The translations under genes were made by a program, and so were the position numbers. A stretch of 64,000 nt of DNA from Octopus vulgaris (taxonomy: Eukaryota), in NCBI GenBank assembly GCA_951406725.2, contig OX597818.1, positions 46,376,001 through 46,440,000 on the forward strand. Reading direction: 5' to 3'. The first letter of the stretch is position 1. Each line of letters opens with the position of its first letter. Under the pieces are notes generated by a model, which searched no databases, was not told where the DNA came from, and saw only the letters and a program-made list of their open reading frames with translations. Below are positions 1-64,000 of this stretch, one piece after another.

Positions 1-402
1 CGTTTAAACCGAAATTATCCGGAAATAACCGAAGTATTCCGTTTTTTCCATTTGTGAAAAGTTGATAAAGAAGTTATCGTCTGCTAAATACTTAGTTCAC
101 TTTTCTTTTCATGAAGACCACGTTTCAAGTCAACATTGAAAGTGAAGTAGCTTATTAATTTCGTTTTTATTATTTACAAAATTATAATCACTCATTCATC
201 TATCGCAAAGATAGAAATACAGATTTCTAAAGGGTATTTTGCTATCATTTAGTATCTTATCCCTTTTGGTGTTGTAATTTTCCGTCACGTTCTCTTCATA
301 GAACTATGTAAAGTTTGAACTGAAGATAAAGTCCCTTACTGAATTTATTGAAAAATATTCAACAATTACATTAATTTATTAATTCAGTCTTTTAATAAAG
401 TT

Positions 403-3400
403 ATGGGTGATGGTAACTGTATGGCCAGAGCTGTGTCACTCTTGCTCAAAAACAACAGAAATTACCAAATTCTTCGGGAATACATATGCAATAATTGGAA
501 GTATTTTCGTTCTTTTATTCCTAATAGTAAAATGCAGGAATACCAAACATACATGAGTAGGGATGGAACATACGGCGGTATTGTTGAATTAGCTATCATT
601 AGTGAATTGTACAATGTTGCAAAGGAAGGTTTTAGTATTATATAATGGCGAACTTGACAACGACCATTACGATGCTCTCTTTCCCATAAACAATCATGAG
701 CATTGAAAGAAATGAAGAAGGAAATAAAACATCACAAGACAGTGAAAAAGGCAAAAGAATGAGAATTCAAACACTAAAAATGAAGATCGTAAAAAAAAAA
801 AAACATTGGAAAAAATGAAGGAATATGAGAGGAGGACAAGAGAAAAAGAAAACGATAAAGATAGGGAAATAAGATTGCAGAGAAAGAAGGAAAATTACTG
901 AAATAAAAACATACAAGAAAATGAAACAAATAAAGAAATATGATTGCAGAAAAGGAGAGAAAAAGGTAGAATAAATAGAAAAGAAGAGAGTGTAAGTGAC
1001 TGAAAAATATGACTAAAAAGAAGAAAGCTTTTCAGAGAAAATCAGCAGAAAAAGTATAGACGATTTCAGAGGCAAGGTGTAGCATTTAATTATGTTCCTG
1101 ATTGTAATTATGCATCTGAAAAACTTGTCTCCCTGGGCTCTATGTGCAAAACATGTGAAAAGTGTGGTGCTAGGAAGTGGGACAAGGAATTATTAGGTAA
1201 GTGTTGTTCTAAAAGTGAAGTCCATTTACCAATAATTGAGCCTCCAGAACTTATAAAACATCTTTTGGGTGTCGCTTCAGAATCAAAATACTTTCTGAAA
1301 AATATTAGAGCATACAATTCTACTTTCCAAATAACATCATTTAGGGTAAAAATTATTAGGGAAAGTGGGTTTATGTCAACTTTTAAAGTGCAAGGAAATA
1401 TTTATCACAGAATTGGCTCTCTTAAGCCTTTACAGAATAAAGATCCACAATTTTTACAAATATATTTTATAGGTGACATTCAAAAGGAAGCACAGTATCA
1501 CATCAAGAATTGTCCAGGTACAAGATTAGAACTTATTTTTAAGCTGCGAGAAATGCATCACGAAAAGAATTCTTATGTGAGAAGCGTTCAGTATGCTTTT
1601 TTAGATGGTCATGGAAGTGTGGTGAAACCATCTAATAACGACTTTGCCAGTTGGAAAAGAGAGAGACAACTGAGTAGAATGTTTGAGAGATGATTTATTG
1701 ATACGTTGGCATGTGTCTGTGTGTGCATCATGTATACAGAATAATAGACAAGCTGTCATGAGAACAAAGTGCATGGATGTATGTGTGCGCTACATATTAG
1801 AACAAAAATGAGGAAGAAAGTGAAAGAGTCTAATATGAGAAGTTAGACGAATGTTTGTAGACACAAGAAAGAAAATACCAGTTTGTTGTCAATTGTACAC
1901 GGTAGTTGAAATACTCTATCAAGAAGAGACGGTGATGCAGAGCCAGTTGCAGTATGTGTCATATGAAGTTGTGGCTGTAATGCTGCTGCCTGGCTCACTT
2001 GTACAGGAGTTCTTGCAGGTTGTATATTTGCTGTTAACCATGAAGTAATTCACAAACAGTGCAATATTGGAACCTCTGCAAGTTGCTTGTTGAGCTGTAT
2101 ACCTAGAGACGATGTTGATGCCATTAAGAAGCTGGTGGTGACGAAATCGATGGTTGCCATTATGCTGTTGGGCAGGTGTTGTCGTCTGGCTCGCAGGTTG
2201 CATATTTGTTGTTGATTCATGGTGAAGTAATTCACTAACAGTGCTATGTTGAAACCTGGGTGTTTTGCTGTTGGACAGGTGTTGTCGTCTGGCATTGTTG
2301 CTGGAACTGGCTGTGTCTTGTGTAGTCAGTGGCTAGATCTTAAAAGGTCTGGAACCAAAGACTTCAAGATGAGGAGAAGGTGAGTTTTTATAATGAACAG
2401 TACGTTCAAAAGGGGTTGAGAAAAGGCTGTCTCACATAATCTTATTTAGGGGCTCTGATTGGTTTTATGCTGCATATTGGTGCGACAGAGTAAGAGACAA
2501 ATTGCACTAATACCAACCAATCAGGGTTGTGGACACAACAGGGTCCAAATAGCAGCCAAAGGTTATCTGTTATCTGCTACGTTCGAATGTATCTATATAT
2601 AATAAAAGGGAGAGAAATTTCACTTGAGTGTATGCTACACTTTAGAATATACTTCAACTGCAGACTTTCAAGTTGTCATTGATGCCAACAAAACACCAGC
2701 AGAAGAACATGTTCATTGATTCAATGTTCCTGAGTGTACTGAAATGGCTATTATTATGATTGGAGAACAATATTGAAATATTGTGACAATAGCATCATGT
2801 TCATAACTGAAACATATCATTCATATGATGCTTTACAATGTCCCTTGCTTTTTGCTAACAGAGAAGATGGATACCACTTTGGTACATCACAAGTTGGAGG
2901 AATCACTTCCAAAAGAACTATATCCTGTATGGATTATGTTCGTGAATGATTACATATACCAGGTTCAATTACAATGTCTTCACACGAAAATAGAATACAG
3001 TAATGAAATCTACAATGCTGCATTAATTGCCATTGAAGAGAAAGTTGTTTCTATGAAAGGGAATGAATTACATGGATATGGACTATCTCATACCAATCAT
3101 TCTAAACTCGATAGTTTAACAACATATCTATTAAGTGAGACTTCCTACGACATTGAAGACCTCTCAAGATATGTTAGTGAAAAATGAACTGAAATTGTTG
3201 CTTGAGCAAAAAGTATTCTACAATACTATACTAGAAAAGGTTTTTGATCAAATGGGACGGCTATTTTTTTTACCTTGATGCTTCTGCAGGCACTGGCAAA
3301 ACATTTGTCACAAAGCTTTTACTTGCCAAAGTGCAACAAGAGAAAAAAATGGCTTTGGCTGTTGCTTCTTCCAGGTATTGCTGCTACTTTACTTCCAGGA

Positions 3401-3440
3401 GGAAGAACATCTCACTCTACTTTTAAATTGCCCCTGAACA
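403..3440 (+). mobile_element. Degenerate Helitron: OTU protease domain, charged coil, N-terminal Zn region, PIF1-like helicase fragment; Rep core largely deleted
   Basis: GDGNC...YGGIVEL...HYD OTU motifs (403-680); CEKCGARKW..E..GKCC, NIRAYNSTFQITSF, TFKVQGNIYHRIGSL, PQFLQIYF (1142-1599); VVIDANKTPAEEH..FNVP (2644-2760); LDASAGTGKTF and AVASS-GIAATLLPGGRTSHSTFKLP (3270-3440); many stops and frameshifts. Confidence 0.92.
1600..2639 (-). mobile_element. 1040-bp LTR-like insertion (solo LTR or TGT..ACA element) in the Helitron ORF, 4-bp TSD CTTT
   Basis: CTTT at 1596-1599 and 2640-2643; ends TTTAG..CTACA (TGTAG..CTACA with one change); removing it restores CAG TAT GCT TTA GAA TAT (QYALEY); minus-strand AATAAA near 1695; internal tandem duplications 2040-2300. 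Confidence 0.75.
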
Positions 3441-4875
3441 GTGGCAGCTCAAAGATAAAATTAGTGGGGGGTGCTGCTTCAGAAAAATTTTAGCTGTAGT
3501 TTAGAAAGAAACAAACATATAAAAAGAACATTTATACATAAACTTGATCAGTTTGTGCTTTAGCCACTGCCAGGTAGTGTGTTTAATTTGTTCATTGAAC
3601 ACCACTGTGAATTCTCCCCTGTTTTTCAAAAATTCCCCCTAAGTCACAAAATGAGGGGAGAAATATACCCTGTTTTTCAAATCCTGGCAGCAACACTGAA
3701 GCTGGAAGCAGGATAATAATCTAATTCAACACTTTATCACATTAAAGAATATAAACACGTTTGTAAGCACAACACACACGGAGTCAAAAAGAAACACTAT
3801 CTTTCACTTGGCACATGAAAATTTTTTTTCCACCAGAGTTCCAGACCCCAGTAATGAACTTATTTGCATACAGCCAATCAGAGCAGAGCCACCATTATCC
3901 TTTCTTCCTCTCTAGTCAGCACCATGCATTCCTTACTCTTTCCCTCTCTATTGGCAGACAACAATTCTCCGTCTACTGGCAGACTATCGGAAAAAATTTT
4001 CACTATCACTACAAGTACTACTGTCTCTCTAACTATCTGTTGGGCAAACAAATAAATATATGTAAATATTTCTTCCTTCTTGATGTTGATCCTTCAATGT
4101 CCAGTGGTTACTCCATCATTGGCACAATAATACACTTGCCCGAAATGAATTGCTGGAGTTATTTCATTTTTTTCCAGAAAAGTGCTTTTAAAAAGTTATA
4201 GAGGTTTAAAGTTTAATCATTTTCACTCAGTCAGGAAACAGGACTTGGAAGCTTCCATTTTGTGCATGACTTCACATTTTGTCAACATCCTGAAAATGCT
4301 TACATTTTTTATATCTTCTGTGAATTTTTCACATGTCCAGCTAGTTATGATAAATAGATCTATAATTTACTACTAATTATATAATAGTACTCAGCAAAAG
4401 AGGGGAAACCATTTTAGTCATTGTCTACTTGACCATAGAACATGTAGTACTGCTTTACATGGTACCAGTAGCTTGTCTCATCAGCCTGTGATAAGGTCCC
4501 TGACCTGACTCTCATCTTAATCTACAATTATTAAAAAAATTCAATTTGTAAAAAGCTTCTACTTAGGAATAATAATGTTAAAATTTTTTTTCTATTTACA
4601 AATGATAGTGTCATGTAAAAAGCACTGGTGTCATATAAAGAGCATCCAGTACACTCTGTAAAGGGGTTGGCATTAGTAAGGGTATACAGCTGTAAAAACT
4701 ATGCTAAGACAGACTATGGAATCTGGTGTGACTCCTGGCTTTGCCAGCTCTTGTCAAACTGTCCAACCCGTGCCAGAAAAGAAAATAGATGTTAAATGCA
4801 TAATGAATCAAATTATTATTGTTCCATTTCTATTATTGACTAATTTCTGAATTTCTTCTTTTTCAGGCTAGAAAC

Positions 4876-4917
4876 ATGGTTTATAGAGTTGGTAGATCTG
4901 CTGTTTACTTCTGTTGA
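4876..4917 (+). promoter_or_regulatory. Upstream ORF (MVYRVGRSAVYFC*) in the 5' UTR part of the first coding exon of the GDPD gene
   Basis: Acceptor tttcag|4867; aaacATGg in strong context; TGA at 4915-4917, 31 nt before the main ATG at 4949. Confidence 0.5.
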
Positions 4918-4948
4918 CTGCTTTTACTGTCTGTTCATTCTTGTTGCT

Positions 4949-5065
4949 ATGGTTACTCACATGCGATTTCAATATTACAAACACAATTATTGCCTTCTTT
5001 GCATAACTGGCTCCTTAGGATGTCAATGGCACCGTTATCGGCAGTCAGCATGCAACAGCCGAAAG
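4949..5065 (+). CDS. GDPD5: Six-TM glycerophosphodiester phosphodiesterase (GDPD5/GDE2-like), coding exon 1
   Basis: MVTHMRFQYYKHNYCLLCITGSLGCQWHRYRQSACNSRK resembles the GDPD5 N-terminus (QYY...CLSCLTG..GC.W.RY.RS); donor AAG|gtaaga, phase 0. Confidence 0.9.
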
Positions 5066-5435
5066 GTAAGAAACTAGGCATTTCACTCTAGAAACACTTA
5101 AATATCCTGTTTACTCCTAATTATCTGTCTTAATTCTCTTTGTGTCTTTTTCTTTTTTGTTTTAGTACCATTAAATTTTAAACCTTAAAAGAAAACAGTG
5201 AAAAGTCAGATTTTGATCGTTTTCTATGAAATTTATTTTTAAGAGATTCTGAATTATGGTAAAATCTTCAAGATTTTGTAATAAAATCATAAAAACTTCT
5301 ATTTTAATTGTAAAGGTAAGGCCATATACAGAGATGCCAATAGTAAGGTTAGGGTTGGCAATGAGTATAGTGAAGAATTCCAGGTAGAAGTAGGGGTCCA
5401 CCAAGGTTCAGCCCCCTCTTATTCATCATAGTCCT

Positions 5436-6935
5436 CCAGGCAATAACAGAGGAATTCAAGACAGGTTGCCCATGGGAGCTCCTCTATGCTTATGACCTGG
5501 CCCTCATAGCAGAATCACTGCCGGAACTAGAGAAGAAATTTCAGGTGTGGAAGCAAGGTTTAGAATCGAAGGGCCTTATAGACAATGTTGCAAAGACCAA
5601 AGTTCTAGTAAGTAGGAAGGCGAACACATCACATACCCCTTCAGATAGGTGACCCTGCTCAATCTGTAGAAAAGGTATAGGTAGAAACTCCATGGATGTA
5701 CCCAGTGTAAGCTATGGACATATAAGAGGTGCAGTAACATCAAAGGAAGATTAAATAGGAAGATAGCTTTCATAAGCGGCAGATGCACAGGGGTAATAAA
5801 CATTACAGATGCTCAGAAAACAGATTCAATCATATGCCAGGGGAAGAAACTAGAAGCAGTTGATAGCTTTCACTACCTAGGTGACCAAGTCTGTAGTGGG
5901 GGTGGATGTTCAGAGAATGTTACCACTAGAATAAGAATAGCCTGGGCAAAGTTCAGAAAGCTCTTACCCCTACTGGTGACAAAGGGTCTCTTGATCAGAG
6001 TGAAAGGTAGATTGTGTGATGCCCGTGTGTGAACTGACATGCTTCATGGCAGTGAAACATGAGCCATGACTGCTGAAGGCATGTGTAGGCTCAAAAGAAA
6101 TGAAGCTAGCACGATCTGCTGGATGTGTAATGTCAGTGTGCACACACGATAGAGTGTAAGCGCCCTGAGAGAAATGTTGGACATAAGAAGCATCAGATAT
6201 GACATGCAAGAAAGACATTTATGTTGGTATGGTCATGTACTATGGATGGATGAGGAGATCTGTGTGAAGAAATGCCACTACCAAACAGTGGGAAGAATCT
6301 GGGGTAGAGGAAGACCCAGGAAGACATGGGATGAGGTGGTGATGTATGACCTTTGAACATTGGGCCTCACAATGACAAAACACTGAGGCAATGACAAAAC
6401 ACTGAGACCTCTGGAGTTATGCTGTGACTGAGAAGACCCAGCAAATAAAGTGAGTTCACAGCTGTAACCTACACCAGTGTCGCATAACCAGCCCACTCAA
6501 AAGTACCTTGGATCATAGGGCAACATACCATGCTTGAGGAGACCTATTGAGTCAAGTACATCAAAACCAAAATCAAAAGGAATTTGTAGTTGTGATCCCC
6601 ATGCTGGTGGCACATAAAAAGCACCATCCGACCGTGGCTGATGCCAGCGCCCCCTTGACTGGCTTCCGTGCTGGTGGCACGTAAAAAGTACCAACCGATT
6701 GTGGTCGTTGCCAGCCCCCTCTGGCTCCTATACTGGTGGCACATAAAAAGCACTAAACTCTCGGAGTGGTTGGCATTAGGAAGAGCATTCAGCTGTAGAA
6801 ATACTGCCAGATCAGACTGGAGCCTGGTGCAGCCTCTAGGCTTCCCAGGCCCCAGTCAAACCATCCAACCCATACCAGCATGGAGAACGGACCTTAAACG
6901 ATGATGATGATGATGATGAGGAGGAGGAGGATGAT
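5436..6935 (+). mobile_element. 5'-truncated degenerate RTE-clade LINE (RT C-terminal half, 3' UTR, (GAT)n tail)
   Basis: LPWELLYAYDLALIAESLPELEKKFQVWKQGLESKGL; GSETW-like; LCWYGHVLWMDEE; RGRGRPRKTW; 3' UTR with repeated gctggtggcacataaaaagcac units ending in atgatgatg. Confidence 0.88.
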
Positions 6936-7344
6936 ATAGCGTCAAGGAGCACTGAAATATAACTGCAGCAGGCAAAAATTGCCCAGTTGTGGCATCACCT
7001 GCTGTTGGTATATTTGTTTTTTCTTTTTAAGAGACTATGACATGTTTATAAGAGATGCATTCTTGAGACAAATAATGCTGCAGTTTAGAAGACTTTCATC
7101 AGTAAATATGCTTTAAATATGATATAAAGATTGTTAAAAGCAAACTTTAGGTTAGTTAAAATATGTTTGTGACATATTTCAACTTCTAAAGGCAAATTCT
7201 CTGCAGTTACTATGGAGATAAATGTCTCTCAAAAGGTAAAAACACTGCTCATTGTCACCCTCTATCAGATTCCCAGACACATTGTTTCTAGCTCTTTAGT
7301 CATTATCAATGAAAAATACTAAAGAGAGGTAGCTCTGGGCAAAT

Positions 7345-7570
7345 TTAACCCTTTTGTTACCAACCCGGATGAAACCAGTTCGGGTTCTGAGTACATATGC
7401 CTTGTTTTCATAAGTTTTGAATTAAAATCTTCTACCAAACCTTAGTCACAATTTATGTTCCTAACACTAGCTGAATGATAACTAAGTTATTTTTCTAAAT
7501 TCTTTGTTACATTTAAAGTAATTGAAAGAAACACAGAGTATCTCAAAATAAATACAGTAATGAAAGGGAA
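7345..7570. mobile_element. piggyBac-type MITE (TTAACCCTTT..AAAGGG)
   Basis: Starts ttaacccttttgttacc and ends gtaatgaaaggg; body homologous to 17535-17740. Confidence 0.6.
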
Positions 7571-8744
7571 ACACAATCAACAACATTGACTAAGTTGTGC
7601 TATTGGACTGTCAGGTCAGGAGAAATTTAGCAGTATCAGCACCAAGCAGTGTTTTGGCATTAGCAAACTTTAGGTTAGCTAAAGTATGTCTGTGACATAT
7701 TGCTAAAAATAACTTGATTTGTAGGCTTATGTGATACTTTTTAAAATTCTATAAAATAGATGTCTAAGCTGGGGTTACAAATGTTTATAAGGCCTAACAT
7801 CACATCATATTGAAACTTGAAGTAAAATTTGTCCCTTTTTGTTTATTTGTAACCTTGTGAAGTTAGAATAAAAGTTATACATGAAATTAAATGGGTTGTT
7901 TATTAGAAAACTACTGTTTTTCATCATTACTATAATTTGTACCATATTTTAATTAGAGAATATAATTCCAAATTACCTAAGCATTACAAGAGAAAGAGGA
8001 AGAAATAAAAGTGTAAGAAAGAGATAATTTTACATCTGTCACAATGAGATTGTTTTTCTACTACAATGGCTTATAAAATATATATATAGAGAGAACTGAA
8101 TTTAATGCTAGTTATTCAAGGTTGATGTGATTTTAAAAAATTTATCCAGTGAGAATAACATATTAGCATTACAACTTCATGGCTTTTAATAAAAAAAAAA
8201 AGTGTTAAGGATTTGTCTTATAAAATAGATGACATATTTTTAAATGACAGTATACTTCGACAGCACTATCTCAACATATGCACTTGAGCCCACCACGTCT
8301 GTAACTGAAACCTTGTTTTTAACCTGGAGCTGGATATGTGGTTTATTTATTGAAAGAAAAGAAAAGAACAAAGAAAAACATCAAGTTTTTTTATTTTTTA
8401 TTTCTTTGATTTCCTCTTTTGAAATAGGTTCTTTATGTGTTTGACAGCCTTGGAAATTAATATTCACGTTGTGCCTCTAAATGTCTAAATGTGAAAAGAT
8501 CACTTGGCTCTGTTATTCTGTATATTATAGTTAAGGCTGGGCAAATGACATGCAGTATTATATACCATTTGATAGTTTTATCTATATGCTGTCGCAAACT
8601 TAATTGATGTAATAGCAAAGATATTTGATTTATTCACTTCCCCTTCCTACAACCATTAATTTTTTTAAACTTTACTTGTTTTGGCTTCATTATAAGGATT
8701 AGTAGTCTTTAGAAAACAGTTGTCTGATTCCTTAATCACAGTGC

Positions 8745-9235
8745 ACTCAACATTACACATTGTCACCTATATATACTTTGTGTGCAGTTTCAATCCCTGT
8801 AAACACTGCATTACACTCTGTCACTCATGTGTACAGTTTCACTCACTGTACACTCAATATTACCAACTCTATCAAATATCTGTAGTTTCAGTGCATGTAT
8901 CCTCAACATCACATATTTATGTGTACAGTTTCAATCCATGTACACTCCACATTACATACTGTCACTTATGTGTACTGTTCTTTAGTTGCTGTACATTCCA
9001 CATTACATTGTCACTTATATGTACAGTTTTTCAGTCACTGTACATTCCACATCACATTCTCTGTCATTTATGTGCACAGTTTTTTAGTTGCTGTACATTT
9101 CACATTACATTCTCTGTCACTTACATGTACAGTTTTTCAGTCATTGTACATTCCACATTACATACTCTGTCACTTATGTGTACAGTTTTTCTGTCACTGT
9201 ACACTCCACATTTACAGTTTCTCTCTCTGTCCCTT
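8745..9235. repeat. Minisatellite with a ~53-bp unit, about 9 copies
   Basis: Unit tgtacattccacattacattctctgtcacttatgtgtacagtttttcagtcac; unit starts at 9039, 9092, 9145 and 9198. Confidence 0.9.
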
Positions 9236-9485
9236 TTTATTTTTTTCTCTAGCTCACTTATAACCATTCCTATTTCTGTTTACAATTTCTCTACTTGTTC
9301 ATTTCTGGTTGCAGTTACCCTACCTTTATGTAGTGTTTCTTTCAATGTTCACCTTTGTTGTTAATTTCTTTTCTTCCATGTTTACCTTTGTTAGTTCTTT
9401 TGAATGTTCACATTTGTTGTTGGTTTCTTTAAATGCTCACTTTTTGAATCTGTTAAACCCTGCTTCCAATTTCTTTCTATACTTC

Positions 9486-9835
9486 TGTAACGAGTATGTG
9501 AAATGAGGTAAATGTGAAAATGGATATACGATGAAAAGAACTGGTAAGTGACGATTTATTCTGTTACAAAATACAATGATTGCCATACATGAAATAAAAC
9601 AGGTTATAACAAAGATGTATAAGAGAACTTTGTGGTTAGGCTGGACTGTTTATTTGCTAGACATAGTTGGCATACTGTTTGGTGGTATGTAGAGGCAGCC
9701 ATTGGTCTGTTGGTTGTGTGGTCTTCATACAGCAATGATGTAGGCAGGTGTCTGGTGTAGACGAAAGCGGAGACTGGCTGGTGTCAGATACATTGTTGCT
9801 GGAGACGAGTTGCATGTTGTCAGTGGCGTGTCCAA
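9486..9835 (-). mobile_element. Truncated LTR-like element related to the 1600-2639 insert
   Basis: TGTAAC terminus, gatttatt (minus-strand AATAAA), shared motifs cattgttgctgga..gtcagtggc; cut by the LINE at ~9840. Confidence 0.5.
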
Positions 9836-9839
9836 AGAA

Positions 9840-11220
9840 TTTCTTTATTTGCCTTTAGGGGCATACATAGAGGGGACAAAACAAGGACGGTCTTTACACA
9901 GGGCTGGGGTTACAATCATAAGGATAAAAATTGATTAAATCGGTATGTTAAATCGAAAAGTTGAATGAGAATAAAATGGTTATAATAAGCACAGTTCTTG
10001 GCTTTTTATTTAAGCTGCCGGCTTTTTCCTTTTTTTTACTTTGTTTTCCGTTCTTTTTTTTTTTCACCTTGACACAAGCACGGCCTCATTCAATCTCAGC
10101 TTCTTTATAACAGTTATCCATCTTTTCTTGAACACTCTTTGAGGCAGGCACTTTTTCTCCAGACAAATATTTCTTATAAGGTGATAGCTAAAATGACTTA
10201 CCAACCTGTGTCTGGGGACAAAGTTGCCTGTCTCAATTCCCCTTCTACATGTCATCCATACTGTGTGTTTCAGTATGGTTACTACACAAAAAAAAGGACA
10301 CCTCTCTTTCCTTATTAAAGGAAGAAGGTGGTACGATCTTAATGTTGGACTCAGTTGATAGCCATGCTCTTTCCGTTTCCGACATCAATTGTTTGATATA
10401 GGCTATCAGTCCTCCTCAATTCCTCACAATGTATGAAGACATGTGCAACAGTTTCACTGATGCGCACGCACCTCGGGCATGGGTGTGGGGTCAAAACCGT
10501 GCCTTGATAAACTCTCTTGAATTGGTAAGGCCAATTGCTACCACAGCTAAGCCTAGGATTTCTGGAAATTATCCAGGTACCTCAGTCCGAATGTCCTTCT
10601 GAACGGGTTGATTAGCTGGTTCCCATCAAAGCCCAGACCCTCCCCCAGGACTTTGTTGGACTTGTGATCTACTAACCCACTATAAAAATCCACAGTGGTA
10701 GCCCCGCTACTGGTACTACTCGCCCAGGAGAACAAAGTGAGTGCTTGTCTGCACTCGTTCTGCCAGTCACCCATTCTAGGTCTTCGCTTGATCCAAGCAC
10801 CTACACCCTGTAGGGATGTTAATTGCAGAAAAAAGAAGTTGATGTGCAGTGGCCACACCTGTTCACCATCCAGGTAGAGCCAGAGATGTCTCAGCCTCAG
10901 CACAAACTTGCGCATCATCAGCCAAGGCATCCCTAACCAACCCTTTTTATGGTTTCTGGCAGCTGATGGAGTGTCTCACTCATGGTGGTTTCCCTTCCAC
11001 AAGAAGCGGAAAAGGATCCATTCCAACTTGGCCAGTCACACACTGGGGCAAGGCACAACGGTTAGGCAGTAGGTTATCATAGATGCTATAAACACCTGTA
11101 CAACCTCCACCCTCTCTAACAAGGATAGCACCCTCCCATACTAGGTCTGGGTTATGGCCATCACCTTGTCTGTGACCTTGCTCCAGTTTTTCTCCATCTG
11201 GAGATCTGGTCCAAACTAGT
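9840..11220 (-). mobile_element. L1/Tx1-clade LINE 3' fragment (degenerate)
   Basis: Minus strand LRLRHLW..LDGE.VW.., C.RC...ET..H zinc knuckle remnant, F.KRW; 3' AATAAAG end at ~9845. Confidence 0.8.
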
Positions 11221-11308
11221 TTTTTTCTTTTTTATGCTAGACCATTGGTGTTAAAATTGATGTTATCAAATTAATATCCAATTTTTCACCCTCATTTTGA
11301 TTTTGATT

Positions 11309-11357
<49 letters not shown>

Positions 11358-11393
11358 GTGCTCAATTGTATCAAAGTATTAGTAATATTAAAG

Positions 11394-12095
11394 GACGACA
11401 CGACAGACAACTCTTCAGAAAGTAATTTATTGGAAGATGCTGACAAAGATTCAGAAAATCTTGCTTCAAATGAAAATGGTGATCATCAAAGTGAATCTGC
11501 ATCAGCTCAAGTTAATGAGAGTCCAGTGAGCAGTGACCAGAATTCTTCTGAGACTGTGGCAGAAGAAGAAAAAGAAGAAAAGAAAGAGAAACAAGTAAAA
11601 GTAAAGCTGATGTATTTGAACAATACTCAGCGCATTGTTGATGCATATTTATCTGATACAATTGGAGGATTTCGACAGTCACATTTTAGAAAAGAGCTTT
11701 CAGATAACAAAATGGTACACTTCATCTTCAATGGGAAAGCTCTTGGTAATGATACTTCCACATTGAGTTCATGTAACGTGAAGGGAAATTCCATTATCCA
11801 TTGTTTGATTACACCTTCCCTTGCTCGTCAAAATGAGGAATCGACATCAAATCAAGCCGGTGCTGCATTTGTGCCTCCCCCAATAAATGAGGGTAGACAA
11901 GAGACATTTATAGAGAGGGTTGTTTATCCATTCTTTATTATTCTCTTTGCTATTATTTGGTATCAACAATTTGCATTTGAAGACTCATTCATTTATAGTA
12001 GCATCATGTCTCTTCTTGGTGTTGTTCTCTTCCTGCTTGCCATGTCTTTGGCATTTTTTCGTGCCATTCGCTTCTGGGCAATTCAACAGATATAA
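11394..12095 (+). CDS. TMUB1: Transmembrane and ubiquitin-like domain protein (TMUB1/2-like) nested in GDPD intron 1; 5' end or start codon not in this exon
   Basis: Open for 245 codons from 11358; UBL VKLMYLNNTQRIV.AYLSDTIG.FR..HF...VHFIFNGK.L.ND..TL.S.NV..N.IIHCLI; two C-terminal TM helices (IIWYQQF...F...S..SL.G); acidic linker; TAA at 12093-12095. Confidence 0.85.
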   Translation, partial: DDTTDNSSESNLLEDADKDSENLASNENGDHQSESASAQVNESPVSSDQNSSETVAEEEKEEKKEKQVKVKLMYLNNTQRIVDAYLSDTIGGFRQSHFRKELSDNKMVHFIFNGKALGNDTSTLSSCNVKGNSIIHCLITPSLARQNEESTSNQAGAAFVPPPINEGRQETFIERVVYPFFIILFAIIWYQQFAFEDSFIYSSIMSLLGVVLFLLAMSLAFFRAIRFWAIQQI

Positions 12096-12744
12096 AGAAT
12101 TAAAAAAAAGATATACACACATTTAAGTGTGTGTGTATCACACACACATACATATATGTAAATGTACTTGCATACACACACATACACACACACATAAATG
12201 TAATGGTTTAGAATTTAAATGTATTTGTATGTGTATATACCAGTTATATACTAAAAATGTACATAGAGATGAAGAAAAGGAAACAATAGAATATATATGT
12301 TTGTGTGTTAGTATGTTTATGTGTGTCTGCATATTCATATGAGTTTATATATGTATGTGTGTCTACGTTTACATGCTTATGTATTTATATGCGTGTATGT
12401 GTATGCATTTCTACATACGTAGGTATATGTATTTCTGCATATGTATCCCTGTTATGTTATTGGAGACATACTTCTTTTGAGCACTAAGTACTCCTCGTCA
12501 CTCACATATATACAAACAGCTATTAGAGACTTAGAGATATTTAGAAGAATGTCTGCTCTTCTTTCACCTTGTTAAATTGTGTCACTAATTAGATCTGTTG
12601 AAATGTAATTAGTCATCACATTGTTGACTTTGTACTGATTTTCTTGTGTTCTTTCAGAATCAGCAACATTTGTGTGTGTATATGTATGAACCTGTCACAT
12701 CCATGGATATATATATATATATATGAACCTGTCACATCCATGTA

Positions 12745-12955
12745 TAAGCACCATCCGATCGTGGCTGTTGCCAGCCTCGCCTGGCCTCCATGCTGGTGGC
12801 ACGTAAAAAGCACCCACTCATGGTGTGGTTGGCGTTAGGAAGGGCATCCAGCTGTAGAAACATTGCCAGATCAGACTGGGCCTGGTGCAGCCTTCTGGCT
12901 TCCCAGACCCCAGTTGAACAGTCCAACCTTAAACGATGATGATGATGATGATGAT
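12745..12955 (+). repeat. Short RTE-3'UTR-derived repeat with (GAT)n tail; other copies at ~4610, 24150, 33680(-), 37750(-), 41790, 49170(-), 52280, 53070
   Basis: ggtggcacgtaaaaagcac..ttggcgttaggaagggcatccagctgtagaaac..ttaaacgatgatgat, matching 6590-6935. Confidence 0.85.
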
Positions 12956-13101
12956 ATTATTATTAATATTAGGAAATCAATATCAAATCTCCTCAGAATG
13001 ATATACACGTGTGAAAAATAATTGTTGTATTAAAAATATATAAATAAATAAATATAAATGTCAAGTGAACTTTAAAATTTGTCATTACCATTATTGTCAG
13101 T

Positions 13102-13570
13102 ATGGGCAGAACTTATGAATCATTTATAGTGAAGGAGAAATTAAATATGTTGAGTATGCATTTGAACATGACATAAGAGCTGCCGGAAGGCATTTTAATG
13201 TTAATGAAGCCAATGTTCGAAATTAGCATAAACTGTACAACAAACTTAAAACTGTGCCTAATCAACAGACAAAAATAAAAACATACAATCAAGCTTATCC
13301 ATATCATTACATTTTTTTCAGTCAGGAATATCCATATCACTATGTATGTCAATGGTGCTCCATTGCAATAGGAAGAAACTCCAAGCAATGTAAAATATGG
13401 CCTGGGCATGTTTATCAGCACGGACGTCAGACTTCAAAAAGTAAACTATTTAATGGTTTTAGTAAATTTATACAAAAAGACGTAAGCATTAGACTGTCTA
13501 GCATAAATAAAAGTCAACGTCATTATACATATTTAAGCCATTATTTTTTCTGTAAAAACCTATCCTGATA
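13102..13570 (+). mobile_element. pogo-like transposase remnant (Brinker-type HTH DNA-binding domain)
   Basis: MGRTYESF..KEKL / YVEYAFEHDIRAAGRHFNVNEANVRN* resembles BrkDBD (VVEYA..HG.RAAARHF.V.E.NVR.W); frameshifts and a stop. Confidence 0.7.
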
Positions 13571-13729
13571 TTAAATGAGTTAACTTCCAACATGAATGCT
13601 TGTGTTTTGTACATCTTTTTTCAACAAAAAAATTTCTAAAGAAATTCTGGAGACACTAAAGTTTATTTTAATTTTTACGAAAAAGTGCATAAATTACATG
13701 GGTTTTTATGGTATATATGTCAAGAGACA

Positions 13730-13785
<56 letters not shown>

Positions 13786-13969
13786 TGTGGAGGCAATTTG
13801 GATATGTATATATGTAGAGATGCAAAAAATGGAAGATTTGAGATATTAAATAGGTAGGAATAATAAAGTTGAGGTTGATAGTCCAGAAAATCCATGCTTA
13901 TATAAAAATAAAAGCATATATTCCAAAATGAGTAGAAGAGCCATCAAAAACAGTGTATAGGCTATAGAG

Positions 13970-14232
13970 CAGTGGTTCTCAATTGGAGTCTATTTGGCCC
14001 TTGGGGTGGTGGGGTCATATAAGATTTTGTTGTTAAAATTTATACGCAATAAATTGGTTATATTTCTACAATACATAAAATATTTAAACATTTTTTTATA
14101 CAATTCTAAATAATATCTAATCATAAAAATATAAGTGGAGTTTTTAGACATTGAATCATTATGAGTGTCCCACCTGCTGAGTAAAATAGGAATCAAAGGG
14201 GTCTATTGGCAAAGAATGGTTGAGAACCACTG
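13970..14232. mobile_element. hAT (Charlie-like) MITE with 8-bp TSD
   Basis: TIR cagtggttctcaa/ttgagaaccactg; TSD CTATAGAG at 13962-13969 and 14233-14240. Confidence 0.92.
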
Positions 14233-15656
14233 CTATAGAGGCTGCTGAGAAAGCATCTAGTTGGCTCTAGTTGGAAAGTAATTGGTAGGGTTAACAGAAT
14301 GCTGCTTTGACACAGGCTTAGGCTTAATCAACTTATGCTGGGTCATTTGGATGAGGGTGTATGTTGTAAAACCAAGATACCGACTGACTCCTTGATATAA
14401 AAATGACAATGTGTCCAAGTACTGGATCTATAGATGTATGTTGAACTAAAACTAAAAATAAAAAGCTTCATTTACCTTCATTCTCTTCAGAGAACATTTT
14501 CTGATGGTTTGAAACATTAAGTTTTATAAATCACATATTAATATGACCATCAAATAATTTAGGTCTTCTAATAGTAAACAAATTCAATTTATTTTTCAGC
14601 TTCTGAATCTTGATTGGTTGGTACATGCAATATGCTGTCAGAATTAGCATCTTCAGACTTCATCTTATTCATGAATTTGTAAATCAGCCGATATAGTCAT
14701 CTCTTGATATGAAAAGACTGCCATTAACAAACCATTTGAATATTTCCAATACAGTCTTTGTAAGAAAATATTTGCTGATGATGGTGATGATGATAAAGTA
14801 TATATATCTTTTGCAGTAAATGCACTGCTTCACCATTGATACATGACAGTGAAAACTGGTGAAAAAATAAACTGTTTGAGGTTTAGGAAGTTTTGTTCTG
14901 AACTGAGTCAATTAGGAAATTTTGTTACATGAAATTGTCAGCTTTTGATCCTTGAAAACTTCTAAAAGCTTTCGAGGACAGGAATACTTAATATTTTAGA
15001 TAGAAATACTGGCAATGTATTACCATATGCAAAGTACTACAACTTCAGAGCTGGTATTCCATATACCAATATTAAATGCATTAAATTTTTGATTCCCAAG
15101 AAAGAAGAATAAGAAAAAAGGGGAAAAAATCCTTATTATCACAACCCTATAAACCAGCATATTTATTGTCTTATAGTTCATGTTGCTTCTGATGTTTTTG
15201 AAGTTGATCAATTTTAGATAGTTTCCACTGGTGGATTAAGCAATGTTTATGAGATCTTAAAAATCTTTGAAAGTTGATGATAATCATCTTTAAGCTTCTG
15301 AAACTTAGCATCATTTTCAAATTTTAAATTGTTATTCATTATATAAAAACTATGTATACTATCTTTTGACCAGTACACTAATTGGGCCTGAAATGGGCCA
15401 ATTGCACAGGGGGAAAATAAGTAAAAATATTAGCAATGGTTTTATCTTTATTTACAAACCTTATCTTTTCTAGACAGTGTGAGAACTGAAATTAATCGGC
15501 ATAGAATTTCTTGGTCATTTGAGCAAAATTCTTGAGATTATTTTCTTAAAATCTGACCCATTTCTTTTGGTAATGGAATATATATTTATTTATAAGCAAT
15601 AAGTTTAGCAAGCTGTTTTGTTATTGCTAATGTGATACCATAGTTGATATGGTTAA

Positions 15657-15866
15657 AACCCATTAGCGCCTATGGTCCTTTTTTAAGAATCCATCATATT
15701 TCTGAAACACCTGTATTTTTCTGAGATATCTTTAGTTAGTCATTAAGACAGGAGTGTCTTTTAAATATTGTAATAAATTTTTTTTTATATATTTAGTATC
15801 AAATAAAGTCGCATAAAAAAAGAGTTTTGGTAATAAATAAATAAAAAAAATGGGCACTAATGGGTT
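15657..15866. mobile_element. MITE with 14-bp TIR (piggyBac-like)
   Basis: aacccattagcgcc / ggcactaatgggtt, flanked by TTAA-like sites. Confidence 0.7.
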
Positions 15867-16399
15867 ATTAACCCAAATCAATTCACATCCCAGCTATTAG
15901 AAAGTCAAACAAGTACAAGCAGACTGTTTCAGGACAGCAAATTATTAAGTCATTGAAAAGTTGCTGCAAATATAGAGAAATGTCTTGAGCTTGATATAAT
16001 GTGCATAAGTATTGTTGCAACTGAATATCTAAAGCAATTTTGTGCTTCAAAATTCATTGAATCTATTCCAACTAAAATGTCATCTCAATTGGGATCATTT
16101 TTACCTTCCAGAAGTGACAGTTCTTTTAATATCTCCAGAACTTGTTGAACTCTGTCAGTTTTAACAAATTTGTAACATATTTATTAAACTGGCTGACAAT
16201 GGTAAAATAGTAATGGTTTGATAGATGGATCTCGATGTGAAAGAAACCTTCCATCATCTAAGTGAATTGCAGTTTTACCAGAAACTGCTTAGAAACAGCA
16301 TACTTTTAAATCTAAAACGTTTCTCCATCATTATACAAAACTAATTTCTTTCTCTTTACTTTCTTCTATGGTAATCAACTTTACCACCAACTCCCCATA

Positions 16400-19300
16400 C
16401 TTCCATTATCTACTTTCTCCTCCCAAATTCACAAACCCAATGCTCATAGCTGCCTTATTTTCTCCACATGATGCTCTGCCAAACTAATCTTTAACTATCT
16501 CAACCAAATTATGCTCCTTCTGGTTGCTGCTTTGACAGCAACCATACCACCCACCTCTAGACCTTCTAAATTCCTCTTTGCCATAGAGCTCAAATACTTG
16601 TTTACCATCATCTACAAGGACATTGACCTTCACACCACACATTTGGACACAGAACCTCTACTCTCCTATCCTCTTCCAAACTGAATTCATTCTCACACTG
16701 TTCATTGCTTTTCCTATTCTGGTGTGTTCTACAACACCTGAGTGGCTTAGCTATTGGCACCAAGATGACCCCATTCACATCAACTTGTCTGTTGGCCCTG
16801 TTAAGCCTAACTTTTTGCCCAGTTTTCTAGGTTTGCCCTTTAGCTATGGGTCATTACATTGGTGACTGTATCAGTGCAGCCTCTCTCATTAGAAAGTAAC
16901 TCACCTTTTACTTCCATCATCTCTAATACTTTCATTAACTTTCTATATGTATCTGCCTCTATCAGTATTGTCTGTCTCTCCACATTCTTCCTCACATGAC
17001 ACTCACATCAAATCTACTATATTGTTCTCACAAATCTTCTCATTTCTCTATCTCTGCTGCAAAAATATGACTCATTTTTAAATATTGCATCAATCTTTTC
17101 TCTCACTTAGGTACACTTAACCTGTTGTGAATACTGCTCTCTCTTGAGTTCACTCCATCAACTCTCCTGTTGCACTCATGCCAAACAGTCACTCTTCCAG
17201 AGTCTGGATTCCCCTCCCCACCCTCTGAAGTGACTCAGTCACTTCAGAGCACTCTGCTTCACAGTTCCACCTTCTGCTTTCCAATCGATTCCATCTTTTC
17301 CATGCCTCCAGTCATGTCCTTCAACAAGGATAAAATTCTATGTAACCTTCTGGTCAGGAGCTTGCTTGCCCCTAGACACATCCCATGTGGGCACATCTAT
17401 ATGGTCTAACCATGATGCTTACATCTCCCTTTAATTCTGTTAGGTTCAAGCCTTCAGTCAATGTGATCAATCACTCTCACTACATTTCCTCTAACCTAAT
17501 ATGCTGTATAGTCTTCAAGATTTGTGGAGATTAACTTTTGATACCAACACACTTGAAACTGACCCTTATTCTAAGATACAAACTCTTTGTTTTAAAGTGA
17601 TCTAAATTAAAACCTAGCAATGAAACTATGTTAATTTATGTTCCAAACACCATCTGTATAATAACAAAAATTATTTTAATAAACTCATTATTTAGAAAAA
17701 AAATTAACTGAAACAAAGACTGCATTTCAAGAGAAATTGGATCTACTTATTCTCATTTGCATATTGAGCCCTGCTTAATTTTGCTCAGATTCCTTTCAAT
17801 TTTGATGTGTTGATGCAACATTGAATTTTGATTATAATCAACCAATTACTTTATCTTGTAAGTTAAAGAATCTGATGTAATTTGGAATTAAAGTTGGGAA
17901 ATTTGGGTAATTTTAGCCAATCAACATATAGCGTAGCATTAGCAGCTTGCTGTAATGACAGCTGCATGCTGTGTTGTGGTTCACTGTTGTCTATGCCGCT
18001 GTTGTCTATGTTGATTTTTCACACTTGATGCTTCACACCATGAAATTTTTTCACCCGTGTGTTTTGTTTTAATTTTTCTATGTATTAGTATATTACATAT
18101 TTTTCTGTGCTTCTGTGTGTTAGCATTTTTCTGTGTGTTAGTATTTTTACATATTTTTCATTTCATATATTTTTGGGACTCATTGATTCAAATAGCTGGA
18201 TTTATTATTTCACTAGGCTAATTTTATTCATAAAAATTTAAATTAGGTGTAGGGATATCGTGGAATGGAGAAACTGTTGGGGATACAGGTAATTTTACAT
18301 TATTTTTGAATTCTGCATACAAAAACATGTAAGTTACAGGTATTTTTCTCCTTGTGACAAATTGTTTGTCGATCAGTGTTAACCTTATCGTGTTTTGGAA
18401 ATCCCAGCATGAAAATGTTACTAAACTTTGGAATTTTGGAGACTGATGCTCCCTTTTCACACACACACACACATGCGCGCATGCACGCGCACACACTTAT
18501 ATATTAATAATGTACAGAAATACATGGCAGGTATACATAATACTGAAATACACATAAAGTAAAGACATGCAGACAAATATATTAGGGAGCTTGCTTCCTA
18601 GCTATATGGTTTCAGGTTCAGTCCCACAGCGTGGCACTTTGGGCAGTTGTCTTCTGCTATAGCCCCGAGCCGACCGAAGCTTTGTGATTGAATTCGGCAG
18701 GCGGAAGTTACTGCCGTGTATGTATATGTGCGTGTAGGTGCTTGTGCCTCTCCGAAAGAGAGAGAGAGGGATAACAAATTTTTAAAAATGATGCAAAAAA
18801 TAAAATCAATGAAGAGACAAAAGAAACAGCAAGATGATACATGTTGATTTTATAAGGTATCTCTACTTATTTAGAAACATTCAATGAAATTAGGTATTTC
18901 TGTTTATTTAGAAACCTACAATGAACAGGTCAGATACTAAACTACAAATTTTACAGGGTACAACCTTAAATGCAGAAAATTTCTGTCTTGCTATTGGTTA
19001 AAAATACCCAGTTTTTTCGATTTTTAAACCTCTGTAACTTTTTTCTCCAATTTTTTTCTCCACAATATCATACCTTTAAAGCAATAAGCCTGGAAGGCTA
19101 CATTATTATAGCTGATTTTTCAGATATTTTTACTTCCTTTTAAGAAATACATATTTTTCAAATGAAAAAAAAAAAAAAACTAGATTCGAGAAATTTGATA
19201 ACAAAAGGGTTAATACATAGGTAAAACAGGTTCTGTGAGCATTTGCTGGATGTTCATAAAAACCTCCAAGAAGTCCTCAAAAACTTGTATTCTAACACTA

Positions 19301-19470
19301 ACTTGCCCACTCACTCTACTTATCACCTTTCATTTTATGTTCCAACACTTTGGGTAGAATGAGAACTATAAACACACAGTATTTGCAAGTTGCATCATAC
19401 CCTCCCACCCTGCCAAGAAAAAACACCTTCTTCAGCATGGGTACTTTGGCACCTTAAGGCCTTCCACTTT
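16400..19470 (+). mobile_element. Degenerate Penelope-like retroelement (RT + GIY-YIG endonuclease) interrupted at 17531-19213
   Basis: PPVMSFNKDKILCNLLVRS; SSNLICCIVFKICG | YIGKTG; RF.EHLLDV; F.MGTLAP.GL C-terminal motif; RT remnant GT.M....NL.VG at 16750-16870. Confidence 0.75.
17535..19209. mobile_element. ~1.7-kb composite non-autonomous piggyBac-type insertion, TTAA TSD, with a nested SINE and microsatellite
   Basis: TTAA at 17531-17534 and 19210-19213; ends cttttgatacc / gataacaaaaggg; splits the GIY-YIG motif. Confidence 0.65.
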
Positions 19471-19499
19471 CAAACTCTTTCATCCTCAAAATAATAAAA

Positions 19500-19534
<35 letters not shown>

Positions 19535-21270
19535 GCTTTTGTTGTATGATATATATTTATTTGTTGTGTTGTTTATGTACGTCTGTCCATTTGCTGTATG
19601 GTTAGCTATTTTGAATGCAGTTGTATGCCTGTACTTTACATATTGTACACACTGTGTGCAGCATGTAGTTGGATTGTACCTATACGCTATTTTATTATAA
19701 TGGCCCTCTAATCTCCCTCACCCCATCCACATCCTGTCACAGATTACTATATATTTCTTTCCATCCTTACTGACCTCCACTGAGACACTATTAATTTTCT
19801 CATAGCTCATAGCACCTGTCATCAGCTTTTCACCCTCTCTTCCTACATTGCTGCTCGTTCCTGACACCATACTATCATTTTATTCCATTTTACATTTGCA
19901 ATTTTGTGACCAAAGCGATTACACTTTTATATAATTCCTCTGTAGAAAGAAGGGCAAGTGTTTGAACTTAAACTCTTTTACTCCTCACAGAAAATCTACT
20001 CCTTGAACTCTTCTATGAAATCTAGGAATTAATCTTTACCTATGCAGACAAATACCAATTTCCCTGGATTCCGTATTGTACCATATATAAATAATTTTAA
20101 ACTTTGCCATATTTTTCAGAGTATTTAGTTCAACTTGGTTTTGATATTTTTCTTGTTGGAATTATAAAAATCTCTATACTTTCAGTGTAATTATTTTTAA
20201 TTCATAGTATGTGAATATGTGATAGAAATATACTTTAAACCCATCGGTGGAACAGTCTAATATATATCTTACAAACTGGAAAATTATCGAAATCTTAGTA
20301 GGGTGCTAATGTTTTTTATCATAGTAATAATCATTATTATTGTTTGGTGAACACTATGTGTCTGTAGGGGAATTAGCCTATCATTCCTTTTATTCCCAAT
20401 TCCTGTTCATTAATGCTTATTCATTAGGGAGAAAATTTCAAATTATACTTAAATCATCATTATAATTCTATGTATTATCGATGAATATTGAAAGATACTT
20501 AAATTCACTCTGAAAGCTCTTATTAAAATGAAAATATAAAGCTAATCTATCAGTGCTGCCACCTAACATTGATGCCAGTTAACTACAGCTGAAATAGTTG
20601 GTAAATTATTATAGCTAGTCTTCAAAATTCTGACAAATAGTTATAAGGATTAACTCTCCTTCCTCTTCTTGCTTTTGTGTTTGCTGATATACTTGTTTAC
20701 TACAGAATGTAATCCATCCATTGTTCCTTTAAATGAAGGGGTAATTACAGGAATAATGGTATACACAAGGGACACAAGTTTCCTGTAATTAAGTCCTAAA
20801 ATATAAATAAACTTTCAAAAGTCTAGTTTCCTAGTTGTGATCTGCGCATTAATATAATGGCATGACTTTTATGGTGTTGAGGTTGTCAGTTTTCCTGATA
20901 TGTTAAAGTCTCCTCTCACAAATCTCTTCTAAGTCTTTGGATGTGTAATTTTTTTCTTTGATATTGTTTGTATATTTTTGTTGCCTTTCTGTTTACTTCT
21001 TTTGAAGCAGATGCTAACTTGAGAAACTGTACATGTGAACACTTTTCTCTTTTAATAGCCTAATCTTAAAGCAGTCTTTATAAGACGGTATCAATTCAGC
21101 CTGAGGATGATATCAGAGAGAAGTTGATGTGTGTATCTAACAGCATTGCATCTAGCAGTCTTTGGATAAAATAATCGACAAGGTTTTCTTTCCTTTGTTT
21201 TTCTCAGTGTTAAGTGTAATACACTAGTCCTGTCTGAATTACTTCTAATAAACAGCCGAAAAAATAATTC

Positions 21271-21369
21271 ATGATGTCTGCAGAAGAGAAGCCATCAGAA
21301 GTGTTGGCAGAGGTGAAGATAGCTCCTCCGCCAGCATCCTCCATGGCAAAGCATCATCATCTGACGACG
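21271..21369 (+). CDS. Candidate alternative first coding exon of the GDPD gene (MMSAEEKPSEVLAEVKIAPPPASSMAKHHHLTT)
   Basis: GC-richer non-repetitive island; ATG preceded by in-frame TAA; donor ACG|gtaaga is phase 0, compatible with exon 28846. Confidence 0.55.
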
Positions 21370-21889
21370 GTAAGATGCCAATGACTATTTTGGATATTTG
21401 TAAACTTCTGTCTTTACTGAGATGTCATATTTTTCCCTTCTTACTTATGAATGTTATTTTTTGGTAATATTTCAGTTTTTCTTTTTTATCTCTTTAGAAG
21501 CTCCCTTTTTTGTTCTGCTATTTTTGTATTGCTTTTCTTTTACTTTTTGTTCAGTTGTAACTTTCATTTTCTTTTATTTTTGTTGGGGTATGTTTGGCTT
21601 GCATATTCTATATTTTTTTTAATAAATATAAGCATCATTCAAACTTTAGTCCTTATTTTATCATTATGTAACACAATTTTTGAACTTTGTATAAGATCTT
21701 TATTCAGTATTTCAATTAGGAGGCAGTTAGTTTTAAACACCATATTTTTTTTAATAGTTTTATTTGCTAAAGAAATTATGGAGTGAAGTTTTAAGCATAA
21801 TCAAAATTCTATTGAAATCCTAATTTTTCAATGTAATATGATTTGTAAAACATGCATTCATAACAGCCATTGTTTTAATACTCATTAAT

Positions 21890-22215
<326 letters not shown>

Positions 22216-22656
22216 AAACAATTACAGTATAGAAGAAAGATATTTGTTATTTAAAAACTCTTTACTACACTTCAACATTTATTATTTGTCAATATCAAGT
22301 AAAAATATTTAAGTTAACAGTGTTTACATGATTCTGTAATGTTTAATATACATTTTCAGGTCATAATTATTTTAGTATCAACACATGGTCTCGGGTCAAA
22401 TTATTTACCAGGCAAGTACATGTGTTTGTGTGTGAGTGAATGAGTATGTGTGTGTGTGTGTTTCTTTTATGTGTTTAAATCATTTGACTGTGGCCATGCT
22501 GGAGCACTACCTTAAACAGTTTTAGTTAAAGAAATTGACCCCAGGACTTATTCTTTTTAAGCCTAGTACTTATTCTATCGGTGTCTTCTATTGGTGTCTT
22601 CTATCGCTGTATATATATACAAATATATATATATATATATACACTCACACATATAT

Positions 22657-22691
<35 letters not shown>

Positions 22692-22751
22692 ATGTTGAAT
22701 CGTTAGCTCCTGCACGCATTTTTTTTCTCTCCTTGTTTCTTTTTCTGTGTA

Positions 22752-22789
22752 TCTTTCTGTCGAAGAGCGTAGGCTCGAAACATAAAAGA
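22752..22789 (+). ncRNA. Decayed minimal type I hammerhead ribozyme motif (Penelope-associated)
   Basis: tcttt CTGTCGA A gagc-gtag-gctc GAAAC ATA aaaga: stems I and II intact; core A>T and cleavage triplet altered. Confidence 0.5.
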
Positions 22790-22901
22790 CTTGTTTTATT
22801 TCTATTCCTGAGCGCCATACTAATACAATTGTTTGTTTGTACTCCACCTGCCTTCGTCTTTTGTTTATTTTCGTAAACCTTCCCGTTATATATATATATA
22901 T

Positions 22902-23133
22902 AACAAAATATTAAGGAATGACCCTGAGAAGGTCGTTCGACTCACTTGAAAAGAGCAGCTAAAACTCAAAATCGCAAAAAATAGTAGTAATTCTGAAACT
23001 AGAGGAAAATAAAAAACATTTATCCCCTTCCTCTAGTTTCAGAATTACTACTATTTTTTGCGGTTTTGAGTTTTAGCTGCTCTTTTCAAGTGAGTCGAAC
23101 GACCTTCTCAGGGTCATTCCTTAATATTTTGTT
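22902..23133. repeat. Near-perfect inverted repeat, 106-bp arms, 20-nt loop
   Basis: 22902-23007 vs 23028-23133; one mismatch (U-G wobble in sense RNA). Confidence 0.95.
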
Positions 23134-23226
23134 GAATGTATCATATAGTCTGTGACTATTTCTATTTTCTCACTTGACCGCTGGTGGCAGAAAATTTTTC
23201 TTGAATTTTTTGTTACCCTTATATTG

Positions 23227-23269
<43 letters not shown>

Positions 23270-23373
23270 CATATATATATATATATAGTTCTAAATTTGA
23301 GAGATAAGGAATTATGTACATTATTTATATTAGTTACATTTGATGGAAATTTGTCCTTATCTTGTTTGTTGTT

Positions 23374-23419
23374 AACACAACATTTTGCCTGATATACTCT
23401 CCAGCCTTCATCAGGTGTC
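23374..23419 (-). ncRNA. Decayed minimal hammerhead ribozyme motif
   Basis: gacac CTGATGA aggctg-gagagtatat-caggc AAAA tgtt gtgtt; GAAA core mutated. Confidence 0.5.
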
Positions 23420-23467
23420 CTGGGGGAAATTTTGAACCTGGATTCTGATTCCCAAGGTATTTTTCCT

Positions 23468-23590
23468 ACCACCACCACCACCACCACCACCTTCTTCTTC
23501 TTCTTCTTCTTCTTCTTCTTCTTCTTCTTCTTCTTCTTCTTCTTCTTCTTCTTCTTCTTCTTCTTCTTCTTCTTCTTCTTCTTCTTCTTC
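23468..23590. repeat. (ACC)n followed by a pure (CTT)~33 tract
   Basis: 100 nt of uninterrupted CTT at 23491-23590. Confidence 0.97.
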
Positions 23591-24893
23591 ATCAATTTTA
23601 AGAAGCACAATCATTTTGTAGTTGAGGTTTTGTATTACTGACCACATGGTCAGCTCAATACTCCTAATAGCTTTTGAGTTGTGCATTTCCTCCACTGAAC
23701 CAATAATAGGTGCAACTCCTGATTTATGGTTTCATGGATGATTATAGAAAGAGTGTTCAGCTGCAAAGATTGCATATTTTATTAAATTAATTTGCAGAAG
23801 CCACGTATGCTGATGTAAAATAATGGTTGTAAGACAGTAAAAATTATGTTGCCGTAGTAATTATTTACTAAATTGAAATGTAACTGTTCTTTAATTCATT
23901 GAGGAATTTTATTGTTAATAAGGTTAACAATGTTCTTTATTTTCTGACTATTGTTCTGCTACATTCAAATAATTATGATATTCAACATGTTAAATGTACT
24001 GCAGACTTATTCATGGGTCAATTTGTCCATTTGACATTAACTTTGAGTATTTTGGAACATCACTCAGCATTAAAATTTTTTACACTTGATAAGACATGTC
24101 AAGCCAAGTAAAATTGCTGTCTTCCACACATATAGGCTTGTCTTTTCAGGTACTGGTGCCACTTAAAAAGCACCTGTGCTAGTGCTGCTTTAATGCACCA
24201 TACTGTGTAAACACACCTGAGACAGTGACATGTATAATGTACCCAGTACACTGGTTGGCATTAGGAAGGGCATCCAGCCACAACAGAGAGTTGGAGTCCA
24301 GACAGCCCCTGCTAGTCAGCTCCGTGTCAAACTGTCCAACCCATGCCAGCATGGAGCTCGGACATTAAACAATGATGATGGTGATGATGATGATGATGAT
24401 GGTGATGGTGATGGTGATCCTGAATACTGAGTACCTCTGTCACACATCCTACTTTTTATTTTCATTCATGCCCCAGTCTTTTTTTGCCCCTAACTTCACT
24501 TTGTAATGAGATTGCAAGGAAGCAGAGATGTAGAGTTGTGAGGCCCCTTTAGTTGTTTCAGGGACATGGCTAGCTCTCTAGAGCGGGTGTCATTAAAAGT
24601 GTATGAGTACACTCTGTGTGAAGGCCCGTAAACCTTGTGAAGGGCATGACTCTTCTCTAGTATTGCTACCATGGAAAAGAATATGCCCAGTATATTCTGT
24701 AAAATGGTTTATTTTCGAGGCCTAACTTACCTTATTATTTTGATGTTAATTTACACCAACTACCTCCCCATTCCACTATTATAGCCTTACCTAGCTGTTT
24801 CCTTTACCTAAATATTCTGTTTGTGTAAAGGTATAGTCATTGCTGACCCTCCTTCAACAGTAGCAGCTTTTTACCCTCTTCTTATTCTCTAAT

Positions 24894-24950
<57 letters not shown>

Positions 24951-25882
24951 GTATGGTTAATTCCCTTACTCATCCGATATATGAAACTTGTATTATAGCT
25001 TCATATTACTTGACAACATTTACTTCTTTTTGAAATTTTACATGTTTTTCTTTCCACATTCCTTACAAGTAAAATTGATTTTTGTTTTGTTTCACACTCT
25101 TACATTGAAATAAGTTACTACATTCCCCTCTTTCTATTCTTTCATTCCTTTCTTATTCTTTTATGTATAGTTTTCTATTTAACTAAATTCTTTTTTTCCA
25201 TCTGTACTTAATGGCAGACCTAATGGCTACATAAGCCCTTCACTCCCTATGAAACATAGGCCAGTTGTGACTTTTCTCAATTGTGGGTGGTTTTTCTGCT
25301 TGTCTCCAGTTGGATCACTGCTTTTTTTTACCTCTGCCTCATATATTTCCCTTAGTAGAGGTGGAATTTCTCTCACCAATTCTGTTGATTTTGAATTGCC
25401 ATCAGTGCTTCTATAATTCTATTTTTGTTTAGATCAGGGTTTTGGCCCTATGCAAACTCACTTTTACTTCTGGGAAGAGATAGTCCATTAGTCTGGCCTC
25501 TGTCCTTTGACCTGTCCAACATGGAAGGTCCTGCTAGGAGCCTGCACACTGCTGGAATAGCTCTTATAGTCATTGAAGCATATAAGTCACCACACTACAA
25601 GAAGGACTGGACCTTGTGATGGAATTACAGACATCTTGCCACTTTATTTGTAGTTAATCCTTCTCTATTCCTCTGCTCATGTGGCAGGACTCCATTTTCC
25701 AGATGTCCATACACTGACTCTGCGAGTACTCCAGTCAATAATTACCACATAAGTGGCAAACAGGATATTGGCCTGTAATTGTCTACCGTGGCTTCCCAAA
25801 CCCTGGTCGAACTGTCCAACCTGTGCTAGCATGGAAAACATACGTTAAACGACAATGATGATGATGATAATGATTATTATTA

Positions 25883-25937
<55 letters not shown>

Positions 25938-26495
25938 CATTATCAGTAGTAGTAGTAGCAGCAGCAGCAGCAGTTGCAGTAGTAGTGGTGGTGGTGGTGG
26001 TGGTGTTGGTGCTGTAGTAAAATTAATCCTTTTTCTTTCAGTGAAAATTTTGACCCAGAAGGTTAATGTCTCAAATCCTGCTTATTATCCATTTATCGTG
26101 GATTAATAATATGTTCCACTTTCAAATGAATCTGATATGTAACCTGTTATATTTCCATTTCAAAGTACAAGGCATGTGGACTGCAAGTGGAGACTAATAT
26201 ATCTGGGAGTGGGTTTCCAAACTGCTGTCCTCTTTCATGCATTTAAACACTTCTCATATTTGCTTGTTGATTCAAGCTAGTTGTTACTGTAAGACATGTC
26301 CAATAGATTCTGAAAATGAGATTGATTAAATCTTCAGATGTCAGACTTATTGAATTTAGGAAGGATATTGTTTCAAACCAAACAAAGGATTAAGAAGGAA
26401 ACATGAAAAGCCCTTAAAACAAACTAACAAACAAACATAAAGATAGTTTTGCTTTAAAAAAAAATAATCACATTTGAAAGAAAAACTGTCCTCCT

Positions 26496-26544
<49 letters not shown>

Positions 26545-26547
26545 TAG

Positions 26548-26995
26548 GTGCAGGTATAGCTGTGTGGTAAGAGGTTTCCTTCCCAACCACATGGTTCTGG
26601 GTCTCATCGTGTGGCCCGTTGGGCAGGTGTCTTCTATTATAGCCTTGGGCCAATCAAATCCTTGTGAGTGGATAATGGATTTGGTAGGCGGAAACTGAAA
26701 GAAGCTTGTTGTATTTGTGTGTGTGTGCGTGCATGTGTGTGTGTGTGTGTGCGTGTGTGTGTGTTGCATGTGCGTGTGTGTGTGTTTGTGTATATCCTTC
26801 ACCACTGCTTGACAACCAGTGTTGATGTGTTTTTCATCCCTCGTAACTTAACAGTTTAGTAAAAGAAAATGATAGAGTAAATATCACGCACAAAAAAAAA
26901 AATAATAATTACTGGGGTCAATTCATTCGATTAAAATTCTTCAAGGTGGTGCCCCAGCATGGCCCCAATCTAATGATAGGAAAAAGGAAAAAATA
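26548..26995 (+). repeat. tRNA-derived SINE with internal (TG)n; further copies at ~18590, 32200(-), 34090, 38560, 43630, 44810(-), 57730
   Basis: A-box-like agctgtgtggtaag, B-box-like ggttcagtccc (in other copies), ccttgtgagtggatttggtagacggaaactgaaagaagc core. Confidence 0.85.
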
Positions 26996-27367
26996 AAAGA
27001 TAAAAATAGAGACACACACATGCACATCCTAGATTCTTGATGTAGAATCATGTGTTGAAACACATACAAGCTTGACAGGAACTGAAGGAGGAGAGAAAAG
27101 CTTGTCTGTGCCATACCAGTATGCTAAACTATAACATGAGGCTTGATAGATAACATAGATGTTAGGATCTTATTGACACATCAAACAGACACAACACTCA
27201 GGCAGATTACAGAGGCCACACACATAATAGAAAATAGATTGAGCTTCAATACCCTGCAATCTAACAACTGAAGACTGAACAAGAAGTAAAATGACACAGT
27301 TACAGTGTAATATTGAAAGCCATATACATGTACACAAGATACACATTTGCACAGCAAACATAGATGT

Positions 27368-27408
<41 letters not shown>

Positions 27409-28845
27409 TACACACACACACTGATGCAGATGCAAACATTTGTGCAAATAAGGATACATATAACAAAAGACAAAATGGGATAAACGGGACAAGACCAGAG
27501 AGAAGAGACATAAAGAACAGATAGTCATTGAAGAAGTTACTGTAAGTGTGATGAAAGAACTCTGACAAATAAACTAATAATGATAATAATAATAGCAAAG
27601 TTACAGTAAAGATCAAATAAATAGCATGTATGTTTATCAGCAAAAGGATCATCCCCAAATATAACAGTATATATTCATATCTATACTATACAATATTATT
27701 GAAAGATGTTAGCCTCAGACAGTGCTTATCGGAAGAGCTGGTATGAAAATGAATCTATAATACTGTATATATTAATATACTAACTCTATTAAGATATACT
27801 TGTTTTTTTCTGACTTATGTATCCTTTGATGACTATATATATATGTTTATATTAAGTATATGATTTAACTTATTAAACACAGTTCAACAAATTCATTCAT
27901 ATTTATGTAAATTGAGGAGAATAGATATTAAAATGGATTATAATTTTTATTACTCATGTTGCTATACAAATTTGTTTTGCACAGAAAGTCAGAGATATAT
28001 TTAGAAATATATACATATTTAAAAGCATATATAATATGTGTGTGTGATATTTAGTTGTATCTCTCTACATCCGGTGCTCAAATTTTACTGAGGCTAACTT
28101 TGTCTTTCTTTCTTTCAGGTTTTATAAAATAAACTAGCAGATAAGTACTGCAGTTGATTTAAGTGATGATAACCTTTCCTCCAAAATATGAGGCTTCCTG
28201 TCAATGTTAGTAATGAATATATTATAAAAATCAATAGAATACTGGGTAAAATGCCATGTAGTAATTATTGTATTTACCCATATATAATTTGCACTATTTT
28301 ATACTAGAAAAACTGGGGTCCTACTTATACGTGGGGCAAAGCTAAAACTAATACTCTATGCAACCTTTGTACCAAGGTTTAACACTAAATTAGGGGTGCA
28401 ATTTGCACACATGTAAGTAACATAGTTATGCTTCTTTACATTTTGAGTCTAAATCTCACTGAGAGTAAATATGTCTTTCATCATTCAGGATTTGATAAAA
28501 CAATTTCCATACAAGCACTGGGTTGAAATGATGGTCTGCTTCTCCCTCCAAAATGTGTGGCCATGTGCCTGTTATAAATCAATATAATAAAATCAATTTT
28601 CTTTCCTTCTGAAATGATTTACATTTGCTGTTGTTGTTGTTTAGAAGAATTGTATCTGAAAGTTATCCCATGCATGTTATTGGTTCCTGCCTATAATTTT
28701 TAAAAATATTTTAATATAATTAATTTAATATTGTTTCTGTAATTGTTTTATTGTAAAGAGTAAAGTTTCAGTCAGCTTCCAATTTTGTGCTGTTACCATT
28801 CATTTAAGTACTAATCACAATGTTACTATTTTGTCTTTGTTGCAG

Positions 28846-28949
28846 AAAGACTTAATCAAACTAGTAATTCTCCTGATTACTTTTATCTATATGACTTTCT
28901 TCTTGTACTTCTGGCTTGTGGTTAAGAATGATTCAAATGATTTTAATTG
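28846..28949 (+). CDS. GDPD5: GDPD5-like coding exon 2 (TM1)
   Basis: ttgcag|KDLIKLVILLITFIYMTFFLYFWLVVKNDSNDFN(W)|gtgagt; matches LYFW...NDY.EFNW; phase 0 to 2. Confidence 0.92.
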
Positions 28950-29094
28950 GTGAGTAACAAATTTGTTTCCAATTATATTAGCGGAAGTGTGTGTGTGACA
29001 GCCTTCTTTCAATTTCTGCCCCAGGAGACACTTACTCAAGATGCCATGCAGTAGGACTGAACCTAGAACCATATGGTTGGGAAGCAAGCTTCTT

Positions 29095-31163
29095 TATTTC
29101 ATCAAATTTGCCATAAAGACATTACATAGATAGAAGCAAGTGTGGGCTGGACAACAATACAAATGAAGTGAATGATGAGCAAAATAATAATGATATTGAT
29201 GAGAGAGGCAGGCGACGCCTGCCAATCGATGCTTCCCGAGAACATTGTTCTTTTTTTTCTCTTTTATAAAACCAATTGAGGTTATAAACCTCTTACTATA
29301 GTTCATTGAGACACAAGGTCCTTTCAAATGAGACACTAAGCCTCTTACATTTTCACAAATGGACTCCAAGTCCTTACAAAAATGAGGCACTAAGCCTCTT
29401 ACCTTTTTTTACAACTCAAAGCATTAAAGCTTCTTACTTCCATGCCTGACTAAACACACTGCCTCATTGAAGCACCTGGAAGGTGCCGAGTCAGGCCACT
29501 TTAGCATAAATTTAAATATATCCTCGGGGAAGGAATTCATTACCCTTCACAAGTTGGTTTCCCCTATGACATCTGCAGCCACCTGCAGAGGCAAATCAGG
29601 GTCCTCAGTACAAGATAAAACCCCTTCCCCCCAGCCTTTTTTTTGTTAACTTGTTTACGAAGTTCTCCTAAGCCCCTCCCTTGTGAAGGAGGATTATAAA
29701 TTCCTCGTCCCTTGCATAGGAAGGGGCCACAGTTTCTTCCATCAGTGGCACAATTCCCACTGATGGGGTTTCAGGACATGCCGGCAGTGTGTTACTAACC
29801 AGCAGCAATGTCCTGTTTTTCTTTTTCTTTTTTTTTCCTTAAGCTACGGGAGGGTGGAGTTCTTCCATTTTGTCCAGAAGGTTTCCTTCCCTCCCGTAAC
29901 CTTCGGATCCTTCAGGGGGCAACCATTGTTACCCACCTTGTTCCTTTTATGGCCCTTTTTTAAGGAGGTTTCCACCTCCTTGACCGTCTCCATCTCTCCC
30001 TCCGAATGGGGAGGGGTCAATTTCTCTCCAACCAACTGTTCCAGGACCCTACTATGGTGCTGAGAACAGTTCTTTTTAATGTGGCCTGGTTCCAGGCACA
30101 GGTGACACTTGGGAGAGTGTACCTCAAGTATCACCGGGTATCTGCAACCGGCCATTTTCAAAAAATCTGGAAAAACCAGATTTTTGGCTGATTGGGTCCA
30201 CAGGGTCAAAATAGCTTTTGACCCAACCCAATTAGCCGCTGGCAAAATTTTAACATTAAGCAGCTTGGATCCGCTGCCACCCTGACCCTGGTGGATATTG
30301 TCTTCTATCCACTCAAGTTCTATCTGAGGTGGTGACCTGCAGACCCAAGCTCTTGTCAACTCCTTCCCACAGTACATGGGAAGAACCAAAATCTCTTTGC
30401 CCTCTAAGGGATGACTTGCAGATTTGCGAGCCTCCTCAGGGGTGTCAAATTTAGCAATCACACTGTTGCATATTTTACCCCGCTGGAGATGAATTTAATA
30501 GTTGGCAAATACTCTGCCAACTCTTTTTCAATTTGAGTCTTTTGGAAGAGGATGATGGTGTCGAGCAACTTTGAGTAAGTCCTTCACACCACCTTCCTCT
30601 CTTCAAAGTCTTTCATCCACTGCTTGGGTGGGACAATCCCCCACTCCAACGCAGTGTTGTTTGTCTTTTTTGCTATGTTTTCTTTTGGAAAAATGTTCAC
30701 AGAGTCAAAAAGAAACAAAAATGCAGGAAGGAAGGAAGAAGACAAGAAACAGTTCAAAAACACAGCAAACTATTTTTCTGGTTGTCCTGGTACTCCTGGC
30801 TAACTTGGTAATCCTCTTGGTAACCCAGGGCACAAAACAGTCACACAACAATTCCACCAAAAATTGGTAAAAAATAAGCACAATTATAGGAGGAGGGATA
30901 CGCCCCCAAAACACACTTCTCACTGCTAAGTGAGACTTCTAAACACAACTACAGGCAGACAATTTGCCAGGAACTCAGTGGAGATTTCTTGTTCGACAAA
31001 ATAAAAAGAACACGAGCAACAAACTCTCACTAAATCCCCGCCCAAAAAAACAAATGTCTTACCTGGAAGTTGTGCTTCACTTGTTCAATAATTCATGACG
31101 CTGGTGTACAGTGACGTGACTCCTAGCAGTGCAAAGAAAACACTGACCAACACATGCGCAGAG
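29095..31163 (-). mobile_element. ORF1-only non-LTR retroelement (RRM-like + CCHC knuckle) with 12-bp TSD, inserted in a SINE
   Basis: TSD AGCAAGCTTCTT at 29083-29094 and 31164-31175; CHLCLEPGHIKKNC; AKFDTPEEA; no endonuclease or RT seen; flanks rejoin into SINE ggttgggaagcaagcttcttaccacac. Confidence 0.8.
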
Positions 31164-31420
31164 AGCAAGCTTCTTACCACACAACCACACCTGCCCCTAT
31201 ATGCGTGTGTGTGTGCGTGTCTAATTAAACAGGTACCTAGCATTGACAAAGCTCAACAACGATGAAATGTGTTTGTAGTTCTGGTGAGTCACTGCAGTGA
31301 TGATACTCATCTCATTCCTATATAAATTGTGATTTTAATGTAACAAACCTGTTAAGAGTTTTTATCTCAGACAATACCTCAGCTTCATACCTTCTAACAG
31401 TGTATATACGTGATTAAGAC

Positions 31421-31803
31421 GGATGTGCAATGGCCCAGTGGTTAGGGCAGCGGACTCGCGGTCATAGGATTGCGGTTTCGATTCCCAGACCGGGCTTTGT
31501 GAGTGTTTATTGAGCGAAAACACCTAAAGCTCCACGAGGCTCCGGCAGGGGATGGTGGTGATCCCTGCTGTACTCTTTCACCACAACTTTCTCTCACTCT
31601 TACTTCCTGTTTCTGTTGTACCTGTATTTCAAAGGGCCGGCCTTATCACTCTCTGTGTCACGCTGAATATCCCCGAGAACTACATTAAGGGTACACGTGT
31701 CTGTGGAGTGCTCAGCCACTTACACGTTAATTTCACGAGCAGGCTGTTCCGATGATTCGGATCAACCGGAACCCTCATCATCGTAACCAACGGAGTGCTT
31801 CCC
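31421..31803 (+). repeat. Full-length tRNA-derived SINE with TSD; related copies at ~33915, 36850(-), 58970
   Basis: A box TGGCCCAGTGG, B box GTTTCGATTCC; TSD ATACGTGATTAA(A)GAC at 31406 and 31804. Confidence 0.9.
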
Positions 31804-33355
31804 ATACGTGATTAAAGACTGATTAAAGTATAATTCTGACATTTGCTGCTCTGAAAGATGAGAATGTATTAAAAGACAGCCACAAAGAATGTTCATATAT
31901 ATTGAGGTTATTTTCAAATTTCTTTTGTGAGTTGGTAGTAATTCTGAAAAATCAGAAATTATCTTCATCATTATGTTATGTAATAGAGTGGCAAGCAGGC
32001 AGAATAGTTACTGCACCAGACAAGATGCTTGGTGACATTTTTTGTGGTTTTTTACATTCTGAGTTCAAATACTGCCAAAGTCAACTTGTACATGCTGCTG
32101 AATAGGTGCTTTTTACATGGTGCTGACAGGAGTGCTTTTTACGTGGTTCTCTGGTACATATTTTCCTACTCTCTTTTACCTGTGGTGGGACAAACATATA
32201 TGCACATGTATATGAAGGGATTTTTTTCAGTTTCCATCTTCCAAATCCACTCACAAGGCTTTGGTTGGCTTAGGGCTATAGTAGAAGACACTTGCCCAAA
32301 GTGCTACTCAGTGAGAATGAACCTGGAGCCATGTGGTTGGGAAGCAAATTTCTTACCACACAGCTACACCAGCACCTAGACAATAACTTTGAATGAGCAA
32401 ATTTTAAGGAAAATCTAAAGTAATAAATACAATGGTGTAATAAGAATAGGAGGTGAAAACTGAGCTAAAATATCTTTAGCTAGTGGTTGATGCTTGCAGA
32501 TTGTCTAAGAAAGCTATGATATTATAGGATTAAGATTTGTTTAATGGAGCTTGGGTTTAAGAAGAGTAATGCTCAAAGATAGATATAACTGTAAAGATAT
32601 AATTATTTCACTAATCTGTGTCTAAAACCATCAAAATATGCATATTTGATATAAAAACTAATGTTGAATTGTCACTATTTATTTCTGATAGTTATTTCTA
32701 TTATTTTATTTTTGTTATAGAAAGAATGCCCTCTCTATAACTTCACAGTTATCACAAAAATAAATATTAGACTAATTTCTCTCTAAATTATACGTTTTTA
32801 ATGCTGTTTGATTCAACTCCAAGAAAAATTTAATTGTAGGGAATTAGTTTGAAGGTACATTTGATTATACCTGTATCATCATTACAGTACAAAACATACT
32901 TGGTACCATACTTACAAATTTATTAAACTTTTTTGTTTAGCAACTCAAAGTATTAAATATTTAATCAAAATCTTTTAATCTGTTAATTATGGATTATCTT
33001 CAGCCATTTACATTTGTAAACCAAACCGGTCATTTACCTCTCTGATGGCCTTGAAGGTCAATTTATTTTGTATCTATCAGGAAATGCTGCATGCAGATGA
33101 TTCATCTTCATTGTCATCATCATTGATTTAATGTCTAGTTTGTGCTCGTGTAGATCAGATGTAATTTGTTGAGGTAGATTTTCTATGTCCAGATACCCTT
33201 CTGTCACTCAACCCTTTCCTGTTCCCAAGCAAGATATTTCCCCATGCCTGAACTTGTTTTCATGGAAGACTAGATACGAAGGACTCTGCTTGTCTTTAAC
33301 TATCTTGCAATGTCAAGACAAGGAGACAGATAGACAGACACATGCACATACGCAT

Positions 33356-33394
<39 letters not shown>

Positions 33395-33882
33395 AACACT
33401 GTTTGTCTCTCGGGTCCAGTAAGGCAGTTCTGCAGTTCCTTGCTGAATAACCTGCACAGATAATTTGTTTATAGTGATCAAAAGTTTGTTGTTTTAAATT
33501 CCTCCATCAAACTGACATTACCTGTACTGGTGCATAGTGTGCCGTGCATATGTATCAAAGAGATTGCAGAGCAATGTGAGATGAAGTGTTTTGCTGAAAA
33601 ACATAATGCACTTCCCTGTTTTGCAATCACACCCATGGATCTTTCGCTCATGAGTGCAACACCTTAACCACTGGGCCATCATCATCATTTAACGTCTGTT
33701 GCCCATGCTGGGATGGGTTGGACGATTTGACTGGGCTTGCACGCTGGAATGCTGCACCAGGATCTAGTCTGATTTGCCATGGTTTACTACGGCTGGATGC
33801 CCTTCCTAATGCCAACTACTCTGAGAGTTTTTATGGGTACATTTATGTGCCACTGGCATAGGTGCCATTTGCATGACACCAG

Positions 33883-33913
<31 letters not shown>

Positions 33914-34168
33914 TGCATGGCTTAGTGGTTAGGGAATTCAGCTCGCGATCGTAGGGTCACAAGTTTGATTCCTAGCAGCACATTGTTTCTTTGAGCAAGA
34001 CATTTTATTTCACATTACTCCAGTCCATTCAGCTGGCAAAAATGAGTAGTACCTGTATTTCCAGGGACTAGCCTTGTCACACTTGTACTATAGCCTCAGG
34101 CCAACCAAAGCCTTGTGAGTGGATTTGGTAGACAGAAACCGAAAGACGCCTGTTGTATATATATAAAA

Positions 34169-34218
<50 letters not shown>

Positions 34219-34732
34219 TTGTGCATCTGTGTTTGTCTCCCTACTATCTCTTGACAACCGATATTGGTGTGTTTACATCCCTGTAACTTAGCAGTTTGGC
34301 AAAAGTGAATGATAGAATAAGTACTAGGCTAACAAATTTGTCCACTAAAAAGTAGTGTTCCAGCATGGCCACAGCCAAATGATTGAAACAAATAAAAGAA
34401 GATATATATGATGGACTTTTTTCGGTTTCTATCTGCCAAATCCACTCACAAGACATTGGTTAGCCTGGGGCAACAGCAGAAGCCACTTGTATGTAGTGCC
34501 ATGACATGGGATTATACCTGAAAAAGATTAGTGCAAGTGAATGCAAAACACCTACAAAAATCAGCATTGCTTGGAACTGCAAGAATTCTTTGCAGGGTTC
34601 TTGAAGCATGACCAGTAAATAAGTGTCACTTTAGTCTGCTGGCTGTGGACAGCTGACACTTTCTGTTATACCCAGCAATTTAAGCTGTGAGTTTTCATAT
34701 AATAATAATGATGATGGTGATGATGATGAAGA

Positions 34733-34766
<34 letters not shown>

Positions 34767-35009
34767 GGTGGTGGTGGTGGTGGTGGTGGTGGTGGCGGCG
34801 GCGGTGGCAGTGGTGGTGATGATGATGATGATGATATTAAAACTCACATTGTTGACCTACAGAAACGTACCATCCTATGTTCTGCAATAATCCTAAGGAA
34901 GATTCTCAAGATTTGAGGAGACTTGTTGTTACTAAACCTCAAGATAAAATATCTTCTAACTAAATTAACATGCACTAGCAAAGTAGTAGTAGTAGTAGTA
35001 GTCATCCCA

Positions 35010-36050
35010 CAGCAGGATGGAGAATGTGGTCTGATGCAGCTGCAAGTCTCTTAAGACAGCAACTATAGGAGTAGATGCCTATCTAAAGAACACCGATGAC
35101 TGGGTGCTTAAACTTGTCTACAAGTATGAAAGTACTAAGAATCTACACCCAATATCAGAAGGTGCAAAGAAATATATTTAAAAAATCACTGAGACTGAAA
35201 CACAACTTGATGGAACAGAAGAAACTATTGTGACAACAAAACAAACAAAAGCACAAACCAAATCAAATGGAATCTCAGAGCTGCATAACAGATGGAAAAG
35301 TAAGGCATTACATGATAAATACACTACAAAGGCCAGCAATCCTGATTTTGATACAAATATGATCCATCTGCTGTTGGTTGCATCTGGATTTAAATTAGAA
35401 ATGGAGGGTTTAATTTAGCAGCTCAGTCTGCCCACCAGAAATTACCAAGTCAGCATTCTTAAAAATGGTACTAATTCTGCCTGCCACTTTTGTTGCATAA
35501 CCAGAGAAACAATTAACCAACTCATCTCTGGATGCTTTATATTAGCCTCAAATGAATATGTTAATAACCATAAATAGACTTAGTCAGAACTTACATTGGA
35601 ATGTATGCTGTAAGTTTGGACTCCTGTATGAGAACTGGTGGTAACTCAAGCCTGACAAGGTAGTAGAAAATAAAGCTATCAATATTCTTTGGGACTTCAT
35701 TATTAAAACTGATTCAGGTGAATAGACCAGATATTGTGGTATTGTGGTATTGTGGTAAAATTTCAAAAATAAACAAAGCTTTTTGCTGCTAGATATATCT
35801 ATCCCAGCAGATTCAACACTTGTGTAGAAACATTGAAATGTTAAGTAAATACAAGGACCATGAAATAGAGATCTCAAAATTGTGGCATCTAAGAACTAAA
35901 ATTGTATTGTGATCATTGAAACTTTGGACATAATACCAAATGGCACTCTTAAACACTATGGCCAAATACCAGGAAACTAGAAACTACCAGAACTAGAAAA
36001 AATTATTCTCATGGGTACTGCCAAAATCCTTTGTGAAACATTGTTAACCT
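35010..36050 (+). mobile_element. Degenerate R4/Dong-like (restriction-like endonuclease) LINE, 3' part
   Basis: LHDKY, EGLI.AAQ.LPTRNY, C..C...ETINQLISGC, KPDKVVEN...ILWDF, RPDIVV, LMGTAKIL; short 3' ends of related elements at 34510-34990. Confidence 0.75.
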
Positions 36051-37714
36051 GATAATACCTGATTCTCTTAAAATTCTTTCAAAATTGAACTATTACAAAT
36101 TTAATGGAATCATAATTCTCAAAGTTTGTCTCCTTTCTCTCTATACGTCAGCACTAATCATAAATAACACCCATTGTAAAACATGCAACTTGCTGTTATT
36201 TGAGGTCTTTGGGTAAGACATATAAAACAAAGCAACAACAACATAAAAATGATTTCTTTTATCAGCCACAAGAGCCTAAGATGAAAGAAACTCAAGTTAA
36301 CTGCTGCATGGACAATATGAATTCACACGATGACCAGTATGAAACTGACATCGTAACTGGAGACAATACACAACCATATCTGTGCTTATAGTTATGCTTG
36401 AAAATATTTATGTTGAATAAACTCACATTACAGTATTTGATGGTGTTTAAAACCTTTTTTTTTTTCCTCAGAAAATACCTTGAAAAAATTTACTTCAGGA
36501 TTTATATGCAAAGTTGGGTCTCCCAAAAGCTTTAATGTATTAAAAATATTTTCCTTAGTATTTGCTGCTGAAAATGTGGTGCATCTAATATACTTTGCTT
36601 CTTTTATGCCATCAGCTATGGTGCGTAAATTTCTGAGTGTAAGTTGCATATCTGATTTGGATATACACAATAAATGTGAGCAACAACTGAGTGATGGACT
36701 TTCGGGGGTAACCCATTTATATAAGGTAGAACACAAAAGATTAAGGGACAATTATTCAAATACAAGGGATCACTTAGTCTGAATACATTTAAGGTCAAAT
36801 TTTAGCTTTTATCTGTATATTTGTTTAGTCATTAGCAAACTAGCACTCTGTCAGTTATGGCAATGAGGGTTCCTATTGATCCAATCAATGGAACAGCCTG
36901 CTTGTGAAATTAACTTGCAAGTGGCTGAGCACTCCACAGACACACGTACCCTTAATGTAAATTCTCTGGGAGATTCGGCATAACACAAATCGTGACAAGG
37001 CTGACCCTTTGAAACACAAATATTACTCATTTTTGCCAACAACATGAAATAAAGTGTTTTGCTTCAGGACACAGTGCACCAACAGGAATTGAACTCATGA
37101 CTTTATTGTCATGAGCTGAATATGCTAACCATTAAGCCACATGCTTCAGTGTTTGGTCCTTTTCATGATCATTATCAATGACATGATAATAACATAATGT
37201 ATGCTTGTTGATGTAAAACCACCAAGATCAATAGAAGGGCTTGATTTCACTTCATAAATAGTAAACTTAGCTTTTACTTATTTCAGTCATTGGACTGTGG
37301 CCATTCTGAAGCACCAACATGAAGAGTTTTTGCTTTTCATTACTTGTTTTTTAAAATCTGGTACTTATCATTTTGGTCTTTTTTGCCAAACTGCTAAGTC
37401 AAAGAGTCTTGTATGATAACAACAAAAAATAAGTATGAATATAACTACTATTGTCAACAATATTATGATGATGAGGCACTACATTAAATACCCTTCAGTA
37501 TTTAATTTTGTCCATCTGTGTTTTAAAATTATGTTTTACAAACATTAATTTTGACTTTTATCCCAAGTGAAATATAATAATCTTTGCTGAATTCTCAGCA
37601 TTATACCATTGTCAGGGCTCATCATCATTTTTCTAATTTTTCTTTTTTTTTTCTCTGTATCTACTGATGCTATCATCATCATCATCATCATCATCATCCT
37701 CATCATCATCATCC

Positions 37715-37748
<34 letters not shown>

Positions 37749-38966
37749 TTAATTTCCATGTTCCTGGGCAGTTGTCAGAATTTGGTGAGTTCAAGGACTG
37801 CATTGTGCTCCAGTGTCTGCTTCGCTTGGTTTTTATGGTTGGATGCCCTTCCTAAAACCAACCACTTTACAGCATGTACTGGATGCTTTTTACATGTCAC
37901 CAGCTTTATTAGGATCACCATGCTGCTTGCAAGACTATAAACCCTGAGAGGCGGGAGATTGGTTTTATACTAGGAGATAATGGTTTAAAGTATGAGAGAG
38001 TGCACAAAGCAGTTTCTTGCTTTGGAGGAACTATATAGTTATTCATATTGAGAAAAGAGAGTGAGAACTATCAATACAAGCTGCTAAAAAATAAATAGTG
38101 GTGATGAGATGTTCTGGTGGCTCCTCAAGGCACAAAGGTACTAAGTGAGTAGGACTGGGGACCAAAGAAATATGAGTGTGGATGGGTGGTTTGTAGGAGT
38201 GTAGGAGTGGAGCAAGAGATGGGGGAATAGGAAAGGGAAAGGAAGTTAGGCAACATCTATAAAGATCAGGTAGGGTTGAAGGTTGGGTGTAGAGCGGGGT
38301 GGTTCATAAATGAGATTATTGTTCTCAGTAGCAGTGCATTTTATGAGACTTCATGTTGTTTTAACCAACTACCACTAGATTACAAAAGACAACAATTTGA
38401 AGTACAGATCAACAGAATAAAATCATATTTGTATATTTTCTGAGTTATATTCTCAAAGGAACCTTTCACATCTGGAATTGTTTAAGGAAATGTAAATTAG
38501 GTTGAAATATTCCAAAATATAAATTTACTACCCAGAAAATATTTATAATAGGTGCAAACATGGCTGTGTGGTTAAGAAGCTTGCTTTCCAACCATGTGTC
38601 TTGAGTTCAGTCCCACTGTGCAGCACCTTGGGCAAGTGTCTTTAGCTCTGAGCCAATCAAAATCTTGTGAGTGGATTTGGCTGACAGAAACTGAAAGACG
38701 TCCTCCATGTGTGTGTGTGTGTGTGTACCTTTGTCAAACATCATCGTCATGCAATACTGTTCATTTCCAGTCTTCTTTGGAATAACATATCTGACCATAG
38801 GAAATATTACCTAGCCTAGAAACAGGTGAGAGCTGGCCATAGAAAAGGCGTCTGTTTGTAGAAAATTCTGCCTCAACAAATTCGGTCTGATCCATCCAAA
38901 TACACATTGGCTCTCTGGATTTGTTTCAATGCAAACATTAATGGTTTTAGTTTCATTGCTATAGAA

Positions 38967-39219
38967 CAGTGGTTCTCAAGCATTTTTTACCTATGGATCC
39001 TTTTCATTCCTATTTTATTCAGATGGGCCCTCATAATCATTTGAAGTTTTAAAAATCTTATTATATTTTTATAATTAAATAATATTAAGAATTATATTAA
39101 GAAATTCTTAAAATGTTTTGTTTATTGTAGAAGTATAATCAATTTATTGCACATAATTTTAGCAACAAAATCTTATGTAGACCCCCAAGGGTCATGTGGA
39201 CCCCATTTGAGAACCACTA
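38967..39219. mobile_element. hAT MITE, second copy in opposite orientation to 13970
   Basis: cagtggttctcaa..ttgagaaccacta, CTATAG-containing flanks; partial third copy at ~59745-59910. Confidence 0.8.
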
Positions 39220-39369
39220 ATCTATAGCTGAAGGACCTGTGAAGGCCAGGGACACTGCCCTTTCCACCACACCCAAGAAGTAAAAGCACAAACAAAATCC
39301 AAAACAAACCACAAGATGATTTTCAATTCTACATAATGTTTAACAAGTTTTCATTTATTGCTTCTTCAG

Positions 39370-39466
39370 GAATTTTACAGTAGAATTTAAAATGAAACAT
39401 GTACCATGGTATAGAATAATGCTGTCCTTAGCAGTGGTTGCATTTTGGTATCTTGCAACTTTAGTG
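39370..39466 (+). CDS. GDPD5: GDPD5-like coding exon 3 (TM2)
   Basis: cttcag|g NFTVEFKMKHVPWYRIMLSLAVVAFWYLATLV|gtaagt; phase 2 to 0. Confidence 0.85.
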
Positions 39467-39689
39467 GTAAGTTGCTTTCACTTTTACATTATTTTTCTAG
39501 TTCACAGAAATAACAACAGAAAAATATAATTTAGCTATGTTAGATCACTAGATTTAGAGTACATGATACAACAATTTTACTTGTGATATATCTATGTATG
39601 TTTCCTTCAGTTTGTATTTAACTTTTAGTATAGCTTGTGGGTTTTTTTAACCAGTTTTATTTTGTATACTGCATTATAATTAACTGGAT

Positions 39690-40350
39690 TTTTGGTAATT
39701 ATCCAAATATCCTGGCCTGACAGACCTATAAAACAGGTTGGCGAGTTGTTTCTTGTCGAACCCCAAAGCCCCTCCCAGGACGTCATCATTTTTGTACTCT
39801 ACCAGCCCTCTATAGAACACCATCTTGTGGATAAGCATGAGTGCTTGTCAGCACTCCTTTTCCCATACAGTCAGATTACATCTTTTTATGAAACTGGGTT
39901 TAAATCTTTCCATAGAAGCCGGTCGTGGGAAGAATCCCTCTGCCAGCGGACTCCACACTTTATCACCTTCCAGGTGGCGCCAGAGATGTCTCAGCCTCAA
40001 CGCATGTCTGCACATCGAGGCATTCCTAACCCACCCTTTAACGGTTCCTGGCAGCAAACAGAGTGCAAGTGGCTTTCCTCCCTTCCACAAAAAGTGGAAA
40101 AGGAGTTGTTCCAACTTGTTTAGTCATGAATTGGGGCAAGGGACAATGGTCAGGCGGTAGGTGATTACAGATGCAATAGGCACCTGTACCACCCCCCGCC
40201 CTTCCTTTCAAGGACAGAGCCCTTCTGGACCAGTGCCTCCACCTTGTCTGCCACCTCGCTCCAATTCTTCTTCTTCTGGGAGTTCAGTCCAAACCAAACT
40301 CCAAGCAACTTAACAGGGCCAGTGATCCATGCCACTGGATGACATCATTC
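39690..40350 (-). mobile_element. L1/Tx1-clade LINE ORF2 fragment, same family as 9840-11220
   Basis: LEQLLFHFLWKG..., HALRLRHLWRHLEGDKVWSPL; LGVWFG. Confidence 0.8.
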
Positions 40351-40821
40351 AAGATAGTAAACAGGATTCACAAAAATAAAACATCACTACACTGAAACAA
40401 GAAATAATACCATCTTTAGTGATAAAACCTTTTTTTATTTTGTTGCCAACTTAATGTGGCAATCCCAGAAAAGGGGAGAATTCTACTGCTATTGAGTCTC
40501 TGGAAACATTGTTTCCAGTTGGTTACGTAATACGAGCGTTTTGTGTCCTTAAGTTTTCAAATAGGGGAGATAAGCACTCCCACCCAGCAAAGCCAGCATC
40601 CAGAGACTAGTTTGAAAACTTAAGGACACAGAATGCTTGTGTCTCATAGCCAACTGGAAACAATGTTTCCTGGGACTAGATAGCAGTAGCATTCTTCCCT
40701 TTCCTGGGACTGCCACATTAAGTTGGCAACAAAATAAAAATAAGTTTTATCACTAAAGATGGCATTATTTCTTGTTTTAGTGTAGTGATGTTTTATTTTT
40801 GTGAATCCTGTTTACAATCTT
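40351..40821. repeat. Imperfect inverted repeat, ~211-bp arms, 49-nt loop
   Basis: 40351-40561 vs 40611-40821, roughly 85-90% complementary by eye. Confidence 0.93.
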
Positions 40822-41978
40822 CTTCCAAATGTGCTTTCCAAAAAAGGAAAGAAAGAAGATTGTTTATTGTAATGCTATGACTTTTTATAATCTCAATATA
40901 CAGTCAAGTCTAAGGTCAGGTCAGGACAGAAATTCATTTATGCAGTGGTTTCCGGTCACAGCATTTTCTCATTCAGTGTCTTTACCTAAATCTAGGCCTT
41001 GAAGATTATTAAATTGTCTTTGTTACGAGTTACAACAACATTTCAGCAACATTTCTTTCATCTTAGAAGTTAATATGAAGTAAATGTATTGCTGCCTTTG
41101 TTACGACAGCAGAATGAGAAAAGAACTTGTCTCTGTAAACTCTGCTTTCAAATAGATGTATGTTATCAAATATTCATTGTGCTGACATTGCATAGCTGCA
41201 AGATATAGACTATATAATAAGTTGCTGCTTTAAACTGTCAGAATGATATTATCTTTCCCATAAAACATGATGTTATTACAAAGACAGTATATATAATATA
41301 CAATATACAATATCAATTCATCCAAAAGAACTGGTTTGGTTAGAAGTGACTATCATCTCGCAATAATATAAAATACATTGATATTTTTAAACAAATGAAA
41401 TATTGATGAATCAATATGCTGGTTGATCATGTTTTATAACTTTCACTTGCAATAACATCTCATTATTCTGGGGGGAATATAAAACTATGTTTTTACCATA
41501 GTGTTTTAAAATATTAAATTGGGTGAAAAGATAGAACTCGCTTTAATTACTTCTTAATATTATTACTTATTTGTTTGAATGATGATTAAGACAGTTTTAG
41601 AATATTAAAAGGGTATATATAACATTTGTTTTAAGGCTAGATATTATGAGCAGAAATTTGAAACAGAAGTGAGAAATAGGTCCATTGAGAGAGCACAAAT
41701 CACATATGTATTTTTTGCTAAATGACATCTGATGGCTACGCAACTTCTACCAAGTTGAGTGACCATGTAACAGATATACAAATATATACAGTATGGCTGG
41801 CCCTCATGCCGGTGGCACGTAAAAGCACCCACTACACTCTTGGAGTGGTTGGCATTAGGAAAGGCATCCAGCTGCAGAAACTCTGCCAGATCAGATTGGA
41901 GTCTGGTGCAGCCATCTGGCTCACCAGTCCTCAGTCAAACCGTCCAACCCATGCCAGCATGGAAAGCAGATGTTAAAC

Positions 41979-42043
<65 letters not shown>

Positions 42044-42602
42044 GGGGGTAAAGCAATATATTCAGTTACTGTGTATCTGTATTGATATTGACATCTAAAA
42101 TATTTAACAGTAAAGTCTATGTATGAAAAGAAATGTCATGATGTGTCAGTGTTTCTTGGTGCACACTGAATTCTAAAGTGCTTGTAATACTGGTGTGTGT
42201 GTAAGGCAGTGAGCTGGCAGAAATGCTTTGCGGTATTTCCTCTGTCTTTACATTCTGAGTTCAATTTCCGCTGAGATTAACTTTGCCTTTTATCCTTTTG
42301 GGGTTGATAAATTAAGTACCAGTTGTGTACTGGGATCGATCTAATTGACTGGCCTCCTCCCCTAAAATTTTGGGCCTTGTTCCTAGAGTAGAAAAGAATA
42401 TTAGTGTGTGTGAATGTGTAGTGTTTGTGCATGCATGTATATGTATGAAGGAGAGAGAGACAGAGAAAAAAACAAAGGAGTTACACAGGAAGAAACAAAA
42501 GAACACATGGAAAATAGGAAAAAACACAAATAAATATGGACACTGTCATCCCTTATCAGTTATCAGCCAATCTTCACAATTTCACACCAGGGCATGTGTA
42601 TC

Positions 42603-42638
<36 letters not shown>

Positions 42639-42897
42639 GACATGTCTATGTAGTTAAGAAGTTTACTTCCTAACTATATGGTTCTGGTTCAGTTACACTG
42701 TGTGGCAGCAAATTAAGGACCCTCATACCAAACAGATCTCACTAAGTTGTCATTTGGAATTATACGCAAATACATTTTTTTTTATATCTCCATTTTATAA
42801 ACTTTATGATTATAATTTTCCCTTAATCCATTATTACCTCATACTGTAACTTACAATTATTTCAATGCTTCCATCCATTTTATATTATCATTAACAG

Positions 42898-43056
42898 GGT
42901 CTATCAATATATAACATTTATGTGAGACATCAATTAAATATACATCCATTCCATGTAGCAGTGATAATCTTCACTCTTCTGAATTGCATTGGCTTTACAA
43001 TTGCCTTGGATATTCTCTGGACATATGAGTGGGTAGTGCTGAGACTATCACTTCTA
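42898..43056 (+). CDS. GDPD5: GDPD5-like coding exon 4
   Basis: aacag|GLSIYNIYVRHQLNIHPFHVAVIIFTLLNCIGFTIALDILWTYEWVVLRLSLL|gtaagt; matches Q.N.H..H..., LW..EW.V...SL. Confidence 0.92.
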
Positions 43057-43834
43057 GTAAGTCTCTTTCATATTTTAAACATTTTTCTCCAAATTACATT
43101 TCTTTTGTCAATGATTAGAAAATATGTTATAGATAAATATTGAGCAATGTTATTTTCTTATGACTACTATTAGTCTCTTTCAGAATTACATACATATAAC
43201 CTTGGGTTGACCAAAGCCTTGTGAGTGGATTTAGTAGAGGGAACCTGTAAGAAACCCATCGTGCACACATGCGGGTGTGTATCTGTGTTTGTCCCGCACT
43301 ACAACCTGACAATCAGTGTTGGTGTGTTTATTTCTGTAACTTAGCAGTTTGGCAAAAAACACTGATAGAATGAGTATCAGGCTTAAAAGAAAAATAAAGA
43401 ACATACTGTGGTTGATTCACTTGACTAAAATACTTTAAGGTGGTGGCCTAGTATGGCTACAGTCTAATGGGTGGAATTGGTAATAAGAAAAAGATAATAT
43501 AACTATGGAAACATAGTCTTCTTGAATCAACTGGAAGATCAAATTGTCACAATTATGAAAGGAAAGTCTTTATAAAGTAGTATAGATACTATATGACATA
43601 GATATCATATGGAGTATCAGGTGTGGCTCTAAGCATAGACGTAGCTGCATAGTAAGAAATTTGTTTCCTGACCACATGGTTTCAGGTTCAGTCCTACTGT
43701 GTGACACCTTGGGCAAGTGTCTTCTACAATAGCCCTGGACCAACTAAAGCCTAGTGAATGGATATGGCAGAGAGAAACTGAAAGAATCCCACTCAGTGTG
43801 CATGTGTGTGTGTGCATGTGTGTGTGTGTGTGTG

Positions 43835-43902
<68 letters not shown>

Positions 43903-44197
43903 CAACATTTTGTCCTTGGCGTCATGTGATAGTTGTAAACAAGTGTCACCATCATGCAAGCAATATCATTCTTTTCCAATCTTCTGTGGAAATATGTGTA
44001 GTCATGGAGAAATACTACCTTACTTAGAAATGGATCAAGATTGGCAATAGGAAGGACATCTTGCCATAGAAAGTTTGCCGTAACAAATTGCATCTAACCC
44101 ATGCAAGCATGGAAAAGTAGATGTTAAAACAATGATGATGACTTTACCATTAAAGTTATTATTTTTAGTTGAGTTATTTTCTTTGATTATTTTCCAG

Positions 44198-44291
44198 ATC
44201 TTTGGTCCTTTTATTCATATTGGTCTGGTTGTGATCTTTACTATTCTCTCTTGTATTCTGATAAGACAGTGGTACAGCTTAGACCAATTCT
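44198..44291 (+). CDS. GDPD5: GDPD5-like coding exon 5
   Basis: ttccag|IFGPFIHIGLVVIFTILSCILIRQWYSLDQF t|gtaagt; PF.H.G motif; phase 0 to 1. Confidence 0.92.
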
Positions 44292-45028
44292 GTAAGTATA
44301 TTTTGTCATTTCAAAAATCTTTGTCAGACATATACAAATTTATTTCTGAAAATGTTGTCGTTAAAGAAAACAGACTTATTAAATTCTATCTCAAATACAA
44401 TGACACTTTTCATTTTCCTAATTTTCTGGTGTTCATACCTTGTTAGTGTAGCATAAATGGCATTTGATTCACCTATCTATATTCCTAAGTTCGAATCTCA
44501 CTGAGGTCAACTTTCTCTTCCATCCTTTTGGAGGGGTTAATAAGATAAACTTTGAGTGCATCGTTAGACCATTAGATGTGATGCATTGTGGAATTTGTTC
44601 TGGTTGTTTGTGTTCTGAATCCTTAGGTGGTTGGTTTAATCCTTTGACCAGTTTAATCCCGCTACCACCACCACCTGGTTCTTGGGAGTCTTCAGTAGAT
44701 TTCAGATTTTTTTTACATGTTTTCTACAGATTTTGTTTTTGAGAGTGACTTCCTTACTTCTTGCCAACAGTCCCAGTGACCATGAATAAAGGATTAGTGA
44801 TACTCTTACTCTTTACTCTTTTACTTGTTTCAGTCATTTGACTGCAGCCATGCTGGAGCACTGCCTTTAGTCGAGTAAATCGACCCCGGGACTTATTCTT
44901 TGTAAGCCCAGTACTTATTCTATCGGTCTCTTTTTTGCTGAACTGCTAAGTGATGGGGACGTAAACACACCAGCATCGGTTGTCAAGCAATGCTAGGGGG
45001 ACAAACACAGACACACAAACACACACAC

Positions 45029-45087
<59 letters not shown>

Positions 45088-45323
45088 TACGATGGGCTTC
45101 TTTCAGTTTCCGTCTACCAAATCCACTCACAAGGCATTGGCCGGCCCGGGGCTATAGCAGAAGACACTTGCCCAAGATGCCACGCAGTGGGACTGAACCT
45201 GGAACCATGTGGTTGGTTAGCAAGCTACTTACCACACAGCCACTGCCACTCCTGCGCCTATGATGTAGATGTAGATAAGGCTTGATATATATAAATATGT
45301 ACATACACACACACACACGTAGA

Positions 45324-45365
<42 letters not shown>

Positions 45366-46050
45366 CAAAAACTAAATATATTCAGAAGATAAACAACAAA
45401 ATAGATATTTATATATATTGACAAATAAATTTACCTTTACTTAGACTATAAAAAATAGGATTATGAGTTTATTTTCTTTTGTGTGTGATTGATCAGCATT
45501 TAGATAACTGTTAAAAGCAGGATTCGTATATTTTATATTGCAACTTGTGAACAATAGCATCATTGGTTACAAGTTTCTAGCTCATGAACCAGTTATTTTG
45601 TTCAGTTTGTCTTCTGTGAGAATCAGAAGAGTATCTGTAACTTGGCGAGTTATTCAGAGATCAGATTTTTTTTTCTTTTTGCATCCTTTGCTGATCCCCA
45701 TGAATGTAATCCCAAATAAACTATTGATCCCTTCTTGATTTCATGGTTCAATTCTGATGTCCCATTAAAAAATTTTTTTTTTCTTTTCATAAAATTGTGA
45801 ATACATGTATAACTGTAAACAAAGTTTATATTGAAATAAAAAGGTAAAAAGAAATGAATAAAATATAATTTGATTTCAGAATGGCTAAGTTTCAACTAAA
45901 CACTGCAATACAGCATTTAATCTGCCACCATTTCTACCTCTCTTACACAATTATAACAATGACCAGGTATGGGGTGACAATTTTATTGGGTCAATATAAA
46001 AACAAAGACTTGTATGCACACACACGCGCACACACACGCGCACACACACG

Positions 46051-46090
<40 letters not shown>

Positions 46091-46763
46091 CACTCATCAT
46101 CACCCTTTTCTTCTTGATCTTATGCATTCTTACCTTGATAATAAATTGTAATGTAGTTACTCATCACCAACTATTGTAGTACCACCACTATTTATGACGA
46201 TACTTGTTTACACTATAACCATGTAGTAACAATAAACATATAACGAAGCTGGGTAACAACATAACAATCCAACAAACTCTCCATGAACTATTTATGAACC
46301 AACAAATGATATTCTGACAAACTACCAAAACGAAACCTTAGGATATCCTGCAATTAATGCCTATTCTCCCTGCCTCTCACTCAGACTGCTACTATTTATA
46401 GCTGTTCGGTCAAGTCTTCCCCACAGGGGGATAGCTTGCTCTGGGCACATCTTATTGAGTTTCTACCAATGCCTTTTCTATATATTGAGCAGAACCATCT
46501 ACCTGAAGGGATTTGTGATTTGTCCACTTTCCTACATACTAAGGTTTTGCTAAATTAACTCTAAGGCCCTTTGATTCCAGTCCTTGCTTCCACACCTGAA
46601 ATTTTTTTCTCCAATTCTAGTAGTGATTCAGATATAAGAACAAGGTCTCTCTGTATGTATACACCCTCCCCACAACCACACCAAATAACAATTTGCAAAC
46701 ATTTACTCATCAAATTGGAAAATAATTATCAGAAAAACCAGCCTTATTCAATGTTTTCAAATA

Positions 46764-49035
46764 CATCATCATCATCATTGTTCGACCGTGGTCGAGACAA
46801 TGGAATTTACCATGTTGCGCCAGACTTCACGGTCCATCATAGCATTACGGAGGTCCTGTTGCTGGATGCCTGTATCCCTGGAGATTACATCAGGGTAGGA
46901 GAGAGTGCGCCCTCTGGTGTTGCGAGTAGATGGCTTCCAGAGGAGAAGAGTAGAAATTACTTCTTTTTCAGCTCTACAACAATGTCCAGCAAACTGGACT
47001 CTCCTACCTTTCACAAGAGATGACACAGGTGGTAATTTCCCATATATTTGCATTTTAGTTGGATGGCGCCTCCACGAGAGATTTTGAGCTCTCATAAGGA
47101 GGCGAGTGTAGGTTCCATCCAACCGCCTCTCAAGCTTTTTTGATAACGTCCAGGTTTCTGAGCCATATAGTAGGATTGGTTCGACTGTGGCTTTGAATAT
47201 TTCAAGTTTGAAGTCTCTACTTAGATTTGATGACCAGATCTTATGCATGTCATTACAGGCTGACCAGGCCATACCCTTTCTAGTTAGAAAGTCTTTTCCA
47301 GATGATGATATGTATGACCCAAGATATTTATAATCAGAAACCATATTTAAAGGTGCACTGTTGAGAGTGTGGATGATGCAATCACTGTTGGACAGGCACT
47401 TGTTTATGTATTCAGTTTTGGTCTCATTGAGGTAAAGACCTACACAATTTGAGGCTTGTTCAAGAGATTGTAAGAGAGACTGGGCATTGGAGAGAGAATC
47501 ACTGATAAGAGCGATGTCGTCAGCAAAGTCAGTGTCTGTCAAGTACTCAGCTGGGTGTCTGGAACTTCTTCTTGGTTTTATTTCAAAGCCCTTGCCAGAG
47601 ATGGTATCAACTGACATACGTAGCACATAATCAACAACAATGATGAAAAGAAATGGGGCGAGTGTGTCTCCCTGCAGTATTCCGGCCTCGATCGAGAAAG
47701 ATGATGTTTCTCCATCAGGGGTTAAGATGGTTGAAGACGTATCTGTGTAGAGGACCTTGATGGCAGAAATAATTTTGTCTGGTATCCCATAGAGCTTAAG
47801 GATTTCAAACATCTTGTACCTATCTACAGAATCGAACGCTTTAGAAAAGTCTACAAATACCATTGCAAGATCGCGATTAAATGCTTTTGATTCTTCAATA
47901 AGTCTGCGCAGGCATAGTATCTGGCTCAGCGTTGAGCGCCCATGTCTGAATCCATTTTGGTTCTTTCGGAGCAAAGGTTCAACAAAAAGGACAAGACGAT
48001 TTAGGATCAGTTTGTTGTACAGTTTTGCAGCAATTGACATTAGAGATATGCCCCTGTAGTTGGTGACGAGGGACAAATCGCCTTTTTTGGGTATTGGAAT
48101 GATTTGAGATTGGTGCCAAATCTCTGGAGCGACAAAGGTGGAAAGTGTGTGGTTGCAGAGGTTAAGCAAAAGCGTGTGAAATCTATCATCCTTCCAAATC
48201 ACAGCCGGAATGTTGTCGGGACCAAATGCTTTCGAGGCTTTTAGTTGCTTGGTGGCTGCTGTTAGTTCAAATATGGTAAAAGGGGAGGTGTTGATGTCCA
48301 GCGTGTCTGATATAGGCACACTTGGGAGAGTGGGATTATCAGGGATTTTGGCATTCTTCCCAAGGAGGTTTTTAAAATGGGTTGACCAATTTTCTAAACG
48401 CTTCTTAGCTGATCCCCCTTTAATTCTAATTGATGACCCAGAATTTTTTGCCTGATAGGTCTTTGATGGATTTCCAGGTGAGATGGTGTTTTTTACTAAT
48501 GTGCTCTTTCGATAGTTTACTAATTTTGCCATTGATAAATTCGACCTCGGCGTTCAAGTAAGCCTCATCAAGATTCTTCCTGGCAGCTATGAGTTGGATC
48601 TTCAGTGACTGGGATGGAGAACGGTGGTAAGCTAGTGATATAGACTTTAGATGGTTTCTGGCTTCGATGACATTTGGGGAATTAGAAGGTTTGCTCTGGC
48701 CCCTACTCTTCCTTTTGGGAAGAGTAGCCAGTGCAACTTCCTCTGTTGATTTGATGAGGCTGCTGTATACTTCCTCAATGTTCTCAGCATCTATTTCAGA
48801 AGTAGACAGAGATTGAAATTTGTTATAGACCTCGATAGTAAATTGTTTGGACATATCGGGGTTAGATAAGACTTCCTCCCAGTCGATCATTTTGATCGGG
48901 TGAGGCTTAGTTTTTTTGGATGAGCGAAGACTAAGCTTAACGGTAGCTGATACAATTCTGTGGTCAGAGCCGACAGAACTAAAGGAAGAGTAGGATCTCG
49001 AGTCCTTAACACTATTGCGCCATTTCTTTCGAAAT
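46764..49035 (-). mobile_element. Young 5'-truncated RTE/RTE-X-like LINE (APE C-terminus + RT), (TGA)n tail
   Basis: 585-aa ORF 46775-48532 with KAFGPDNIP, NYRGISL, QNGFR, FVDFSKAFDSV, GILQGDTLAP, DFADD, YKYLG, LYGSETW; upstream frame with SDHR; a single frameshift near 48430-48530. Confidence 0.95.
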
Positions 49036-49132
49036 ATCATCATACTCATCATCATCATCATCACCACCACCACCATCAACATCGTCATCATCACCATCAT
49101 CATCATCATCATCATCATCACCTCTATCGTTG

Positions 49133-49166
<34 letters not shown>

Positions 49167-49593
49167 TGTCATCATTTAGTGTCTTTTTTCCATGCTGGCA
49201 TGAGTAAGGTAGTTTGAATGGTGCCGGTAAGCCAGAAAGCTGTATTGGGCACCAATCTATTTTGGCTTGATTTCTATGGCAGGAAGCCCTTCCTAACACC
49301 AACCACTGTGTACTGGATGCCTTGTATGTGTCTTTGGCATGGGCTCCTCTTATGTGTTACCAGCACTGGTGCTTTTCACATGTCACCAGCACTGATGTAT
49401 GTATGTACGTATGTATGTACATACGTATGTACATTTACATGTACATATGTATATACAAATGTATGCATGCATGCATGCGCACATGCACATTTAAATACAC
49501 ACAGAAGCATACAGTTGTTCCTTGTAATTTTGTTCCCTATTGAATGGAATTAAATAATATAATATTGCTTTTTTTGTTTTCTTTCCCATATAG

Positions 49594-49739
49594 GTTTAAA
49601 ACTATTAATTTCAGTGGTATACATAGCAATTCTTGTTGGCCTCTATATCATTCCACTATTTATTGACTCTCCATGTGTTCGACCAGCAGACAGCTTGCCT
49701 TCCAGACCAAGATTGTTTGCCCACCGAGGTGCGTCAGGG
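49594..49739 (+). CDS. GDPD5: GDPD5-like coding exon 6 (TM5, start of the catalytic domain, AHRG)
   Basis: tatag|gt LKLLISVVYIAILVGLYIIPLFIDSPCVRPADSLPSRPRLFAHRGASG|gtatgt. Confidence 0.95.
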
Positions 49740-50180
49740 GTATGTATTCACTTATTTATTTTAAAGCTCTAAAATGATAATTATTTTCAGTAGTATGTCC
49801 TTGGTTCTTGGTTCATTAACTACAGAAAGATAAAAATGGAAGATTTTATCTCTTATAACATTCAAATGGAAAGAAATGGAAAATCAACATCATCATCATC
49901 ATCATAGTTTTCATGACCACTTTTCCATTTTTGCTTGAGTCAGATGGAGTTTATTGAGGCATATTTTTCTATGGCTGGGTGCCTTTCCTGTCACCAATCC
50001 TTACCTGTTTCCATGCAAATCACTATTACCCCATCAGTGGACAGGTTTATGCAGAATATTGGTAATGAATGATACTACTTTGTATGACAGTGACACAACT
50101 ATCATGTGTTGTCAAGACAAGGCAACATAAATGTATACATACTCTCTCTCCCTCTTTCTCACACACACAAATAAACAAAT

Positions 50181-50350
50181 ATAAATGACAAGGGAACAAG
50201 AAATGATGTAATGAACTTCATTAGGTTACCGCTGTTTCTATTATAAGGTGATACTCAAACACTCAACTATGAGTTCCTTGCATCTTGTAGCAGAAACAGC
50301 TGTAAGCTAATGAAGTTCATAACATAATTTCTGGTTCTCTTGTCATTTAT
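50181..50350. repeat. Imperfect inverted repeat, 70-bp arms, with a hammerhead-like GAAACAGCTGTA remnant
   Basis: 50181-50250 vs 50281-50350; GAAAC-AGCT-GTA at 50293-50304. Confidence 0.8.
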
Positions 50351-51304
50351 GTAATCTCTTATTACACTCTCTACTTGACTAATGCTTTTCTCCGAAGCAT
50401 ATGTATATTGACAGGGTTAAAGTAGAAGACACCCAAGATGTTACACAGTGGGACTGAACCTGAAACCATGCAGATGGGAAGGAAACTTTTTAACCACACA
50501 GGGATGTCTACACCTATATTGAATATTGCAAAGTCTCAAGTTTGGTTCTCAAATGTCTCAGACATGTCTTGTAGAACCAGGAATTTTAAATAATCACATC
50601 TAAAAATATCAGAATTTCTTCCGCTACACGTCTATTAATAGTATTTTCACCATTGTTCAGTGTATCTTGTTGTTTTTCTGTTTTTTGTTAAAATAGATTT
50701 CCTTTTATTTGTTTTAGAAAGTAATGAATATTTGGTGTTAGTAGATACATCGTTAGTACACACCCATTTATTGTCTTTCAATCAATACACAGCTTATAAA
50801 TTAATGGAGTTGGGTGGGTTGCTATATGGAATGTAATTTGAGTAGAATCTAATTTTACTGAATTTGTGTGTGAGTGTACTTTAGCAGTGAACAGTGTTTT
50901 TCGCTATTAATAGTGTACACTGGAGCTTATTGTGGCTTTTACTTTGTTAAGGAAGTCAAAGGTGTCAGTCTGGTGCAGCTTTTGCCCATTAAAAGACATA
51001 AGCTCAACTTGTAAAACTAATGAATAGTTAGTCATTCAATGTGACCTCTTTGTGACTATGTTAGTGTGTGGCCTTTTGATAAAGGCATTGGTTCAATTCT
51101 TGATCTTGCTAGTGCATAGTGTGTTTGAACAAGGCATTTCATTTCACATGCCCCATTTCATTTAGCTGAAAATTAATCCCAGAGGGAGTGGTTTTAATCC
51201 TGAAATGGGCTGCAGTTCTCTATAGTGGAGGAGTGTTGTACTCTTAAACCCCATAGAAACTGAAAGAAACTCTGGTCTAATGAACCTGTAAGCAACAAAC
51301 TTAC

Positions 51305-51985
51305 TATTTAGCATTCACATTATTCTGTCAAAAATAATGCTTATTTGTTCACTTTGTTTTGAATTAATCATACATTATCTTGTACCTTTGAGATTTTGAT
51401 GAGGTAACTGTTAATTTTTAGAATTATATTGTCGGGTTGGTGTCAGAGTACAGATCTGGTCAGTTTGAATATAATATTTTGAACATATTTTGGCTGGATA
51501 TGATCGGTTTAAATGCTAAATTGATTATGAGGTCACTTTACCTGCTAGAAATAGCAGTCAAAGGTCACATTGAATAATGTATTCTTAGATACCCTTGAAA
51601 GGACAGGATTGTCCTGTTTTGAATGCTTTTGCTTATAGGTCTAATCAGTCACAGCTGACCTGGGGTTAAACCACCATGATAGTGAGTTGTGTGTTTTCTT
51701 ATGATTTATTTTTACAGGAAGGTTGATTGAGTCATTCTCAGTAACTGCAGATGTGGCTTGTGTCTCATTGCCATTTTAAACCTTTTGTGTTCAGATTACT
51801 CTGTCAGCTGTAATGTGTATTTATTCACATCATTTTGAATTTATCCTGCATTATTTTGTGGCCTTGAGATTTCAATGATGTGATTGTGTTCAAAATGACA
51901 TTCCAGGATAAGTGTGAGTTGCCAGATCTGACTAGTTTGAACATTAAACATTTAGAATATTTTGGCTTAAATGCTAAAGGGTTAC
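51305..51985. mobile_element. Two copies of a piggyBac-type MITE family (tttagcattc..aatgctaaaggg); third copy at 60890-61326
   Basis: Shared TIR and body at 51305-51520 and 51778-51985. Confidence 0.65.
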
Positions 51986-52529
51986 TGACTAAACTAGCTG
52001 TTGTTTCCTTTGTTTGTTGTTTCATTGATGATTACAAATATGATACTACATTTGGACACAGAATCAGTTTATTGTAGAGTCCTGAACATGGTGAGCATGT
52101 ATTCTCCTGCTCAGCCCATTCAGTAATTTTATATTAAGGCCCCAATTTGATATTTTATTTGTCGGAAATTTAGCTGAAATTTTCATGTTGCTTTAATGAC
52201 TAACCATGGTGCTTTCATATTCCACCAAAATACTAAGTTGTTCTCCATATGAACTGTTGAAAAAAAATTTGCTTTGTCTAATTGGCATTAGGAAGGGCAT
52301 CCAGCTGTAGGAACCATGTCAATTCAGACTAGAACCTGGTGCAGCTCTCTGGCTCATCAGCTCCAGTCAAACCATCTAGCCCATGCCAGCATGGAGAGCA
52401 GATGTTAATCGATGATGGTGGTGGTGGCGGCAGTGGTGGCAGCAGTGGCGGTGGTGGTAGTGGTGGCGATGGTGGTGGTGGTGGTGGTGATAATGATGAT
52501 GATGATGGTGATGATGATCCATTCTTTCT

Positions 52530-53464
52530 CTAAAATGCTCTGGAATAGTCTGCAGCTACTTCCTCCTCACCTTTTTCAAGCTTGTAATGTACAATTGTTA
52601 AGTGTCTGATTTATTGTGTGGTATGTAATAGTTTTCAGCATTCCCAGTTTTACTACTAATAGTGAAGATGCTTCTCTATAGCCGTATGGGAACATTCCAT
52701 TTTTTCTGCCAATTCCCTTGTCATTTGATGAGAGTTTGGTTTAATTGCTCTTCATCAAACTCAACTGTATGGCCAGAACAAGGTGCATCTTTGAGGTCAA
52801 AATTTCCACTTTTGAACTTGGCATACCAATCACAAGCGGTTTTTTCAGCTATGGCACCCTCCCCATACACAGCACAAATGTTGTGAGCAGCTTTTGTGGC
52901 CTCAGAACCTTGATTAAAAGCAAAAAGGAGGAGATGTCAAAAATGCTCGTTTTTCTTAACTTGGCATTCCATTTTAATGATGTGAAAATAAACAAACATT
53001 AACTGAAATTAACTAGAAAAAAAAAATGCAAAATAGATTCCAAAATGATTCAAAAATAGAATTTGTTTATCCGACTCGTGGCCGATGCCAGCACCGCCTC
53101 GACTGGCTTCCGTGCCGGTGGCACATAAAATACACCAATCCGACCGTGGCCGTTGCCAGCCTTGCCTGGCACCTGTGCAGGTGGCACGTAAAAAGCACCC
53201 ACTACACTCACGGAGTGGTTGGCGTTAGGAAGGGCATCCAGCTGTAGAAACATTGCCAGATTAGACTGGAGCCTGGTGCAGCCTTCTGGCTTCCCAGAAC
53301 CCCGGTCGAACCGTCCAACCCATGCTAGCATGGAGAACGGACGTTAAACGATGATGATGATGATGATGATGATGAATTCTAAAAAAAAAGAGATTCCAGA
53401 ATTTAAAAACGCAATAAATTCCGAAATTTAAAAAAACAGCGGGAACTTAGTTGCCAACCCAATA
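52530..53464 (-). mobile_element. Mariner transposon 5' remnant interrupted by an RTE-tail repeat (53070-53375)
   Basis: TIR tattgggttggcaactaagttccc at the right end; minus strand MECQVKKNEHF.., ICAVYGEGAIAEKTACDWYAKFKSGNFDLKDAPCSG, TRELAEKMECSH. Confidence 0.85.
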
Positions 53465-54214
53465 TAACTGAGAAAGAAAGCAATGAGTTAGAAGGAATAT
53501 AATTATTATTGTTGTGGTGGTTTTGGCAGAATCATCAAAATATTAGAATAAATGCTTTGTGGTATTTTCTCCTGAGTTCAAATCCTGCTGAAGTGAACTT
53601 TGCCTTGCATCCTTCGGGGAGGGGGGTGTCATAAAATAGAGTACCTACCCAAAATTTCCAGTTTTAAAACCATGTTAATAATAATAATAATTTGCTTTAT
53701 TAACCAGAGGGCATAGGATAAGGGGGCAGATCACAAGGACAGAATACATAAAGGGCAGGAAGGAAGAAATAGAGAAATTATTGAGATGCAATACCACAAT
53801 ACATCACTCCCACTGCATGACACCTTGGGCAAATGTCTTCATCTGTAGTCTTGGGCCGACCAAAGCCTTGTAAATGGATTTGATAGATGGAAAGTGAAAG
53901 AAGCCTGTCATATATAAGTATATATATATATATGTATGTATATATATATTTTTTATTTAGAGATAGTAGTCCCCTTCATCCCACCATATAAAAGAATTTT
54001 AATTTAATCTAATACTTACTACTCATTTCTCAGCTACTGAAAATAATTTGAACCCCTGTGATGCTGGAATTTTTATTCCCTAATAAATAAAATAAAATAT
54101 GTATGTATGTATATATACTAGCTGACATACCCGGTAATTCCCAGGAAAGTGGGGCTTATCCCTTGGTTCCATTCTCATAAGTGATTTGCTAATCCAGTGA
54201 TAACAATACAAAGT

Positions 54215-55540
54215 ATGTAGCCCTTTAGCTTTCCTCAGAATCAGTGTTAGTGGTATCAAGCATAGTACAATGTTCAGTGGGGACAGGCAGTCCCCTTGGA
54301 AGATGCCCCTCCTGATTTTTACTGTCCCTAAACTTCTTCCATATGCTGCCAGGTCCATCCTCCAATTCGCCATACTTTTTCCAAGCAATTGCTCAGCATT
54401 CGATGCAATACCAAATAGATTCTTACACTTCATAATCCAAGAAGGTGGGATCATATCATACACTTTACGATAGTCAATCCATGACACGGCTAAGTTACTT
54501 TTCCTCCTCTTGCAGTCTCTAAGTACAGTTTTGTCTATCAGGAGTTGATCCTTGGTACCTCTGCACTTACACTTGCAACCCTTCTGCTCATGTGGCAGGA
54601 CTCCATTTTTTTCCAGATGTTCATACATTGACTCCGCAAGTATTCCAGTCAATTACTTCCACATAAGTGGCAAACAGGATATCGGTTTGTAATTGTCTAC
54701 TGTATTGCCTTTCATGATGTTTTTCAGGCACAGCACTGTCCTACCCAATGTCAACCACTCTGGTGTTCCTTGGTCGGCATTTAACAAGGTGTTGAGTTGC
54801 GCAGCTATTCGTGCATGACTTTCACCAAATCTTTTGATCCAGTTGCCTTGAACTCCATCTGGTCCTGGGGCCTTCCAGTTGCTCAATTTTTTTGCTGATT
54901 TCCTTTAGTTCCTTAAGTGAAATGACTAGATCTGCCTGTTTTAGACAGACTACTGTTTGTTTCAGTTCTTGCAACTATTAAGCATCCTTCTTGTGCTCCT
55001 TGTCTTTGCTCCAGATGTCACTCCAAAACCTTTGACTTTCAATGTTATCTGGTATCAACTTTTCATCTGTACACTCTCCATTTATTTCTTTATAGAATCT
55101 CTTCTGATCTACTCTGAATAACCTATTCTGGTGGTAACCATTCATTCTTTGGTTGTATCTTACCATCTTTGCTTTCTTTGCAACAAGGCGCTGTTTCAGC
55201 TCCTCCACTACTACTTTCAGGCCCTTTCTTTCAATATTATACTTTCTTTTCAGCGCCCTGCATTTTTGTTTGCTTTTAAGCTCCCCTTTCTCTTTTCGAT
55301 CTGACAGAGATTTCCTTTGAGAGCATGTCTAACCCTACCTGGATTCTTCTTTTCCACCATGGATCTCTTCTTTTGTCACCCCCATTATGTTTCTTTTTCT
55401 TGACATCAGCACCCATGTTTTCTGCTACAACAATACTTGCTGCTTTGATCAAATTATTTGTTTCTGTGATGTTGTTTGTTCTGATGTATTTCAGAATTTC
55501 ATTGACATTTTTCAGAATTTCTTTGACATTATCATTGTTG
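54215..55540 (-). mobile_element. Degenerate R4/Dong-like LINE RT fragment; short related piece at 25670-25790
   Basis: [58 protein letters not shown]; in-frame stops. Confidence 0.88.
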
Positions 55541-56650
55541 TTGTTGTCATCATCAGTGGCGTTAAGTGATCTGGCAGAATTATCAAAAGCATTGAAAAAA
55601 TTGTTTTGTAGTATTTCTTGCAACCCATTTTATCTTCTAAGTTCAAATAGTGCCAAGATCAGGTCTATTTTTATTCCTCCAGGCTCCACAAAAGTATCAA
55701 AGTATCAATCAAGAGTAATTACTCTTCTTAAAACTGCTGGCCTTGTGCCCAAATCAATAATTGTTGTTAATTGTTGTCTGTTTTATTAAGGTGAAAGAAA
55801 CATTGGAGATGCTTTGTTCTATGCAGAAACTGCTGGAGCTACTCAGAGGTATTGTAACTTCTGCTGAATCCATCACGATGTTGGAAATCCTTCCTGTATT
55901 TTTTTTTTTTTTTAAATTTTATCTAGTTTCAGCTCACGAGCTGTGGCCATGCTGGGGCACCGCCATTGTCAATATTCCCTTTTGTCGATATTGTCAATAT
56001 TCCCTTTTGATATGCTTCATTTCTTGACCATATTCATCAGTGAAGATGAGAGCAAACTTTGAAACTGATAAGAAGATGAGAGAAAACTCTCAAATTTAAA
56101 AACAGGAAAAGAAGAAAAAGTAGGATGGGAATAAAGTAGCAGAAAATGGAATGGGAGAGCAATGGGTTGTCTGTAATGCAAAGGAAAGAAGAATTAATAA
56201 ATACAGGGGTCTGATGGGCTGCTATCAGTTTGTGTTGGTCACTGTTGTGACCTCAGCTGTTCTCAGACCCTGCACTACTGTTTTTGCCTGCAAAATTGGG
56301 ATAATAGCAGCCTGTCTGAGAATGAACCCTACAAGGTGAAGTGGCTGCTGTAGCAAGTGTCACTAGCCATTCTCTGCAGCAATACTATTGCAGTCATATC
56401 TGTGGGATGTAGCTGAACATGCCATTTATTCTGGGGTGTGTGACCCATTGCTCCCTCTCCCATCATCTTTTTTTCTTCTTTTTCTGTTTCTTGTTTCCTT
56501 GTAATTAAATTGTGATAAATAAAGTTCACCAATATTTTAAAATTAGACACAGTGTTTATTTAGCCAGAAATCTCTCAATATGTTATTGTTGGAATATATT
56601 TAAGCAAATTTTAATCAAAGTCTTTTGTATTTTAAAACTTTTCTTGCAAG

Positions 56651-56733
56651 ATTGCACCTGAGAATACTTTAGTTGCATTCCAAATAGCTGCAAACGAAAG
56701 CGTCTATGGATTTGAGTCAGATGTACAAATAAG
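56651..56733 (+). CDS. GDPD5: GDPD5-like coding exon 7
   Basis: gcaag|IAPENTLVAFQIAANESVYGFESDVQI ag|gtaaat; PENT and E-x-D motifs. Confidence 0.95.
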
Positions 56734-58706
56734 GTAAATTACATTGTATCTTTATACATTTTGAAATATAAATTCTCTAAGTTATTTCTCAGTTATGACC
56801 CATTCCTGATAACTAGAAATATTTGTGGTTAAATAAAATGCAGTAATAGCTATGTGGTCAAGAAGTTCACTTCTCAACCAGATGGTTGTGGGTTCAGTCC
56901 ATCTGTACAGCAATTTGGGCAAGTGTTAAGATGGCGAGACAGCAGAAACGTTAGCGTACCAGGTGAAATGCTTAGCGGTATTTTGTGTGTCTTTACATTC
57001 TGAGTTCAAATTCCAAGGTCGACTTGCCTTTCATCCTTTTGGGATTGATAAATTAAGTACAGTTGCATATTGGGGTCAATCTAATCAACTGCCCCTCTCT
57101 CCAATGTTGTCTGTTGCCAATTCCCAGTAAACAAATCATTTGGCAGCTATGCTTTCAAAGACAAGTGCAATGAAAACTCCCTTTAAAAACAGGTGAGAAT
57201 TAGTGACAGAAAATGATTCTCGTCACCATCCAGTTTCATTATTATCAATTTGAATTGGGAGCTTGCATCATAGTTGATTACAGAACCATGGATGTCATCC
57301 CTATGGACACATTACAGCTACTCTCTAGATAGGAGCTTGGTGATCCTATTTCAAGAGTTATTGCTCTTCCACTACCACCACATCCAAACCATCAACTGTC
57401 TACAAATGCATTGAAACATGCATATACAACCATTATCTATTTTTCTGTCTTTGGTTGCATTGTTTTTGTAAATGTATTTGTATACAAAGCATTGTAACTT
57501 TCAGTGGTGGCTCTGAACTCTATAGAAAATCTGTAGAGATAAGATTAAAAATGAGAACATCACACTGTTAAAACAAAAAGCAAGATATTATTGACTTGGG
57601 AACCTTTAATATACTTGGTAGTATATTATGGCTGCAAAACAAAATACAGTGACCTTGCTAGCAATTAATATTTACACACCATTTACCAGGAATGTGTTTA
57701 ATATGTAAATTGGTCTATCCAGTAGTGTTACACAGTGTCTTCTACTATAGCCTTGGGCCAAGCAAAGTCTTGTGAGTAGATTTGATAGACAGAAGCTGAA
57801 AGAAGCCTGTCGTATATATAAGTGTGTGTGTGTGTATGTTTGTGTGTCTGTGTTTGGCTCCGTAATATTGCTTGACAACCAATGTTGGTGTGTTTACATC
57901 CCCGTAACTTAAGGGTTCAGCAAAAGAGACTAATAGAATAAGTACTAGGCTTACAAAGAATAAGTCCTAAAGTTGGTACTCCAGCATGGCCGCAGTCAAA
58001 TGCCTGAAACAAATAAATGAAATAAAAGAAAAATATCCTAAACTTAGTGGGTATTTAAGCAGTTTATTTATGGATGATGAAAGGTCAATAACTCTTGAAA
58101 TATGCATCTACACTCATTACCTGTTTTTCTATCTTCAATCATATTGTTTACATACACATATTCATATACAAAACATAACTTTTAGTACTGGCTCTGAAGC
58201 TCTGAACTCTATAAATAATCTGTACAGATAAGCTTAAATGTGTGTGTGTGTGTGCGTGTGTGCATGCGTGCGTGCGTGTGTGCGTGCGCGCGTGCGTGTG
58301 TGTATATATATAAGTGAGTGACAAAGATGTACAGGTATCACCAGGTATCACTTCATTACCGCCATTTCAAGTAACTCCTTTAATTGATTAATGAAAACAT
58401 TACATCATTTGAAAGAAACCATTCCCGTCAGATAACCGCATAGATTTCAAACATAAAGGATACAAGCCTTTCACATCAATAATGGAACTAAAAATATTTA
58501 CATTGTTTCTTTTGACATATCTGTGGCAGAATATCAGGAGCAGATATCTTCACTTAGCTGGGTTGCATTGTATGCATATATGGCAGGAATATCAGGTACA
58601 AGCATCCCTGCATGGAGTCTTGATATTCAATATCCAATTAATATTGTGTGTGGATTATATATACTGTCATAGCAAGGTGCCTAAATTTAAGTACCTAATT
58701 CAATTG

Positions 58707-58752
<46 letters not shown>

Positions 58753-59351
58753 TAGAGGGAAAGGGACAATATATAATATATATATTCTGTTTTTAGAACA
58801 TCTTGAAGCACTACATAAAACTATAAATGCCAGTATGTAATTATTGGCTTAGAAGTTCATTTTACAACCATGATGACATGGTGGTGGAAGAACCAGACCT
58901 CCACCCATAAACAATCAAAATATCTATTATCCATAACTGTGTGTGTGTGTGTGTGTGGTTTAGTGAAGGCAGATGGCTTAGTGGTTAGGATATTTGGCTC
59001 ATGATTGTAAGGCTGTGAGATTGGTTTCCGGTGCCACATTGTGTCCTTGAGCAAGACACTCTGTTTCACATTGCTCCAGTCCACTCGGTTAGCAAAAATG
59101 GGTTGTACTTGTATTTCAAAGGGCCAGTTTTGCCTAATTCTGTGTTACTCTTAATCTCCCTGAGAGGTACATTAAGGGAACGTGTGTCTGTAGTGCTCAG
59201 CCACTTAGCATGTTAATTCTATGAGCTGGCTGCTCTGTTGATCAGATCAACTGGGGCCCTTGTAATATAGTATGTGTGTGGTTAGAAGTGATAGTAAGGA
59301 AGTTTGACCACAGATAATCATACATGTGTCATTTGAAATATTTTCTTACAG

Positions 59352-59502
59352 TTTAGATGGAATTCCGTTTATTTTACATGACAAAACATTACGACGGACA
59401 ACCAATATTGAAGAAGTATATCCCGACCGAGTGGATGATGATGCTTCTACATTTACATTTGATGAATTGCGGAAACTCAATGCTGGAAGCTGGTTTTTGA
59501 AG
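59352..59502 (+). CDS. GDPD5: GDPD5-like coding exon 8
   Basis: tacag|t [50 protein letters not shown]|gtaagt; second catalytic His (LHD). Confidence 0.96.
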
Positions 59503-59916
59503 GTAAGTTATCTAAGAGTATTTAAAGTTTCTTGTATGGACATTATTTTTGTAATAAGTTTTATTTAGTTCTAAAATTTTCTGAAAATATTCATAAATAT
59601 AGAAATACAAATTTCTTATGATTATCATCATCTTGGTTTAAACATCCCCTTTTCCATGCTTGCATGGATTAGGAAGAGTTTATTGAGGCAGATTTTTACA
59701 GCTGGATGCCTTTCCTGTCACCAATCCTGACCTGTTTCCTAGTCATTTGATGTTCTTAAAATCCTATTATATTTCTATAATTAGATATTATTAGGAATTG
59801 TATTAAAAAAATTGCTAAAATATTTTGTTTATTGTAGAAGTATAAGCATTTTTTTGCTCATAAATTTTAACAATAAAGTCTTACATTGACCCCAGTTGAG
59901 AGCACTACTGTATGTA

Positions 59917-59963
<47 letters not shown>

Positions 59964-60381
59964 ATGCATGTATGTATACACACACACACACACACCCTCA
60001 GTCACACACTTGTAAATGAATAAATAAACTGGTGCAGATTCTTCAAATCCAATCTGTTAGTGGCACAGTGAAGATTTGTAAGACATTCTCAGATTGGAAT
60101 GTAAGACATTTGAGATTCTTTAGGAGAACAGATGCACACAATTGGGTGGGTGCATCAACAGCTCAACTCAACCTCATATTTTCAAACACTGGAAACTCTT
60201 TTGACTAAAAAGTCTTGTTGCTTTGTTAGTAACGAGCTTGAGCTCTCTTAAGAAGAAAATGAATAAGGCTCAAAGAAAAATCATATACATACACACAGTG
60301 AACAATAAAAATGAAAATGCAAGAGGAACAAATTTTAACAAATGCAGTGTTAGCCTAATGCTTCAATGAAAAGAGAGAATG

Positions 60382-60417
60382 TCTTAATGTTTTGGACATT
60401 AGTCCTTCATCAGAAGA
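60382..60417 (-). ncRNA. Decayed minimal hammerhead ribozyme motif
   Basis: tctt CTGATGA A ggac-taat-gtcc AAAA CATT aaga; two G>A changes at former CpGs. Confidence 0.5.
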
Positions 60418-61895
60418 AAAGAAAGAGAAAAGCATATAGGGGAGTGAGAAAGAGACTCTGTGACTATTGTATATTTACTAGACACCTTACAACATCTACT
60501 TGTTGGTACTTTTTATTCGTTTAAACCAGTTATATGATTAAATATTTGCCTGTTACGTTTTCTTTAATCATGCTAAACTTACTGAAATTTATAAATAATA
60601 ATAGATATGGCTCACTTTTAGTTTTAATACCAACAATTTGTTATAACACAGTCAAAGCATGGTTAAAAAGCAACACTTTCCCAGATCAGCGGTTAATACT
60701 AGAGTTCAGAAAATGTGTGGGTGGTATCTTGTGTCTCTGTTATATTGAATTTTGTGACTGGAGTACTGAGCCAGCTGAGTGTGTTATTTAGCTTTACTTT
60801 AATCTTACTGCTAGATTTTTCCCCAGCATATTTGCTGTCTGTTCTAAATTTATTTCATATGTTCTGCATCATTTATGGTATGATAACTTTAACTCCTTAA
60901 CATTTAACTAGGCCAGATCCAGCCTCTCACATCTACCTTACAATGTCATTCCATAGATAAGTTATCATATTATTGAAATTTAAAAGTTGCAAAATAATGC
61001 ACAATTAATTCAAATCAATGTAAATAAGCATTATATTTGACAGAATAAGGTGGTGAGCTGACAGAATCATTAGCATACTGGAAAAAAAATGCTTAGCAGC
61101 ATTTCTTCTGGCTTTACATTCTGAGTTCAAATTATCATTTAGAATCTGAGTTTGTTTAGTAAAATGAGTCAACTGTGTCATTCATCCTTTTGGGGTTGAT
61201 GAAATACTCATCAGTTTAGCATTGGGGTTAATTTAATCTAGTCCTGCCCCCACAAGATTTCAGGCCTTGTACCTTTAGTAGGAAGGACTATATTTGACAG
61301 AGTAATCTGAATGCTAACAGGGTTAAGTATTATCCATTTATTTTATAAACAGAAACTATTTTTAAACCTGTGTGCATGCATGTGTGTGTGAGAGAGAGTG
61401 TGTGCGTGTGTGTTATGTGTGTGAGTATTTGTACATATATGTATGTGTGGGTAGTTGTTATTTCCACTTCTTTGCATGAGATTATCTAAACTGATTAATT
61501 ATAATAATAATAACAACATTAAAATGAATAATGATATGGTGTTGTGCTTACATTAAGTCTCATAACTTTGAATTTTGGAAGTAGTGAAATATAAAAATAA
61601 CACCTGTACTTGTAATATAATTAAAGGTTGGTGACAGGAAAGGCATTTGAATATAAAATACTGTCTAACCTAAGCCAGTTTAGAAAACCAAATATAAAAT
61701 AAACAACTAAACAAATGAATAACGCTTAAGCTTACTTCATGATATTCATTATATTCTCAATCTTAAATTTCTACCAGTTAATCTTTCCCAAAGCCAAGAA
61801 TTTTACTAAACAGATTCATATTTTATATGATAATTTTCTTTCTCAAGTTTTCTCTGCTGATCCTGTTTTCTTATATATATTTGTCTGCATATTAG

Positions 61896-62117
61896 GAAGA
61901 TCCAATGGGTGTAGTTGGATCTCTTACTGACAAAGCAAAGGAAATCTACAATAACCAAACCATTATGTCTTTGGAAGAATTGATTGACTTAGCACACTTG
62001 ACAGGAAAGAATGTTTTAATAGATATACGATCCCCAGTCAAGGAAAATCATTATTATTATACAATTGAGAAGCAAGTTATTGATGTGATATCGAAAACTG
62101 GAATTCCTCTTAAACAG
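61896..62117 (+). CDS. GDPD5: GDPD5-like coding exon 9 (gene continues beyond the window)
   Basis: attag|EDPMGVVGSLTDKAKEIYNNQTIMSLEELIDLA...VLIDIRSP...GIPLKQ|gtaaat. Confidence 0.93.
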
Positions 62118-63329
62118 GTAAATTTATTTATATTAGTTTTCTTATCACTTGCATCTGTATGAAATATGCTAGTTTTGACATGTCAATTAGTTTCTGTTAT
62201 TTATATGTTGATAGATGACATAGTTTCCTTCCTTGTAGGGAATGCTTTATGAACATTATTGATATCCTGGATAAAAGTTTGCACATAACATTCAAAGTTC
62301 TAGCAATATTAACATATATTTTCTAGTATACAAGTTGAATTTATCAAAACAAAAGTTACAGCCAAAAACGATAGTCAACTTATGCTGGACAGAAAGTTCT
62401 ATGTGAAATGCAGCAGGATTTGGAATGAAATGTTTACATTGTGTTTACACGATATACAACATTAACTTTTGTACTGGAAAATGATGGGCTCTCCTGCTGA
62501 AGATGATGTATGAGTGTTCAGCTTTTTTGCCAAACAACCTGCACAAATGGATTGTGTACACTGATCTAATGTATGTGTTGTACATTAGCTCACTCCCTCC
62601 ATCAAATTGATGTTGCCTGAACAGGTACATGATGTATTTCGTGTCAGATGATGAAGTGATCACAGTACAACGTGAGATGAAGTGTTTTGCTCAAGACAAC
62701 AATGCACAACATGGTCTAAGAATTGAAACCTCAATCTCACAATACTGAATGTAACACCCTAACCAGTAGTGTATGTGCTCTTAGGCTGGAAAATACAGTA
62801 GTTAATATTGCTAAAATTTATAACATGAATCTAGAGTGTTTTCCTTCAAATTATTAATCTCCATGTAAAATCTTTAGCAACTACTGTTAGTAATATATTC
62901 TCCCTAGCTTGTGATTTTGCTAATATAATAGTTTGTAGTAGAGAGGTGGTATTGTCTGTTGTCTAATGTTGTATTCATAATGTTTAATGATGTTTGGTTG
63001 GCAGTAATTTTTTAATATTAGCTCTGACACATTTGGAAACATCAAACCAAACTTTTCTACTAACACTTTTTAAACACAACTGCTTGTGTTACGATACGCT
63101 GTTTCTACTCTTCTATTATTGTCCCAAATCCTTTCTCTTTGACAAAGTATCCTTCCGTGAGGCAAGATTTGCATCTTGTGTTTCCTAACTTGTTTGTTTC
63201 CCAGCCTTCTATTCTATTCAAATCTTTTAAACACAATAACTACATGCAAACAAATTTTGAATAAAAAGTATTATATAAAATGTCTATAATTGGTTTGTCC
63301 AATATATAGTTAATATAATCCCAATTTAA

Positions 63330-63548
63330 GGTGGTGAGTTGGCAGAATCGTTTGCATGCCGGGCAAAATGCTTAGCAGCATTTCATCTGCTTTTACATTC
63401 TGAGTTCAAATTCTGCCAAGGTCGACTTTGCCGTTCATTCTTTCAAGATTGATAAAATAAGTACCAGTTGAGTGCTGAGGTTGATGTAATCGGCTTATGC
63501 ACTTCCCCTGAAATTGCTGGCCTTGTGCCAAAATTTGAAACTAATATA
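63330..63548 (+). repeat. Short SINE family (ggtgagctggcagaa..ctgagttcaaattc..); copies at ~28060, 32010, 42205, 53515, 55550, 56930, 61048
   Basis: B-box-like GAGTTCAAATT; the 61048 copy is flanked by TSD tatatttgacaga(a/g)taa inside a MITE. Confidence 0.8.
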
Positions 63549-64000
63549 ATCCCAACTAATTTTATGAACAACCTTTTGTCCTCTGTTCCACTTTTCATAG
63601 ATTTGGTGGTTTACCGGACACTCAAAATTAGAATATACCACCAGTTTTACACAAACCTGGAGATCTTATATACCACCTGAATATCTTGTAAAAATGAAGG
63701 TCTTTAATTTCAATGCTAGGTATGATACACTTAGTGAAGATGAAATCTTGTAAGTTTTAATGTTATTATTTCATAGCTTTGTCAATTTATATTTATTCTT
63801 TTTCTCTACACATATATATCCCATGCTTCATTACTCAGTTATTCTTGTTTTTTTCTTTTTTTTTCTTCTCAAATTTCATTTCCTTGTTCATACTCTTTGA
63901 ATTTACAATTTAAGTTAATTTACCCTGAACATTCAAACAAACATTAAAAATGCTGCTGCAGTTAATGTCTACATTGTATATACTTTGAATTCTTTACCAA

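What the first reader, a model, noticed from the sequence alone, without database searches (positions are those of the whole stretch)
11358..12110. Intact, start-less TMUB-like ORF nested on the same strand in intron 1 of the GDPD gene: retrogene or chimeric terminal exon
Seen: 245 open codons among heavily decayed repeats, with UBL + 2 TM; no in-frame ATG until 11610, inside the UBL; ATTAAA plus an A8 run just after the stop; a possible phase-0 acceptor taaag|GAC at 11393/11394. Known: TMUB proteins normally start with an N-terminal TM segment, which I do not see here. From memory, vertebrate TMUB genes have an intron in the UBL that is absent here. Inference: a retro-derived copy kept open by selection must get its start from upstream. 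GDPD exon 1 ends in phase 0, so splicing 5065 to 11394 would give an in-frame GDPD(1-39)-TMUB fusion, making one promoter yield either a GPI-cleaving ectoenzyme or an ER UBL protein. The acceptor has a weak pyrimidine tract.
Basis: partly seen in the sequence, partly recalled or inferred. Interest (0 to 1): 0.75.

Follow-up and report, generated by a model that had tools for sequence, protein, structure and literature searches.

The report
Truncated TMUB retrocopy with LINE tail
This is a shortened, intron-free DNA copy of an octopus housekeeping gene, joined to the tail of a jumping gene and sitting inside an intron of an unrelated gene; it is most likely a dead copy, not a second product of its host gene.

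Summary
The ORF is real. It is a 5'-truncated processed copy (codons 98-331 plus ~650 nt of 3' UTR, 95-96% identical) of an intron-containing TMUB gene on contig C6; the parent's 2,363-nt intron is cleanly missing. The hexamer and A-run after the stop are inherited parent UTR, not a poly(A) tail. The copy runs directly into a ~210-nt LINE 3' tail. Together they split one repeat element, with ~53 nt of target deleted and no duplication, which best fits a single template-switch insertion; this scan reported a similar mRNA-LINE chimera elsewhere in this genome. A second species' DNA holds the copy, so it is no assembly artefact. Selection is not shown: 9 replacement versus 5-6 silent changes on the copy branch fit neutrality (P 0.2-0.35), while parent lineages are constrained (P 0.002). 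The chance of staying open is about 0.11. The 5065-to-11394 splice is in frame and a public gene model uses it, but that model also fuses histone, transposon-like and paralog pieces, and the acceptor is weak. No RNA of this species could be laid. Verdict: likely processed pseudogene; fusion exon about 10%.

The parts
4868..5065 (+). Host GDPD5-like gene (third of three tandem copies): upstream first coding exon, ATG at 4949, phase-0 donor; proposed fusion partner
11224..11357 (.). End of a high-copy repeat with a (TA)n tract; not part of the retro-insertion
11358..11393 (.). Left half of the repeat element that was the target; its last 4 nt are shared with the TMUB sequence (microhomology) and hold the proposed acceptor AG
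11390..12095 (+). TMUB cDNA, parent codons 98-331 and stop: acidic linker, UBL, two TM segments; former exon joint at 11677/11678
12096..12745 (+). Copy of the parent 3' UTR, ending at the parent's (AT)n tract, with a 37-nt local duplication (12679/12716); no poly(A)
12746..12953 (+). 5'-truncated 3' tail of a non-LTR LINE family (reverse transcriptase upstream in L103), ending in (GAT)n, same orientation as the cDNA; left edge uncertain by a few nt
12954..13059 (.). Right half of the target repeat; 45-54 nt found between the halves in intact copies are missing here
21271..21369 (+). Second first coding exon of the host GDPD, downstream of the copy, used by public model P0021
28846..28949 (+). 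Host GDPD exon 2, strong acceptor (rank 4 of 1260 AGs)

Best explanation
The ORF is a 5'-truncated, intron-less copy of the TMUB gene on C6, fused to a LINE 3' tail and inserted in a GDPD intron, and it is likely a non-functional processed pseudogene that has not yet picked up a stop. Shown: parentage, intron loss, truncation at codon 98, LINE tail at the 3' end, split target repeat with a deletion, presence in a second species' DNA. Inferred mechanism (about 70% given retro-origin): a LINE reverse transcriptase primed on its own RNA tail at a nick in the repeat, copied ~210 nt, switched template to TMUB mRNA at the (AU)n tract of its 3' UTR, stuttered over 37 nt, copied ~1.35 kb and joined the target through 4 nt of microhomology. 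This would explain the lack of poly(A) and of a target duplication. Inferred fate: neutral drift, spliced out with the host intron.
For: Parent with phase-2, 2,363-nt GT-AG intron; its spliced product equals P0001. Only two TMUB loci matched in the genome. DNA run X15 holds both the parent's exon-intron edge and a contig across the joint without intron that shares derived letters with the window copy. Seven of 11 loci examined run from the left half into the right half of the target repeat in one blast-supported piece. The tail lies downstream of RVT_1 frames in L103, and in 8 of 9 further family loci the tail follows LINE body sequence in the same orientation. Copy branch 9N:5-6S, P 0.21-0.35 under a neutral spectrum; parent lineages in UBL+TM 1N:6S, P 0.002. 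Since the two species' copies split: 4N:1S, P 0.008 under omega 0.1. Weak acceptor.
Against: No stop or frameshift: chance about 0.11 (0.58 no stop x 0.19 no frameshift; the indel rate comes from AT-rich intron and may be too high). Point estimate of omega is 0.4-0.5, and the data fit omega 0.5 as well as 1. Copies versus parents in UBL+TM differ only at Fisher P 0.085-0.13. If all UTR changes fell on the copy branch, 9 replacements would be a deficit (P 0.06). Public model P0008 uses the exact splice. For the one-event mechanism: no TSD brackets both pieces, the LINE family is very abundant, and the microhomology at the cDNA/LINE joint is seen in only 2 of 9 members and 0 of 9.
Confidence: 0.8

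Rival explanations
1. Chimeric retrogene: the copy serves as an alternative terminal exon of the host, giving a 272-aa GDPD(1-39)-TMUB(98-331) protein like the short mammalian TMUB1 isoform that lacks the N-terminal ERLIN-binding motif.
For: Same strand, phase 0 on both sides, open frame, kept in two species. P0008 ends in exactly this sequence. A short TMUB1 isoform exists in human (PMC11116810, passages). Silent rate on the copy branch (3.4-4.0%) exceeds the replacement rate (1.6%). About 9 kb upstream of the exon was duplicated with the gene, so a promoter may be present.
Against: P0008 also joins a histone H2B-like frame, a piece that also matches a repeat at window 355-621 and exons of paralog B over ~75 kb; neighbouring model P0013 fuses a nuclear-receptor-like N-terminus to paralog A, so these models over-join. 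Acceptor score -0.5 against a median of 4.6 for real ones. Replacements at conserved UBL/TM residues. The 39-aa piece has no TM segment or known domain to add. P0008 was the only one of 4 proteins found with that exon that carries a UBL.
Confidence: 0.1
2. Transcribed pseudogene: low-level cryptic splicing or premature polyadenylation inside the copy trims some upstream-promoter GDPD transcripts, with no selected protein.
For: Sense orientation inside a host intron; an in-frame AG and a poly(A)-like hexamer are present.
Against: Parent-type reads run on for 600 nt past that hexamer in organism A, so it is not the main poly(A) site there. The acceptor is weak. The host's other first exon bypasses the copy.
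Confidence: 0.08
3. Two events (a rival for the mechanism only): an ordinary poly(A)-primed retrocopy, later hit at its 3' end by a LINE fragment with a deletion that removed the rest of the UTR, the poly(A) and the TSD.
For: The LINE tail family is very common (2652 first-look candidates). L1-Tx1 families are active in this species (PMC13282606, passages).
Against: It needs a second insertion in the same orientation plus a deletion ending inside the same target repeat. No TSD flanks the LINE piece alone, although member L107 shows one. LINE piece and cDNA are of similar age (9-14 differences in 183 nt to nearest members).
Confidence: 0.3
4. Assembly artefact, or an ordinary nested TMUB gene with its own first exon.
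For: The region is repeat-rich.
Against: Independent DNA run X15 holds the intron-less form. No N-terminal TMUB match in the window or the 20 kb upstream.
Confidence: 0.02

Closest known systems
Processed pseudogenes / retrocopies (review PMC5470649, passages read)
   Same: Intron-less, 5'-truncated into the CDS, parent on another chromosome, no start or promoter of its own.
   Different: No poly(A) remnant and no target-site duplication; no disabling stop yet.
Template-switch chimeras of cellular RNA and LINE: U6/L1, U6/L2, U6/RTE (PMC4476161, passages) and mRNA/L1 (bioRxiv 10.1101/2025.02.02.635956, passages)
   Same: Cellular RNA copy at the 5' side, truncated LINE 3' end at the 3' side, same orientation, directly fused. 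PMC4476161 states that stringent LINE clades form U6 pseudogenes only as such chimeras.
   Different: The passenger is a spliced mRNA joined inside its 3' UTR, in a mollusc; the target carries a deletion instead of a TSD.
Chimeric retrogenes jingwei and TRIM5-cyclophilin A (named in PMC5470649, passages)
   Same: Retrocopy in the sense strand of a host gene with an in-frame splice route.
   Different: Those have shown transcripts and function; here neither is shown, and the host part would be 39 aa without a domain.
TMUB1/TMUB2 (HOPS); short isoform TMUB1-S (PMC11116810, passages)
   Same: UBL plus two C-terminal TM segments; 94% identical to O. vulgaris TMUB (P0001).
   Different: Lacks the N-terminal luminal motif, TM1 and a start codon upstream of the UBL.

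Membership tests
Processed retrocopy | Parent introns precisely absent | tested here: met
Processed retrocopy | Intron-containing parent at another locus | tested here: met
   C6
Processed retrocopy (L1 type) | 3' poly(A) remnant | tested here: not met
   A-run is parent UTR; copy ends at (AT)n then LINE tail
Processed retrocopy (L1 type) | Target-site duplication | tested here: not met
   45-54 nt of target deleted instead
Processed pseudogene | Disabling stop or frameshift | tested here: not met
   frame open, but 97 N-terminal codons and the start are missing
Processed pseudogene | Neutral evolution | tested here: inconclusive
   9N:5-6S fits omega 0.5-1, disfavours omega 0.2 or less
Processed pseudogene | No translated product | not testable with these tools
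   the raw RNA runs offered are of another species
RNA/LINE template-switch chimera | Cellular RNA copy fused 5' of a truncated LINE 3' end, same orientation | tested here: met
RNA/LINE template-switch chimera | Both parts bracketed by one TSD | tested here: not met
   both lie between the halves of one repeat, but with a deletion
RNA/LINE template-switch chimera | Both parts of the same age | tested here: inconclusive
   about 5-8% to nearest LINE members versus 3-4% cDNA to parent
RTE clade (for the LINE) | RT phylogeny within RTE | not tested
Chimeric retrogene | Sense, in-frame splice route from a host exon | tested here: met
Chimeric retrogene | Spliced chimeric transcript | not testable with these tools
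   no RNA of this species laid
Chimeric retrogene | Purifying selection on the retro part | tested here: inconclusive
   not detected; low power
TMUB protein | N-terminal luminal motif and TM1 | tested here: not met
   present in parent, absent in copy
TMUB protein | UBL and two C-terminal TM segments | tested here: met

The most novel reading that the evidence does not exclude
A LINE template switch created, in one step, a splice-ready TMUB exon inside a fast-evolving GDPD paralog, and the octopus now makes a GDPD(1-39)-TMUB fusion under relaxed selection: a young chimeric retrogene that re-creates the short TMUB isoform under a GDPD promoter and competes with the GDPD message.
Probability: 0.1. 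Interest if true: 0.6.

Novelty: new member of a known kind. Interest (0 to 1): 0.27.

Why it matters
It is a clear, datable example of how a messenger RNA can be retro-copied in an octopus without poly(A) priming, by riding on a LINE tail. With the earlier scan note it suggests a testable rule: octopus retrocopies should often end in LINE tails. It also flags public model CAI9722821.1 as a probable false fusion. If the splice were real it would be a young chimeric retrogene in a cephalopod; I saw none described in the listed rows of searches.

Tried and rejected
Target-site duplication: 11377-11390 and 12958-12971 match at 13 of 14 nt, but both stretches exist in intact copies of the target repeat, so rejected. 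Empty site from GDPD paralog A: its intron is collinear except 9489-13772, which does not align, so no use. 'SINE' label for 12746-12953: dropped once RT frames were found upstream in family members. Idea that the 4868-5065 exon is a decaying orphan: it has 4 replacement and 2 silent changes against paralog A, but the whole gene has dN/dS 0.74 and upstream DNA was co-duplicated, so not supported. Run search: no RNA holder listed; none of 24 rows held half the words; not used as evidence. X13 laid 0 contigs, no evidence. X22-X24 are of another species, so they cannot test the junction; used only to polarise changes. Pairwise dN/dS copy versus parent (0.33) mixes both branches and was set aside. 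Literature: nothing on octopus TMUB, octopus GDPD5 or a cephalopod retrocopy survey among listed rows (20 of 146; 15 of 227; 10 of 136); the lists were not read to the end. No structure or complex prediction was run; it would not bear on the question. Supplements were not opened.

Full report
Observation. Window 11358-12092 is open for 245 codons with the first ATG at 11610. It carries a Pfam ubiquitin domain (E 5.5e-9) and two hydrophobic segments. The best relative is Octopus vulgaris TMUB, P0001, 331 aa, 94% identical over codons 98-331. Orthologs P0005 (O. sinensis), P0006 (O. bimaculoides) and P0002 (Argonauta) served as outgroups.

Parent. The genome search gave two TMUB loci: the window and C6. 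On C6 the gene has two coding exons split by a 2,363-nt GT-AG intron in phase 2 of codon 193, inside the UBL; the spliced product equals P0001. The window copy matches the 3' half of the first of these exons (11390-11677, 96%) and the last exon with its UTR (to ~12724, 95%), with the intron cleanly gone. No match to the N-terminal 97 residues exists in the window or 20 kb upstream. The hexamer and A-run after the stop are in the parent's UTR, and parent-type RNA reads run about 600 nt past them.

Insertion anatomy. 11358-11393 and 12954-13059 are two halves of one repeat. In 7 of 11 loci examined both halves follow each other in order, 45-54 nt apart (two rows were one minisatellite locus, one lacked the right half, one matched it weakly). 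So the insert replaced about 53 nt and made no duplication. Four nucleotides at the 5' joint are shared by target and mRNA, and they supply the proposed acceptor AG. At the 3' side the UTR copy stops at the parent's (AT)n tract, repeats 37 nt and passes into 12746-12953, a truncated element ending in (GAT)n. I first called it a SINE. It is a LINE 3' end; 'RTE' is a recalled label. Cellular RNA plus LINE tail in one orientation is the known template-switch chimera (PMC4476161 and bioRxiv 10.1101/2025.02.02.635956, passages); stringent 3'-end recognition by non-L1 LINEs is reviewed in PMC3747384 (passages). One event is more economical than two; I put it at about 70%.

Reality and age. DNA run X15 holds the parent's exon-intron edge and also a 205-nt contig across the joint without intron, sharing the window copy's derived letters at 11696 and 11732. 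Its parent-type contig has the residue-142 letter of P0005, so it is probably a sister species. These contigs can be mosaics of copy and parent. O. vulgaris and O. sinensis split about 2.5 My ago and O. bimaculoides 13-34 My ago (PMC10700109, PMC13282606, passages). The copy keeps five residues of P0006 that the parent has since changed, so it is old within that range; I could not place it before or after the deeper split. It is absent from GDPD paralogs A and B, whose duplication is older (dS 0.14).

Selection. Copy and parent differ at 26 of 705 nt. RNA reads of organism A (X22, X23; letters match P0006) polarise them (full table; two sites in an uncovered stretch polarised by protein only). 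Copy branch: 9 replacements, 5 silent, one silent site ambiguous. With a spectrum measured on 6,131 intron columns, P(S at least observed) is 0.21-0.35; parent lineages in UBL+TM (1N:6S) give 0.002. Six of the nine fall in UBL or TM at positions identical in P0001, P0005 and P0006. The replacement rate is 1.6%; the UTR differs at 17 of 607 pairwise. Since the two species' copies diverged the count is 4N:1S in about 415 covered nt. Against this reading: omega 0.5 fits as well as 1; the copy-versus-parent contrast is not significant (Fisher P 0.085-0.13); an open frame has a chance of only about 0.11. Strong constraint is disfavoured; weak constraint is not excluded.

Host and splice. The host is the third of three tandem GDPD5-like genes and is intact: 13 coding exons, 601 aa, all GT-AG. 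It has an ortholog in O. bimaculoides (P0020). It has two first coding exons, at 4868-5065 and 21271-21369; public model P0021 uses the second, which bypasses the copy. The AG at 11393 scores -0.5 against a median of 4.6 (minimum -2.2) for 36 real acceptors, ranks 161 of 1260 AGs in the intron, and has two AGs within 22 nt upstream, seen in 0 of 36. Public model P0008 (CAI9722821.1) ends in exactly the proposed fusion, but begins with a histone H2B-like frame, a repeat-like piece and four exons of paralog B, and neighbour P0013 is also fused. One O. vulgaris annotation merged ab initio, protein and transcript evidence with EVM (PMC10700109, passages); whether this junction had read support I could not see.

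Expression. Not tested in this species. In organism A, 154, 131 and 100 reads were laid from X22, X24 and X23; at copy-derived sites all covering reads carried the non-copy letter except one of 39 at 11525 and one of 14 at 12075; loose ends at 11390 were the parent's upstream coding sequence; none lay on 11358-11383. Organism A may simply lack the copy.

Verdict. A real retrocopy with an informative origin, likely dead (0.8). A functional fusion exon (0.1) would resemble human TMUB1-S (PMC11116810, passages) and remains open until RNA of this species is examined. Interest 0.27.

Noticed in passing
G000:C5:46191874-46448621 (window 4949 to beyond its end is the third copy): Three tandem GDPD5-like genes. 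A is conserved; B has its upstream first exon inverted, two in-frame deletions and an early stop in the last exon; C is intact but fast-evolving (dN 0.103, dS 0.139 versus A) and has an O. bimaculoides ortholog.
   Followed up: partly
window 4868-5065, 11394-12092; G000:C5:46313539-46358336: Public models CAI9722821.1 (named histone H2B) and CAI9722817.1 look like false multi-gene fusions; both read the UTR part of the GDPD exon as coding.
   Followed up: partly
window 355-1693 +: Frames that look like a Helitron (label from recall); one piece matches P0008 residues 61-156, and related sequence lies between paralogs A and B.
   Followed up: no
window 46775-48553 -: 592-codon open frame with reverse-transcriptase-like motifs inside a host intron, probably a young LINE (not scanned).
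   Followed up: no
L096, L098: The target repeat occurs in both orientations a few hundred nt apart, suggesting long terminal inverted repeats of a MITE-like DNA element.
   Followed up: no
P0012: The O. sinensis GDPD5-like model mixes stretches like paralog A and like paralog C, hinting at gene conversion or mis-assembly.
   Followed up: no
G000:C5:46313539-46313955: Histone H2B-like frame between GDPD paralogs A and B.
   Followed up: no
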